This document shows, in pieces, positions 1 to 64,000 of a DNA stretch of 64,000 bases. The notes under the pieces are model-generated. The model did no database searches and had not been told where the DNA came from. It saw only the letters and a program-made list of their open reading frames with translations. Both the position numbers and the translations under genes were made by a program. The stretch's first letter is position 1; every line of letters begins with the position of its first letter. Source of the stretch: Heterodontus francisci (taxonomy: Eukaryota); the NCBI RefSeq assembly GCF_036365525.1, contig NC_090380.1, positions 43,669,682 through 43,733,681 on the forward strand, in the 5' to 3' direction.

Positions 1-3000
1 GGCCGGCAGAGAGCTGGACATGGTTATTGCAAAGCAAACTAACTGGAAAAGCCCATGAGGTTTATTCACTGTTGCCTGATGAGAGTTCATCAGACTATAA
101 GATGATTAAAAATGCTATTCTGGCGCAAATAAGCTAGTACCGGAGGCGTACCGCCGAAAATTACAAGCCCTCTGAAAGCAGCCTGAACAAACTTACCTCA
201 AGTTTGAATGAGTTCAGCAGCTTGCTTTTGACCAGTGGATACGGGCACTCAAGATACAGCCCACATATGAAAACCTGAGAGAGGCGATCTTTCTTGAGGA
301 GTTCAAAAACTCGCTCCCCCTTTCCATTAAAACCCACGTATGAGCTGGGATTTTATTGAACTCCCAACATCGGGCTCCGTGGCGGGGAGGGAGCCAGAAG
401 ATCGTGCTGGCAGCGGCCCGCCACAGAGCCTGACACCAGGAGTGCCGGGCCCGATCATCCTGGTGACAGCGGCGAGGCTCAATGGCGGCCTCCCGGCACT
501 GGGCAATAGGACCTGGATTAACAAAGTTAAATTAATAAAATTAATACATTTAAGTAAAACCAACAGCGATCTTACCTTCGGGCTGCAATCTTCCAAGCGG
601 CAGCTGGCACTCACGCGCCTTCACTTTCCCGTCCAGGGAAAGCAGGTGCCACCTTGGTGGGAAAGGGAGAGGAGCTTATGATTTTTAGTGCAGTTGCAGG
701 GGGGGTGGGGGGGATGTGGAATGGGCTATAATGCAAAGTACTAGTGTAGGGGAGGGGGAGAAGGAGAGACCTTTGCACTTTGGTTTGGGGAGCGTGTGGG
801 TAAGGTCAAGTGTTGAAGGTAAGTGTTTTGGTGGGGGAAGAGGGCAAATGTTGAATTTAATTGCTATTGGGGGGGGGGGGAAAGGGAATTGATTTATTGG
901 TGGTACATTGGCGGAGTAGCCCTTTAAACATTTAAATGATCTGGCAGGGCTGGCTGCCCTTTACAAATGGCGCCATCGCCTGCTCACAGGCAGCTGACAA
1001 CATTTCTGGTGACGGAGAGCCCGACCCCTCCATGTGATTGGGGGTGGGGGGTGGGGGAGGGTGGCCCCACCGGCTCATTATCCTGGGCTGCCACAAGGAA
1101 GATCGCGGCAGCATGGGGACACGTTGCCCGCACGTGCAAGCCACCATTTTCTTTTGCCCATCGCCGTTCGCGGCAGTGTGAGAAGAAAATCCAGCCCAGA
1201 GGAGGGAAAGGTTCCAGGAACCAAGCAGGCCACAATCTTGGCTGATGAATTTACACTTGTCCACAAGCCTTTACCCCAAGGGAAACCCTTCTCTAGCCAC
1301 CCCCAAGAACCCAAAATAGATAAAAGTGGGAGGGTGATGAGAGCCTGAACAGCCATGGGTGAGAAGGGAAAGCTGAACAAACAAAGGGCACTCCTCAGGA
1401 CAAAAAGGACAGTGCTGAGAGCAGGAGTGATGCCTGAAAACTTGTGTGTTTCCATTGTAACAAGGCAGGTCACCTTTGAGCTGACTGATGGAAGTTACGG
1501 GGAAAATGTATAGGATTAATTGGGGCACACCAGACCAGTGCAGGAAAAGGGGCCCTGATGGAAAGCATAGCAGACCAGGCTGAGGCTTTAACAGCAGCAG
1601 TCAAACCCAGTAAACCTACCGCTGAGAGAGTGCAGGAAAACTTAACAAAATCCCTGAGAGTTACCAGGATTTTGTTCCCAAGGAAAAGTGACCCATAACC
1701 CTTGAGTGAGGCAAGCAAGCCCATAGGCATACTTAGGGATACAGGGGCCACCCGATTCCTTCTGCTGGGAAAATGCATGACCTTTCCCCTAGAGAGTGCA
1801 CTGAATGCTAGAGTGCTAGTAAACGATATTGGATGAAAGTATACGCCCATACCCTTTATATGAGGTGCACCTGGAGTGCGACCTTGTTTCAGGACTGGTA
1901 ACCATGAGGATGGTCCCTAGTTTACCTGTGGACGGAGTGGACCTGCTCCTGGGTAATGATTTGTTGGAAGCAAAGGTGGTAACTTCCCCAGTGGTTTTAG
2001 AGAGACTGAAAGTGGTCAGGGAGACAGAGCAAATGCAGGAGAAGGTCCTCGGCATTTTCCCTCACTGTGTGGTGACCTGGCCCATGGCCAAACAAGCTTC
2101 ATCTGAGGAGGCTTAACTGGCACTGCAGACAGATGACCCTACTGTCTGGTTATCTGAAACCTTCTTTGGGAAGTGAGAGGACCAGAAGGATGGGTTAAAC
2201 AGGTCTTCCTTGGTCGAGGCTCAGCAAGCCAACCCAGTATTAAAAAGGTTAGCACAGACTGCCCAAACTGAAACTGAAGCAGAAGGAGTCCCAGAGTGCT
2301 ACTATTTAAAGAATGAGGTGATGAGGAAGTGGAGATCTCCTCACTGACCTGCAGACAAAGAATGGACAATGGTTCACCAGGTAGTGGTGCCATCAATGAA
2401 CCGTAGGAAAATATTGAGAATAGCCCATGAGATTCCAATGGCTGGACATGTTGGTATCAGAAAAAAAACAAGCCCACATAAGACAGTATTTTCACTGGCC
2501 ACAGATCCACAAGGATGTGGTAGAGTTCTGTAACTTGCCACGTGCCAGGTTGTGGGGAAGTCTCAACCTGCAATAAAGCTTGCACCCATAATTCTCATAC
2601 CAGCTTTTGCAGAACCATTCAGCAGAGTGCTGGTTGATTGGGGCCGCTGCAGAAAACAAATGGGAGCTCCCAGTATCTTCTCACCATTATGGACGTGGCT
2701 GCCAAATTTCCAGAGGCTGTCCCTCTAAGAACTATCTCTGCCAAGGTAGTGGTGGAGCAACTAACCCAATTCTTCACCGATCTGGGCTGCCTGCTGAGAT
2801 CCAGTCGGATCAGAGCACAAATCTTTTGTCCAGTATTTTTCAAAAGGACATGGGTAATCTGGGCATAACCCAGATAAAGTCCTCAGCCTACCACCTATTG
2901 TCACTAGGAGCTTTGACCCTAAAGACAATCATCAGGACATACTGCTATGAATATCCCCATGACTGGGACAAAGGGCTGGGATTTCTTCTGTTTGCTACCA

Positions 3001-4011
3001 GAGACTCACCTAATAAGTCCACCGGCTTTAGTCCCTTTGAATTAGTGTATGGACACGAGGTGAGGAGGTCCTACAAAACTAATCAAGGAGATGTTTTTAG
3101 GACACAGGGACGAATCTTCCCTGTTAGACTACATCTCCATGTTCCGAGAACAGCTCATGAGAGCCTGTGCGGTGGCTGAGAAACACCTAAAAACCTCCCA
3201 GACAGCTATGAGAAAGCAGCTGGATAAACATGCCAAGGCCAGAACATTTCAGCCCAGAGACCATGTGTTCGTGCTACTACCAATACAGGTTGAATCATTG
3301 AAAGCCTGGTTCAGTGGCCCGTTCAGAGTGGTAAAGAGAATTGGCAAGGTGAATTATATAATTGACACCCCAGATCATAGGAAAAAGCAAAGGCTGTGTC
3401 ACATCAGTATGTTAAAATGGTACCACAGCCGGGAAGAGGACAAACAAGCACAGGTCTGTCAAATAGTCAGGAAAGAGGAGGGCAAAAGGGACAGTGAGAA
3501 CAAGTTAGAGGAAGGTCTGGAAGATTCCCAAATTGAATCCCCTACCATCCGGTTAGCTAACACTGAAATGTTAGGGATATTACACATCGTACTCTTCTAT
3601 TTAAAGGCATAACAGAGAGGTGACCTAACAAGGCTGCTCACAGTGTTTGAAGGGATCTGCAGGGATAAACCAGGGTGCATAACCCTAACCCAACACAATG
3701 TAGATGTAGGGGAGACCCTTCCCATAAAACAAAATCCCTATCACCTACAGCCCAGGAAACTGACCCAGGTTTGGGAGGAAATATAGTATATGCTGGAGCA
3801 CAAGCTGATTGAGCTCAGTCAGAGCAGTTGGAGTTCCACAGTTGTGCTGGTGCCCAAGCCCAGATAAAAAAACTAAACCAGAGTACGACTATGACAGTGA
3901 GACTGATAAGTGAGTGTTTGAGAATAAATGTGTGTGTACAGTTTGTTTTTAATTTGCGACCGCATTATGAAATGCTCCTGTCGTCACATTTCATTTTGTG
4001 TGGTGTGGAGG
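1..4011 (+). mobile_element. Degenerate Gmr1-like Ty3/Gypsy LTR retrotransposon internal region (gag-PR-IN-partial RT), 5' end outside window
   Basis: Gag/SCAN-like segment (LREAIFLEEFKNSLPLSIKTH, ~275-338); CCHC knuckle CFHCNKAGH (~1447); protease LRDTGAT (~1731); integrase H2C2 (~2420-2550) and core (GPLQKT..YLLTIMDVAAKFPEAVPL, IQSDQ..N, SSAYH; 2610-2900); GPF motif (~3315); then RT N-terminus (IKQNPY..SWSSTVVLVPKP, ~3660-3865). Many stops and frameshifts. Confidence 0.9.
341..1198. mobile_element. Non-autonomous DNA transposon (Harbinger-like MITE) inserted in Gypsy gag
   Basis: TIRs TGAGCTGGGATTTT (341) and AAAATCCAGCCCA (1186-1198). Removing it restores gag 'acccacgta|gaggag', which matches the uninterrupted related gag at 34331. 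A related terminus occurs at 54889. Confidence 0.8.
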
Positions 4012-4804
4012 TGTCACGCCAACATGCTGTGGAATGATAATTTTCTTTAATCCACTGACAGGGGGAGATATATGAAATTTAAAAGAGAACAGATAAAAGA
4101 CGACTTTGCTCGCAGCTCAAGATGGCCACCTAATTTGCAACACTGTATCTGACATTGCAAGGCCTGTGAGGTGGAGACAAAATGTCTACTCATCCCAGCA
4201 AGAGCCAAAACCCAGGAAGTTTAAGAAAACTCCCTCTTTTTAGCAAGAAGAAATGCACTGCTAACTACCATACTTGAATCACTGGTTGACTGTTATATGA
4301 TAAGCCCCCTCCACCCCAACTGTGGTTTAAACTGCAGCAGGTTGAGAAGCATCTGGACTCTGATATGTACAGATCCAAGTGGGGGTCCCTCCTTTCTCTC
4401 TATCTCCATTTCAGTTTGCAAGCTTCGCACTCTGCCTGCTGACTGACCACCTCTGCACACTCCAGCTACAATCAGAAACCCCTTTGGAGGAAATCATCTG
4501 CATTGCTGTCTCCAAGAGACCCACCAAATCAGTCATCTATCTCTCGACCGAATTCAGCTAGAAGCCAGTTTATTATTTTAGTTAATTCAGTTTAAGTACA
4601 ATAAAGTTAACCTCTTTTTTTGCTAAACTCAAGAGAACCTGTCTGATAGGATCATAGCATGTAAGTAACCAAACAAGAACAAAACACCTACTGAATTGGC
4701 CAGTACATCCACTTTAAAAAAGAATTAAACCTGTTGTGGTCAAACAAGGAGAGGGAAAAGAGGGAAGCCCTTCGACCCCTTCTCACCCAACCGTAACCGT
4801 AACA
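4012..4804 (+). mobile_element. 3' LTR of the Gmr1-like element
   Basis: Starts TGTCAC after G-rich PPT-like GTGGTGTGGAGG and ends ..CGTAACA; AATAAA at ~4600. Upstream context resembles that of the LTRs at 32410 and 36339. Confidence 0.8.
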
Positions 4805-5475
4805 GGTGTGCATAGACAAATGCATCCTGCATTGAGCAGTCTGCCAGAAAGCCTGTGGTCACTGTCAAGGAGCATGGAGGAGTCTAGCACCAACAACATA
4901 GGGCTTTGCGCAGAGCTTTGAGCCCATTGCTTTCCAGCATGGAAGCGGTGGCCAAGTCCATCAACACACTTGCGAACTAAACCATGATGCAGGGTCTAAT
5001 GGCCGATGTCTCAGCTTCCATTACAGCACAAACAGAAGCCACCCAATGACTGAATGCTGCAGTGGAAGCTCAACTTGTTGCCATGAAGGCTTAGACTGCT
5101 TCGATCATGGTTGCAAATACCAGTGTTCAAAGGGTGCAGTATGTCACAGCAGTCCAGCAATCTGTCCTCCAACACAATGCTAGAATTGCTGAAATGTCAT
5201 CCTGGGTGGAGCAGCAGTCACTGCATGGAGCATGAACCTGCTGTCCTCTCTCAGGATGGCAGCAGTTATCCTCCCACTACTGCTACTCCGCCAGAGCCCT
5301 TGCTGTTGCCCATCAGCCAGCCCGGACTGCTGCCAGAGAGATGGTGCAGTCTGAAGCTGGGCTTTCTAAGGCCTCAGCTGCTAGAGGGCGTCCTGCAAGA
5401 CCAAGTGCAGTATCTGCCACTGAGAGTCAGTAGCCTTCCACCAGCCATACTTAAGCCACTGGGGAAGCACTAGGA
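4805..5475 (+). pseudogene. Probable C-terminal part of a Harbinger Myb/SANT-like accessory gene (remnant)
   Basis: Degenerate coiled-coil-like reading (HRQMHPALSSLPESLWSLSRSMEESSTN) convergent with the Harbinger transposase relic. Assignment is inferred from position and resemblance. Confidence 0.45.
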
Positions 5476-6101
5476 CAGGCAAAGACAAAAGGAATGCACA
5501 AGGGTGATTATTTGACATTTGTAAGAAATATCAGATAGTTTGTTTGATAAAGTTGGGTTGGAATCTTTGTATTGTGCTGGCTTTTATTTCAGCTTTGTAG
5601 TCAAGTGGATGCTTTGATGGTCAGTGACAGAGGAAAGGGAAGATGTGGGACTGTTGTAGAATGGGGAATGTGGGTTGTGTTCACTGAAACTGCAGTGGAC
5701 AGCCAGCCAGAAAGGAGCTGTTTGTTATATACCTGGTGGCAAGGGCAGTGCCCTCATGATGGTGAGGTTGTGCAGGATGCAGCAGACCATAACTTATTGT
5801 GAAACATGCTTTGCAGAGTACTGCAGGACTCCTCCAGTGCAGTCCAGGGTGCAGAAGTATTGCTTGAGCACCCTAACGGTCTGTTCAATGACATTTTTTA
5901 TGGCAACATGGTTCTCGATATGTGCATGCTGACCTCGTGTGCTTGGGTTGCAGACTGGAGTCATGAGCCTAGTGGTCAGCAAATAGCCCTTGTTGCCCAG
6001 TAGCCAACCTCTGGCTTGACCTGGTGACTCAGATTCTCATGGTATAGAGAGCTGGAACAAAATAAAGGCATCATAATTGCTGCCAGGATAGTTCTTACCA
6101 G

Positions 6102-6527
6102 CATAGAACCATAGAAAGGTTATGGCACAGAAGAAGGCCGTTCAGCTCATTTTTTCAGTTGGCGCAGACTCAAAAACTAGCCACCCAATCTAATCCCACC
6201 TTCCAACACCTGGTCCGTAGCCTTGCAGGTTACAGCACTTCAGGTGCAGGTCCAAGCACCTTTTAAATGAGTTGAGGGTTTCTGCCTCCACCACCGATCT
6301 GGGCAGTGAATTCCAGACACCCACCACCCTCTAGGTGAAAAAGTTTTTCCTCAATTCCCCTCTATTCCTCGACTAATCACCTTAAATCTGTGCCCCCTGG
6401 TAATTGACCTCTCTGCTAGGGGAAACAGGTCTTTCCTGTCTACTCCATCTAGGCCCCTCATAATTTTTTACATCTCAATTAAGTGACCCCTCAGCTTCCT
6501 CTGTTCGAAGGAAAACAACCCTAGCAT
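6102..6527 (-). mobile_element. CR1 LINE 3' fragment
   Basis: TCTATG-type tail and 3' region matching other CR1 ends in the window; interrupts the Harbinger transposase. Confidence 0.8.
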
Positions 6528-7085
6528 AACAGAAGCATAAACCCTGAGGAAAAGTTTGTAATTTTTGTGCCTTTAGTGTGTGCAATAAAACACCACCTTG
6601 TGGTTTTCAAGACCTGTGTTTTTAAATATCTTTTTCAACCACTTTGCAACCACATGCATTGATGTACATGATGCACTGTGCATGGTCGCACACCAACTGT
6701 ACATTAAGAACCCTTTACAGTTGCAGTACATCTCTGTGGTGTCAATGAAGTGCCTGCAAAGCAATGTGTGCACAGTTGATGGCACACTGCACCATGGGAA
6801 AGTCCACCATCTTGGCAAAGCCAGGTGTCTTCTCTGCCTGCATCTCTTTGGAAAGAGAAAATGCCCTCCTAGTATACAGTGCATCAGTCAGTGGATGGCC
6901 AACTGTGAGATGATAGAGGTGTCGCCTGCTCCAGCCTGGAAGGATCCCGATGTAAAGAAATTCATGGCCAGATATCCTTCACAGCTATTGGCAGAGTTGT
7001 CTGTGCCCTGTTCTGAGGCTGAAGATCTGCCTGCCAGAGGTGGTAGTTTTCAGTGAGCACCTGCTTCATAAAATAGAGATGACAC

Positions 7086-7999
7086 CGTTATGACCAGATG
7101 AGAAAGGGGTCTAGGGGTCCCTCTCAACCTTCACCTGGTCTTGTCGTAACAGGGTTTAATTTTAAACACCCCGTGTTTTTAGCTGCTCCTTGGTGAATTG
7201 CTTTCCAATTATAAGGCAAAGAAACCAGCACAAACAGGTTTTCTTAGGTTTAAAGAAGAAAGGTTGAAATTTATTAAACTTAAACTCTAATTTGGTTAAC
7301 GCCTAAGAATACATGACGCGCCCATACTAGCATGCATACGCAATACAAAATGCAGATAGAGACAGAAAGGAGCAGGAGAAAATAAAGTGGAAAAGTTTGA
7401 GGCAATCTCTGAAGAGGGTTTTGTTACGGTTCTTCGAGCTCACTGTAGAGTCCTTGATTGTGGGTAGATTTTGCTCTTCATTGGGGCCCAGTATTCTTCA
7501 TAAACCTTGTTTGCTGTAGGAGACCTTTCTCTCTTGGGGTTCATGTGTCTTCTGTGGATTTGGAGTTCCATGAGAAAGAGAGCGAGAACCAAACAGGAGA
7601 GGTCTTCTTCAGTCCAGGAGCATACTGCAGTCTCAGAGATCAAACTGATTGTACAATTCAGAAAAAACAGGTTGCCAAGCTGGCTAGTCATGTGACCAGC
7701 TGGTCTGACCATGTCTGTTTGTGGATTTGGCCATCCCAGCAGTCATCCTGAAATTTGAGCTCCCTTACCTTCAAGAGCTGGTGCTCAAAGTCCATTGTGA
7801 GTTAAATTGGATAAGGGAAGTAACCCCTTTGTCTCCCCAAGCACTGTCTGTTAATATGCAAATGTCTTTCCAGCCAAGGGCAAGGTGATTATTTTTTTTA
7901 AACAAGTCCTTTCTTTATTTCAGTAACAGTTTTCAAATCAATGTTCATATGACAAAATTAATGTGCCTCATTCTTGGCAAGTAGGGAATCTGCATGGCA
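7086..7999 (-). mobile_element. Solo LTR (Gmr1-like family related to the 32410/36339/42516 LTRs)
   Basis: Begins (c)gttatgaccag, the reverse complement of LTR end ctggtcataaca, and ends catggca. Shares internal blocks with the LTR at 42516-43333. Transposase sequence resumes on both sides. Confidence 0.85.
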
Positions 8000-10899
8000 C
8001 ACTGTTCCTTGCTAAGGCTGAGGTAAGAAAATTGCTCCCCGATGATCCTGAATGGATATGGCCTCCTGCTGACAGACCTTCTTCGAGCAGCTCGTCTTCC
8101 TTTGTGTTGCCTGTGCTCAATCTTCCGGTCATGCTGCAGGACCAAGGAAATAGAAACTATAGCACCTATAACTGAAAGCAAGTGGCCTGAGCATAAACCC
8201 TTGAGATGAGAACCAAGGCCTTCACTTAATGCAACACCACTCCCTGTAAACCTCGCCAACTGAAAAAACCGTACAAACCACCAAACACTTCTACAAACTC
8301 AGCAGCAGCCAGTATAAATCAATTTGCAATTAACCTGAAAGTAGTTGATGATCTCTTTAAATAGCACTGGTGAGGGGTCCTTCCTGCTGCTGAACGCATG
8401 TTTAGCTGTGCGAGGTTAAGAGAGGGTGGTAGCTGAAGCATTGAGGCTGCTCAACGTGACTGTCGTCACCATCTGCCTACTCTGCATACTTGCAATGCAC
8501 ACTGTTAATACCCACGTTAACACTGTCACAAAAATACCACCTGGCGTGGCACACACCAGAAATGCGTGCAGATGTCACGGAGGCCATTTTGCACACAAAA
8601 AGACGCCCATAGCATGAAAAAAAACAAATGCTACAGTGCCAAATTTTGCAGCCTCTCATTTGATCATGACACGTTCATCAATACCTTCAAGAATGTAACA
8701 TGATCACAGCAAATTGTTCCCAATTTTTTTTAAGTTAAAAAAGTCCCAAACACATATTTTCACTGGAATTGAATAGCAGACAGCAGATCAAATAAAATCT
8801 CTCATAATTTATCAAGCTAAATTGGAATATGGTTTCTGTACATAGCTATTTTAACACGTTATACACAGAAACATAATTATAGAAGCCAATAACATGCTAA
8901 AACTTATAAAAATAAAATATTTTTAATCACATTGACTGAACGTCCAGTCCATGGAAACTACCCTGCAGAAGGCTGTGGAGTTACCATACACTGAGATACA
9001 CTACAGTTGTGAGAATTTGTGTTGCATATTGCTGTTAAGATCTTGGAGTTAACAACCCTTGTATGGTGTACCACACAGTAGATATAATGAACTGTGCCTT
9101 TTCTCACCTGACAACTCCTTTTGAAAACAGGCCTACTGGGGTTGCAGTCCCATGCAGTCAATGGATATGTGGCACTGGCACTGTAACAGCTGCTTCCTAT
9201 TCCTTTGCTGTCACCCACATCTACTTAGTTCCCCTCACTTGTTAGATGTGCTTAACTCATCCCTCCTTCCTCAAACCCATCTAAATGCTCAACAGTGTTT
9301 GTATCTGTGGTGGTACTTCCATGAGATGGCCTTCCATCTGATTTAGGAATATGTCACTGAGTGAGTGAAACAATAAGACTAATAAAAGTGGAATGCTTGA
9401 AGTTTGGTGATAGAACAGCCCAGACCCGCCCCTACCACTTTTTAAAGAGTGGTTTGGAGCAATTTCAAAGGCACTCTCCTCAAAGCAGGACAGTGGCTTC
9501 AAGTTGTTGGGTTACCCTCCAGTCTGTTCTTTCTTGATAATTATGTATTACCTCATCCTAAAACCACATGCAGCATATCTAGATGTTAGACTTCAGGCTG
9601 GACCATCACTGCGTCAAGTCTGCAATTCTCCTTCGGAGTCCACTGTACAACATGAAAGTAGTTTCTGATAGCGATGTTGGTTTAGGCTACAAGATTTCCA
9701 GTGTCACATACAAAGCGTATCCTATAGCTTTATTGACATGAATACATGCATGAAAAACTTTGAAGGTCAGAAGTGCTTCTTGTGATGCTGTAACCTCCTT
9801 CATCCAAGAGGAAAAGCAGCAGGAGATCATAATTGTAATGTCTACATCAAGCACTGTAACATGCCAATCATAATAATCTATCCAAATTTAAATAAGCTTA
9901 TCTTTTCACCCTGATGTAAATTTGTTTCCAAATCCATAAATTACATTTACTCAGCAACTTGCATCCAGGCATTTTGAATTTCAGCTCAACAGGATGGTGC
10001 ACTTCATCACCAAAGATGAGCACTCATTAAAGTTGTGCAGTAAAGACTGCACCTCCTGTAGCAAGACCTCAAAAGGCATGGTCATGAAAATGTTTTTTGG
10101 ATGCGTGCGAAATGACCTCTCCTTTAATGCTAACTAGCAGCGCTGTAAAAGCTGTTGAAAATTATGATCCATTACACAACCTGCCCATTCTTCCCCCCCC
10201 ACCCACGCCACATAGTTCTGGTGTGGTTGAAATCATGCAAAAAAAAAACCTTCCTGTGCCATTTCATTGAACATGTTTGCGTCACAAGAGATTGCAATTT
10301 TTTTAAAGCAGAAATAAACTTGAATTAATGGAAGTACACTATTCAGGAGTCTAGCCAGTATCAACATTATTTCCAAGTATCAGCAATTATTTTGGAAAGA
10401 TTCAAGATAATACCAGATCAATTTGCTTATTACACCCATCATATTCCCAAAATTCTAAACCGATCTTTTTGTAGGCCATACTTTAATCCTTTCAATAATA
10501 TGTCATTAGTGCATTTCTAATCAGCTAGTCATGACATTTAGTCATAGTGGGCCTCAAGGCGAGCCAACCAAAACAAATTGGGGAAAGTATCATATGTGTG
10601 AGGTCATCAATATATTAAATGCTCTTGCACTCCAGTATGTCCATGATTTTCTTTGTTAATTGTCCATAGCTTCAAGTCTGAACAGTTTTTCAATGTATTT
10701 AATCAGTCTTTCACCAGAGCTGAAAACGAACTCTTCCCAAATAATTAGCTTAGAGTAATGGCACAAAGATCAATAAACTCAATAAGGCTTGAAGCCTCAG
10801 TAATCATATTATGGATATCAACAAGTCTTCTGAAATAATTGTTTTAAATATAGTTGTGTGGTTATGCAGGTCATTTTTTTTTTTAAAAAGCATTATAAG

Positions 10900-12155
10900 A
10901 GAGAGAGTCAGTTATTTACAGCACTGAAGGAGGCCATTCGGTCCATCAAGTTCATGCCAGCTCTTCATGGAGCTATGCAGTCAGTCCCTCTCATTCGCTT
11001 AATTCCCCTAGCCCTGCAAGTTTATTTCTCTCAGGTGGCCATCCAACTTCCTCTTGAAATCATTGATCATCTCCGCTTCCACCATCCATGTGGGCAGCGA
11101 GTTCCAGGTCATTACTACCCGCTGCATAAAAAATTGCTTCCTCACATCCCCCCTGCATCTTTGCCCAAAACCTTCAATCTGTGACCCCTAGTCCTTTACC
11201 ATTAGTTAATGGAAACAAACAGTTTTTCCTTGTCTAACTTATCTAAGCCTGTCATAATCTTATACACTTCCATTAAATCTCCCCTCAATCTCTTTTGTTC
11301 TAAGGAGAACAAACGCAGCTTTTCCAACCTAACTTTGTAACTAAAATCCCTCATCCCTGGAACCATTCCGATAAATCTCCTCTGCCTCCTCTCAAGGACC
11401 CTAAAATCCTTCCTGAAGTGTGGTGACCAGAACTGGATGCAATATTCCAGTTGGGGTCAAACCAGAGGTTTATAAATGTTCAGCATAACTTCCTTGATTT
11501 TGTACTCAATGTCTCTACTTATGAAGCCCAAGATCCCATATGCTTTGCTGACCACTCTCTCAATATGTCCTTCCACCTTCAAAGATCAATGCACATGCAC
11601 CCCCAGGTCCCTCTGTTTCTGCACACTCTTTAGAACTGTGCCATTAAGTCTTTAATGCCTCTCCCTATTCCTTCTACCAAAATGCATCACCTCACTCATC
11701 AGTATTAAATTCCATCTGCCACCAGTTTGCCCATTCCGCTAGCCTATCTATGTCTTGTTGCAGGCGGTTCATATCATCCTCACTGTTTGATGCACCTCCA
11801 AGTTTGGTGTCATCAGCAAATTCTGAGATTCTACTCTGTATTCCAAGATCCAGGTCATTTATATATAGCAAAAAAGCAGTGGCCCCAGCATTGACCCTTG
11901 GGGAACACAACTGTCTACCATCTTCCAGTCTGAAAAGCAACCATTTACTATGACTTGCTGTTTTCTATCCTTAAGCCAATTTTTTTTTATCCAGTTGGAC
12001 ACTGACCTTCCTATTCCATGAGCTCAATGTTGTCAACCAGCCTTTCATGTGGTACCCTATCAAACACTTTCTTAAAATCCATATAAACATCCAACGCATT
12101 CCTTTCATCAACCTTCTCTGTTATTTCATCAAAAAATTCAATTTGATTAGTCAAT
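10900..12155 (-). mobile_element. CR1 LINE 3' portion (RT C-terminus and tail)
   Basis: ORF 11692-11940 FLLYINDLDLG..FADDTKLGG..LQQDIDRLAEWANWWQMEFN; CR1 3' UTR near 10900-11050. Confidence 0.92.
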
Positions 12156-12733
12156 TAGATATTTGAAGATAACTAAAATCTGCAGAGCTGTATATAGAAT
12201 AGTTGGTGTTTTCATATTGTAACATTGCATTCATAATTAAATAAAATGTGTCGGTATTTAATAGACCAAACAGAATATCAAACGTTGATTAATGGTTTCA
12301 GGTTAATCCTACATATATATGGAAAAACTATCATTTGGAGCCATTCCCCACAAACTGTGCTAGTTGTCAAGAACACTTCATGTTCTGCTGGCTGTCACTC
12401 TCCCATTATGTGGTCAGCTGCAAATCCAGGAAACAAAATGCTCCTGCCCTTCCTTGCCTGCCAAAGGATTGATTAATGTGTTAATAAACCAGTGACTCCC
12501 TGGCACATGGACGATATTCCAGGACGCAAACAACACTACAATCATACCATTAGAGTTAATCACGGTAACTGCAGGCATACTTGGCGAAATAATTGCATAA
12601 GATGACTGTTGTGTAAACACAAAACAGCCATTTGCTGCATCAGCGTCTTGAATGGGGTTACTGACTGGACCAGAAAATGGCTTTCATTCCTTCTTCTGCA
12701 CCCATTGTATAAATGAGAATTATTGACCATAAT

Positions 12734-13460
12734 GGGCCATAATTTGCTGGAACAGGCATCTAATGGTGTCTCCATTAGCTAGACTTGTCCTTGCATGTTC
12801 AGTTTTTTTTTTCTTTTTGCTTGGCACATTGCTGAAAGTGCAAGCTGATAATGTCACAGCAAGAGAAACAGGGCATCTGGGGCCTGAGTGAACAGAGTAA
12901 GCAACTGCATCTCCTTAACCAATCAAATTGAAGGATTATGCAATTAAGAGTACTAGGACTGAGAAGGAAATGTAAATTAAATTGGGTGAATTCATGTAAA
13001 ATCCAGTCAGAGACGGAAATAAAGAGAGGGAAAGAAAGATTGGATTAAGAAGAGAAAAAATAGAAAGGATAATTTAATAAAAATTTTACATTTTGTAAAA
13101 TCTTCAAATATTAAAACCTGAAGGAATGAGACTTCACAGTTATAATAGTTATTTCTTAGTGCCAGATTGGTTGACTGGCAGTAGTTAACACTTAAAAAGG
13201 GTACTTAGTCTAAAATGGACCATACTTTGTGACTTCAGTTCATATCTAAACGTGCAAGTACAGAAATTTCATGACATCCAATGCACTCCAAATGGTGAGA
13301 CAGACAGCAAGGTGCTGTTTTGCAAAATTAATGGAGGAGCACTGCATCCAGGTCAGTAACCTCTGGATTTTCATGTTTAACCTTGCATCTGCCCTCACCT
13401 AAAGTTACTATATAATTTGCACATTAGCGTCGCTGTTATTTTGACATCAAATTATGGATC
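12734..13460. mobile_element. Harbinger-like MITE with 3-bp TSD
   Basis: TIRs GGGCCATAATTTG and CAAATTATGGATC flanked by AAT on both sides (12731-12733, 13461-13463). Internal blocks (AGGACTGAGAAGGA..GGGTGAA) are shared with 18495-19343. Confidence 0.75.
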
Positions 13461-13879
13461 AATAAACAAGTTCTATCCAGGCCAGACTGGTGATATGAAA
13501 AATGCTCCAGTTTTAAAACTTTGGTACTTGGGAAGGGAACATTTTCCCATTTTTTACACCCAGTATCATCAAGTACTTGAAATCTGATATAACCACGGGT
13601 ATAAGTGGCCATAATGGACAAATATCGCATTCTGGTTCTTGAATAATCTTATCTAATTTTAGCTCCTATCATTAAATAGACGACTAGTGAATTTTATTGA
13701 GTGATTTCAGTTTTGGCAATGATTTCATTGAGTCTGACATGATCCTGCTCTCCTGCTCCAGCCCCAGTCTGAAACTGCAGTCACTGCTAACAGTAAATAC
13801 CAGAGCCTACGTGGTTCAGCACCAATAGATAAGAATGTGTGCATGCTACAAGGTTTTGGTGAAAATGCTGAAAGGAAAT

Positions 13880-14079
13880 GGTCAGTTAATCACTTTTTCC
13901 CTCCATCCTATCATAGACCTTTCCCTTTTGTTCTTTTCCTGCACCACCCCCTCCCTTCCCTTCCCTTCGTCTGGCTCTGTATTTATTTAATAAAGCCGAT
14001 AATTTCAAACTTCCAGTTCTGATGAAAGGTCACTGACCTGAAATTTTAACTCTGGTTTTTTTTTCCCACAGATACTGCT
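13880..14079 (+). mobile_element. Penelope-type terminal repeat fragment with hammerhead-like core (copy A)
   Basis: CTGATGA(14019)-A-AGGTC-ACT-GACCT-GAAA(14040), followed by ..ccacagatactgct. The element resumes as tgacctgctcagt at ~14662 after an L2 insertion. Confidence 0.65.
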
Positions 14080-14084
14080 TAAAA

Positions 14085-14661
14085 TCCACAGATGTCTCCA
14101 CCCCTGTCTCAGCTCACCTGCAGCTGGAACCCTTTGTCACATCTAGACTCAACTATTCCAATGCTCTCCTGACAGGCTTCCCACCTTGCACTCTCCGTAA
14201 ATTTCAGCTCATCCAAACTTCTGCTGCATGCATCCTAACTAGCACCAAGTCCCATTCACCTATCACCCACGTGCTTGCTGACCTACATTGACTCCTGGCC
14301 CACCTTGTTTACAAACCCCTTCATGGCTTCACCCTCCCTATCTCCGTCATCTCCTTCAGCCCCACAACACTCCGAGAGCCCTGCACTCATTCAATTCAGG
14401 CTTCTTGAGCACCCCGATTTTAATCATTTCACCGTGCCTTCAGCTACCAAGATCCTAAACTCTGGAATTCCCTCTCTAAACCTTTCCACCTCTCTATCTT
14501 CTTTTTAGATGCTCCTTAGAACCTACTTCTTTGTCCAAGCTTTGGGTTACCTGGCCAGATAGTTCCTTGTCAGTGTCAAATTTTGTTTGATAGCACTCCT
14601 GTGAAGCTCCTGGAGACATTTTACTACATTAACTGCACTATATAAATATAAGTGTTGTTGT
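14085..14661 (+). mobile_element. L2-clade LINE 3' fragment
   Basis: Reads VTSRLNYSNALLTGFP..FQLIQTSAACILTSTKSHSPITHVLADLH, a typical L2 ORF2 C-terminus; tail ..cactatataaatataagtgttgttgtt. Confidence 0.8.
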
Positions 14662-14934
14662 TGACCTGCTCAGTGTTTCACCCAACCTCAGCACATCACT
14701 TGCCAATGCAGATATGTGACATTTCCATTTCCTCAAATAAGTGATTGCACTCTGAGCGAGACTGCTGTTTTAAATGAGGATTTACAACATGTCATAAATC
14801 TGCCTCATTGACAGCTCTACAATTTTTCACAAATCATTACATAAAGGTAGGTTCATGGACTGATTTCAGAGAAATGTCAGGTATAGCTATTATTTTATTT
14901 ATTCAATGCTCAAAGTGGTAATGAGCATAGAAAT

Positions 14935-15235
14935 GAGTGGCATAGATCTTGATGGCACCGTCTCAAGCAAAAATAACAATCTCTTGGTTTGTCAATGAAA
15001 TAGGATGAATGGAGATGATGGTGACCTGCAGATCATCATGACAGCAAGATATACTGCAGACAAAAATTTCATATTCTGCATGAACACAAAAGTCACTGAA
15101 ATGATGCTCATCAATAAAGAATAAAAATGGACATCAGGATTACAATGGATCATAAGCTAAAACAAGTGGATTGTTTTGCAACTTGGATTGACTCATTACA
15201 GAGACTTGTGGATGTTCAGAGATTAAATTACATTA
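14935..15235 (+). mobile_element. Highly decayed LINE RT fragment (RTE-like)
   Basis: Residual NNL..DLQ..NTKVTEMMLI..LKQVDCF readings resembling RT subdomains 5-7. Confidence 0.4.
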
Positions 15236-15390
15236 GGACAATTGAAAAAGACTGGATACCATCTAGAAATCAGAAGTGATAACAGTGCTATTAAAGGCTT
15301 TATCAACTGCTCATTCCAGTCATCCTTAATGGCATTGAATTGTGCCTGCACTACAATAATGATGAACCAAAGATATACTAATATAGAAGT

Positions 15391-15510
15391 TAAAGCAAAA
15401 TACAGTAGATGATGGGTAATCAACCTGAAACGTTAACTCTGTCTGTCTCTCTCTCTCTCTCCACAGATGCTGCTTGTGAGTGCTTCCAGCATTTTGTGTT
15501 TTTATTTCAA
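15391..15510 (+). mobile_element. Short Penelope-type element (copy B) with an inverted piece of its own 3' end
   Basis: GAAACGTTAACTCTG..ccacagatgctgc..ccagcattttgtgtttttatt, preceded by taaagcaaaatacagtagatg, which matches the minus-strand copy terminus at 56265. Confidence 0.65.
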
Positions 15511-15738
15511 TATGAAAACAAATCGGGTTGTTGAACTTATCAAAAACAAAAGATTGGGATGGAATTGAAGAAGCAATCAGTTTGGACTGGATTCATACTC
15601 AGTTCCAGAGATAACAGGATAAAGCTATAGCTTACTGTGCCAAACAGTCTCCATTAAATCTATTGTCTATGGCTAACTAGCTCAATGGATACATTGAACA
15701 GGTCACTTTTACATTTGTTGACATTATTAAATACATGT

Positions 15739-15900
15739 GGGATGAATTTCTGCAGGGGTTCACCTGATCATCCAAAATACTTTTAGCAGAAGAGATATGG
15801 AAATAGCGTAAACATAGTTCATGCCATTTTTCTGGAGTTTCAACAACAACTCTGCCAATGTTATGATGGCAGATTGGGAGAATCCTGGCAGAAATTCACC
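15739..15900. mobile_element. Short MITE
   Basis: Imperfect TIRs GGGATGAATTTCTGCAGG and CCTGGCAGAAATTCACC. Confidence 0.55.
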
Positions 15901-17279
15901 ATCTTCCAGTTTGTACTGTAGTCAACATAATAGAATGATTTTATACATTGCAATGTCAGTCTCCATTCTCTAGCTTTGAAATGTTATTTATGTATAGTAT
16001 ATGCACCTTCTGTTCAAAGTCTGTACCTTTAAAGGTGCAGTGCAGTTTTACACACTCGAGGAACTTCTACGTGAAATGGATAATTTTGCAATTACAATAT
16101 AGTAACATCATGCTGCTTATAAATAGTGATTCTAACTTTTTGTATTGCAGAAAGAGACAGAAAAAATTTAATCTTGATTTTCTTTGCAATGTGAATTAAA
16201 AATATTTAACACAAAATTCACCCCAACCTTGAAATTAGGAAAATTGTCCAGTTTTTTTTTCTAGCTACTTCCAACACATCTCCCTTCCCTTCAATTCATT
16301 TCTGGGATAGAGAGTTTCATGGAGTCCATATGTACTTTGGTACCTGGCGCAAGTGGCCTTTATTCACAGATAAGCCTTTATGGAGCAAGAACGCTTTTTT
16401 TGACCATAGACGGCACTGCACACACCCAAGCTTGCCTCACTCACAGCCATGGGTATATAACGGGGCAGGGGGTTCCCAAGCCCTCAGTGGGACATGGTGT
16501 ATGGATACCTCATGACTGGAGTGGGCGTTTCTACAACAGCCTTCTTACAATGGGGACCATAGCTTGGGGAGGAGGAGGTGGGTGCAGTTGGAGAGGAAGG
16601 CAGCTGTGTCTTCTTTCCAGGGATATTCCTTTCAACACCCCATAGCCAAAGCACCTTTTCTAGATTTTCCAACAACCTTAATATGGAAGGTGCCCCAGAT
16701 TATCCCTAAGTGGCATTGGAACAGGCAGGCAAATTAGGGAAGCTTTGTCTTAACCCACAAAGTCCAGAATCAGCAGCAGAGTTTCCTGGCAGGTGTATCT
16801 TAGTAGGAATGCACAGATGTGCCCCAGTGCAGATCTTCCAAGGCTTTCCTTTCTAAGATTGAATTCAGAGCTCTGAATAAAGAAGCATGACCAAAACTAA
16901 ATTAAAATTCCATATTGCAATTCAGACCACTCTCTCCCCCATGGCCAGCAATGTGTAATGGGTCAAGATCAATTGGAAAGCATATGCTATGCTACACTTG
17001 CAATTTATACAGCTGTCTTTGTGTGAATAATGGCCAATAAAAGCTTTTACACCAACAGTGAAGTCTAGGCTAGAATGTTAATAATGCTGAATGAAAAGGA
17101 AAAGTAATAAGTAACCACTATGAGAGCCTCTTGCAGCATACTTAGTAAAAACAGAAAGGAATACACTACTTAGAAACAACTATCAGATCAGCGAAACAAA
17201 TGAGGAAAAGAATGCTGAATCACATGTTGAAGATGCCTGACCATGTCAGAGTCTGACCCAACTCACTCCTCTGCCACAC

Positions 17280-17655
17280 AGGCTATCTGTGGCCCATGGA
17301 GGGCCACCAACAGCAAGCACTGACCTCCGTTAACAACTCCCACCCTCCCTCCACCCCCTTTTTAGCTGGGGCCTGCCTCACTCCAGCGCTGGGCCTGGTT
17401 CTAGGCCTCCTGTAGTACCAGTAGTGTCCAGCGCTCCTGGTGGCACTGCTGATACTACTGAGCTGCCGGCCCTCTGATTGGCCAGCAGCTGTTGGAGGCG
17501 GGATCCCCATCCTTAAAGGGATAGGGACCACAGTGCCAGGCAGTTAATTGCACGAGCACCATTGAATCACGTCAGGGAGGCTCTGAAGGGCTGAGGCCGG
17601 GTTCCCTTCGCCTTTTTGGCCCAATGCCAAGAGCCCCGCTGGCACGACTGAATAA
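17280..17655. mobile_element. GC-rich non-autonomous DNA-transposon-like fragment
   Basis: Abrupt GC-rich island with motifs (ctgattggccagcagc, ccttaaaggg, gttaattg) similar in style to the MITE at 341-1198; no coding signal. Confidence 0.4.
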
Positions 17656-17724
17656 TCTATCAATCTGAGTGTAAGAATTTATACATGTTCCCTCAATGTT
17701 GAAATTCAGTACAGTTAGAATCAA

Positions 17725-18100
17725 AGTGGTCAGTTGTGACTCAGTGGCAGCCCTCTTGCCTCTGAGTTAGAAATTCCACTAGAGACTTGAGCACATAAGC
17801 CAGGCTGACACTATTCAGGGAGTGCTGCAATGTCGGAAGTGGCATCTTTTGGCTGAGCTGTTAAACCAAGGCCACATCTTCCTCTCAGGTGGATGTAAAG
17901 GCATAATTTCGAAGTAGATCAGTGTACTGGTCATCAGCCAACATAACTGAAACAGACAATCTGGTAATTTCTGTTTGTGGGATCTTTCTGTGCACAAGTT
18001 GGCTGCCACGTTTCCTACATTACAAAAAGTACTTCATTAGCTGTAACATGCTTTGGAAGGTACTGAGGTCATGAAAGGTGCTATATAAATGCGAGTTCCT
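17725..18100 (+). mobile_element. Deu-domain SINE (SacSINE1/AmnSINE1 superfamily)
   Basis: Degenerate tRNA-like head (gactcagtggcagc); Deu core gttaaaccaaggcc..ctctcaggtggatgtaaa..ctgtttgtgggatc..ttggctgcc; L2-type tail aaaggtgctatataaatgc. Confidence 0.8.
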
Positions 18101-18494
18101 GTCTAGAACAATCAGCTTGCAAGTTGCAATTTGTAAGCAAAGACTCTTAACTGTGAAGTTAAAAATCGTAACAAATGTTGGCTGAAACTCATTGTTGCCA
18201 ATATTAATTGACAAATAAAATAGGTTAACAAAACTTGAGAACTACAAATGCATCAGCTAATTTCACCAACAGTACTTCTAGGCTATATTTGTTATTCTTG
18301 ATTGCAATAACCCCCTCCACAAATATCAAGGGAATTACACAGCTTAAAAGTGCAAAACTTAGTCCATTATGAAAAATCAGTCAGATAGATTAGATTGTAT
18401 ACAACTTTCCAGGCCACAGTGTTCATATGCACAAACTACAGTGGAATTTACAAAGTAATGCTTACTTTTCATATCCTTTACACTGCAAAAAAAG

Positions 18495-19343
18495 GGGCTA
18501 GATTTTGCTGGAGCAGGGTATCTCATAGTGTGCCCTGGTAGACAGACAATTTCATGTTTTAAAAAATGTTGCCCACAAAGTTGCTGGAAGTGCGAATTGA
18601 CAATGGGTAACAGGGTACCTGGGATCTTGGTGAACAATGGGACAAACAGTCTGTCTCCTTAAACAATTATATTAAAGAACTGAGAAATAAACAGGGGAAG
18701 GACTGAGAAGGAGCGTGAATTAGAGTGGGTGAACTCAAATGTCCAATTGGGTACAGGAAAAGAAATAAAAAGAGGGGGAAAATGATTGGATTAAGAGAGA
18801 CAAAAAAAGTCAGAAATTTGACTTTTTTTAAAAAACCTAAAACAATTTCCAGTCTGAACGAATGATACTTATAAATTGTTCATTTTCTGGGCAAGAGAGA
18901 TTGATTGCCAGTGATGTTGTTAAAAGTGTACTTTATTAATTACTAGACTTAATTTTTTGTGGTGAGTTTAATGGGCAATTAAGGTGTAAATGCAAGAACG
19001 TCATGTAATCACTGTAGAGTTAAGTATGAGATATCATTCCTGCGCAGCTAATGGTGGAGCATCACAAATTGACCAGCAACTGTGGCACATCACAGGGTGT
19101 CTCTTCATTGTTATGGTCTAGAATACACTGCCTGAAAGGGTGTGGAAGCAGATTCAATAGTCAGTTTCAAAAGGAAATGGATATATCATTGTAAAGAAAC
19201 AATTTGCAGGACTATGAGGAAAGAGCAGGGGAGTGGGACTAATTGGAGCTGGCACGGGCATGATGGGCTGAATGGCCTCCTGCGCTCAGATGCTACAAGC
19301 AACTGGCCAAATTCCACATTTTTATTTTCAGTAAATCTGGCTC
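18495..19343. mobile_element. Harbinger-like MITE (same family as 12734-13460) containing a CR1 3' tail at ~19108-19281
   Basis: TIRs GGGCTAGATTTTGCT and AGTAAATCTGGCTC; shared internal blocks; CR1 tail (gaagcagattcaatag..aatggcctcct) inside. Confidence 0.7.
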
Positions 19344-19462
19344 AAAGATAGGCCAATTTTTTGTTTTTTTATCTCCCTACCAAATTTGTTCAAAGTGATC
19401 CAATTCCAACTAAATTTATATTTTCAAATTTGTTTGAAGCATAATTGAAAATAAAACATTTA

Positions 19463-20400
19463 GGGCTGAATGTTAACTGTCCAACCTGCTCGCAGCAGTG
19501 AGGCTGGCAGAACGTTGGTAACCCGGAGGTTTCAGCAGTGGGTTTGTCAGTGTTTTTTTTTAATCCAGCCACTGTGTTTGCATCTGACCTCTGGGTATCC
19601 CAACCAATTAGAGCGCCACTATTTTAAAGGGACCCCGCGAGGGCCAGAATGGAAGCACTCTAGAAGTGCCAGAACTGAGCCAGCAACTGAACAAATTCAA
19701 TGTCAATGAGGGAAGACTGCACCATGGTTCTCAAATGCATCACTGGGCATCATACTTCGAGCTGTAAGGGCCTGCAGGGAGGTTCTGCTCCCCGTGGACA
19801 GGAGGGAGAAGAAGGTGTGGCTGGAAGGCTGAGGAGGTTAGCACCAGAAGTGTGGTGCCTCATTCCTGGATACAGTGCCTCAAGAGGTTTAGTGACCTGA
19901 TCAAGGCAGGAAAGGTGAGTGGAATTCCAGTCAAGTGCAAATCCCTTCACTCTGTCTTCCCCAGCCATCTCCGGTACATCACTCCTCAGACCAACAAACC
20001 TTGCAGGTGCACTCATCCATCTCTGTCGAGGCACCACCTCACATCCTCATCTGATTAGCCACCACTGACACTCCCCCTCATCTTAGTGCCATGTCACATG
20101 CATCCCTCACAGTGACCCTCCACAAATGACCTTCCATCTTTCAAAAACATTCCATAACTCACACTCATAGCTCTCTTCTGTCCTTGCAGGACAAGAGAGC
20201 ACACAACACAAGGGAGAGGCACAGAACCGGGGTTGGGGTGGGGGGTGGGGTTGGGAAATTGATGGTCCTCCAGTCATAGCCACCTTAACAGTTGCAGAGG
20301 AGGCGGTGTTGGAGATAAGCTGGGTCTCAGCACGCCTGGATACTGGAGATAGAAAGATAGGGGTCTCCCAGCTACCTGGTGATAGAATAAAATATCACTC
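19463..20400 (+). pseudogene. Harbinger left end with Myb/SANT-like gene relic (two exons)
   Basis: GGGCTGAAT TIR-like start; TAPWFSNASLGIILRAVRACREVLLP..VPHSWIQCLKRFSDLIKAGK|GTGAGT (donor 19915); acceptor ttgcag (20189), then DKRAHNTRERHRTG..LTVAEEAVLEI. Confidence 0.8.
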
Positions 20401-20699
20401 ACCCATGTTGAATTGATGCCACCAACCACTGAAATGATCTGCATCATGATGACAATGGGGATAGTCGCATAGTGATTATGTTACTGGACTAGTAATCAAG
20501 GCATGGGCTAACTTTTTGTGTTCAGATTTATTTATTTAACTGAATTGAAGTGGTGAGGTCTGAACTTGAATTATTTGGATTAGTCCAGTAATGTAACCAC
20601 TATGTTAACTAATTCTTGAAATGAACAGTTTCTTCATGTCTCTCACAGGTTCAATCGATAGTTACCACCTTTTGTTTTTGATGGCTCCACCTTATTGAT

Positions 20700-21000
20700 C
20701 GATTGGAAATCTTGGCTTCATTATCTCTACTGATTTCAAATGGAACTCATGTCACCATCAGAGCTAAAGCAATCTCCAAAAAGCTCAGATTCTTCTTTCA
20801 TGTCAAAATGTATTTTGGCCTCAAGAACTGAACTCTATAAAGTCTATCCAAGACTTAAATGTCACTCTTATAATCGAGGAAGACTGTCAACTCTTCTCTT
20901 ACAATCCTGAAGATACAAAATAACATTGTTATTCAGCACACAATCCTAATCTCACCCTAGCCTCTAACCTCTCTGCTCCAGTGCAGCCTTTTTTCCTTTC
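20700..21000 (+). mobile_element. Ancient LINE RT C-terminal fragment
   Basis: Residual LEIL..IISTDFKWNS..AKAISKKLRFFFHVKMYF..TLYK reading. Confidence 0.45.
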
Positions 21001-21704
21001 TTTATTTTCAATCAATATTACTATGGTCAATGCCCCTTTCAACTTTTTTTCCCTTGATTTTGCTGAGCTCTAAATATGCCATCTTAATCCACAATATGTT
21101 AAAGATTCAACCTCGGTGTCACAAATCATTACTTCCCCATTTTCTTGTTTTTTCTCACTTTTTTGAACTTCGGTGATCCTCTCCATGATGATCCTGAAGT
21201 TGAGGTACAGATCAGCCAGGAGCTAATTAAATGGCAGAATAGGCTCGAGCAGCTGAATAGTTCCTATGAACCTAGGTCCTTCCCCTAGAGTTTTCAATAT
21301 TTAAAAATGGTTCAACCACACTTTTGAAGCGATGTACCGGAAGCTTTCCATGAGATCCAGCTTGTGGAGTTTTTGATGATCAATTCCCATCACAACCACT
21401 GTTGATAGGCATAAAAGGATATACAAAAGATCCGTAAAATCAGTGTTGTAGAGTACCTAACCATAAACTTATCAGGATTGAAAAACAGCACTTATTTTGT
21501 TAGCTTCTGCTAGCAACCTCACCTTACTACTTGTCATATATATGACAATATTCAAAACATGTAATCACTGAAAGTTTTACTGGGTGTTAACTTGGAGTTA
21601 TTTTGTTTAACTACTCCTGGATAAAGTCAAAGAACAAAAAGTCAAGTCAGTTGTATTAAGTACAAAATCTGAAAATCCAATGTAATTATACAGTGGAATA
21701 TTCA

Positions 21705-21980
21705 ACCACACCTCCCAAACCCCTGGCCACCACCACCTAGAAGGTAAAGGCAGAGGAAGCATTTGACTACCATCACCTCCAAATTTCCCAAGTCACACAC
21801 TATCACTGTTCCATCAGCGTCACTGGATCAAAATCCTGGAACTATCAAACAGAACTGTGGGAGTACCTTCAGCACATGAACTGCAGTGGCTTCAGAAGGC
21901 AGCTCACCACCACCTTCATAAAGGATGGGCAATAAATACTGGCCGTGCCAGCAACACGCATATCTTGAGAGTCAACAAAA
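21705..21980 (+). mobile_element. 3' end of LINE, same family as 55335-58170
   Basis: Colinear with 57860-58170 (ccacctagaagg..tcaaaatcctggaact..aaggatgggcaataaa..gccagc). Confidence 0.8.
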
Positions 21981-22469
21981 TAAAAGTAAGAACAGGCTTT
22001 TGGGCTATTATATGTCACTTCCACTGATTTGATTGCAACCACATACAATGCTTTTTTTCCTGAACAGAAGTGTCTTTCTAAATAAATGACTGATTTGATT
22101 GTAGCACAAAGCACAGATGCAGAACCTTGTGATAGGTCATTTTTATAATATGCTCTTTTTTCCCCCTTCTGTTATAGTCATAGAAATGGAGCAACTAGTC
22201 TTGCAAAGAAGTCTGCACATTCCCAGGAAGAGCTCATCTCTCATTGTTTCCTGGTGCAGTAGAACCTTTTTATTCATGTTAACCAACAGTTACTTCAAAC
22301 CAACACATATATAGGAAGACTTGTCATCATTACAAAGACCCCGGAGCAAACGTTTCACAAAAGACTTCCAAATTCTCATTGTAAGGAACATCTTTTCCAC
22401 AATTTCAGTAAGGAATAATAAGCAGCAAGCTTTGGCTCAATGCAGCACTTCTGCAAGAGAGATCTATCT

Positions 22470-22780
22470 AATTGAAGTTGTTGAGATGACAGGAATTGAC
22501 TAAGTGAATGCAGATAAATTGTTCACTATTTCAAACGATTCAAGTAGCAGACACACCAATTTAAAAATTATGAAATCAGCAGTAAGATGTCACACAGAAC
22601 TTCTTTCACTTAAAAGGTATTGAAGATGGAGCAAGTTAGCAGCAAAATCCATTAAGGGTAGTCAGTGTAAATGGGTTCAAGAGACATCGAGGTAAATTCT
22701 CTTAAAAAAGGAGATTGAGGGCCAATGTGAAAAGTAGGGTTGGGTTGTTCAAAGGCTTAATAGCCTTTTTCTGACCTTGT
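22470..22780 (+). mobile_element. Old CR1 3' fragment
   Basis: gatctatctaattgaagtt..ttctttcact..ggttcaagaga..aatagcctt resembles a decayed CR1 3' end. Confidence 0.5.
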
Positions 22781-25700
22781 GACAGAAGTATAACCAGTGC
22801 TGACAGTGGTTACTTAATAGTTGATATAAACTGTCAGTGTACAGATGAAATAGTACTGCACTTTAATAATTCCAAGCTACAAAAACAGCTGCTTGACCTA
22901 TTTCCTACAATCTGCCGTTTTCCTTTGAAATGAAAGAAAATAAATCAATCCTGTTGATTTTAAGTGGGTGCTGAGTGTGCTGAACTATCCAACCTGAATT
23001 GTGTTATGAATCCTAAGGGAGTTATTAATGCAACTTCCACTTAAAACAATGAAGATACAAAATACATCACAAGTTCATAGACCAGATTGCAGCATAATCA
23101 TGGCAGTACAACACAATGGTCAATAAACTCTAATCTAGAAAATAAATTGCAACTTTATTTGACTCAATCTGATACATTTATGTTTCAATAAGATTGACTC
23201 TTTTAAAGGGGTAGAAATTCCCTCTTTTTCAAATCAAGAGTTAAAATGTGAAGAGAAACGGTGGAAAAGAAGTCAAATAAATCATTTATCTTTTCAATCC
23301 TACTGCTATGCACATTTTCTTTGTTTGCCTTTTTTCTTTCCATCTGTCTAGTTTCAAGACAAGACTTAACTTGGTCTGAACATTTTTTTTCCCATTTTTT
23401 TTCTCAGTTTTTGTTCTTACAGGCAAGAAAAGATTGCAATTAACATTCGTTACTATTAGCAATGAAAGTTAAATCTGGCAGAAACAGAGATGATGGCGAG
23501 CCAAGAAGTCAAATAATCATCAATTGAGGGGACAACTGAGAGAGTAGAGAACTGGCTTGAGAAAGTATAGAGGCAGTAGGACATGCGATGGGCCAAATAA
23601 CAGTTCAACAAAAAACAGACTATATGGAGAAAATTATACAGTTTTACTCCACAAATGATTGAAGCATTATTTATTCATTCTGGCAAGATAAAATTTTAAT
23701 GTTGAGATCATGTAATTGTACATTTCTGAAACTGCCTTTCAATGGATAGTTGTAACACAAAAAAAAGGAAGGTAGAAATGTAATTGAATGCACTATAAAT
23801 TCTGATCTATCACCCAGAATTTTCATTTATGACTATTAACCATCTGCTTTTGCCTGTAAGAATAAATGCAGACAAAAAATTAAGTCGGGGTAAAAGACAA
23901 CAATAGGTATATTTGGACTTCTTCAGTACTTCAGCATAGATTTTACTATTAAAGGCAAAAGGATGAGGCCAAGAGTTTTCACAATTTTCAATAGCAAGCT
24001 GAGTATCTCAATAATTCCTATTTCGAAGGTATTTTGTAATTTGCATGCCAAAATGCAGAATAACATTGCTGATGCTTGATTAGCAGCTGTTTATTAACAT
24101 CCCATCTGTACCTGAGATGTTTATTCATCTCCCTCTGCTTATTTGATAGTTTATTTTATTTTCTCCATTATCTTCCCCTTCCAAAGTTTGCCTCCAGCAT
24201 ATAATTCATATGCTGAAACCTAGGCTTCCACCAGTGCTTCTCTTTAGCCAGCCATTAGATTTCTCTTCCCTTCGGTGGGTGAAGCACTTAATCTCCACTA
24301 GGCTCTTCCCATTGCAGTATTAGAAATTCACTGTGGACTTGTACCCCTCAATTCCAATTGCACACCCATTTCATCCCCAATGAGCTGCCTCAACCATGCC
24401 ATGCTTCCTTAACATATCTTACTATGTTTCATCCCTCTTGTGTTTCAGTCCTCTTCCATCCATAATCCTCCAGATCATATATTGTGTTGCAATTAAAGAG
24501 GATGGGAAGCTATCTTTTTGAATCATCTGCTAGGAAAATAACTACATCAGCATTCCTTCAACCTGCCCCCCTCCCTCCTGAGGAAGCACCCTCCATCATT
24601 GCCTCTTGGTACCTCCCCCATCCAGCCCAGCTGAGATCAGGAGCTCCATCTGGTGGGATGTTCACTATGACAGCATTCCTTTTTCCCCTACCACCTCTAC
24701 ACTGCTAGTTGGTACCCTGTCCCCACAGCTCAGCTGAGATCAGGAGCTCTTCATGTAGGAAAGGAATCCTTTGTACATCCAGTCTACCGGGTGGCCTGCT
24801 AACAATGCTGTGGTGTTTATCACATGAAGAACACAAATTCAGAGGGATTTATTCAACACTATTAATCACTACTGTCTTTTCAAAAACCAAGCTGGATAGC
24901 TCATATGAACACTTAACTACCCAACCACACTGCCATGAATAATGTCCCTCTCCTGAATAGCAAACAGCTAAAGTAATGGACCTGCCCATCTATCTGAATG
25001 TCTATGTGAAAATCTCAGAAGCAAAATAACTCAGGAATAATGCTATAGATCTATTCTAATTTTTATGGCCAAGTCTTCCATGAGAATTAGTTCTATTTAA
25101 TTGCCAATTGGTGTTCTTTTGGATTTTTAAAATTCCAATTCTTTAGAAAACAGTAATAATGGGAACTATGGGGGACCTGGTTTAATTGCAAAAATCTCTT
25201 GGCATCATCTTTATTAATACATTCCATAAATGGAAAATCATATCCTTTTAATTCATCACATATAAGAACAGCTTTAATTACTACGATGCAAAAAAGAAAA
25301 AATACAGAAGTTGCCTATTTTCATATGATGGTAAGATTTGGGCATTACAGATGTTAAAAAGGGTTTGAAGCACTGATCAACTTCTTTATGGAGCTCCTAG
25401 TATTGCTATTGACCAGGTCACGCCATCCCACCACCTCCACAGTTTTCATTCTAGTGAAGGACAGCAAAGGAGCTGTCCTTTCTGCTGACTGCTATTACTG
25501 GATAAGTGCTGAATAAACTGGCTCATCACAGAAAACAAAACAGAAACATCATCTCAATTGAATGTCTGTGTGTTCGATTTAATTGACGAGGTGAGGCCAG
25601 ATCCGATAATATTGAGTGGAAGCAATCCAGTGTTTGGATGGATTCTTGTTTCAATACAAGCTTGGGAGACAAGCAGTCAAGTCAAGCATTTCTGAGAAAA

Positions 25701-26738
25701 GAAGATTACAGATCACTGCTTAACCCGCTTGGAAAAAGAGAAACATGTTATCAACTAAGATCAAAGAAAGAGTACAATCAACATCTGTGACAGTAGACTT
25801 AAAAGTTAGTAAATGGGACATGTTAATTCGAAACAGAACCATATGGAGCAGCTCAGATTAATGGAAACAATTGGGGAAAGAGATGATTGATATTTCACAG
25901 ATTTACGAACATAAATCCAGAGGGTATAATGCTTTAAGGATTAAGGAATCATTGAGGTATAACAGAGACACATTGTCGGCGACCTCTTCCGGTAATTATT
26001 ATCTGTAACAGGTGAACTCGGCGACAGGAATGCAGCTACAATTTGGACACCCCCCACCCCAGTCGATCTAAAGGTGAATACGGAAGCTGCAAGCGCCCAA
26101 TTGAAATGTGAAACAATACTAACTGGGGACCTACAAACATTCCCCGCTCTTTACCTTTGGAATGTATTAGCACCTAAAAGACACCTGTCAATTATCCAAT
26201 TGCTGAATTCTGCCTTCAGCTCAACTGCAACTTCAACCAAACTGGACGAGAAGCAGCAATCCGGTGCACACATACTCATTTGTTAACAAAATGAACTACT
26301 CCAGAATATAGTCAACGCTTGTTTTTTTTTTAAGATTGTGGAAGTCTTTTGTTGCCTTTGGGAATTAAAGCAATCCCTGTAGCAATGAATCCAAACACAC
26401 CACTACATAAAAACCCAGCAAGCCGGACATGCTTTTTCATGTAATCTGATTTCTCCCGAGATGAAGCAGCTGGAAGCAGATCGGAGAAAGACAAAGATCT
26501 AGTCAATGACACTGACAGTTCTCAACTAATAGTTTACTGCATTATCTGCTATTTCAATTCCAACTCTCCGACACTCGCAAACGGGCACAACTCGTATTTT
26601 ATTCTCATTTTCATCCCAACACAAACATCACTGAAGTTACTAAAAGCCTTTCTTTGCCGTTCGGCGAACATTAACGGTGGACACATTAATCACAATAAGC
26701 GGGAAACGTTCAATGAAACTAAGTTGGAAGAAACTTAC

Positions 26739-26859
26739 CGATTCTGAGGACTTGTTGAGAACTCTGCGATGGCACTATAAAGATATATAGTAGGAGGCAA
26801 AGTGCAGCCTTTGTATCCCGAAATAACACGCTGAGATCGCAGCACATGGTTATTCTCAT
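26739..26859 (-). CDS. GRIK1: First coding exon (signal peptide) of glutamate receptor ionotropic, kainate 1 (GluK1)
   Basis: MRITMCCDLSVLFRDTKAALCLLLYIFIVPSQSSQQVLRI+G followed by a perfect phase-1 donor GTAAGT (26738-26733). Aligns by recollection with the mammalian GluK1 N-terminus (..RDTSWALLYFLCYILPQTAPQVLRIG), whose first exon ends at the same codon. The start could alternatively be the ATG at 26847 or 26931. Confidence 0.88.
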
Positions 26860-27350
26860 GGATTCTCTCTTCCACACTAAATCAAATGGGAGTATTTGTT
26901 GGGATCCAGCACTCGACGACTCTGTCCCCATTCCATGGTCGGTTACACTGCTGACTGAGAGTACATGGTAATGAATAATCCTGGCCGCCCGTCTCCTCCT
27001 TACTGCACCAAACACACACGGGGTTCTGAGTCGGCGAAACACACAGACCACTGCCCGTCCCTCCTTGAGCGGCAGCTGGTAAGTGCTGTGCCCCACTGGC
27101 TTAGAGCTGCCAGTTTAGTGCCATGAATCTGGCTTGGGTGTCAAAGACGATCGGAGAAGACGTGTCTCGCCGCAGCGCCGGAGCTCACCGTTCACCAGCC
27201 GGCGCTTCCACATCAGTAAAATGAGGAGATCAGCCAGAGAGAGAAATCCCAATCTCACATTTAATCCTCATTCCCGCTGCTGTTTTGAGAACTCCAATCA
27301 AACCTTTCGACTGAGAAACTACAGTGTGACCGCGCTAGAGTTAAACCCTC
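26860..27350 (-). promoter_or_regulatory. CpG-rich 5' UTR / promoter region of GRIK1
   Basis: Unique, non-repeat sequence with a visibly raised CpG density (cgccgcagcgccgg, ccggcgc, tcggcg) directly upstream of exon 1. TSS not determinable. Confidence 0.7.
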
Positions 27351-27354
27351 AACC

Positions 27355-27878
27355 TGTCATCGAGTCGTTTACGGTATAGAAGGAGGCCGTTCGGCCCATC
27401 GAGTCCATGCTGGCTCTCTGTGGAGCAATCCAGTCAGTCCACCCACTCAATCCCCACAGCCCTGGAAGTTTATTTCCTTCGTGACCATCCAATTTCCTTT
27501 TGAAATCATTGATGGTCTCCGCTTCCACCACCCTTGTGGGTAGTGAGTTCCAGGTCATTATCACTCACTGTGTAAAAAAGTTTTTCCTCACATTCCCCCC
27601 TGCATCTCTTGCCCAAAACCTTCATTCTGTGGCCCCTAGTCGTTGTACCATCAGTTAATGGAAACAGTTTTTCCTTGTCTAACTTATCTAAGCCTGTCAT
27701 AATCTTCTACACCTCTATCAAATCTCCTTTGCTGCAGGTAGAACAACCCCAGCTTTTCCAACCTAATTTTTGTAACTAAAAGCCCTCATCCCTGGAACCA
27801 TTCTGGTAAATCCCCTCTGTACCCTCTCAAGGACCCTCACATTCTTCCTAAAATGTGACCAGAACTGGACACAATACA
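27355..27878 (-). mobile_element. CR1 LINE 3' fragment
   Basis: ORFs 27349-27700 (KLFPL..TRGHRMKV; WNSLPTRVVEAETINDFKRKLD); closely similar to 10900-11450. Confidence 0.9.
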
Positions 27879-27879
27879 G

Positions 27880-28505
27880 TGAGTTGCTGCAGTGCATCTT
27901 GTAGATGGTACACACTGTTGCCACCGTGCATCAGTCATGGAGGGAGTAAATGTTGAAGAGGGTGGATGGGGTGCCAATCAAGCGGGCTGCTTTGTCCTGG
28001 ATGGTGTCGAGCTTCTTGAGTGTTGTTGGAGCTGCACTCATCCAGGCAAGTGGAGAGTATTCCATCACACTCCTGACTTGTGCCTTGTAGATGGTGGACA
28101 GGCTTTGGGGAGTCAGGAGGTGGGTGACTCGCTGCAGAATTCCCAGCCTCTGACCTGCTCCTGTAGCCACAGTATTTATATGGTTGGTCCAGTTAAATTT
28201 CTGGTCAATGATCACACCCCAGGATTTTGATGGTGGGGGATTCAGTGATGGTAATGCTGTTGAATGTCAAGGGGAGATGGTTGGATTCTCTCTAGTTGGA
28301 GATGGTCTTTTGTGGTGTAAACATTACTTGCCACTTATCAGCCCAAGGCTGAATGTTCTCCAGGTCTTGCTGTATGTGGGCATGAACTGCTTCAGTATCT
28401 GAGGATTTGTGAATGATGCTGAACATTGTGCAATCATCAGCGAACATCCCCACTTCTGATCTTATGATAGAGGGAAGATCATTGATGAAGCAGCTGAAGA
28501 TGGTA
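27880..28505 (-). mobile_element. LINE RT fragment, same family as 55335-58170
   Basis: ORF 27931-28215 DQKFNWTNHINTVATGAGQRLGILQRVTHLLTPQSLSTIYKAQVRSVMEY, nearly the same as ORF 57466-57963. Confidence 0.9.
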
Positions 28506-29059
28506 TCAATGCGTGCGCTACTGATTTATACCATTTAAGATTTCGGTAGGTATTTTAAAACACATCCCAGAAGTTCTGTCATTGTTGATACTTGAACTCT
28601 GTGGTGTTAACACCATTTTAACGTGTAAAATTGTCTTTCTGCATTGTTGGAATTATGCTGACTGAAATGAAATTTACTGGCTACCAGATTCCACCATTTG
28701 GGAGTTGGAGCTTCAATTAAACATGGTGGGTTTTAATTCAAACTACTGGGATAATAGCTTTCTATCTGAATGCTGAATATCCAGGGTTTAGTTGCATAAA
28801 ATGTACATATTGAATAAAATTCGATCTTTGGTCCATCCAGGAGATGATCAGCAATCAGTTGTTACTTAAAGTACTTTATTTCTTTGAGTTTTTTGCGTTT
28901 ATTTTTCTGTACTATTTATTCGCTTTCTATCAAATATTTTGTCTAACCTAGTTAGTAAACAACTATTTTAAAAGAAAACTTATTTTTCTTACATTTTAGC
29001 TTTCTTTTCAATTCTATAATATGAAGAAACTAGCATTTCTGATGTTAGTAGAAGTCAAT

Positions 29060-29688
29060 GGATATAGACAGGCTGATCGAATGGTGGATGAAATTTAATG
29101 CAGAGAAGTGTGAAGTGATACATTTTGGTACAATGAGGAAAGACGAAATAAAATAAAGGATGCAAATCTAAAGGGGGTGCAGGAACAGAGAGTCCTGGGG
29201 GTATAAGTACACAAATAGTTGAAGGTAGCAGGGCAGATTGAGAAAGTGGTTAAAAAGGCATATGGAATCCTGGGCTTTATAAATCAAAGCATAGAAAGTT
29301 GAGAGGTGATTTGATAGAGGTGTTCAAAACCATGAGGGGTCTAGTCAGAGTTGATGGAGAGAAACTGTTGCCATTGGCAGAAGGGTCGAGAACCAGAGGA
29401 CACCAATATAAGATGAATGGCAAAGGAAGCAACAGCGACATGAGGAAAAAACTTTTTTATGCAGCGAGAGGGTAGGATTTGGATTCACTGCCTGAGACAG
29501 TGGTGGAAGCAGATTCAATTGTGGCTTTCAGAAGGGAAATGGATAAGCACCTGAAGAGAAAAAGTTGCAGGGCTACGGGGAAAGGGCGGGGGTGTGGGAC
29601 TAGCTGAGTTGCTGTGTTGCAGAGTTGGCACAGACACGACGGGCCAAATGGCCTCCTTCTGTGCTGTAATCCATTCTATGATTCTATG
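29060..29688 (+). mobile_element. CR1 LINE 3' fragment with internal deletion
   Basis: MKFNAEKCEVIHFG; TRGH; tail attctatgattctatg. Confidence 0.88.
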
Positions 29689-29699
29689 AAGGGTCACAT

Positions 29700-29795
29700 G
29701 TTCTGATGGTCACTGACCTGAAATGTTAACTCTGCTTCTCTCTCCACAGATGCTGCAAGACCTGCTGAGTATTTCTAGCATTTCTTGATTTTATT
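29700..29795 (+). mobile_element. Short Penelope-type element (copy C)
   Basis: gttctgatggtcactgacctgaaatgttaactctg..ccacagatgctgcaagacctgctgagt. Confidence 0.7.
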
Positions 29796-30246
29796 ATCTA
29801 TGATTCAAAGACTATTTCTCACCACATGGTGTGAATTAAAAGCATTCATTGTGGATATAAGCCTCTTCCGCAGTTACCCTTCTCAGCGTCATGAATTTCA
29901 TGGGCTCCTGATCTGGTTCAACCTTTTCTTCTGTGTGTGCTTCCACCTAATCACCCACCCCGAGTTCAGTTTCTGACTGACAGACATTTGCAACCCAAGA
30001 AAAATAATGGACTTAGCTGATAAAATAAGGAGAACAGAATGCTTTGAAAAGGCTGATTCGGACAATTATGCCCAAATCTAATGCATACAAGTCTTTGGCA
30101 AGTCTATCAGTATTGGCATGAGCACACCTTTATCTCTTTGGCCTTTCATAGATACAGTAGCCTGAAATTTCCTGCGTATTTGTGCCCAGAGATATGCATA
30201 ATTGGAGCACAAAGCAAATAGACGGCCTAAAAGATTGCTGAATTCT

Positions 30247-31164
30247 GGGCATGAATTCTGCCTGTAAGTAGAATCTCCTGAATCTTTTATGATCGTCTAT
30301 CAATCCCTCCACCCAGATACATCTCTGCCCATAATAATGGCCCCACCCCAAGTTCCAGAGTCTTACATGTGTGTTCCTTGCAACTATGCTTGCTCACAGA
30401 TTCTTCAAAGTATCCTGGATTTTGTGGAGAGTGGCGAAATAAGGCACTTGCTGCTGACCTCAAAGAAACATGCCCATAAAGGTCAAGCAATCCCTGTGTC
30501 TGGAATTTCCCCCTTTCTCACCAAAGTTTATATCTGGCACCAAAGCAAGGTGATATCTTGGCCTGCAGCAACAGTGATATCAACACATAGGTACGAAGCC
30601 AATCACATTGAAGTATTCACACACAGCAAACCAGGAAGTTAAAAGCACCAAATAGCCTTCATGTTTAATTTAAATTCTCTGATAGCAAATTCAATGTATG
30701 CATTAAGATAGAAGCCAAAATAAAATTTAATAGACTTAAAAAAGAAAAAAATTATGCTTTTAAAACTGTGAATTTTTAATCATTGCAAAGAAATGTAACA
30801 TTCCACAAATATTAAATTTGATTCTCAGGGCTTGTGAAGGTGTTCAGCAGTAATTCTGAAGTTAATACATGGTTCAAACCCTAATTACACCTCATTCAAC
30901 AAGGTGTAACGTTTTCTAGGGTTTTGACAGTGAGACTAACAGTGTAAGAGGGGAAGCTCTCACCAATTCATGATTACAAGGGAGATAGCAGTCTGAGAAT
31001 CTCTACAGCGCACCCTATGGAGGTGCACAGACTCACTGACAGCAACTTCTGGATTTCCACATTTTATGCGCTTGTCCGAGTTCCCGAAGTTGCTGTCAGT
31101 CTCAGTGGAGTAATGATGGCGCATGTTGAAGGTTTGCCATCATTACCATCACAAAATCTATGCC
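30247..31164. mobile_element. Old Harbinger-like MITE
   Basis: Imperfect TIRs GGGCATGAATTCTG and CAAAATCTATGCC; subterminal hairpin at 31035-31100 related to the sequence at ~13350-13410. Confidence 0.5.
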
Positions 31165-32409
31165 ATTATGACCAGACATTTAAGCGCAACTGTCAGGCAA
31201 GCCCCCCACCTACAAAGACGGAGGCACACATTATTTCACCACATAAAAAGTAAAACTTAAAATTGCAAGCCCCTGACTGGAAAGACATTTGCATAGTAAC
31301 CGACAGTGTTGGAACAATCGAGACCCAGTCGTTGCTTCCCAATACACAAACGAAATGGTCAAACCAGTTTTAGTCACATGAGTTAGCACAGGCTGTCCAG
31401 TCTGAAAGTGAAGCAGAGGGAATCCTTGATTGCTACTATTTAAATAATGAGGTACTGATGAGGAAATGGAGTTTTCCTCACGACCTGAGGGCAAGGAGTA
31501 CACAGCAGTTCACCAGTTAGTGGTGCCGCAGAGGTACCAGGGAAAAATATTAAGAAGGGCCCACGAGACTACAGTGGCTGTACATGCCGGTATACGAAAG
31601 ACCAAAGCCTGCATAAGACAGCAGTTTGACTGGCCAAAACTCCACAAAGATGTGGTGGAGTAATGCAGGAGTTGCCACATGTGCCAAGTTGAGTGGAAAC
31701 CCCAGCTACAGTGAAACCTGCACCCCTAAGCACTGTACCAGTGTTAGAAGGACCCTCCAGCAGAGGGCTGGTGAACTGTAAGGACCCCCGCTGAGAACAA
31801 AAGGGGACAGGCAGGCACACAGCTGGCAAACGTTTAGAAAGGGAAGGGGAAAAAGTGACCAAGAGGGCAGCTTAAAGAACACCCAGGAAGAATCCTGGAT
31901 GAAAACCCCTACTGTCCGGTCAACCAACCCTGAAAATGTGAAAAGTTAGACCCCACATCCTCCTATGTCAATACAGACTCAAGAAGCACCCCAACAAAGT
32001 TGCTAACAGCAATTACAGGAACCTGCAGAGACAAAGAGAGATCTCTAGAGAGCACAGAAACTGTGAGGGTGATGCCTCAGCTAATCGAAGGGTCACAGGA
32101 GAGTGCAGTTAAGTCTGCACAAATACTTGCAGGTAGGAGTGTCCCAAAGAACAAAGGGGAGATTAACAAAGACTCCTCCCCCACAGTCAGAGGAAAAGGG
32201 AACCGCCAATCGCCTGAAGTCAAAAGTCTTTGTAAAGCAGCCCTTGCCCCAGAACAGACCATTTTTAATAAGCTTTAAGATTGGTGAATGAATGGAAAAG
32301 AATGAGAGAAATGCATGGTTTTTCTTTCTGTATCTTATATTTCTCTCAAACTCTGTAATGAAGTGCACTGTTTTCCTCAAATCGCATTTCATTCCCCTGG
32401 GTGTGAAGG

Positions 32410-33226
32410 TGTCAGGCAAACTCCCTACCCGTCAAGACTGAGGCACACATTATTTGGCCACATGAACAGTAAAACTTAAAATTGCAAGCATCTGACTGGA
32501 AAGACATTTGCATAGTAACAGACAGTATTGGAAGAATGGGGACCCAATCGTTGCTTCCCCAATATACAGAAGAAGTGGTCAGACCAGTTTTAGTTATATG
32601 AATAACTGGCAGTTGCAGAGGTTGGAACTGAGAGTGTTTTAAATTGGAGAAAACAGTGTTTGAAGTCAGAAAGCCATGTGCTCCCGGTTGGAACAGAATC
32701 TCCTCTCCAGTCCTGCCTGCCTCCATCTCTTTCCCATGGCACTGAATCTTGTGCAAACATGTGAACCTCAAAAAGAGAATAGTCTCCTACATGAACAAGG
32801 TTTAAGAAGAACACTGGGCCCCAACGAACAGCAAGACTACCTACAATCAAGTGAGCTCGAAGCACAGTAAAAAAAAACCCTTTAGAGACTGCCTCAAACC
32901 TTTCCCCTTATACTTTCTTCTTCTCTTTTCTGTCCCTAATTGCAAATGCGTATCGCATGTGCATGCTTGCGTGGGCACGTCGTATATCCGTAGGTGTTAA
33001 CTGTTAGAGTTTAAGTTTAAAGTTTAATAAAATTTCATCTTTCTTCTTTAAACCTTAGAAAACCTTTGTGAATTGGTTTCTTTGTCTTATAATTGGAAAG
33101 CTGTGAACAAGGATTCACAAAAGGGGGAGTTCAAAACACAGTGTGTTTAAAAATAAAACTCTGTTACAATAAGACCAGGTAAAGACAGCAAAAGACCCCA
33201 GACACATTTCTCACCTGGTCGTAACA
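32410..33226 (+). repeat. Central LTR (TG...CA) followed by a degenerate tRNA-Pro-like PBS
   Basis: TGTCAGGCAAAC..CTGGTCGTAACA; AATAAA at ~33026; next TGGGTGTTAGCTTCTGGGAT resembles TGGGGGCTCGTCCGGGAT. Confidence 0.85.
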
Positions 33227-33367
33227 GAAATTTGGGTGTTAGCTTCTGGGATTTTACCCACAGACGAATGAACGAAATTGGAAGTGGGAAGCCAAATTGT
33301 TCCCAATCAAAAATAGCAAAAATTTCAATACAGGTTTTCTTGTGGTTGTGTGTGATTGAATAATAAC

Positions 33368-35640
33368 ATGTCTGCAACTGAAGCGAGTTGCTCTCCAAGC
33401 CAGGGTGAAGTAACTTGGGATAAGTTAATAGCACTGTCTATGGAGGAATTGAGAAAAATGGCTGAGCAGTGTGGGATCACTGTATGTGGCAAGGCCAGGA
33501 AGTATGAACTCCTAAGGCTAGTGGCCAACCACTTTTCCCTTGACTTTGAAGAAGCAGAAGCAGGGTTAGAGGTAGACCCAGGATATTGCTGGGTATTGCT
33601 AGCAAAAGTACAATTGGGACAAAAGAAACTTGAATTAGAAGACAGGGAAAGAGAAAAAGAAGGGGAGAGACAGGAGAAAGAGAGAGAAAGAGACAGGAAA
33701 AAGAGTGAGAGAGAGACAGAAGAAGGGGAAAGAGAGAGCCTTCCAAAAGGGACGTGAAGAGAATGACAGGCAGGAGAGAGAGAGAAAGAATATTCTGGAA
33801 AGAATCCGGAGAGAGCTGAAGCGGTTTGAGTTAACTAGGGGGCGACAGAGTAACCCTAGTGAAAGCATAGCCAATATGGAGGAGCACAATTCAGGGCTGG
33901 GTACAAGATTGCTAAAACTCATTCAACTAATTCCAAAATTCAATGAGGAAGATGTGGAAGTGTTTTACATGTCTTTTGAGAAACTGGCAAGGCAGCTAAA
34001 ATGGCTGGTCTCTAAGACCTGGTCTCTCTTATTGCAAAGAAAATTAACTGGAAAAGCAGATGAGGTTTATTCCTTGTTGCCAGATGGGAGTTCATCAAAT
34101 TATGAACTGACCAAAAATGCTATCCTCGGGGCATATGAATTAGTACCCGGAGCCTATTGCCAAAAGTTTAGAACCCTCAAAAAGCAAGCTAATCAAACTT
34201 ATCTGGAGTTTGAAAGAAGTAAGCAGCTGGCTTTTGACCAGTGGCTTTAAAAATACAGCTCAGCTATGAGACTCTCAGAGAAGTAATCCTGTTAGAGGAA
34301 TTTAAAAACTCTCTCCCACTCTCAATAATAACCCATGTAGAGGAGCAGCGGGTTCTGGGAGCCCAGCAAGCGGCCGTTCTGGCTGATGAGTTTGCTTTAA
34401 TTTATAAGTCAGTTTCCCAAGTGAGAACCTTTCATAATCACCCCCACCAATCCGAAAAGGACAAAGGGCGGGAAGGTGATATCTGCCCAGGCAGTCCTGG
34501 CAGAGAAAGGAAAGCACCTGTGTGCTTCCATTGTAATAAGGCAGGGCATTTAAATGCTGACTGCTGGACACAAAAGGGGAAACCGGTAGGGTTAATCAGG
34601 GCACACCCGCTCAGTGAAGACGAGTGCCTGATGCAAAACACAGAACAAGCTGTGGCTTTAACTGCAGTAAGAGTGCAACCCAGGAAGCTTACTGTGACCA
34701 GTTCAGGAAAAGTTAATAGGATTCCTGAAGGTTATCAGGGTTTTGTGTTTGAAGGGAAAGTAACCCAATGTTCCTCGAGTGAGGCAAGCACCCGATAATA
34801 ATTCTCAGGGACACAGGGGCCACCAGATCCCTTTTACTAGGAAAATGCCTGATCTTTCCCCCAGTGAGTGTAGTGAACACCAGAATGGTGGTGAATGGTA
34901 TTGGAGGGCAGTGTATGCCTGTACCTGTACACCAGGAGCACCTGGAGCGCAACCTAGTTTTGGGACCGGTGACCGTAGGGATTGTCCCTAGTTTGCCTGT
35001 GGACAGGGTTGACCTGCTCCTAGATAATGATCCGGCAGGGGTGAAGGTGGTAACCCTCCCAGTAGTGAAAGAAAGACCGCAGGAGGTCAGAGAGTCAGGG
35101 CAGTGACCAGAGACGGTCCCCTGCAGAGTTCCTGAATGTGTAATGGATCAGGCCATGATCAAACCAGCTCCCCCAGAGGAGACTGCACTGACACTGCAGG
35201 CAGATGACCTGCCTGTCCGTGACTTTCTTTGGAAAGTTAGGAGACCCAGGGAATTAATTAAATGGATTTTCCCTAGCTGGGGCTCAGTGAGCCGACCCAG
35301 TATTGCAACAGTAAGCACAGGCTGGCCAGTCTGAAAGTGAAGCAGAGGGAATCCCTGATTGCTACTATTTAAATAATGAGGTACTGATGAGGAAATGTTT
35401 TCCTCATGACCTGAGGGCAAGGAGTGGACAGCAGTTCACCAGTTAGTGGTGCCGCAGAGGTACCAGGGAGAAATATTAAGAAGGGCCCACGAGACTACAG
35501 TGGCTGTACATGCCGGTATACGAAAGACCAAAGCCTGCATAAGACAGCAGTTTGACTGGCCAAAACTCCACAAAGATGTGGTGGAGTACTGCAGGAGTTG
35601 CCACATGTGCCAAGTTGAGTGGAAAACCCACCTACAGTGA
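33368..35640 (+). pseudogene. gag-protease-integrase Zn-finger pseudogene of the Gmr1-like element
   Basis: EELRKMAEQCGI..; coiled-coil; IPKFNEEDVEVFYMSFEKLA..W; SCAN-like LREVILLEEFKNSLP; CFHCNKAGHLNADC; ILRDTGAT (~34801); AHETTVAVHAG..WPKLHKDVVEYCRSCHMCQ. Frameshifted; no IN core, RT or RNase H. Confidence 0.88.
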
Positions 35641-36338
35641 AACCTGCACCTCTAAGTCCTGTACCAGTGTTAGAAGGACCCTCCAGCAGAGGGCAGGTGA
35701 ACTGTAAGGGACCCCCGCTGAGAACAAAAGGGGACAAACAAGCGCACGGCTGGCAAATGTTTAGAAAGGGAAGGGGAAAATGTGACCAAGAGGGCCGTTT
35801 AAAGGAAGCCCGGGAAGAATCCTGGATGAAAACCCCTACTGTCCGGTCAACCAACCCTGAAAATGTGAAAAGTTAGACCCCACATCCTCCTATGTAAATG
35901 CAGACTCTAGAAGCACTCCACTAGAGTTGCTAACAGCAATTACCAGGAACCTGCAGAGACAAAGAGAGATCTCTAGGCAGCACAGAAACAGTGAGGGTGA
36001 TGCCTCAACTAGTCGAAGGGTCACAGGAGAGTGCAGTTAAATCTGCACAAATACTTGCAGGTAGGAGTGTCCCAGAGAACAAAAGGGAGATTAACAAAGC
36101 CTCCTCCCCCACAGTCAGAGGAAAAGGGAACCGCCAATCGCCTGAAGTCAAACGTCTTTGTAAAGCAGCCCTTGCCCCAGAACAGACCATTTTTAATAAG
36201 CTTTAAGATTGGTGAATGAATGGAAAAGAATGAGAGAAATGCATGGATTTTCTTTCTGTATCTTATATTTCTCTCAAACTCTGTAATGAAATGCACTGTT
36301 TTTCCTCAAATCGCATTTCATTCCCCTGGGTGTGAAGA

Positions 36339-37151
36339 TGTCAGGCAAACTCCCCACCCGTCAAGACTGAGGCACACATTATTTCGCCACATGAGCAGTA
36401 AAACTTAAAATTGCAAGCCTCTGACTGGAAAGACATTTGCACAGTAACAGACAGTATTGGAACAATGGGAACCCAATCGTTGCTTCCCCAATTAACAGAA
36501 GAAGTGGTCAGACCAGTTTTAGTCATATGAATAACTGGCTGTTGCAGAGGTTGGAACTGAGAGTTTTACATTGGAGAAAACAGTGTTTGAAGTCAGAAAG
36601 CCATGTGCTTCCGGTTGGAACAGAATCTCCTCTCCAGTCCTGCCTGCCTCCATCTCTTTCCCACGGCACTGAATCTTGTGCAAACATGTGAACCTCAAAA
36701 AGAGAAAAGTCTCCTACATGAACAAGGTTTAAGAAGAACACTGGGCCCCAACGAACAGCAAGACTACCTACAATCAAGTGAGCTCCAAGCACAGTAAAAA
36801 AAAACCTTTAGAGACTGCCTCAAACCTTTCCCCTTATACTTTCTTCTCTTTTCTGTCCCTATTTGCATGTGCGTATCGCGTGTGCATGCTAGCGTGGGCA
36901 CGTCGTATATCTGTAGGCGTTAACTGTATTAGAGTTTAAGTTTAAGGTTTAATAAAATTTCACTCTTTCTTCTTTAAACCTTAGAAAACCTGTGTGAACT
37001 GGTTTCTTTGTCTTATAATTGGAAAGCTGTGAACAAGGATTCACAAAAGGGGAGCTCAAAACACAGTGTGTTTATAAAAAAAACACTGTTACAATAAGAC
37101 CAGGTAAAGACAGCAAAAGGCCCCAGACACATTTCTCACCTGGTCATAACA
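36339..37151 (+). repeat. 3' LTR
   Basis: Closely similar to 32410-33226; TG..CA termini. Confidence 0.9.
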
Positions 37152-38721
37152 GCAACAGAAAACAGTAATTTTTCTGGCATTTTATGGTAACTTTGTTGAG
37201 CATTTTGTTGTCCTCACCAGGATGTGCTCTGCATTTCTGTTTCTTTGTATAATTATAATGGCATCAGTAAGTGACATTAAAAATTGAGAAGATTCCCCAA
37301 TTTCAGGTTCTTAAGCATGCTGTATCTAATGTGCATGAATTATAATTAGATCGGTTTAAATTTTAATTTTCATTTGTCAAGGAATAAATGGGGCCCCGAT
37401 TTTAATTCTGTGCAAATGGATGTGTTTTGAATGAATTAAAATTGTACCCATGATATGACTTCAGCACTTTACTTGAGTTTCAATTGTTTATGCTGATTTA
37501 TGGCCATTTATATGTTTGGGCATATACTAATGAGATTGGCAGGAAATTTGAACATAATTTGAGATCAAAGGAATAGGTCCAAAATTGGTTACAACTTCCA
37601 GGAAGGATACCATGAAACTTCTAAATTCTGCTCTGCAATGTTTTTCAGTTAATAGGGGTCTTGAAGTTGTGGAAGCCTCTTGCATTTTATGAGCCCTGAG
37701 AAGGAGATGGAAACACAATTAGACATTGTAGACAATATGTAAAGATTTTTTCTTTAGCGTCTCTGAATTGAATTTCCGGTCCGGTGAAGTTTCTCCAGAC
37801 TGTTGGTTTAACAAGCAATGTTCTGTTTATTCCTGAAACACAGCTAAATGAAATTGCTACTTTTCATTTGACCACAGTAGTGAAGGGGATAGCGGTGAGG
37901 GTGTATTTAATAAAGGGGAATTGACAGAACTGTTGGCAACAAAACTACATACACAGAACCCCTGCATGTTCCAATCAAGATTAGCGTGAATGGTTCAGAT
38001 GCTGAGCCTCAGGGTTATGTGTAAGGTGGTGGGGTGGGGGTGGGGGGAGAGCGTATCTAATGTAACAAGAGATGTACCTGGTGTATCTACCACGAGTAGT
38101 ACCATGAGGAATATCCTGAAAAAGGGACATCAACAGATTTAACAAGAGGTCATATTATTGGCATTTAGTGAGACTTTAGAATATTTTGCCAGGAGAATTC
38201 CATCTAACTAGATCCATTCACACATACCTAAAATGGAACTGGGCCTGTTTTAAGTGTTTCATTCGAATATAATTGAAGAAATAATCTAAACAACCTGACT
38301 TCAGGATACCCTTCAAGATTGTGCACCTTGAGATCTTTCAAAATGTCAATTTTGCAAAGTCAGATTTGAATTAAGTGATAAAGGGATTAGAGGTAAGATT
38401 GAGTCTAATACACACAGACTGAAATGACAATGATTCAGCCACCAAGAATAATGGGAAGTGATAACTTCCAAATTTATGCTCTGCCAAATCTTTCTGTGGA
38501 AGGGTAATGTTGGTTTAGGAAACCATATATTGTTAGGGAGCTATCTAAAATAGGCCTGGAGAAAAAAGGGGAATCTTCTGCTGCTTTGACTAAGGTCTAG
38601 GACATATTATGGAGCCTAAGTTGTCTTCAATACAGAAAAGCAAAAAGGAGAGGATGCCCTGTCTCAAATGGGAGTGGGACTGGGACTTGACTGGCCTAAA
38701 TTCAGAGAAAGAATTACATTT

Positions 38722-38876
38722 CTAACATAGAATCACTAAATAATACGGCACAGAAAGAGACCATTCAGCCCACCGTTCCTGTGGCAGCTCTTTGGTAGAG
38801 CTGGCCAATTAATCCCACTCCCCTGCTCTTTTCCCATAGCTCTGCCAAGTTTTTCCCTTCAAGTATTTATCCAATA
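38722..38876 (-). mobile_element. CR1 3' tail
   Basis: acggcacagaaagagaccattcagccc..aatcccactcccctgctc..aagtatttatccaat. Confidence 0.7.
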
Positions 38877-38884
38877 TATAGCTC

Positions 38885-39105
38885 CTCTCAGATCCCCAGG
38901 ATGTTCCTTAGTGTTTCACAGCCAGTCAAGCATGCTTGAAATGTAATGTCATAACGTAGGCAAATATGGCAGCCAATTTGTGCAGCACAATGTCCCCAAA
39001 ACAGAAAGGAAATAAATGGCTAATCTTGGTTGAAGGATAAAAGAACTCCCTGCTCTTTTTCAAATAGTTCCATGGAATCTTTTATGTCCAACTAACAGGG
39101 CATAC
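38885..39105 (-). mobile_element. Deu-domain SINE fragment
   Basis: Reverse complement of the Deu core and tail (ggcagccaatttgtgca..aactcccctgctc..aaatagttccatggaatctttta). Confidence 0.7.
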
Positions 39106-39399
39106 AGGATTAATTCAAAATGGATTCAGGAATATTAATAAGCTAAATCATCTTTTTTCTCCTCACTCTTGGCTGACAAGCCAATGTAAAAAAATCTTTT
39201 GTAAAATTATGCATCTGTAGAAGGTAGTCAGAAAGTGATATTTATTCAAGGTCAGTTTTGATATTAGAGAACTTAATGAAAGGGAAAGACTTGTAGGAAC
39301 ACCACAGCAATGATAGTAATTAAAGAATACTAGTAATTTTTTGCCCCAGAGCAAAGACACAACAGTTATTTCTAAATATCCCATTGTACAGCAGGAAGA

Positions 39400-40397
39400 C
39401 TAAATGAGCTATCTGGGCATGACCTGGAGAGATCTATGAGAGGCACAGAGACCTTATTATTGAAGTGTTCTATCTGGTCAAAGAAGTCCTACAGTGACAA
39501 TCTATCATTTGCACTGCAGTATCCATGACAGTGAAGGTACCATTGCACTCAGCTTCTACACCACAGGAACCATCCAGGCATCCCAGGAGACATCTTTAGA
39601 ATTAGTTCCTTTTTCACAAGGCAACTTTATTACCATGCACCATAATATATACATTTGAGAAGCACCAGTGGCAGCTGAGACTTTTCCAAATTGATGGCTT
39701 CTTCAAGGTATGGGGCATGATTGCCCATATGCATAGAGCCATTCATGCACCCACTAACAACCTTATGGCATTAACAAAATAGAAAATACTATTATCCCAT
39801 AAACATGCAAATAGCATGCAATGCCTTCCAGAAAATAATACACCTTAATGCACAGTTCCTCGAAGGTACACACAATACTACCAATTTTGCCCTCGATGAA
39901 GAAGGAAGAAAGCACATCTGGCTCTTCAAAGGTTGTGTGTCAGATAGTTGACAATCCTACAAAACCCCTGGATAACACAGCAGAGAATAAATATAATGGG
40001 TGAACCAGAGCCGTTTATTAAGTAGACATTAGGAGTACCAAAATATCATTTCAGCTGTTAGTGAGAGTGAATGGGGGGAACCCTACAACATGTTCCAATA
40101 TTCCTGCTCAATATTACAGAGTGTGGAGGAATCAGCATGAACTTGGGTGAAGGGCAGCTGCAAGCTGTGAAAGACCAGGGGGATAATAATTGCATGGGTG
40201 ACCAGAACTGCAGCCAAGGAGACAAGACATTGTGGGTCTTATTGCTACAGTGGTTAATCCCATCGGGATTCAGTTAATAATATGCACATAATTTGGGTTA
40301 GCGTTTCTGCTTTGGCCGTAATTGGGAAATTGGGTGCAAATGGCGCTTAAAATTGCACATTTGTCCAAAGTGATGTTGGAGTTCAAGTTTCTGCCCA
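39400..40397 (+). pseudogene. Very old Harbinger transposase relic
   Basis: Ordered degenerate motifs SFYTTGTIQA (~39551), GFFKVWGMIAHMH (~39696), NRKYYYPINMQIACN (~39778), NAQFLEGTHN (~39847), GGTLQHVP (~40074); possible TIR CAAGTTTCTGCCC ending 40397. Confidence 0.6.
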
Positions 40398-41409
40398 TAC
40401 TCATTTGCATAATCACAAACGTAAAATCTTTCATGAACCGGCACAATCAGTCTGTGTAATGGAATGTAATCATTTACTTTTATCTTTGCATTATAAATAT
40501 TCATTGATGTAATGAAACTGGTGCAGTTTTATTAATACAGCTGAAAATGAGTTTACCACAAAAAATAAGCATTTTAATAAAAGTATCTCGTCCTCCGCCA
40601 GTGAGTAATCTGATTTTAAATCACTGAAAACAACTTAAAAAAATATACTGAACCATTTATTAGTTTCATTGATGTGCATTAGTCAGTTTCTTAGTAAATT
40701 AAATGTTTCAAATAGGTAAAAAAAAAAATTAAAATGTGTCTACCAGTGCCTGCATGCTTATGAGAACAAACCCAAGAGCTTCCACAAACAGCAATAAGTG
40801 GGTGTAATTTGTGGAAAATCGTTATTTTGATCCGGGGACTTTAAAGATTGCGGAAATCTGATTCACAAATGACATAATTAACATTTAAAATTCACCAGTC
40901 TTTTGCGCTGATTAGGCTGATTTCACCGATTATGTATGTATAATACTAACACAAACTAGTGGGAACTTTGCCATATTTGCATGTTCCTTCAGCAAACTCT
41001 TCCAGCATCCTTTATGCTACGTATTGAATGTATTTATAATCACAGGACCAATATTAACATTGGCATACTTTTGCTCCACTCATTGAAAATAACAAAGGAA
41101 TGGCTGGTGTAGATGTTACAACTGTCTCAGTCTTAACAGAATTACATGTATAGGAGTAAGATAGACTGATATTTCGACAACAGTAACAGTAACAACTGCT
41201 ACATTAAGATTTTTTTTTTTTTAACTCTTTCTCCTTTCACTGTAACCCACAAATAATGAAGAAATTACAATGGTTTTGTTGTTTCCAAGAGGAATTAGCT
41301 GAACGCAATAGTTAATTGTAAAAAGTAAATGAAGATGTTAAATGAAACTAATGTATAGTGTACAGTAATTACATCACTACCAGTACCAGTGACAGCCACA
41401 TCAGTGCAA

Positions 41410-41930
41410 GCGACAGGAGCAGCAGGAGATAAAGCCAAGTATGGGAGTGGACTTGCGGGAGATGGAGCCAGGCCCGGGAGTGGATCTGCGGGAGAGCGAG
41501 AGGAGCGGCAGGAAATAAAGGAGACCCAGGAAAGGTCCTACGGGAGATAGAGCCAGGCCCAGGAGCAGACCTGCAGGAGATAAAGGAGGCCTAGGAGCTG
41601 GCCTGTGGGAAATAAAGGAAGGACCTAAGGGAGACAAAGCCAGGCCCGGGAGTGGAATTGCAGGAAAGCGAGAGGAGCAATGACAGAAACAGACCTGGGA
41701 GCAGAACTGTGGGAGAAAAAGCCAGGTCCAGGAGTGGACCTGCAGGTGATAAAAGAGGCCCAGGAGTTCACCTGTGGAAGATAAAGCCAGGCTCAGGAGC
41801 GGAACTGCAGGAGAGCAAGAGGAGCAATGACAGAGACAGGCCTGGGAGCGGACCTACTGGAGATAAAGGAAGCCCGGGAACTGCGGGAGACTCAGGAGCT
41901 GGACTCAGCATAAAAATTCAAGGAGTGAAA
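41410..41930 (+). repeat. Degenerate tandem repeats forming the 5' UTR of a CR1
   Basis: Recurrent ~30-35 nt unit (ggagataaagccaggcccaggagtggacctgc-like) immediately upstream of CR1 ORF1. Confidence 0.75.
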
Positions 41931-42515
41931 TCACAGGACAGCAAATAGGTGATTGGCTGGTATTACAGTCTTGTTTTTTTATCTTTAACCTATGGAATTG
42001 TTTCAAACTCAAAGTTAAGAATCTGTAACTTACTAGCTTACTATTACTTATTAAATTAATAAACTAGATAAACTACTTCTATGTATAAGTAAATAATAAA
42101 TCTTTAGTTTATTATGGTTGAGTTTAGTTAGTTAATAAATAGAGGCTTGGGAGGACATCTCAGTCCTGTGGAGTGCACATTCTGTTCTATGTGGGAACTC
42201 CAGCATGCTTCTCGTTTCCTGGAGAACCACATGTGGAGGAAGTATCTTTGGCTGGAAGAGCTCGAGCTCTGGATATCGGAGCTTGAACAGCAGATGCCAT
42301 CACGGCAGTACATCCACGAGGCTGAGAGCTACATGGTTAGCATGTTTATAGGTGTGGTCACCTGCAGCTTAAGGGCATGCGGGCAGAGAGGAAATGGGGG
42401 ACTGCCTGACCATCACGCAGGACCAGGCAAGTGGTACAGGAATTCCCTGAGTGCATCTTGCTCTCCAACTGGTATTCAGTTCTGAATACTGGTGAGAGTG
42501 AAGATTCATCTAGGG

Positions 42516-43333
42516 TGTTACAACCAGGTGAGAAAGATGTCTAGGGGTCCCTTTTAGCCTTCACCCGGTCTTATTGTAACAGGGTTTATGTTTTTAAACA
42601 TACTGTGTTTTTGAGCTCCCCCTTGGTGAATTCTTGTTCACCGCTTTTCAATTATAAGGCAAAGAAATGAGCACACCAGGTTTTCTGAGGTTTGAACAAA
42701 AGTGAAATTTATTTAAACTTAAACTCTGATTCGGTTAATACCTACGGATACACACCGCGCCCCACGCTAGCATGCATACACAATACACACATGCAAATAG
42801 GGACAGAAAGGTGCAGAAAAAAAATAAGGTAGAGAGGTTTGAGGCAATATCAGAAGAGTTCCTTGTTACTGTGCTTCGAGCTTTTTGTGGTCCTTTTGTA
42901 AGTAGTCTTTTCGTTGGGTACCAGAATTCTTCTTAAACCTTGTTCACTGTAGGAGACTTTTCTCTCTTGGGGTTCATGTGTCTTCAATGGGTCTTCAGTT
43001 CCATGAGAATGAGATGGGAGCAGACAGGAGAGAGGTGTTCTCAGTCCAGGAGAAAAGAGCTTTCTCCTTTCAAACACTCTGTGCAAATTCAAATAGCCAG
43101 TTAGTCATGTGACTAAACTGGCCTGACCAGGTCTTCTGTGTATTGGAGAAGCAGGGACTGGGTTCTTTGTTCCAAGACTGTCTGCCAGTATGCAAAAAAG
43201 GTCTTTCCGGTGAGGGGCCTGGCAAGTCCTTGTGATAGGCCCTCTTTTCTTCCCAGCAGCAATTTTAAGTTTTAATGTTCATGTGGCAAAATAAGGTGTG
43301 CCTCATTCTTGGCAGCTGGGGGCCTCCATGACA
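42516..43333 (-). mobile_element. Solo LTR with 4-bp TSD
   Basis: TGTTACAACCAGG...CATGACA flanked by AGGG on both sides; homologous to the 32410 LTR in reverse. Confidence 0.9.
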
Positions 43334-43431
43334 AGGGAGGGCAGCAAGAACGTAGTCCATGGCACCATTGCTGGCTCAGCTGTACAGGAGGGCAGGAGGA
43401 AGATTGGGAAAGCAATAGTGATAGATCATTC

Positions 43432-43527
43432 CGAAGAAGGGTCACTGACCCGAAACGTTAACTCTGCTTCTCTTTCCACAGATGCTGCCAGACCTGCTGA
43501 GTGAATCCAGCATTTCTTGTTTTTGTT
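43432..43527 (+). mobile_element. 96-bp Penelope-type short element (copy D) with 14-bp TSD
   Basis: GTGATAGATCATTC at 43418-43431 and 43528-43541; body cgaagaaGGGTCactGACCCgaaacgttaactctg.. Confidence 0.85.
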
Positions 43528-44420
43528 GTGATAGATCATTCTATAGTTTGGAGAACTGATAAGTGTTTCTCTGGCTGCAGATGTGAATCCAGAATGGCAT
43601 GTTGCCTCCCTGGTACCAGGGACAAGGATGTCACTGAATGCCTGCAGAGCACTCTGAAGGGGGAGGATGGACAGCCAGAGGTCGTGGTCCCTATCAGTAC
43701 CAACGACACAGGTAGAGAGAGGGATGTCCTACAGGCAGATTTTAGGGTGCTAGGATGAAGACTAGCAAGCAGGACCTCAAAGGTAGTAATTTTTGATTAC
43801 TCTTAGTGTCACTTGCTTGTGAATATAGAAGTAGGAGGATAGAGCAGATGAATGCATAGCCAGAGAGATGGTGCAGGCGGAAGGCCTTTAGATCCTGGGA
43901 CATTGGAACCAGTTCTGAGGGAGATGGGACATGTACAGGCTGGATGGATTGCACCTCAACAGGATCGGGACCAATGTGCTTGTGAGCAGTTTGCGAGTGC
44001 TGTGGGAGAGGGTTTAAACTAAATTGGCAAGGAGATGGGAACCAGAATGTAGCATTAGGAAGGATAAACAAGGTTTATCAAAGTTTGGGAGAGACAGATA
44101 GCACGAGAGTAAGAAATAGTAGGGTATTAGGTGGGGTCAGACTAAGAGGAAACATTGTAAGATCTAATTCAGGTTTACAGTTCATGTATGTAAATGCATG
44201 GAGTGTGCTATTATGGCCATGTGGTGTGATGTGGATGGTTCCCACTGTTCAACTCCCCACCTGACCGCAGCAAGTGTATCTGTATTAGAGATTAGCCCCT
44301 TGCTGTTTTATTTTTCAAATGAACAGACCACAACAGGTTTTCTTGTAGGTTTTAAAAACAGAATATTAATTGTTTACTGATCAATATGCCTTATCCCAAA
44401 ATTGTCACAAATGCATCCAG

Positions 44421-44460
<40 letters not shown>

Positions 44461-44461
44461 A
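44421..44461. repeat. (CA)n microsatellite
   Basis: cacacatacacacacacacacacacacacacacatacaca. Confidence 0.95.
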
Positions 44462-44650
44462 GGAAGAAACAGAGAAAAATAAAAAAGGCAGGTGGCTTTC
44501 AGTGGGGGAAAAGTTACAATAAACCTGTTGAATTCTCTTGAGAATCAAGTTCTAGATGGATGCAGGCCTGAGACGATTGTAGATTTCTCTCTTGTTTGAA
44601 GGTTCTGTTGAAGAAGGTGGGTTACTTCTAGCTCTCACTGCTGTATAATG

Positions 44651-46909
44651 CTAGGAGAATTTCAGAATTCTGCAAAGGAGGACCAAGAAAAAGCTTAAGG
44701 GAAAATAGAATATGAGAGTAAACTCGTGAGAAACATAAAAACAGACTGCAAAAGCTTCTATAGGTATGTAAAAGGGAAAAGAGTAGCAAAGACAAATGTG
44801 GGTCCATTACAAGCAGAGTCAGGAGAATTTATAGTGGGGAATAAAGAAATGGCAGAGAAACTGAACAAATACTTTGTGTCTGTCCTTACAGAGGAAAATA
44901 CCAAAAATCTCCCAGAAATAATGGAGAATCAAAGAACTAGTATAAATGAAGAACTGCAAGATATTAATATGAGTAAAAAAAAAAGTATTAGAGAAATTAA
45001 TGGAATTTAAAGTAGATAAATCCCCTGGACCTGATGATCCACATCCCAGCGTGTTGAATGAGGTGGCTGTAGAAACAGCAGATGCATTGGTAGTCATCTT
45101 TCAATCAAAATTCTAAAGACTCTGGAACAGTTCCTGCAGATTGGAACGTGGCAAATGTAACCCCACTATTTAAGAAAGGAGGTTGAGAGAAAATGGGGAA
45201 CTACAGACCTGTTAGCCTAACATCAGTAATAGGGAAAATGCTAGAATCTATAATAAAGCACAGTGGCGCAGTGGTTAGCACTGCAGCCTCACAGCTCCAG
45301 GGACCCGGGTTCGATTCCGGGTGCTGCCTGTGTGGAGTTTGCAAGTTCTCCCTGTGTCTGCGTGGGTTTTCTCCGGGTGCTCCGGTTTCCTCCCACAAGC
45401 CAAAAGACTTGCAGGTTGACAGGTAAATTGGCCATTATAAATTGTCACTAGTATAGGTAGGTGGTAGGGAAATATAGGGACAGGTGGGGATGTTTGGTAG
45501 GAATATAGGATTAGTATAAATGGGTGGTTGATGTTTGGCACAGACTCGGTGGGCCGAAGGGCCTGTTTCAGTGCTGTATCTCTAATCTAATCTAATCTAA
45601 AAAGGATGTGATAGCAGGACACTTAGAAAATAATGGTATGATTGAGCAGAGTCAACATGGATTTATGACTGGGAAGTCATGTTTAAGAAACCTGTTGGAG
45701 TTTTTGAGGATGTAACTAGCAGAATAGATAAAGGGGAACTGCTGGATGTGGTATATTTAGATTTTCAGAAAGCTTTTGATAAGGTCCCTCATATGAGGTT
45801 AGTAAACAAAATTAGACCACATGGGATTGGGGGGAATATACTGGCATGGATTGAGTAGTGGTTAATGCACAGAAAACAGAGAGTAAGAATAAATGGGTCA
45901 TTTTCAGATTGGCAGGCTGTGGGGTACCGCAAGGATCAGTGCTTGGGACTCAGCTATTCACAATCTATAACAATGATTTTGATGTGGGGTGTAATATAAT
46001 ATCTCCAAGTTTGCAGATGGCATAAAGCTGGCTGGAAGTGTGAGTTGTGAGGAGGATGCAAAGACGTTTCAAGGGGATTTGGAGAGGCTAAGCAAGTGGG
46101 CAAAAATTTGACAGATGAAATACAATGTGGAGAAATGCGAGGTTATCCACTTTGGTAGGAAAAACAGAAATGCAGGGTATTTCTTAAATGGAGAGAGGCT
46201 GGGAAGTGATGAACTTCAAAGGGACTTGTTCATAAGTCACTAAAAGGTAACATGCAGGTACAGCAAGCAATTAAGAAGGCAAATGGTATGTTGGCCTTCA
46301 TTACAAGAGGATTTGAGCATAGGAGTAAAGGCGTCTTACTGAAATTATATAGCACCTTGGTGAGACTGCACCTGGAGTATTGTGTGCAGTTTTGGTCACC
46401 TTACCTAAGGAAAGATATAATTGCCATAGAGGGAGTGCAGTGAAGGTTCGCCAAACTAATTCCTGGGACGGAGGGAGTGTCCTATGAGGAAAAAATAGAC
46501 TGGGCCTTTATTTTCTGGAGTTTAGAAGAATGAGAGGTGATCTCATTCAAACATACAAGATTCTTACAGGGCGCAACAGGGTAGATGCAGGGAAGATGTT
46601 TCCCCTGGCTGGGAAGTCCAGAACCAGGTCACACAGTCTCAGAATAAGGAACAGGCTATTTAAGACTGAGACAAGCAGGAATTTCTTCACTTAGAGGATG
46701 GTGAATCTTTGGAATTCTCTGCCTCAGTGGAGGCTTAGTCATTGAGTATTTTTAAGGCTGACATCGATAGATTTCTACATATTAAAAACATCAAGGGTTA
46801 CAGGGAAAATGGTGTTGAAGTAGAAGATCAGCCATGATCTCATTGAATGGCGGAGTGGGCTCAAAGGGATCAATGGCCTACTCCTGCTCCTATGTCTTAT
46901 GTTCTTATG
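44651..46909 (+). mobile_element. 5'-truncated CR1 LINE
   Basis: KSFYRYVKGKR; KSPGPD; NYRPVSLTS; QHGF; FQKAFDKV; KFAD; tail cttatgttcttatg. Confidence 0.92.
45258..45600 (+). mobile_element. HE1-like V-SINE (tRNA-derived)
   Basis: A-box TGGCGCAGTGG; B-box GGTTCGATTCC; V-domain tgtgtggagtttgcaagttctccc..ggtttcctcccaca; CR1-like tail ending (TCTAA)n. Confidence 0.9.
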
Positions 46910-49900
46910 ATGTAGATGTTGGATTGTTTCAGCAGGACATGTGCTTTCTGGCTACAAGCTGAAAGCTGTTGCTCTATGCTGAGTGAGTCTCTCTCTCTCC
47001 AGCTCACTCTCTTTTCAGGAAAGGTTGTTATCTCTCACTCCCTATGAGGAGACACTCATACCCATGGTGATCACACAATGACCCAGGATGTGGCTACTTC
47101 ACACCTCCTTTGTTTCAGAAGAAGACATTCAATTCTGGAATGTTTTAGGATAGGTCTAAGATGGGTTCCATTAACACTTTTTGGGCTTTGAAGATTTGTC
47201 CTTTGTCTTTGTCAGACAGTCTGAATACACAAAAGGCCAATCCTCTTTTCTTTGATGGCCATTTTGGATCAGTATTCACTTTTTAAATTAAAGGTTCATT
47301 TTTTAAAGACAAAGTCCATTTTTCATAACTCTTCAGAATTAGTTCATAATTGTTGCATCATCGCACTTCCGGTATGTGTGACAGTGGTGATTAAGGTTGG
47401 TGAGCAACAGGCTCAAATAGCTACATGGGAATATGATGTTGTGGCAATAATGGAGTCCTGGCTCAAAAAGGGGCAGGACTGGGTAATAAATGTCCCTGGA
47501 TATTGATTAAGGAGAATGTTGGAGAGAGAGGATGTACTGAGTAGTCAAGGACAGAATCTATTTGGTGCGAGTTAAGAAACAATAGAGGTGTTGTTACACT
47601 ACTGGGTGTATTCTATAGGCCACCAACTAGTAGGAAAGTTATAGAGAAGCAAATTTGCAGGTTAATTAGAGACAGGTGCAAGAACGATAGAGTTGTGATA
47701 ATGGGGTACTTTATCCTAATATAAACTGGGATAGCAATAGTGTAAGTGGGAAAAAGTTTCTCTACTGTGCTGAGGAGAATTTACTTGATCAGTATGTTAC
47801 TGATCCAATGAGGAAGGAGGCATTGCTGGACCTGGTTCCAGAGAATAAGGTGGGTAAAATGGATCAAATGTCAGTCGCGGAACATTTAGGGAATAATGAT
47901 CATAGTATCATAACTTTAGTTTTAACTATGGAAAAAGACAAGGAGCAATCTAGAGTAAAAATATTGATTTGGAGGATGGCCAATTTAAGTGGGTTGAGAA
48001 TGGACTTGTCCTGGGTGAATTGGAATGAAAGATTGGCAGGCAAAACTGTAACTGAACACTGGGCTGCCTTTAATGAAGAGATGGTTGAGGTACATTCCCA
48101 CGAGGGGGAAAGGTAGGGCAACCAAATTCAGAGCTCCCTGGATGACAAAAGACATACAGAGTAAGATGAAGCAGAAAAATCTGCGTATGACAGATGTCAG
48201 GTTGATAATACATGTAAGAATCAGGCTGAATATAGAAAGTTCAGAGGGGCAGTGAGAAAGGAAATAAGAGAGGCAAAGAAGGAGTATGAGGAGAGTCTGG
48301 CAACTAACATAAAGGCAAACCCAAAAGTCTTCTATAGTCATATAAATAGCAAAAGGGTAGTAAGAGGAGCAGTGGGGCCAATTAGGGACCTATGGGAATC
48401 TATGTATGGAGGCAGAGGACATGGCTGAGGTACTAAATGAATACTTTGCATCTGTCTTTATTAAGGAAGAAGATGTTGGCAAAGTCATAGTGAAAGAGGG
48501 GGTGGTTGAGATACTGGATGGGCTAAACATTGATAAAGAGGAGGTATTAGAAAGGCTGGCATGTACTTAAAGTTGATAAGTCACCAGGACTGAATGGGAT
48601 GCATCCGAAGATGCAGAAGGAAGAAAGGGTGGAAATTGTGAAGGTACTGCCCATAATCTTCCAATTCTCCTTAGATACGGGTGATGCCTGAGGACTGTAA
48701 ATATTATACCCTTGTTCAAAAAGGGGTGTGCCGAGGGTAATGTGGTTGATGTGCTGTATATGGATTTGCAAAAGGCACCTAATAAAGTGTCACTTAATAG
48801 ACTTGTCAGCAAATTTGAGTCCCATGGAATAAAAGGGACAATGAAGGCACGGATATAAAGTTGGCTGAGTGAAAGGAAACAGATTGGAGAAAGTTATACA
48901 GTGAAGTTCCCCATGGCTTTTCTTGATATATATTAATGACTTAGACTTGGGTGTACAGGGCACAATTTAAAAATTTGCAGATGACATAAAACTTGGAAGT
49001 ATTGTGAACTGTGAGGAGGACATAGACAGGCTGGTGGAATAGGCAGACTCAACAGATGAAATTTAATGATGAGAAATGTGAAGTGATACATTTTGGTAGA
49101 AAGAATGAGACGGTATAAAATAAAAGGTATAATTCTACAAAGATTAAGAACAGAGAGACCTGCGGATATATGTGCACAAATCATAGAAGGTAGCAGGGCA
49201 GGTTGGGAAAGTGGTTAAAAAAGCGTATGGTATTCTGGACTTTATAAATCAAGGCATAGAGTACAAAAGCAAGGAAGGTATGATGAACCTTTATAAAACA
49301 CTGGTTCAGCTTCAACTGGCGTATTGTGTCCAATTCTGGGCACTGTACTTTAGGAAGGATATAAATGCTTTAGAGAGGTTGCAGAAAAGATTTACGAGAA
49401 TGGTTCCAGGAATGAGACAGTTCAGTTATGAGGATAGATTACAGAAGAAAAGGTTGATAGGAAGTTTGATAGAGGTGTTCAAAATCATAAGGGATCAAGA
49501 CAGAGTAAACAGAGAGCAATTGCTCCCATTGGCGGAGGAGTCGAGAACCAGAGGACACAGATTGAAGGTGACTGGTGAAAGAACAAAAGGCGATATGAGA
49601 AAACATTAGAGTCATAGAGTCATAAAGTCGTACAGCATAGAAACAGGCCCTTCGGCCCACTGCGTCCATGCCGACCATCATGCCTATCTATACTAATCCC
49701 ACCTGCCTGCATTAATTCCATATCCCTCTATGCCTTGCTCATTCAAAGTACCTGTCCAGATGCCTCTTAAATGTCGCTACTGTTCCTGCCTCCACCACCT
49801 CCTCTGGCAGCTCATTCCAGATACCCACTATTCTTTGTGTGAAAAATTTACCCCTTTGATCCCCTTTAAACCTCCTCCCGCTCACCTTAAATCTATGCCC

Positions 49901-49917
49901 TCTAGTTTTATTCACCC

Positions 49918-52450
49918 CTACCATGGGAACAGACTCTGGCTATCTACCCTATCTATGCCTCTCATAATTTTATATACCGCTATCATGTCCCCTCTCAGCC
50001 TCCTTCGCTCCAGGAAAAACAGACCCAGCCTATCCAATCTCTCTTTATAACGCAAGCCCTCCAAACCAGGCAACATCCTCGTGAATCTTTTCTGCACCCT
50101 CTCTAGCGTAATCACAGCTTTCCTGTAGCGCAGCAACCAGAACTGCACACAGTACTCCAAATGCGGCCTAACCAACATTATGTACAACTGTAACATGACA
50201 TCCCAACTCTTGTACTCAATGCCTCGGTCGATGAAGGCAAGCATGCGATATGCCTTCTTCACCACCCTGTCTACCTGTGTTGCCACTTTCAGGGAACTAT
50301 GTACTTGCACCCCAAGGTCTCGCTGCTCAACAACACTCCCCAGGGCCCTGCCATTCACTGTATATGTCCTGCCCTGGTTTAACTTCCCAAAATGCATCAC
50401 TTCAAACTTGTCTGCGTTAAATTCCATTTTCCAATCCCTTGCCCACTTTCCCAGTTGATCTATATCCTGTTGCAACCTTAGACAGCCTTGTTCACTGTCC
50501 ACTATACCACCAATTTTAGCGTCATCTGCAAACTTACTAATCATGCCCCTTACATTCACATCCAAGTCATTAATATATATGACAAACAACAGAGGGCCCA
50601 GCACCGATCCCTGCGGCACACCACTGGTCACCGGCCTCCAATCTGAAAAACAACCCTCCACTACCACCCTCTGCCTCCTATCACCAAGCCAATTTTGTAT
50701 CCAATTTGCTAGCTCACCCTGGATCCCATGTGTTAGAACCTTCTGGACCAGCCTAGCATGCGGGACCTTGTCAAAGGCCTTGCGAAAGTCCATGTAGACA
50801 ACATCCATCGCCCTGCCCTTGTCAATCCTCTTGGTCACCTCCTCGAAAAACTCAATCAAATTCGTGAGGCATGATTTCCCACGCACAAAGCCATGCTGAC
50901 TATCCCGAATCAGACCATGCCTTTCCAGATGCATATAAATCCTGTCTCTCAGAATCCCTTCCAATAACTTTCCCACCACTGATGTAAGGCTCACCGGCCT
51001 GTAGTTCCCTGGATTATCCCTGCTGCCCTTCTTAAATAAAGGCACAACATTAGCTATCCTCCAGTCTTCTGGTACCTCACCCATGGCTAACGATGATATA
51101 AAAATCTCTGCCAGGGCCCCAGCAATCTCCTCCCTTGCTTCCGAGGTGTATCCGAGGTGCTTCAATACCTCCAACACCTCCTCCTTTGTAATGTTGATAT
51201 GCTCCAGGATATCACTGTTCCCTCCCTTGAACCCACTAGCTTCCATGACCTTCTCCACGGTAAATACGGACGAGAAATATTCATTTAAGACCTCGCCCAT
51301 TTCCTGTGGCTCCACACATAGATTGCCACACTGATCCTTAAGGGGACCTACTCTCTCCCTAGCTACCCTTTTACTCTTAATATACTTATAGAATCTTTTA
51401 GGATTCTCCTTTATCCTATCTGCCAGGGAAATCTCATGGCCCCTTTTCGGCCTCCTAATTTCCTTCTGAAGTGTAGTCCTACATCCCCTATACTCCTCGA
51501 GGGACTCACTCGATCCTAGCTGCCTATACCTGATATATGCCTCCTTCTCTGTCCTGACCAGACCCTCAATATCCCTCATCAACCAAGGTTCCCTAAACTT
51601 GCCAGCCTTGCCCTTCCATCTAACAGGAACATGCCAGCCCTGAACTCTTCCTACCTCACTTTTAAAAGCCTCCCACTTGCCAGATGTCCCTTTACCTGTA
51701 AACAGTCTCTCCCATTCAACTTTAGAGAATTCCTGTCTGATGCCATTGAAATTAGCCCTCCCCCAATTTAGGACTTCAACCTGAGGACCAGTCCTATCCT
51801 TTTCCATAACTATCTTGAAGCTAATAGAGTTATGGTCACTGGTCCCGAAGTGCTCCCCCACTGACACATCCTCATTTCCTAAGAGGAGGTCGAGTGTGGC
51901 CCCTTCTCTAGTAGGGCCATCCACATACTGCTTCAAAAAACTATCCTGGACACACTTAACAAATTCTTCCCCATCTGATCCCTTAGCACTAAGGCAGTCC
52001 CAGTCAATATTAGGGAAGTTAAAATCACCTACTATTACAACCGTATAATTCCTACACCTATCGGTGATTTCACTACAGATATGCTTCTCCACTTCCCTCT
52101 GACTACTGGGGGGGCCATGTAGTATAATCCCATCAAAGTGATCACCCTTTTCTTATTTCTAAGTTCTACCCATATGGCCTCGCTGGACATTCCCCCGGTG
52201 ATATCCTCTCCAATTACTGTCGTGATGTCCTCCCTAATCAATAGTGCAACTCCCCCTCCTCTCTTACCTCCACGTCTGTCATGCCGGAAGGATCGGTACC
52301 GCAGAACATTGAGCTGCCAGTCCTGCCCATCCCTCAACCACGTTTCCGTAACAGCTCTAATATCACAATCCCATGTACCGATCCATGCTCTGAGTTCATC
52401 TGCCTTACCTGTAAGGTTTCTTGCATTAAAGTAAATGCAGTTTAGCCTAC
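49918..52450 (-). pseudogene. CR1 ORF2 (APE endonuclease + reverse transcriptase), frameshifted near 52100
   Basis: YFNARN..VTETWL..GGGVALLI; 724-aa ORF with GDFN, SDH, NYRPVSLTS, QHGF, KAFDKV, GVPQGSVLGP, FADD. Lacks the KSPGPD segment. Confidence 0.92.
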
Positions 52451-52574
52451 CAGACCTTCCACACTCCCTGTCCTGCCCCTGCCTGGCCTGCCTACTGGAC
52501 TTGCCTGCTTTAACTCTACATTTGCCTCAACTATCTCATCTGAGAGACTACTACTTTGGGTCCCACCCCCCTGC

Positions 52575-53526
52575 AAGACTAGTTTAAACCCTCCCGTGTA
52601 GTACTAGCAAACCGCCCCACAAGGATATTGGTCCCCCTCCAGTTTGGATGCAACCTGTCCTTCTTGTACAGGTCACCTCTGCACCAGAAGAGATCCCAAT
52701 GATCCAAGTAAGCTGAAGTCCTCCCGCTTACACCAGCTCTTCAGCCACGCATTCTTTTGCCTAATCCTCCTATTCCTACCCTTACTAGCATGTGGCACAG
52801 GGAGTAATCCTGAGATTACAACCTAGAGGTCCTGCTTTTTAACTTTCTGCCTCACTCCCTATATTCACTTTGCAGGACCTCATCTCTCTTCCTGCCTATG
52901 TCGTTAGTACCAATATGGACCAGGACCTCTGGCTGCTCACCCTCCCCTTTCAGAATGTCCTGTAGCCGCTCCGAAACATCCTTGACCCTAGAATCATGGA
53001 GGCAACATACCATCCTGGAATCTCGTTTGTGGCCACAGAAACGCCTATCTGCACCCCTTACGATAGAATCCCCTATCACTATAGCTCTTCCAACCCTTTT
53101 CCTCCCCTGCTGTGCAGCAGAGCCCTCCATGGTGCCACGAACTTGGCTGTTGCTGCTTTCCCCTGGGAGGTCATCCCCCCCAACAGTATCCAAAGCGGTA
53201 TATCTGTTTGAGAGGGGGATGGCCACAGGGGACTCCTGCACTACCTGCCTGCGTCTACTACTCTGTCTGGTGGTCACCCATCTCTTTTCTGCCTGTGCAG
53301 CCATTACCTGCGGTGTGACCACCTCACTAAACGTGCTATCCACGTCTTCCTCAGCATCGCGGATGCTCCACAGTGAATCCACCCGCAGCTCCAGCTCCGT
53401 AATGCGGGTAGCCAGTAGCTGCAGATGGATACACTTCCTGCACACATGGTCAGAGACACTGGAAGCGTCCCTGATTTCCCACATAGCACAGGAGGAGCAT
53501 ATCACGGGGCCGAGCTCTCCTGCCAT
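52575..53526 (-). pseudogene. CR1 ORF1 (Zn-finger/leucine zipper + SGNH esterase-like), premature stop at ~52852
   Basis: CSSCAMWE..CRKC..LELRV; LSNRY; IVIGDSIVRG; VHIGTND; esterase-like sequence continues past the stop. Confidence 0.88.
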
Positions 53527-54888
53527 GGCTTACCCTTAGATTAATTACTTACTCCCTTAATTAAAAAATACTAATTATACTAGGGGCCTTGTTCTACCCA
53601 CTTCAATCTAAAGTCCTTAAAAAAAACACTTTAGCAGTACTCACCTTATCACCAGAGATTTTTTTCCAACCAAAAAATAACAACTTTCCCCTTTTTTAAA
53701 GATATTCTAACAGCTGCTGCTCATCAACCAATCAGCATGCAGTTCTCCTCTGATGTCACTGTTTGCCTTTTTTTCAAAACTCCGGCGCGCTGGATGAGGT
53801 TCGACTGCTCTCCGCTCCCGGATGGTAAGAGACTGGGCCTCGATCCTTGGGGTCGACTTATAGGCTCCGCTCCCGGTGTTCTCCCCACAAGTCCGCTCCC
53901 GGTGTTCTCCCCACAAGTCCGCTCCCGTCCTCTCCCGGAAGGTCATTGTTTTATGCAGCGAGTGATTAGGATCTGGAATGCATTACCTGAGAATGTGGTG
54001 GAGACAGATTCAATCATGGTTTTCAAAAGAGAATTGAATAAGCACCTGAAGATAAAAAAAAAATTGCAGTTACTGGGAAATGGCTTGGGAGTGGGACTAG
54101 ATGAATTGCTCTTGCAAAGAACTAGTGTGTACTCAGAGCCGAATGGCCTCCTTCTGTGTTATAACCATTTTATGATTCTAAGATAAAGGAGTTCAATACA
54201 CGATTGCTGAGATCAAACTCACACATGAATTGTTTCGATGAAGCCAATGCACAGCAGGGTTATATTTAATTTTAACAATTCTATTACATATCCAGATTTA
54301 CTTGCAATTTAAATATTACAGAAGTAAAGAAATTTTGATATTAAAAAGTATCTCCAGGTTACAGCTTTCCCTTAAGTCATTTAGCAACAATCTCTCATTC
54401 CGATAAGTAAAGGAGTGAAAGAATGAATACAGCACTGCAGGTCCATTCTGAAACTCATACTTTAATCAAATTACTGACATGCACAAAATTGAAACTGAAA
54501 ATGAATGTGAATAAGTCATTACAAAATTCCATTTAACTCCTTAAAATAGATTAAAAGCACAGTTAATTAAAATTGTGGAATTAGTAATTATTTTATATGT
54601 ATTCTTTGCAAATTTTCTCTCCCCTCCAATCATAAAGTCACTTACTGTTGATTGGGTGCGATGTGTGATGTTCTAGCTGCTAGTATCGCAAGCAAGTCTT
54701 GGAAATGAGTTTTGGTAGGTCATTCAACCATGGGGGCCAGGAACCCATCCAAGTCCACTTCTATCCACAGATCTGCTTTCAGTGGGGGTAATTACATAAT
54801 GATCAGAAGCAGAAACCCTGGCAGATTTTATTTTCATTTGCCATTGACTCTCGCTGACAAGTGAAAATGAGGGCGGTGGTAACTGAGT

Positions 54889-55330
54889 GGGCTGGATTTT
54901 ATTTTCCCGCTGCTGCTCTCGGCGGCAGGTGAAAAAATGGCAGCCCGCATGTGTGGACCGCGCGCTACCATGCCGCCACAATCTAATGCACAGCGGCTCA
55001 TTATAATATGCAGGGTGGCCACCCCACCCAATCACATTGCAGAGTTGACCCTTTTCACCCTCACAACTGACCTAAGTGCAGAGTTCGACCCTTCCCCACC
55101 ACCACCCCCCCCACCTCATTACACTGACAATGCAGAGTTGACCCATTCCCCCCCACCCAGTTCACTACTAATGCAGAGTTGCCCACTTCCCAACCTCGGT
55201 GGTGGCAGCTTTCCCTGAACAGGAAAGTGAAGGCACAGGAGTGCCGCATGTCGCTCGAATGATCAGGAACTGCTGATAAAATCGCTCCGGCTTCCATTTA
55301 AATGTATTTAAATAAGTGATTTGTATATTG
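54889..55330. mobile_element. Terminal part of the MITE family seen at 341-1198
   Basis: GGGCTGGATTTT start; the following ~150 bp align with the reverse complement of ~1030-1198. Confidence 0.75.
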
Positions 55331-55334
55331 AAAT

Positions 55335-58170
55335 GCAGGACTGACCCAGCAGAGGTGGTGGCACAGTGGTATACAGTCAAGAGGGAATTGCCCTGGAAGT
55401 ACTCAACATCAACTCCGGACCCCATGAAGTCTCATGGCATCAGGTCAAACATGGGCAAGGAAACGTCCTGCTGATTACCCACCTACCGCCCTCCCTCAGC
55501 TGATGAATCAGTACTCCTCCATGTTGAACACCACTTGGAGGAAGCACTGAGGGTGGCAATGGTGCAGAATGTACTCTGGGTGGGGGATTTCAATGTCCAT
55601 CACCAAGAGGGGCTTCGTAGCACCACTACTGACCGAGCTGGCCGAGTCCTAAAGGACATATCTGCTCGACTGGGTCTGCAGCAGGTGGCGGGGGAACCAA
55701 CAAGAGGGAAAAACATACTTGGCCTTGTCCTCACCAATTTGCCAGGCACAAATGTATCTGTCCATGACAGTATTGGTAAGAGTGACCACCGCACGATCCT
55801 TGTGGAGATGAAGTCCCATCTTCACATTGAGGATACCCTCCATCATGTTGTGTGGCACTGCCATCGTGTTAAATGGGATAGATTTCAAACAGATCCAGTA
55901 ACTCAAAACTAGGCATCCATGAGGTGCTGCGGGTGATCAGCAGCAGCAGAAATGTACTCAACCACAATCTAACCTCATGGCCTGGCATATCCCCCACTCT
56001 ACCATTACCATAAAGCAGGGGGATAATCCCTGGTTCAATGAAGAGTGCAGGACGGCATGCCAGGACCAGCAGCAGGCATACCTCAAAATGAGGTGTCATC
56101 CTAGTGAAGCCACAACCCAGGACTACGTGCATGCCAAACAGCGTAAGCAGCATGCGATAGACAGAGCTAAGCAATCCTACAACCAACGGATCAGATCTAA
56201 GCTATGCAGTCCTGCCACATCCAGTCATGAATGGTGGTGGACAATTAAACAACTAACTGGAGGATAAAAGCAAAATACTGCAGATGCTGGAAATCTGAAA
56301 TAAAAACAAAAAGTGCTGGAAATACTCAGCAGGTCAGGCAGCATCTGTGGAGAGAGAAGCAGAGTTAACGTTTCAGGTCTGTGGCCTTTCATCAGAGCAC
56401 TAACAGCAGGAGGTGCCTCCACAGATATCCCCATCCTCAATGATGGGGGAGCCCAGCACATCAGTGCAAAGGATAAGGCTGAAGCACTTGCAACAATCTT
56501 CAGCCAGAAGTGTCCAGTTGATGATCCAACTCGGCCTCCTCCTGAAGTCCCAGCATCACAGATGCCAGTCTTCAGCCAACTCGATTCACTCTGTGTGATA
56601 TCAAGAAACGACTGATGGCACTGAAGACTGCAAAGGCTATGGGCCCTGACAACATTCCGGCAGTAGCACTGAAGACCTGTGCTTCAGAACTTGCCGCACC
56701 CCTAGCCGAGCTTTTCCAGTACAGCTACAACACTGGCATCTGCCCAGCAATGTGAAAAATTGCCCCGGTATGTCCTGTACACAAAAATCAGGACAAATCC
56801 AAACCGGTCAATTACCGCCCCAACAGTCTACTCTCGATCATCAGTAAAGTGATGGAAGGTGTCATCGACAGTGCTATCAAGCGGCATCTGCTTAGCAATA
56901 ACCTGCCCATTGACGCTCAGTTTGGGTTCCGCCAGGGCCACTCAGCTCCTGACCTCATTACAGCCTTGGTTCAAACATGGATGAAAGAGCTGAACTCAAG
57001 AGGTGAAGTAAGAGTGACTGCCCTTGACATCAAGCAGCATTTGACCAAGTATGTCATCAAGGAGCCCTAGCAAAACTGAAGGCAATGGGAATCATGGGGA
57101 AACCCTCCGCTGGTTGGAGTCATACCTAGCACAAAGGAAGATAGTTGTGGTTATTGGAGGTCAATCATCTCAGCTCCAGGACATCACTGCAGGAGTTCCT
57201 CAGGGTAGTATCCTAGGTCCAACCATCTTCAGCTGCTTCATCGACCTTCCTTCAATCAGAAGGTCAGAAGTGGGGATGTTCGCTGAAGTTTGCACAATGT
57301 TCAGCACCATTCGCGACTCCTCAGATACTGAAGCAGTCCATGTCCATATGCAGCAAGACCTGGACAACATCCAGACTTGGGCTGATAAGTGGCAAGTAAC
57401 ATTCCTGTCACACAAATGCCAAGCAATGACTATATCATACAAGAGAGAATCAAACCCATCTCCCCTTGACATTCAATGGCATTGCAGTTGCTGAATCCCC
57501 CACTATCAACATCCTGGGGGTTACCATCGGCCAGAAACTGAACTGGAGTAGTCATATAAATACCTTGGCTACAACAGCAGGTCAGAGGCTAGGAATCCTT
57601 CAGCGAGTAACTCACCTCCTGACTCCCCAAAGCCTGTCCATCATCTACAAATTACAAGTCAGGAGTATGATGCAATACTTTCCACTTGCCTGGATAGGTG
57701 CAGCTCCAACAACACTCAAGAAGCTTGACACCATCCAGGACAAGTCAGCCCACTTGATTGGCACATCATCCACAAACATTCACATCCTCCACCATCGACA
57801 GTGGCAGCAGTGTGTACCATCTACAAGATGCACTGCAGCAATGCACCAAGGGTCCTTAGACAGCACCTTCCAAACCCACGACCTCTACCACCTAGAAGGA
57901 CAAGGGCAGCAGATGCATGGGAACACCAACATCTGTTCCCCTCCAAGCCACACACCATCCTGACTTGGAACTATATTGCCGTTCCTTCACTGTCGCTGGG
58001 TCAAAATCCTGGAACTCCATTCCTAAGAGCACTGTGGGTGTACCTACCTCACATGGACTGCAGCGGTTCAAGAAGGTCTGACCACCATCTTCTCAAGGGC
58101 AATTAAGGATGGGCAATAAACGCTGGCCTGGCCAGCGACACCCACATCCCATGGATGAATTTTTAAAAAA
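55335..58170 (+). mobile_element. 5'-truncated CR1/L2-group LINE (distinct family), ORF2 degenerate
   Basis: RGGGTVVY; YRPPS; WVGDFNVHH; SDH; PWFNEEC; NYRP; QFGFRQGHS; GVPQGSILGP; ends in an A-rich tail. Confidence 0.9.
56265..56398 (-). mobile_element. Short Penelope-type element (copy E) with degenerate ~13-bp TSD
   Basis: Minus strand CTGATGA-A-AGGCC-ACA-GACCT-GAAACGTTAACTCTG; flanks actaactggagga and actaacagcagga. Confidence 0.8.
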
Positions 58171-58869
58171 GTAATTCATAATGTATTGGTAAACAATGAC
58201 TCTATGACTCTACAACTCGAAGAAAAAAGTATTTTAATTCTTTATATTAAGGGATTAAAATCAATCTGCTTAAAGAGTATAATGGTACTAAAAAGACTAA
58301 AAAAGAAATACTCACAAGCAGAATTTTATATTAGGTATTGGTAATATTTGAGGGGATATTGGTTGTGTCTTTCTATTACTGTATTATCACAGCAGTTTTC
58401 TCCTCAGATGCTGTGAGTAATCATTATGGCTGTCTCCTTCTATTTTTCAACTATCTGCAGAGTGTGACAAAGTGAAGGAAAAAAAGCATATTTTACCAAA
58501 TATATACTTGGAAAACACAAATTGCTGGTACATTTTCAAAATGCAGTCCTTAAAGTGCTTATTAGTCTTTGTAGATCTGTGTTCCACTATGTATGTTATT
58601 TAGTTTCGAGTGTTGTCTTGTGTTCTAGTGTACTGATAAGTAAAAATGTATTTGTTCTTCACTTACAAATTGCTTTACTTAAATATACCTTTGAATCCTG
58701 ACATCACAGGTAAATGAATACAGATTCCTTTGACGATATTTGTGTCCCATCTTTGTGTTTATATATGTGACGAACCTAGACAATATAAAGATTAAATTAA
58801 TTATCAGCTCAGGGGCAGCATAGAATTAACAAGATGAGTTGCTGTAATTGTTGTGCAGGCTATCTCAAT

Positions 58870-59026
58870 ATGGGGGCATTAAAGGTAGAAAAGGAAAGAT
58901 ATGTCAGACACCGAGAACTCAATACTGCAGAAATCCGAGAGGGGTATAGAAAGTGCAGGGGTGAAATCAAAAAGGAAATTAGGAAAGCAAAGAGAGGGCA
59001 TGAAAGAATATTGGCAAGCAAAATCA
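58870..59026 (+). mobile_element. Short CR1 ORF2 fragment duplicated at ~59587-59722
   Basis: RKCRGEIKKEIRKAKRGHERILASKI; near-identical nucleotide block ~700 bp downstream. Confidence 0.8.
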
Positions 59027-59168
59027 GTCTTTCTCTCACCTGATGTGTGCATGCACACCCATGCACATATGTGCTAGGAGGGTTAACTGGATAGCGACCA
59101 GGAGCATGAACACTCGGGGATTTTTTCTTCTGTAGACTAAGAATGCTGAAGCCAACTGTTGAAACTGT

Positions 59169-59446
59169 TGTTGTATTGCTTTAAGTGCTGCAGTATTGCT
59201 TTAAGGGGTGTATCTAAAACGGCTGTCCATCACCAGACAGGATGTGATGCACAGACCATTGTGACCTCTAGGCACTTGCTATAAGCAGCCAGAGAAACAA
59301 CAATGTGAAGCACCTTCCCAGTATTGTTGTGTACAAGTTAGTATCTTCAATGAAAGAACCTACCTTTTAGGTTCACTGATCTTGTCTGCGTGATTACTGT
59401 GTCTGCATTACAACACAAAAACATAATATGGTGGCAGCTGGTGGTT
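59169..59446 (+). mobile_element. Short (~260 bp) Gypsy LTR plus tRNA-Leu-like PBS
   Basis: TGTTGT...ACATAATA, then TGGTGGCAGCTGGTGG, resembling the complement of the tRNA-Leu 3' end (TGGTGGCAGCGGTGGG). Confidence 0.65.
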
Positions 59447-59585
59447 GTTGAAGAAACGTCAGGTTTCTGCTGAGACTGGAAAGCTGAATCCATCGGCTTA
59501 CTATAGAAACTCCAGAGTGCAGGTTTGCGAGCTCACCAGGTTCATCTACAGCCCCCTGGATGTCAAGGAGTATACAGGGTAAGAT

Positions 59586-61640
59586 AAGGAAAGATTATAT
59601 CAGACACCGAGAACTCAATACTGCAGAAATCCGAGAGGAGCATAGAAAGAGCAGGGGTGAAATCAAAAAGGAAATTGGGTAGGCGAAGAGAGGGCATGAA
59701 AGAATATTGGCAAGTAAAATCAAGGAGAGCCCAAAGATGTTTTATCAATACATTAAGAGTAAGATAACTAAGGAAAAAAACAAAAAAGTAACCTATGTGT
59801 GGAGGCAGAAGATGTGGGTATGATTCTTAATGAATACCTTGCATTTGTCTTCATGATAAAGGGAGACAATGCAGACATTGTAGTTAAAGAGGAGAAGTGT
59901 GAAATATTGGATGTGATAAACGTAGGGAGAGAGGAAGTATTGAGAGCATTAGCATCCTTGAAAGTGGATAAACCACCAGGGCCAGATGGAATGTACCCCA
60001 GGCTGTTAAAAGAAGCCAGGGAGGAAATAGCAGATGCTGTGACTATCATTTTCCAATCCTCACTGGATGCAGGTATTGTGCCGGAGGATTGGAGGACTAC
60101 TAACATTGTACCTCGTTTAAAAAGGGACTGATGGATAGACCGAATAATTACAGGCCATTAATCTGACCTTGGTAGTGGGAAAACTTTTGGAAACAATTCT
60201 GATAGACAGGATAAACTGTCATTTAGAAGGGTACAGAATAATCAAGAACTGTCAGCATGGATTTGTTAAGGGAAGATCGTGTCTGACCAACTTGATTGAA
60301 TTTTTTGAGGAAGTAACAAGGAGGATTGATAAGGGTAGTGCAGTTGATGTGGTCTACATGGATTTTAGCAAGGCTTTTGACAAGGTCCCACATGGCAGAC
60401 TGGCTAAAAAAAAAAAGGCCATGGGATCCAAAAGAATATAGCAAGCTGGATACAAAATTGGCTCAGTGGTAGGAAACAAAAGGGTAATGGTTGACAGGTG
60501 TTTTTGTGACTGGAAGGCTGTTTCCAGTGGGGTTCCGTAGGGCTCAGTACTGGGTCCCCTGCTTTTTTTGGTATATATTAATGATTTGGACTTAAATATA
60601 GGAATCATGATCAAGAAGTTTGCAGATGACACAAAAATTGGCCACGTGGTTGATAAAAGGTGTAGACTGCAGGCAGATATCAATGGACAGGTGGGCAGAA
60701 AAGTGGCAAGTGGAATTCAACCCGGAGATGAGGTGATGCATTTAGGGAGGTCAAACAAGGCAAAGGATTATACAATAAATGGGAGGATACTGAAAGGTGT
60801 AGAGGGTGTGAATGTCCACAGATCCTTAAGGTAGCAAGACAGGTTGAGAAGGTGGTGAAGAAGGTATATGGAATCCTTTCCTTTATTAGCCGAGGTATAG
60901 AATATAAGACCAGGGAGGTTATTGTAGAGCTATATAAAACACTTGTCATGCCACAACTTGAGTACTGCATGCAGTTCTGATCACCTTATTACAGAAAGGA
61001 TGTAATTGTACTAGAGAGGGTACAGAGGAGATTTATGAGGATGTTGCCAGGTCTGGAAAATGGCAGCTATGAGGGAAGATTGGATAGGCTGGGGTTGTTT
61101 TCCTTGGAACAGAGGAGGCTGAGTGGAGATTTTAGGTGTGCAAGGCTGTGAGGGGCCTGGATAGAGTGGATGGGAAGGACATAGTTCCCTTAGCAGAGAG
61201 GTCAGTGACTAGGGGGCATAGATTTAAAGTGATTGGTAGAAGGATTAGAGGGGAGATGAGGAAATTTTGTTCACCCAGAGGGTAGTGGGAGTCTGGAACT
61301 CACTGCCTGGAACAGTAGTAGAGGGTAGAAACCCTCAACTCATTTAAAAGATGTCAGGATATGTACCTGAAGTTCCATAACCTCCAGGGATATTGACCAA
61401 GTGCTGGAAAATAGGAGGCTGGGTGCGTTTGTTTCTCGGTAGCCACAGACACGATGGGCCGAGTGGCCTCCTTCTGTGCCCTAAATTTTTCTACATTTTC
61501 TATATATTCTAAATATCTGGAGGAGGAATGTGCAGGGTTGTGGGGAGAGGGCGGGGAGTGGCAGTACATGAATGCCTCCTTAGGAGGGCCAGCACAGATG
61601 CGATGGGTCGAATGGCCTTCTGTGCTGTAATGATTCTATA
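59586..61640 (+). mobile_element. 5'-truncated CR1 with two successive 3' tails
   Basis: KPPGPDGMYPRLLKE; QHGF; FSKAFDKV; FADD; tails at ~61480-61510 and ~61620-61640. Confidence 0.9.
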
Positions 61641-61759
61641 AACGCTGACTCCGAGAGGTGTGTGCTGGGCGGGAGCACCATTTTCACTGTCAGGCCACCG
61701 GATCGGGAGCTTGGGAAGGGTGATTGATCTATTGTGACACGGCCAGGCAGGACCATCTG

Positions 61760-62290
61760 TGTGGAAATCGAGGCCTAAACAGGCTGAATACATCCGGTCT
61801 TTCGGAGGAAGACTTAAAGAACCTTAGTAAAATATGGTCCACATTGGAAGACCAGTTGAAAGTCAAGCTCAATTTCAGAATACACCGTCTCGAGTTTATG
61901 TCGTTCCGGCAGCAGCCAAAGGAGACATTAGACTAATTTGTGAACCGACGTAGAGATAAGGGGCGTGACTGTGATTTTTCGGAGGCTGAGCTAGCTGACA
62001 GGATTATGGAGCCTCTGATAGCTTCCAACCCCATTGAAGCATTGCAAAAAGACCTCCTCAACCAACCGAAAGGCTACAATTTAGACGCCTTGCTTAAAAG
62101 TGGTTGTAAATTTGAAGCCATCCTTATGGGCAGACAGAGCTGCAAGCCCTGTGCACTTAATTTATTATTAACACCATTGCCAGCACAACCAAACATGGTG
62201 AGTTATGTAGGTGATGTGGCCTCATACATTCACCAAGAAGCTGTCCAGCCTTCCTTAAAATTTGCAAAGCATGTGGCAGCCGAGAGCACA
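61760..62290 (+). pseudogene. Gypsy (Mag-like) gag remnant
   Basis: NFRIHRLEFMSFRQQPKETLD*FVNR..CDF..RI; double knuckle CR*CGLIHSPRSCPAFLKICKACGSREH (~62206-62290). Confidence 0.7.
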
Positions 62291-62294
62291 GGAA

Positions 62295-64000
62295 GCATGG
62301 GTTGCAGCATGGGTTGGAACCTGGGATCTCAATGTTGTGGCTATTTCGGAGACATGGGTAGAGCAGGGACAGGAATGGATGTTGCAGGTTCCGGGATTTA
62401 GATGTTTCAGTAAGAACAGAGAAGATGGTAAAAGAGGGGGGGGTGTGGCATTGTTAATCAAGGAGAGTATGACGGCGGCAGAAAGGACGTTAGAGGACTC
62501 GTCTACTGAGGTAGTATGGGCCGAGGTTAGAAACAGGAGAGGAGAGGTCACCCTGTTGGGAGTTTTCTATAGACCTCCGAATAGTTCCAGAGATGTAGAG
62601 GAAAGGATAGCGAAGATGATTCTCGACAGGAGCGAGAGTAACAGGGTAGTTGTTATGGGGGACTTTAACTTTCCAAATATTGACTGGAAATACTATAGTT
62701 CGAGTACTTTAGATGGGTCAGTTTTTGTCCAGTGTGTGCAGGAGGGTTTTCTGACACAGTATGTCGACAGGCCAACCAGAGGCGATGCCACATTGGATTT
62801 GGTACTGGGTAATGAACCCGGACAGGTGTTAGATTGAGATGTAGGTGAGCACTTTGGTGATAGTGATCACAATTCGGTTAGGTTTATCTTAGCGATGGGC
62901 AGGGACAGGTATATACCGCAGGGCAAGAATTATAGCTGGGGGAAAGGAAATTATGATGCGATTAGGTAAGATTTAGGATGCGTAGGATGGGGAAGGAAAC
63001 TGCAGGGGATGGGCACAATCGAAATGTGGAGCTTATTCAGGGAGCAGCTACTGCGTGTCCTTGATAAGTATGTACCTGTCAGGCAGGGAGGAAGTTGTCA
63101 AGCGAGGGAGCCATGGTTTACTAAAGAAGTTGAAGCGCTTGTCAAGAGGAAGAAGGCGGCTTATGTTAGGATGAGACGTGAAGGCTCAGTTAGGGCGCTT
63201 GAGAGTTACAAGCTAGCCAGGAAGGATCTAAAGGGAGAGTTAAGAAGAGCGAGGAGAGGACACGAGAAGTCATTGGCGGATAGGATCAAGGAAAACCCTA
63301 AGGCTTTCTATAGGTATATCAGGAATAAAAGAATGACTAGAGTTAGATTAGGGCTAATCAAGGATAGTAGTGGGAAGTTGTGTGTGGAATCAGAGGAGAT
63401 AGGGGAAGCGTTAAATGAATATTTTTCGTCAGTATTTACAGTAGAGAAAGAAAATGTTGTCGAGGAGAATACTGAGATACAGACTACTAGGCTAGATGGG
63501 ATTGAGGTTCACAAGGAGGAGGTGTTCGCAATTTTGGAAAATAGATAAGTCCCCTGGGCCAGATGGGATTTATCCTAGGATTCTCTGGGAAGCCAGGGAG
63601 GAGATTGCAGAGCCTTTGACCTTGATCTTTATGTCATCATTGTCGACAGGAATAGTGCCGGAAGACTGGAGGATAGCAAATGTTGTCCCCTTGTTCAAGA
63701 AGGGGAGTAGAGACAGCCCTGGTAATTATAGACCTGTGAGCCTTACTTCGGTTGTGGGTAAAATGTTGGAAAAGGTTATAAGAGATAGGATTTATAATCA
63801 TCTTGAAAAGAATAAGTTCATTAGAGATAGTCAGCACAGTTTTGTGAAGGGTAGGTCGTGCCTCACAAACCTTATTGAGTTTTTTGAGAAGGTGACCAAA
63901 CAGGTGGATGAGGGTAAAGCCGTGGATGTGGTGTATATGGATTTCAGTAAGGCGTTTGATAAGGTTTCCCACGGTAGGCTATTGCAGAAAATACGGAAGT
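62295..64000 (+). mobile_element. CR1 ORF2 (APE to RT), runs off the window
   Basis: VVAISETW; GGGVALLI; YRPP; GDFN; SDH; KSPGPDGIYP; NYRPVSLTS; FSKAFDKV; a few stops and frameshifts. Confidence 0.92.

What the first reader, a model, noticed from the sequence alone, without database searches (positions are those of the whole stretch)
43418..43541. Hammerhead-headed ~100-bp mobile element with its own TSDs (five copies in the window)
Seen: five copies (14019, ~15410, ~29702, 43432, and 56398 on the minus strand) start at or near a CTGANGA-A-[5-bp stem]-GAAA-CGTT-AACT motif. Stem II differs by a compensatory pair (AGGTC/GACCT at 14027 vs GGGTC/GACCC at 43439). The stem III region is the palindrome AACGTT, and upstream AGTT can pair with downstream AACT. 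Copy D is only 96 bp with a perfect 14-bp TSD; copy E has a degenerate ~13-bp TSD. Established: Penelope-like elements carry minimal type I hammerheads with palindromic stem III thought to act as dimers. Inference: this may be a non-autonomous, ribozyme-bearing retroelement (retrozyme/SINE-like) mobilised in trans. The extra A after the core and mutations in individual copies mean activity is unproven.
Basis: partly seen in the sequence, partly recalled or inferred. Interest (0 to 1): 0.72.

Follow-up and report, generated by a model that had tools for sequence, protein, structure and literature searches.

The report
Penelope retrotransposon stubs marking RNA start
These ~100-base repeats are short end-pieces of a young, very abundant Penelope-like jumping gene rather than a separate ribozyme element, and many of them begin at one fixed point that likely marks the capped start of its RNA.

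Summary
The five copies are real; D has a perfect 14-bp TSD. They are not a separate retrozyme/SINE: the sequence is the terminal module (hammerhead-like motif to 'tail') of an autonomous Penelope-like element with intact 916-aa RT+GIY-YIG ORFs in a 3,290-bp tandem unit. About 480,000 such ends are extrapolated for this 6-Gb genome. 3' ends fall at two sites (+97, +134), the known Penelope tail. 5' ends are not random: genome-wide, 16.6% and 15.0% of intact heads are lost at positions -4 and -5 (substitution background 1.2%), at an initiator-like TCAGTT with a TATA-like box 30 nt upstream, with excess G at the junction. There is no stop at the predicted cleavage site (0 of 100), and full-ORF copies mostly run through their upstream head (2 of 21 stop). 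Best reading: stubs are cDNAs primed internally on capped, uncleaved mRNA and run off its 5' end; long copies use another template (circle or multimer). The youngest subfamily carries a U4C core. Cleavage and TSS are untested. The scan noted the same 5' clustering in other genomes.

The parts
43418..43431 (+). Copy D, left target-site duplication (14 bp); last 3 bases are microhomology with element positions -2..+1
   Evidence: exact match to 43528-43541; one search places +1 at 43431
43432..43527 (+). Copy D body, 96 bp: youngest subfamily of the Penelope-like terminal module, ends at the first 3' site (+97), no tail
   Evidence: (98% to a long copy)
43431..43463 (+). Minimal hammerhead-like motif in D: core CCGAAGA (U4C), extra A, 5-bp stem II, GAAA, palindromic ACGT, predicted scission 43459/43460, stem I 3' arm; 5' arm of stem I only partly present
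   Evidence: sequence; pairs counted; activity untested
43528..43541 (+). Copy D, right target-site duplication
13881..14078 (+). Copy A: older subfamily (CTGATGA core at 14019), extends about 138 bp upstream into the element's 3' UTR, cut short near +60, no TSD found
15392..15509 (+). Copy B: decayed old copy, core degenerate at 15406, preceded by a scrap of inverted tail
29675..29806 (+). Copy C with 10-bp TSD (29675-29684, 29797-29806); head starts at -3 (29700) after 15 extra bases; 4-bp deletion at the base of stem II; ends near +97
56252..56411 (-). Copy E with 13-bp TSD (56411-56399 and 56264-56252, 2 mismatches); starts at -3 (56398), CTGATGA core at 56395, carries the tail

Best explanation
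The copies are short insertions of the terminal module of an autonomous endonuclease-positive Penelope-like retrotransposon, with two fixed 3' ends and a preferred 5' end, likely made when its reverse transcriptase primes about 100-135 nt inside the capped, uncleaved mRNA and runs off the RNA's 5' end. Shown: the parent element (3,290-bp unit, 916-aa RT+GIY-YIG ORF starting 169 nt after the core), the two 3' ends, the sharp 5' peak at -3/-4, G excess there, no peak at the scission site, and a much weaker stop at the upstream head of full-ORF copies. Inferred: transcription starts at the A of TCAGTT (TATA-like box at about -30), so the first four RNA bases are the 5' arm of hammerhead stem I; the element's endonuclease makes a staggered cut (TSD mostly 9-15 bp); RT primes at +97 or +134 (as shown in vitro for the anole element); on reaching the cap it adds C, which appears as extra G or pairs with G in the target; priming on both DNA strands gives the head-to-head pairs. 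Long and tandem copies would come from a second template with no end at that point: a hammerhead-cut and ligated circle, or a read-through multimer. The stubs lack the upstream promoter and the sequence downstream of the priming sites, so they are likely dead on arrival.
For: Parent element: long copies run ~370 bp upstream into an RT+GIY-YIG ORF; many 924-codon open frames among 150 scored matches; tandem period 3,290 bp and ATG at +169; Pfam RVT_1 E=6e-6 and GIY-YIG E=0.002, both under the curated cut-offs. 3' ends of 112 copies: 46 at +93..+103, 49 at +131..+138, 17 elsewhere. Unselected 814 kb, copies found by their 3' half only: 65 copies; 14 of 50 at risk end in -7..+3, P<=1.4e-7 against either flanking hazard. 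Genome-wide exact counts: 38,418 (+1..+25), 32,095 (to -3), 26,753 (to -4), 22,748 (to -5), 17,670 (to -13, on a 3-nt shorter core), i.e. 16.6% and 15.0% lost at -4 and -5 against 1.2% substitutions per base. G before AGTT 64 of 100 (43% expected), before GTT 58 of 100 (30% expected); a second G in 9 of 17 direct GGTT copies; untemplated 5' G is read as cap copying for L1 (PMC9341517). 100 of 100 listed copies keep T across the scission site. Second pass: 2 of 21 distinct passes stop at the upstream head; 1 of 20 against 37% genome-wide, P=0.0012. TATA-like box and YYAGTT keep their spacing across subfamilies. Internal priming at two sites, both strands extended, uncut RNA the dominant substrate: PMC11167929.
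Against: No direct TSS, cap or cleavage data: only contigs of guessed-RNA runs were available and they show no ends. The peak is spread over -5..+3, with 5.8% per base lost at -1..-3. The G counts include inverted pairs, where the other arm can supply G, and G-rich microhomology with the target. The second-pass sample is small, chosen for long ORFs, and against the unselected sample the contrast is weak (Fisher P=0.12; binomial P=0.04). One subfamily variant is rarer among short copies (8 of 23 long, 2 of 37 short; P=0.005 post hoc), so the short:long ratio is not constant. The sequence before the head also resembles a branch point plus 3' splice site, and in D. virilis the intron ends at helix I (PMC4209133). 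Read by eye, the U4C subfamily does not make more stubs than older canonical-core ones (about 6 of 20 versus 15 of 29), which a weakened ribozyme making fewer circles would predict. Circle versus multimer is not resolved.
Confidence: 0.7

Rival explanations
1. An independent non-autonomous element (retrozyme/SINE-like) whose own ~100-nt transcript or circle is mobilised in trans by the Penelope protein.
For: Fixed 5' and 3' ends and TSDs; uneven subfamily shares between short and long copies; a 2026 preprint derives animal retrozymes from pLTRs.
Against: Sequence is the parent's terminus with the same variants in short and long copies; stubs lack the TATA-like box and the region past +134; no head-to-tail arrays of the stub in the 65 unselected copies as read by eye; ends are not at the scission site; 5' joints carry individual fillers, fold-backs and microhomologies.
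Confidence: 0.07
2. RT is ejected at -4 by structure (stem I completing in the cDNA, or a bound protein), on an RNA that continues upstream; the site is not an RNA end.
For: The peak coincides with the 5' edge of stem I; frequent fold-back joints there.
Against: The same sequence at the upstream head of full-ORF copies stops RT in only 2 of 21 passes; the fold is weak (about -8 kcal/mol); G excess is not predicted.
Confidence: 0.1
3. The 5' boundary is a splice junction (3' splice site at CAG|TT), stubs being copies of spliced RNA.
For: Conserved CTAAY and pyrimidine tract before YAG across subfamilies; D. virilis intron ends at helix I.
Against: Upstream 12-mers of 88 short copies match the element's plus strand in only 2, at unrelated places; no shared upstream 6-mer in more than 2 of 50 direct copies; no such joint among those listed; putative branch A is only about 11 nt from the AG. 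A first exon of 1-3 nt cannot be excluded.
Confidence: 0.07
4. Ordinary random 5' truncation, or solo pLTRs left by recombination.
For: 15 of 65 unselected copies end inside +4..+70 and long ones end at scattered places; solo pLTRs without TSDs were ascribed to recombination in Adineta.
Against: Hazard at -4/-5 is about five times that at -6..-13 and over ten times the substitution rate; stubs have their own TSDs and 5' fillers.
Confidence: 0.06

Closest known systems
Endonuclease-positive Penelope-like elements, Neptune/Nematis type (Craig et al. 2021, PMC8557442)
   Same: Single ORF RT then GIY-YIG, CX4CX2C linker, pseudo-LTRs from partial tandems, inverted 5'-truncated copy, optional 30-40-bp tail at one end, hammerhead in the pLTR.
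   Different: In the passages seen, no account of a 5'-end peak at the hammerhead's edge or of TSD-flanked 100-bp stubs; clade not tested by phylogeny here.
PAc, Poseidon element of Anolis carolinensis (Frangieh et al. 2024, PMC11167929)
   Same: Two adjacent internal RT start sites defining the tail, downstream of the hammerhead; uncut RNA used as template; no RNA ends at the scission site.
   Different: PAc's ORF starts in stem II; here the main ATG is at +169 after an in-frame 30-codon upstream frame. The text read does not map a TSS or tally genomic 5' ends (its Fig. S2 was not seen).
Minimal hammerheads of metazoan PLEs (Cervera and de la Pena 2014, PMC4209133)
   Same: No real helix III, palindromic 15.2-16.2, extra base between 9 and 10.1, short helix I, mostly dispersed single motifs or close opposite-strand pairs.
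   Different: Helix II is 5 bp; position 17 is U; youngest subfamily has U4C; older subfamilies have A-U at 10.1-11.1 rather than G-C.
Non-LTR retrozymes (PMC7229834; bioRxiv 10.64898/2026.07.22.740005)
   Same: Non-coding, type I hammerhead, related to PLE pLTRs, longer TSDs.
   Different: Retrozymes are head-to-tail repeats, typically 150-450 bp, with canonical hammerheads and circular RNAs; these stubs are single or head-to-head and are colinear with an autonomous element.
Minus-strand strong-stop DNA of LTR retroelements (recalled, no call)
   Same: Short cDNA primed near the RNA's 5' end that runs to the cap.
   Different: Target-primed and inserted directly; no tRNA primer; second-pass data do not favour an obligatory jump at each cap.

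Membership tests
EN+ Penelope-like element (parent) | One ORF with RT and C-terminal GIY-YIG | tested here: met
   916 aa, RVT_1 at 442-567 and GIY-YIG at 818-853, both below Pfam cut-offs but in order
EN+ Penelope-like element (parent) | Tandem or partial-tandem layout giving pseudo-LTRs, inverted 5' copies | tested here: met
   3,290-bp tandem; head upstream and downstream of ORFs; inverted copies
EN+ Penelope-like element (parent) | Optional 30-40-bp tail | tested here: met
   3' ends at about +97 and +134
Neptune/Nematis clades | CX2-5CxxC linker between RT and EN | tested here: met
   CX4CX2C in the translation; definition
Neptune/Nematis clades | RT phylogeny with reference elements | not tested
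   no reference set at hand
Minimal type I hammerhead | Core C3-U4-G5-A6-N7-G8-A9 and G12-A13-A14-A15-U16-H17 | tested here: inconclusive
   Met in older subfamilies (CTGATGA, CTGAAGA); U4C in the youngest; U4C lowers activity in vitro yet allows viroid infectivity (PMC3088659)
Minimal type I hammerhead | Stems I and II with covariation | tested here: inconclusive
   89.9% of 297 cells paired; one pair goes A-U (16), G-U (7), G-C (10) across subfamilies, a single lineage event; pairs with two-sided change 2 versus 0.8 shuffled, 89 of 500 shuffles as high (33 sequences hand-picked from 43 gapless heads plus copy A)
Minimal type I hammerhead | Self-cleavage as monomer or dimer | not testable with these tools
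   no Rfam hit; no genomic 5' peak at the scission site
Non-LTR retrozyme | Head-to-tail repeats with a hammerhead in each unit | tested here: not met
   single or head-to-head copies; one close same-strand pair (110 bp) listed was not examined
Non-LTR retrozyme | Monomer-length linear and circular RNA | not testable with these tools
   only contigs available
SINE-like independent family | Own master lineage with private diagnostic changes | tested here: not met
   same variants at +73..+76 and same cores in short and long copies; a full tree was not built

The most novel reading that the evidence does not exclude
The genome holds a fossil record of two Penelope templates: a capped linear mRNA that begins exactly at hammerhead stem I and yields 100-138-bp dead-end stubs, and a hammerhead-cut, re-ligated circle that yields all long and tandem copies, so the stub-to-long ratio reads out ribozyme use in the germ line; and the currently most active lineage does this with a U4C catalytic core.
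Probability: 0.3. Interest if true: 0.72.

Novelty: new member of a known kind. Interest (0 to 1): 0.45.

Why it matters
How Penelope-like elements rebuild their promoter and tandem structure, and what their hammerheads do, is open. This family is young, has many intact ORFs and tens of thousands of near-identical ends, so it gives base-exact predictions: TSS at -4, priming at +97/+134, uncut RNA as the stub template, a second endless template for long copies. It also warns that repeat libraries may misfile these stubs as SINEs or retrozymes. The element class, tail, inverted pairs and dispersed hammerheads are already known, and this scan has met the pattern many times, so the object itself is not a surprise.

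Tried and rejected
Rfam scan of the window: 9 matches at E<=10, none a hammerhead, all below gathering scores. DNA search of the own genome with copy D found nothing because common words are skipped. Pfam GIY-YIG search of the own genome returned 3 matches, two of them another Penelope family. RNA: 24 runs listed, all contigs, most only guessed to be RNA; laying 4 of them on the tandem junction gave a depth plateau over the stub region 10-20 times the flanks, but this is expected from genomic copy number in introns or DNA and says nothing on ends, strand or circles. Folding: the stem I + stem II fold is near the minimum-energy fold of a natural 40-nt head; the predicted two-strand fold is not the catalytic dimer, so folding gives no support for dimer activity. 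Rejected: CpG decay as the source of CTGA/GACCT in old copies (old copies show T without the matching CA class, unlike the CG at +26/27: 5 CA, 4 TG of 43); a second cleavage site at GUC before the head (triplet not kept in older subfamilies); a strong-stop jump at every cap (would predict equal stop rates at both heads). The lenient aligner over-extends some old copies (C and E among them), so 14 of 50 is a low count; by eye about 20. Look-up of earlier findings by sequence found nothing.

Full report
Observation. The five copies are present and homologous, far above chance (4 matches, 0.08 expected; 3 matches, 0 expected). Numbering below: +1 is the first C of the hammerhead core. D has a perfect 14-bp TSD and 96 bp between, E a 13-bp TSD with 2 mismatches, C a 10-bp TSD. 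A is not head-started: it continues about 138 bp upstream. D's core is CCGAAGA. Rfam finds no hammerhead.

Genome context. The window is G000:C10:43669682-43733681 of a 6.0-Gb assembly; a shark-like host is my inference from recall and from the scan's earlier notes, not tested. Exact 32-mers number 37,667 with CCGANGA and 1,963 with CTGANGA. In 814 kb taken without regard to the element (window, 200 kb beside it, 55 scattered 10-kb stretches), a search with the 3' half alone finds 65 copies, about 80 per Mb or 480,000 per genome by extrapolation. That search misses window copy A, whose 3' half is cut.

Parent element. Long copies run about 370 bp upstream to the stop codon of an RT+GIY-YIG frame. 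A 120-aa query returns 150 scored matches, many in 924-codon open frames. A tandem array has a period of 3,290 bp: head, +97 and +134 end sites, ATG at +169, 916-aa ORF, 3' UTR, next head. Pfam matches RVT_1 and GIY-YIG in that order, below cut-off; a CX4CX2C linker points to the Neptune/Nematis type (definition in PMC8557442, passages). The finding is therefore the terminal module of an autonomous Penelope-like element.

3' ends. Of 112 pattern-selected copies, 46 end at +93..+103, 49 at +131..+138 and 17 elsewhere. This is the optional tail, which in the anole element lies between two internal RT start sites (PMC11167929, parts 1-2 of 4 read). In head-to-head pairs, 28 of 30 classified rows have the tail on exactly one arm, 2 on neither, none on both; 2 further rows were unclassifiable and some pairs are counted from both arms.

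5' ends. In the unselected sample 30 of 65 reach beyond -60, 6 end at -60..-8, 14 at -7..+3, 11 at +4..+26, 3 at +27..+33 and 1 later; P<=1.4e-7 for the head peak. Genome-wide nested exact counts for the youngest subfamily are 38,418, 32,095, 26,753, 22,748 and 17,670: 5.8% per base lost at -1..-3, 16.6% at -4, 15.0% at -5, about 3.1% per base at -6..-13, against 1.2% substitutions (52 of 4,180 bases). So templates were uncut or re-ligated.

What the peak is. The site is YYAGTT, an initiator-like sequence, with a TATA-like 8-mer 31-24 nt before the A in long copies of several subfamilies (consensus motifs recalled; TATA plus Inr was proposed for an Adineta pLTR, PMC3846280, passages; D. virilis Penelope has a TATA-less internal promoter, PMC2377424, passages). 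G is in excess just before the head: 64 of 100 versus 43% and 58 of 100 versus 30% (tallied by eye; tests); a second G in 9 of 17 direct GGTT copies; several TSDs end in GG or GGG that merge with the head. An untemplated 5' G is read as cap copying in L1 (PMC9341517, passages). No shared upstream exon exists (2 of 88 plus-strand hits).

Second pass. One search examined 37 loci chosen for long ORFs; 4 gave no anchor; rows with identical junctions were collapsed, 8 events ending downstream of +33 and one 3' run-on were dropped, leaving 21 passes over an upstream head, of which 2 stop there (-3 and +3). Against the genome-wide excess of 37%, 1 of 20 gives P=0.0012; against the unselected 14 of 50, P=0.04 (binomial) or 0.12 (Fisher). 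A structural block should act equally at both heads, so a template end is favoured, and long copies need a template with no end there: the circle proposed in PMC4209133 (parts 1-2 of 4 read) or a multimer as in PMC11167929.

Ribozyme. The motif fits the minimal PLE hammerhead, including the extra base after A9. Subfamilies run from CTGATGA with A-U at the base of stem II, through G-U, to CCGAAGA with G-C: one true compensatory path, not broad covariation. U4C lowers activity in vitro but is tolerated in a viroid (PMC3088659, passages). Minimal PLE hammerheads cut poorly, as dimers or with protein. Activity here is unshown.

Independent element? Short and long copies share all common variants at +73..+76 and all cores, although one variant is rarer in short copies (P=0.005, post hoc). 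Retrozymes are head-to-tail repeats (PMC7229834, passages; bioRxiv 10.64898/2026.07.22.740005, parts 1-3 of 5); these are not.

Prior art. Searches found no paper describing TSD-flanked stubs starting at the hammerhead's edge, cap-like G at PLE junctions, or the first/second-pass contrast; the library lacks most subscription papers, Repbase and Dfam were not available, and supplements of PMC11167929 (Fig. S2) and PMC4209133 were not read and may bear on this. PMC6155905 was seen as passages only. The scan's own notes hold 210 findings with these words in at least 26 genomes, several with the same reading of the 5' ends; my reading was stated before that look-up and those notes are not independent support.

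Verdict. A new member of a known class; the stub is a by-product, not a mobile unit. Its value is as a sharp, testable record of Penelope's RNA start and template use. Interest 0.45.

Noticed in passing
L134 (minus strand), positions +52..+144 of the element; window 43482-43527 in copy D: An ATG at +52 opens a 30-codon frame that is in frame with the main ORF and separated from it by one TAA; it may be a relic of an ORF start nearer the hammerhead, as in the anole element (read).
   Followed up: no
window 43457-43481 (copy D) and +78..+101 of tailed copies: The module holds pyrimidine tracts ending in CAG that look like strong 3' splice sites; with about 480,000 copies, some sense-oriented intronic copies could be exonised.
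   Followed up: no
L001-L080, L194-L253: 38 of 88 short copies are head-to-head pairs; 28 of 30 classified rows have the tail on exactly one arm, as if each DNA strand primes at a different site.
   Followed up: partly
L102, L103: A second, divergent Penelope-like family with long RT+GIY-YIG frames in the same genome.
   Followed up: no
window 31191-33230 and 35310-37155: Tandem duplication with about 3,927-bp spacing at 91-97% identity.
   Followed up: no
window 41416-41825: Degenerate tandem array of roughly 85-bp GA-rich units.
   Followed up: no
window 45730, 48733, 50741-51456, 60163-61416, 63243-63989: Dispersed LINE-like RT fragments (CR1-type by recall, not tested); many stubs and full-length copies elsewhere also sit in such sequence.
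   Followed up: no
L144, L092: Some insertions run past the tail into the ORF start at their 3' end, implying priming further downstream or a truncated next unit.
   Followed up: no
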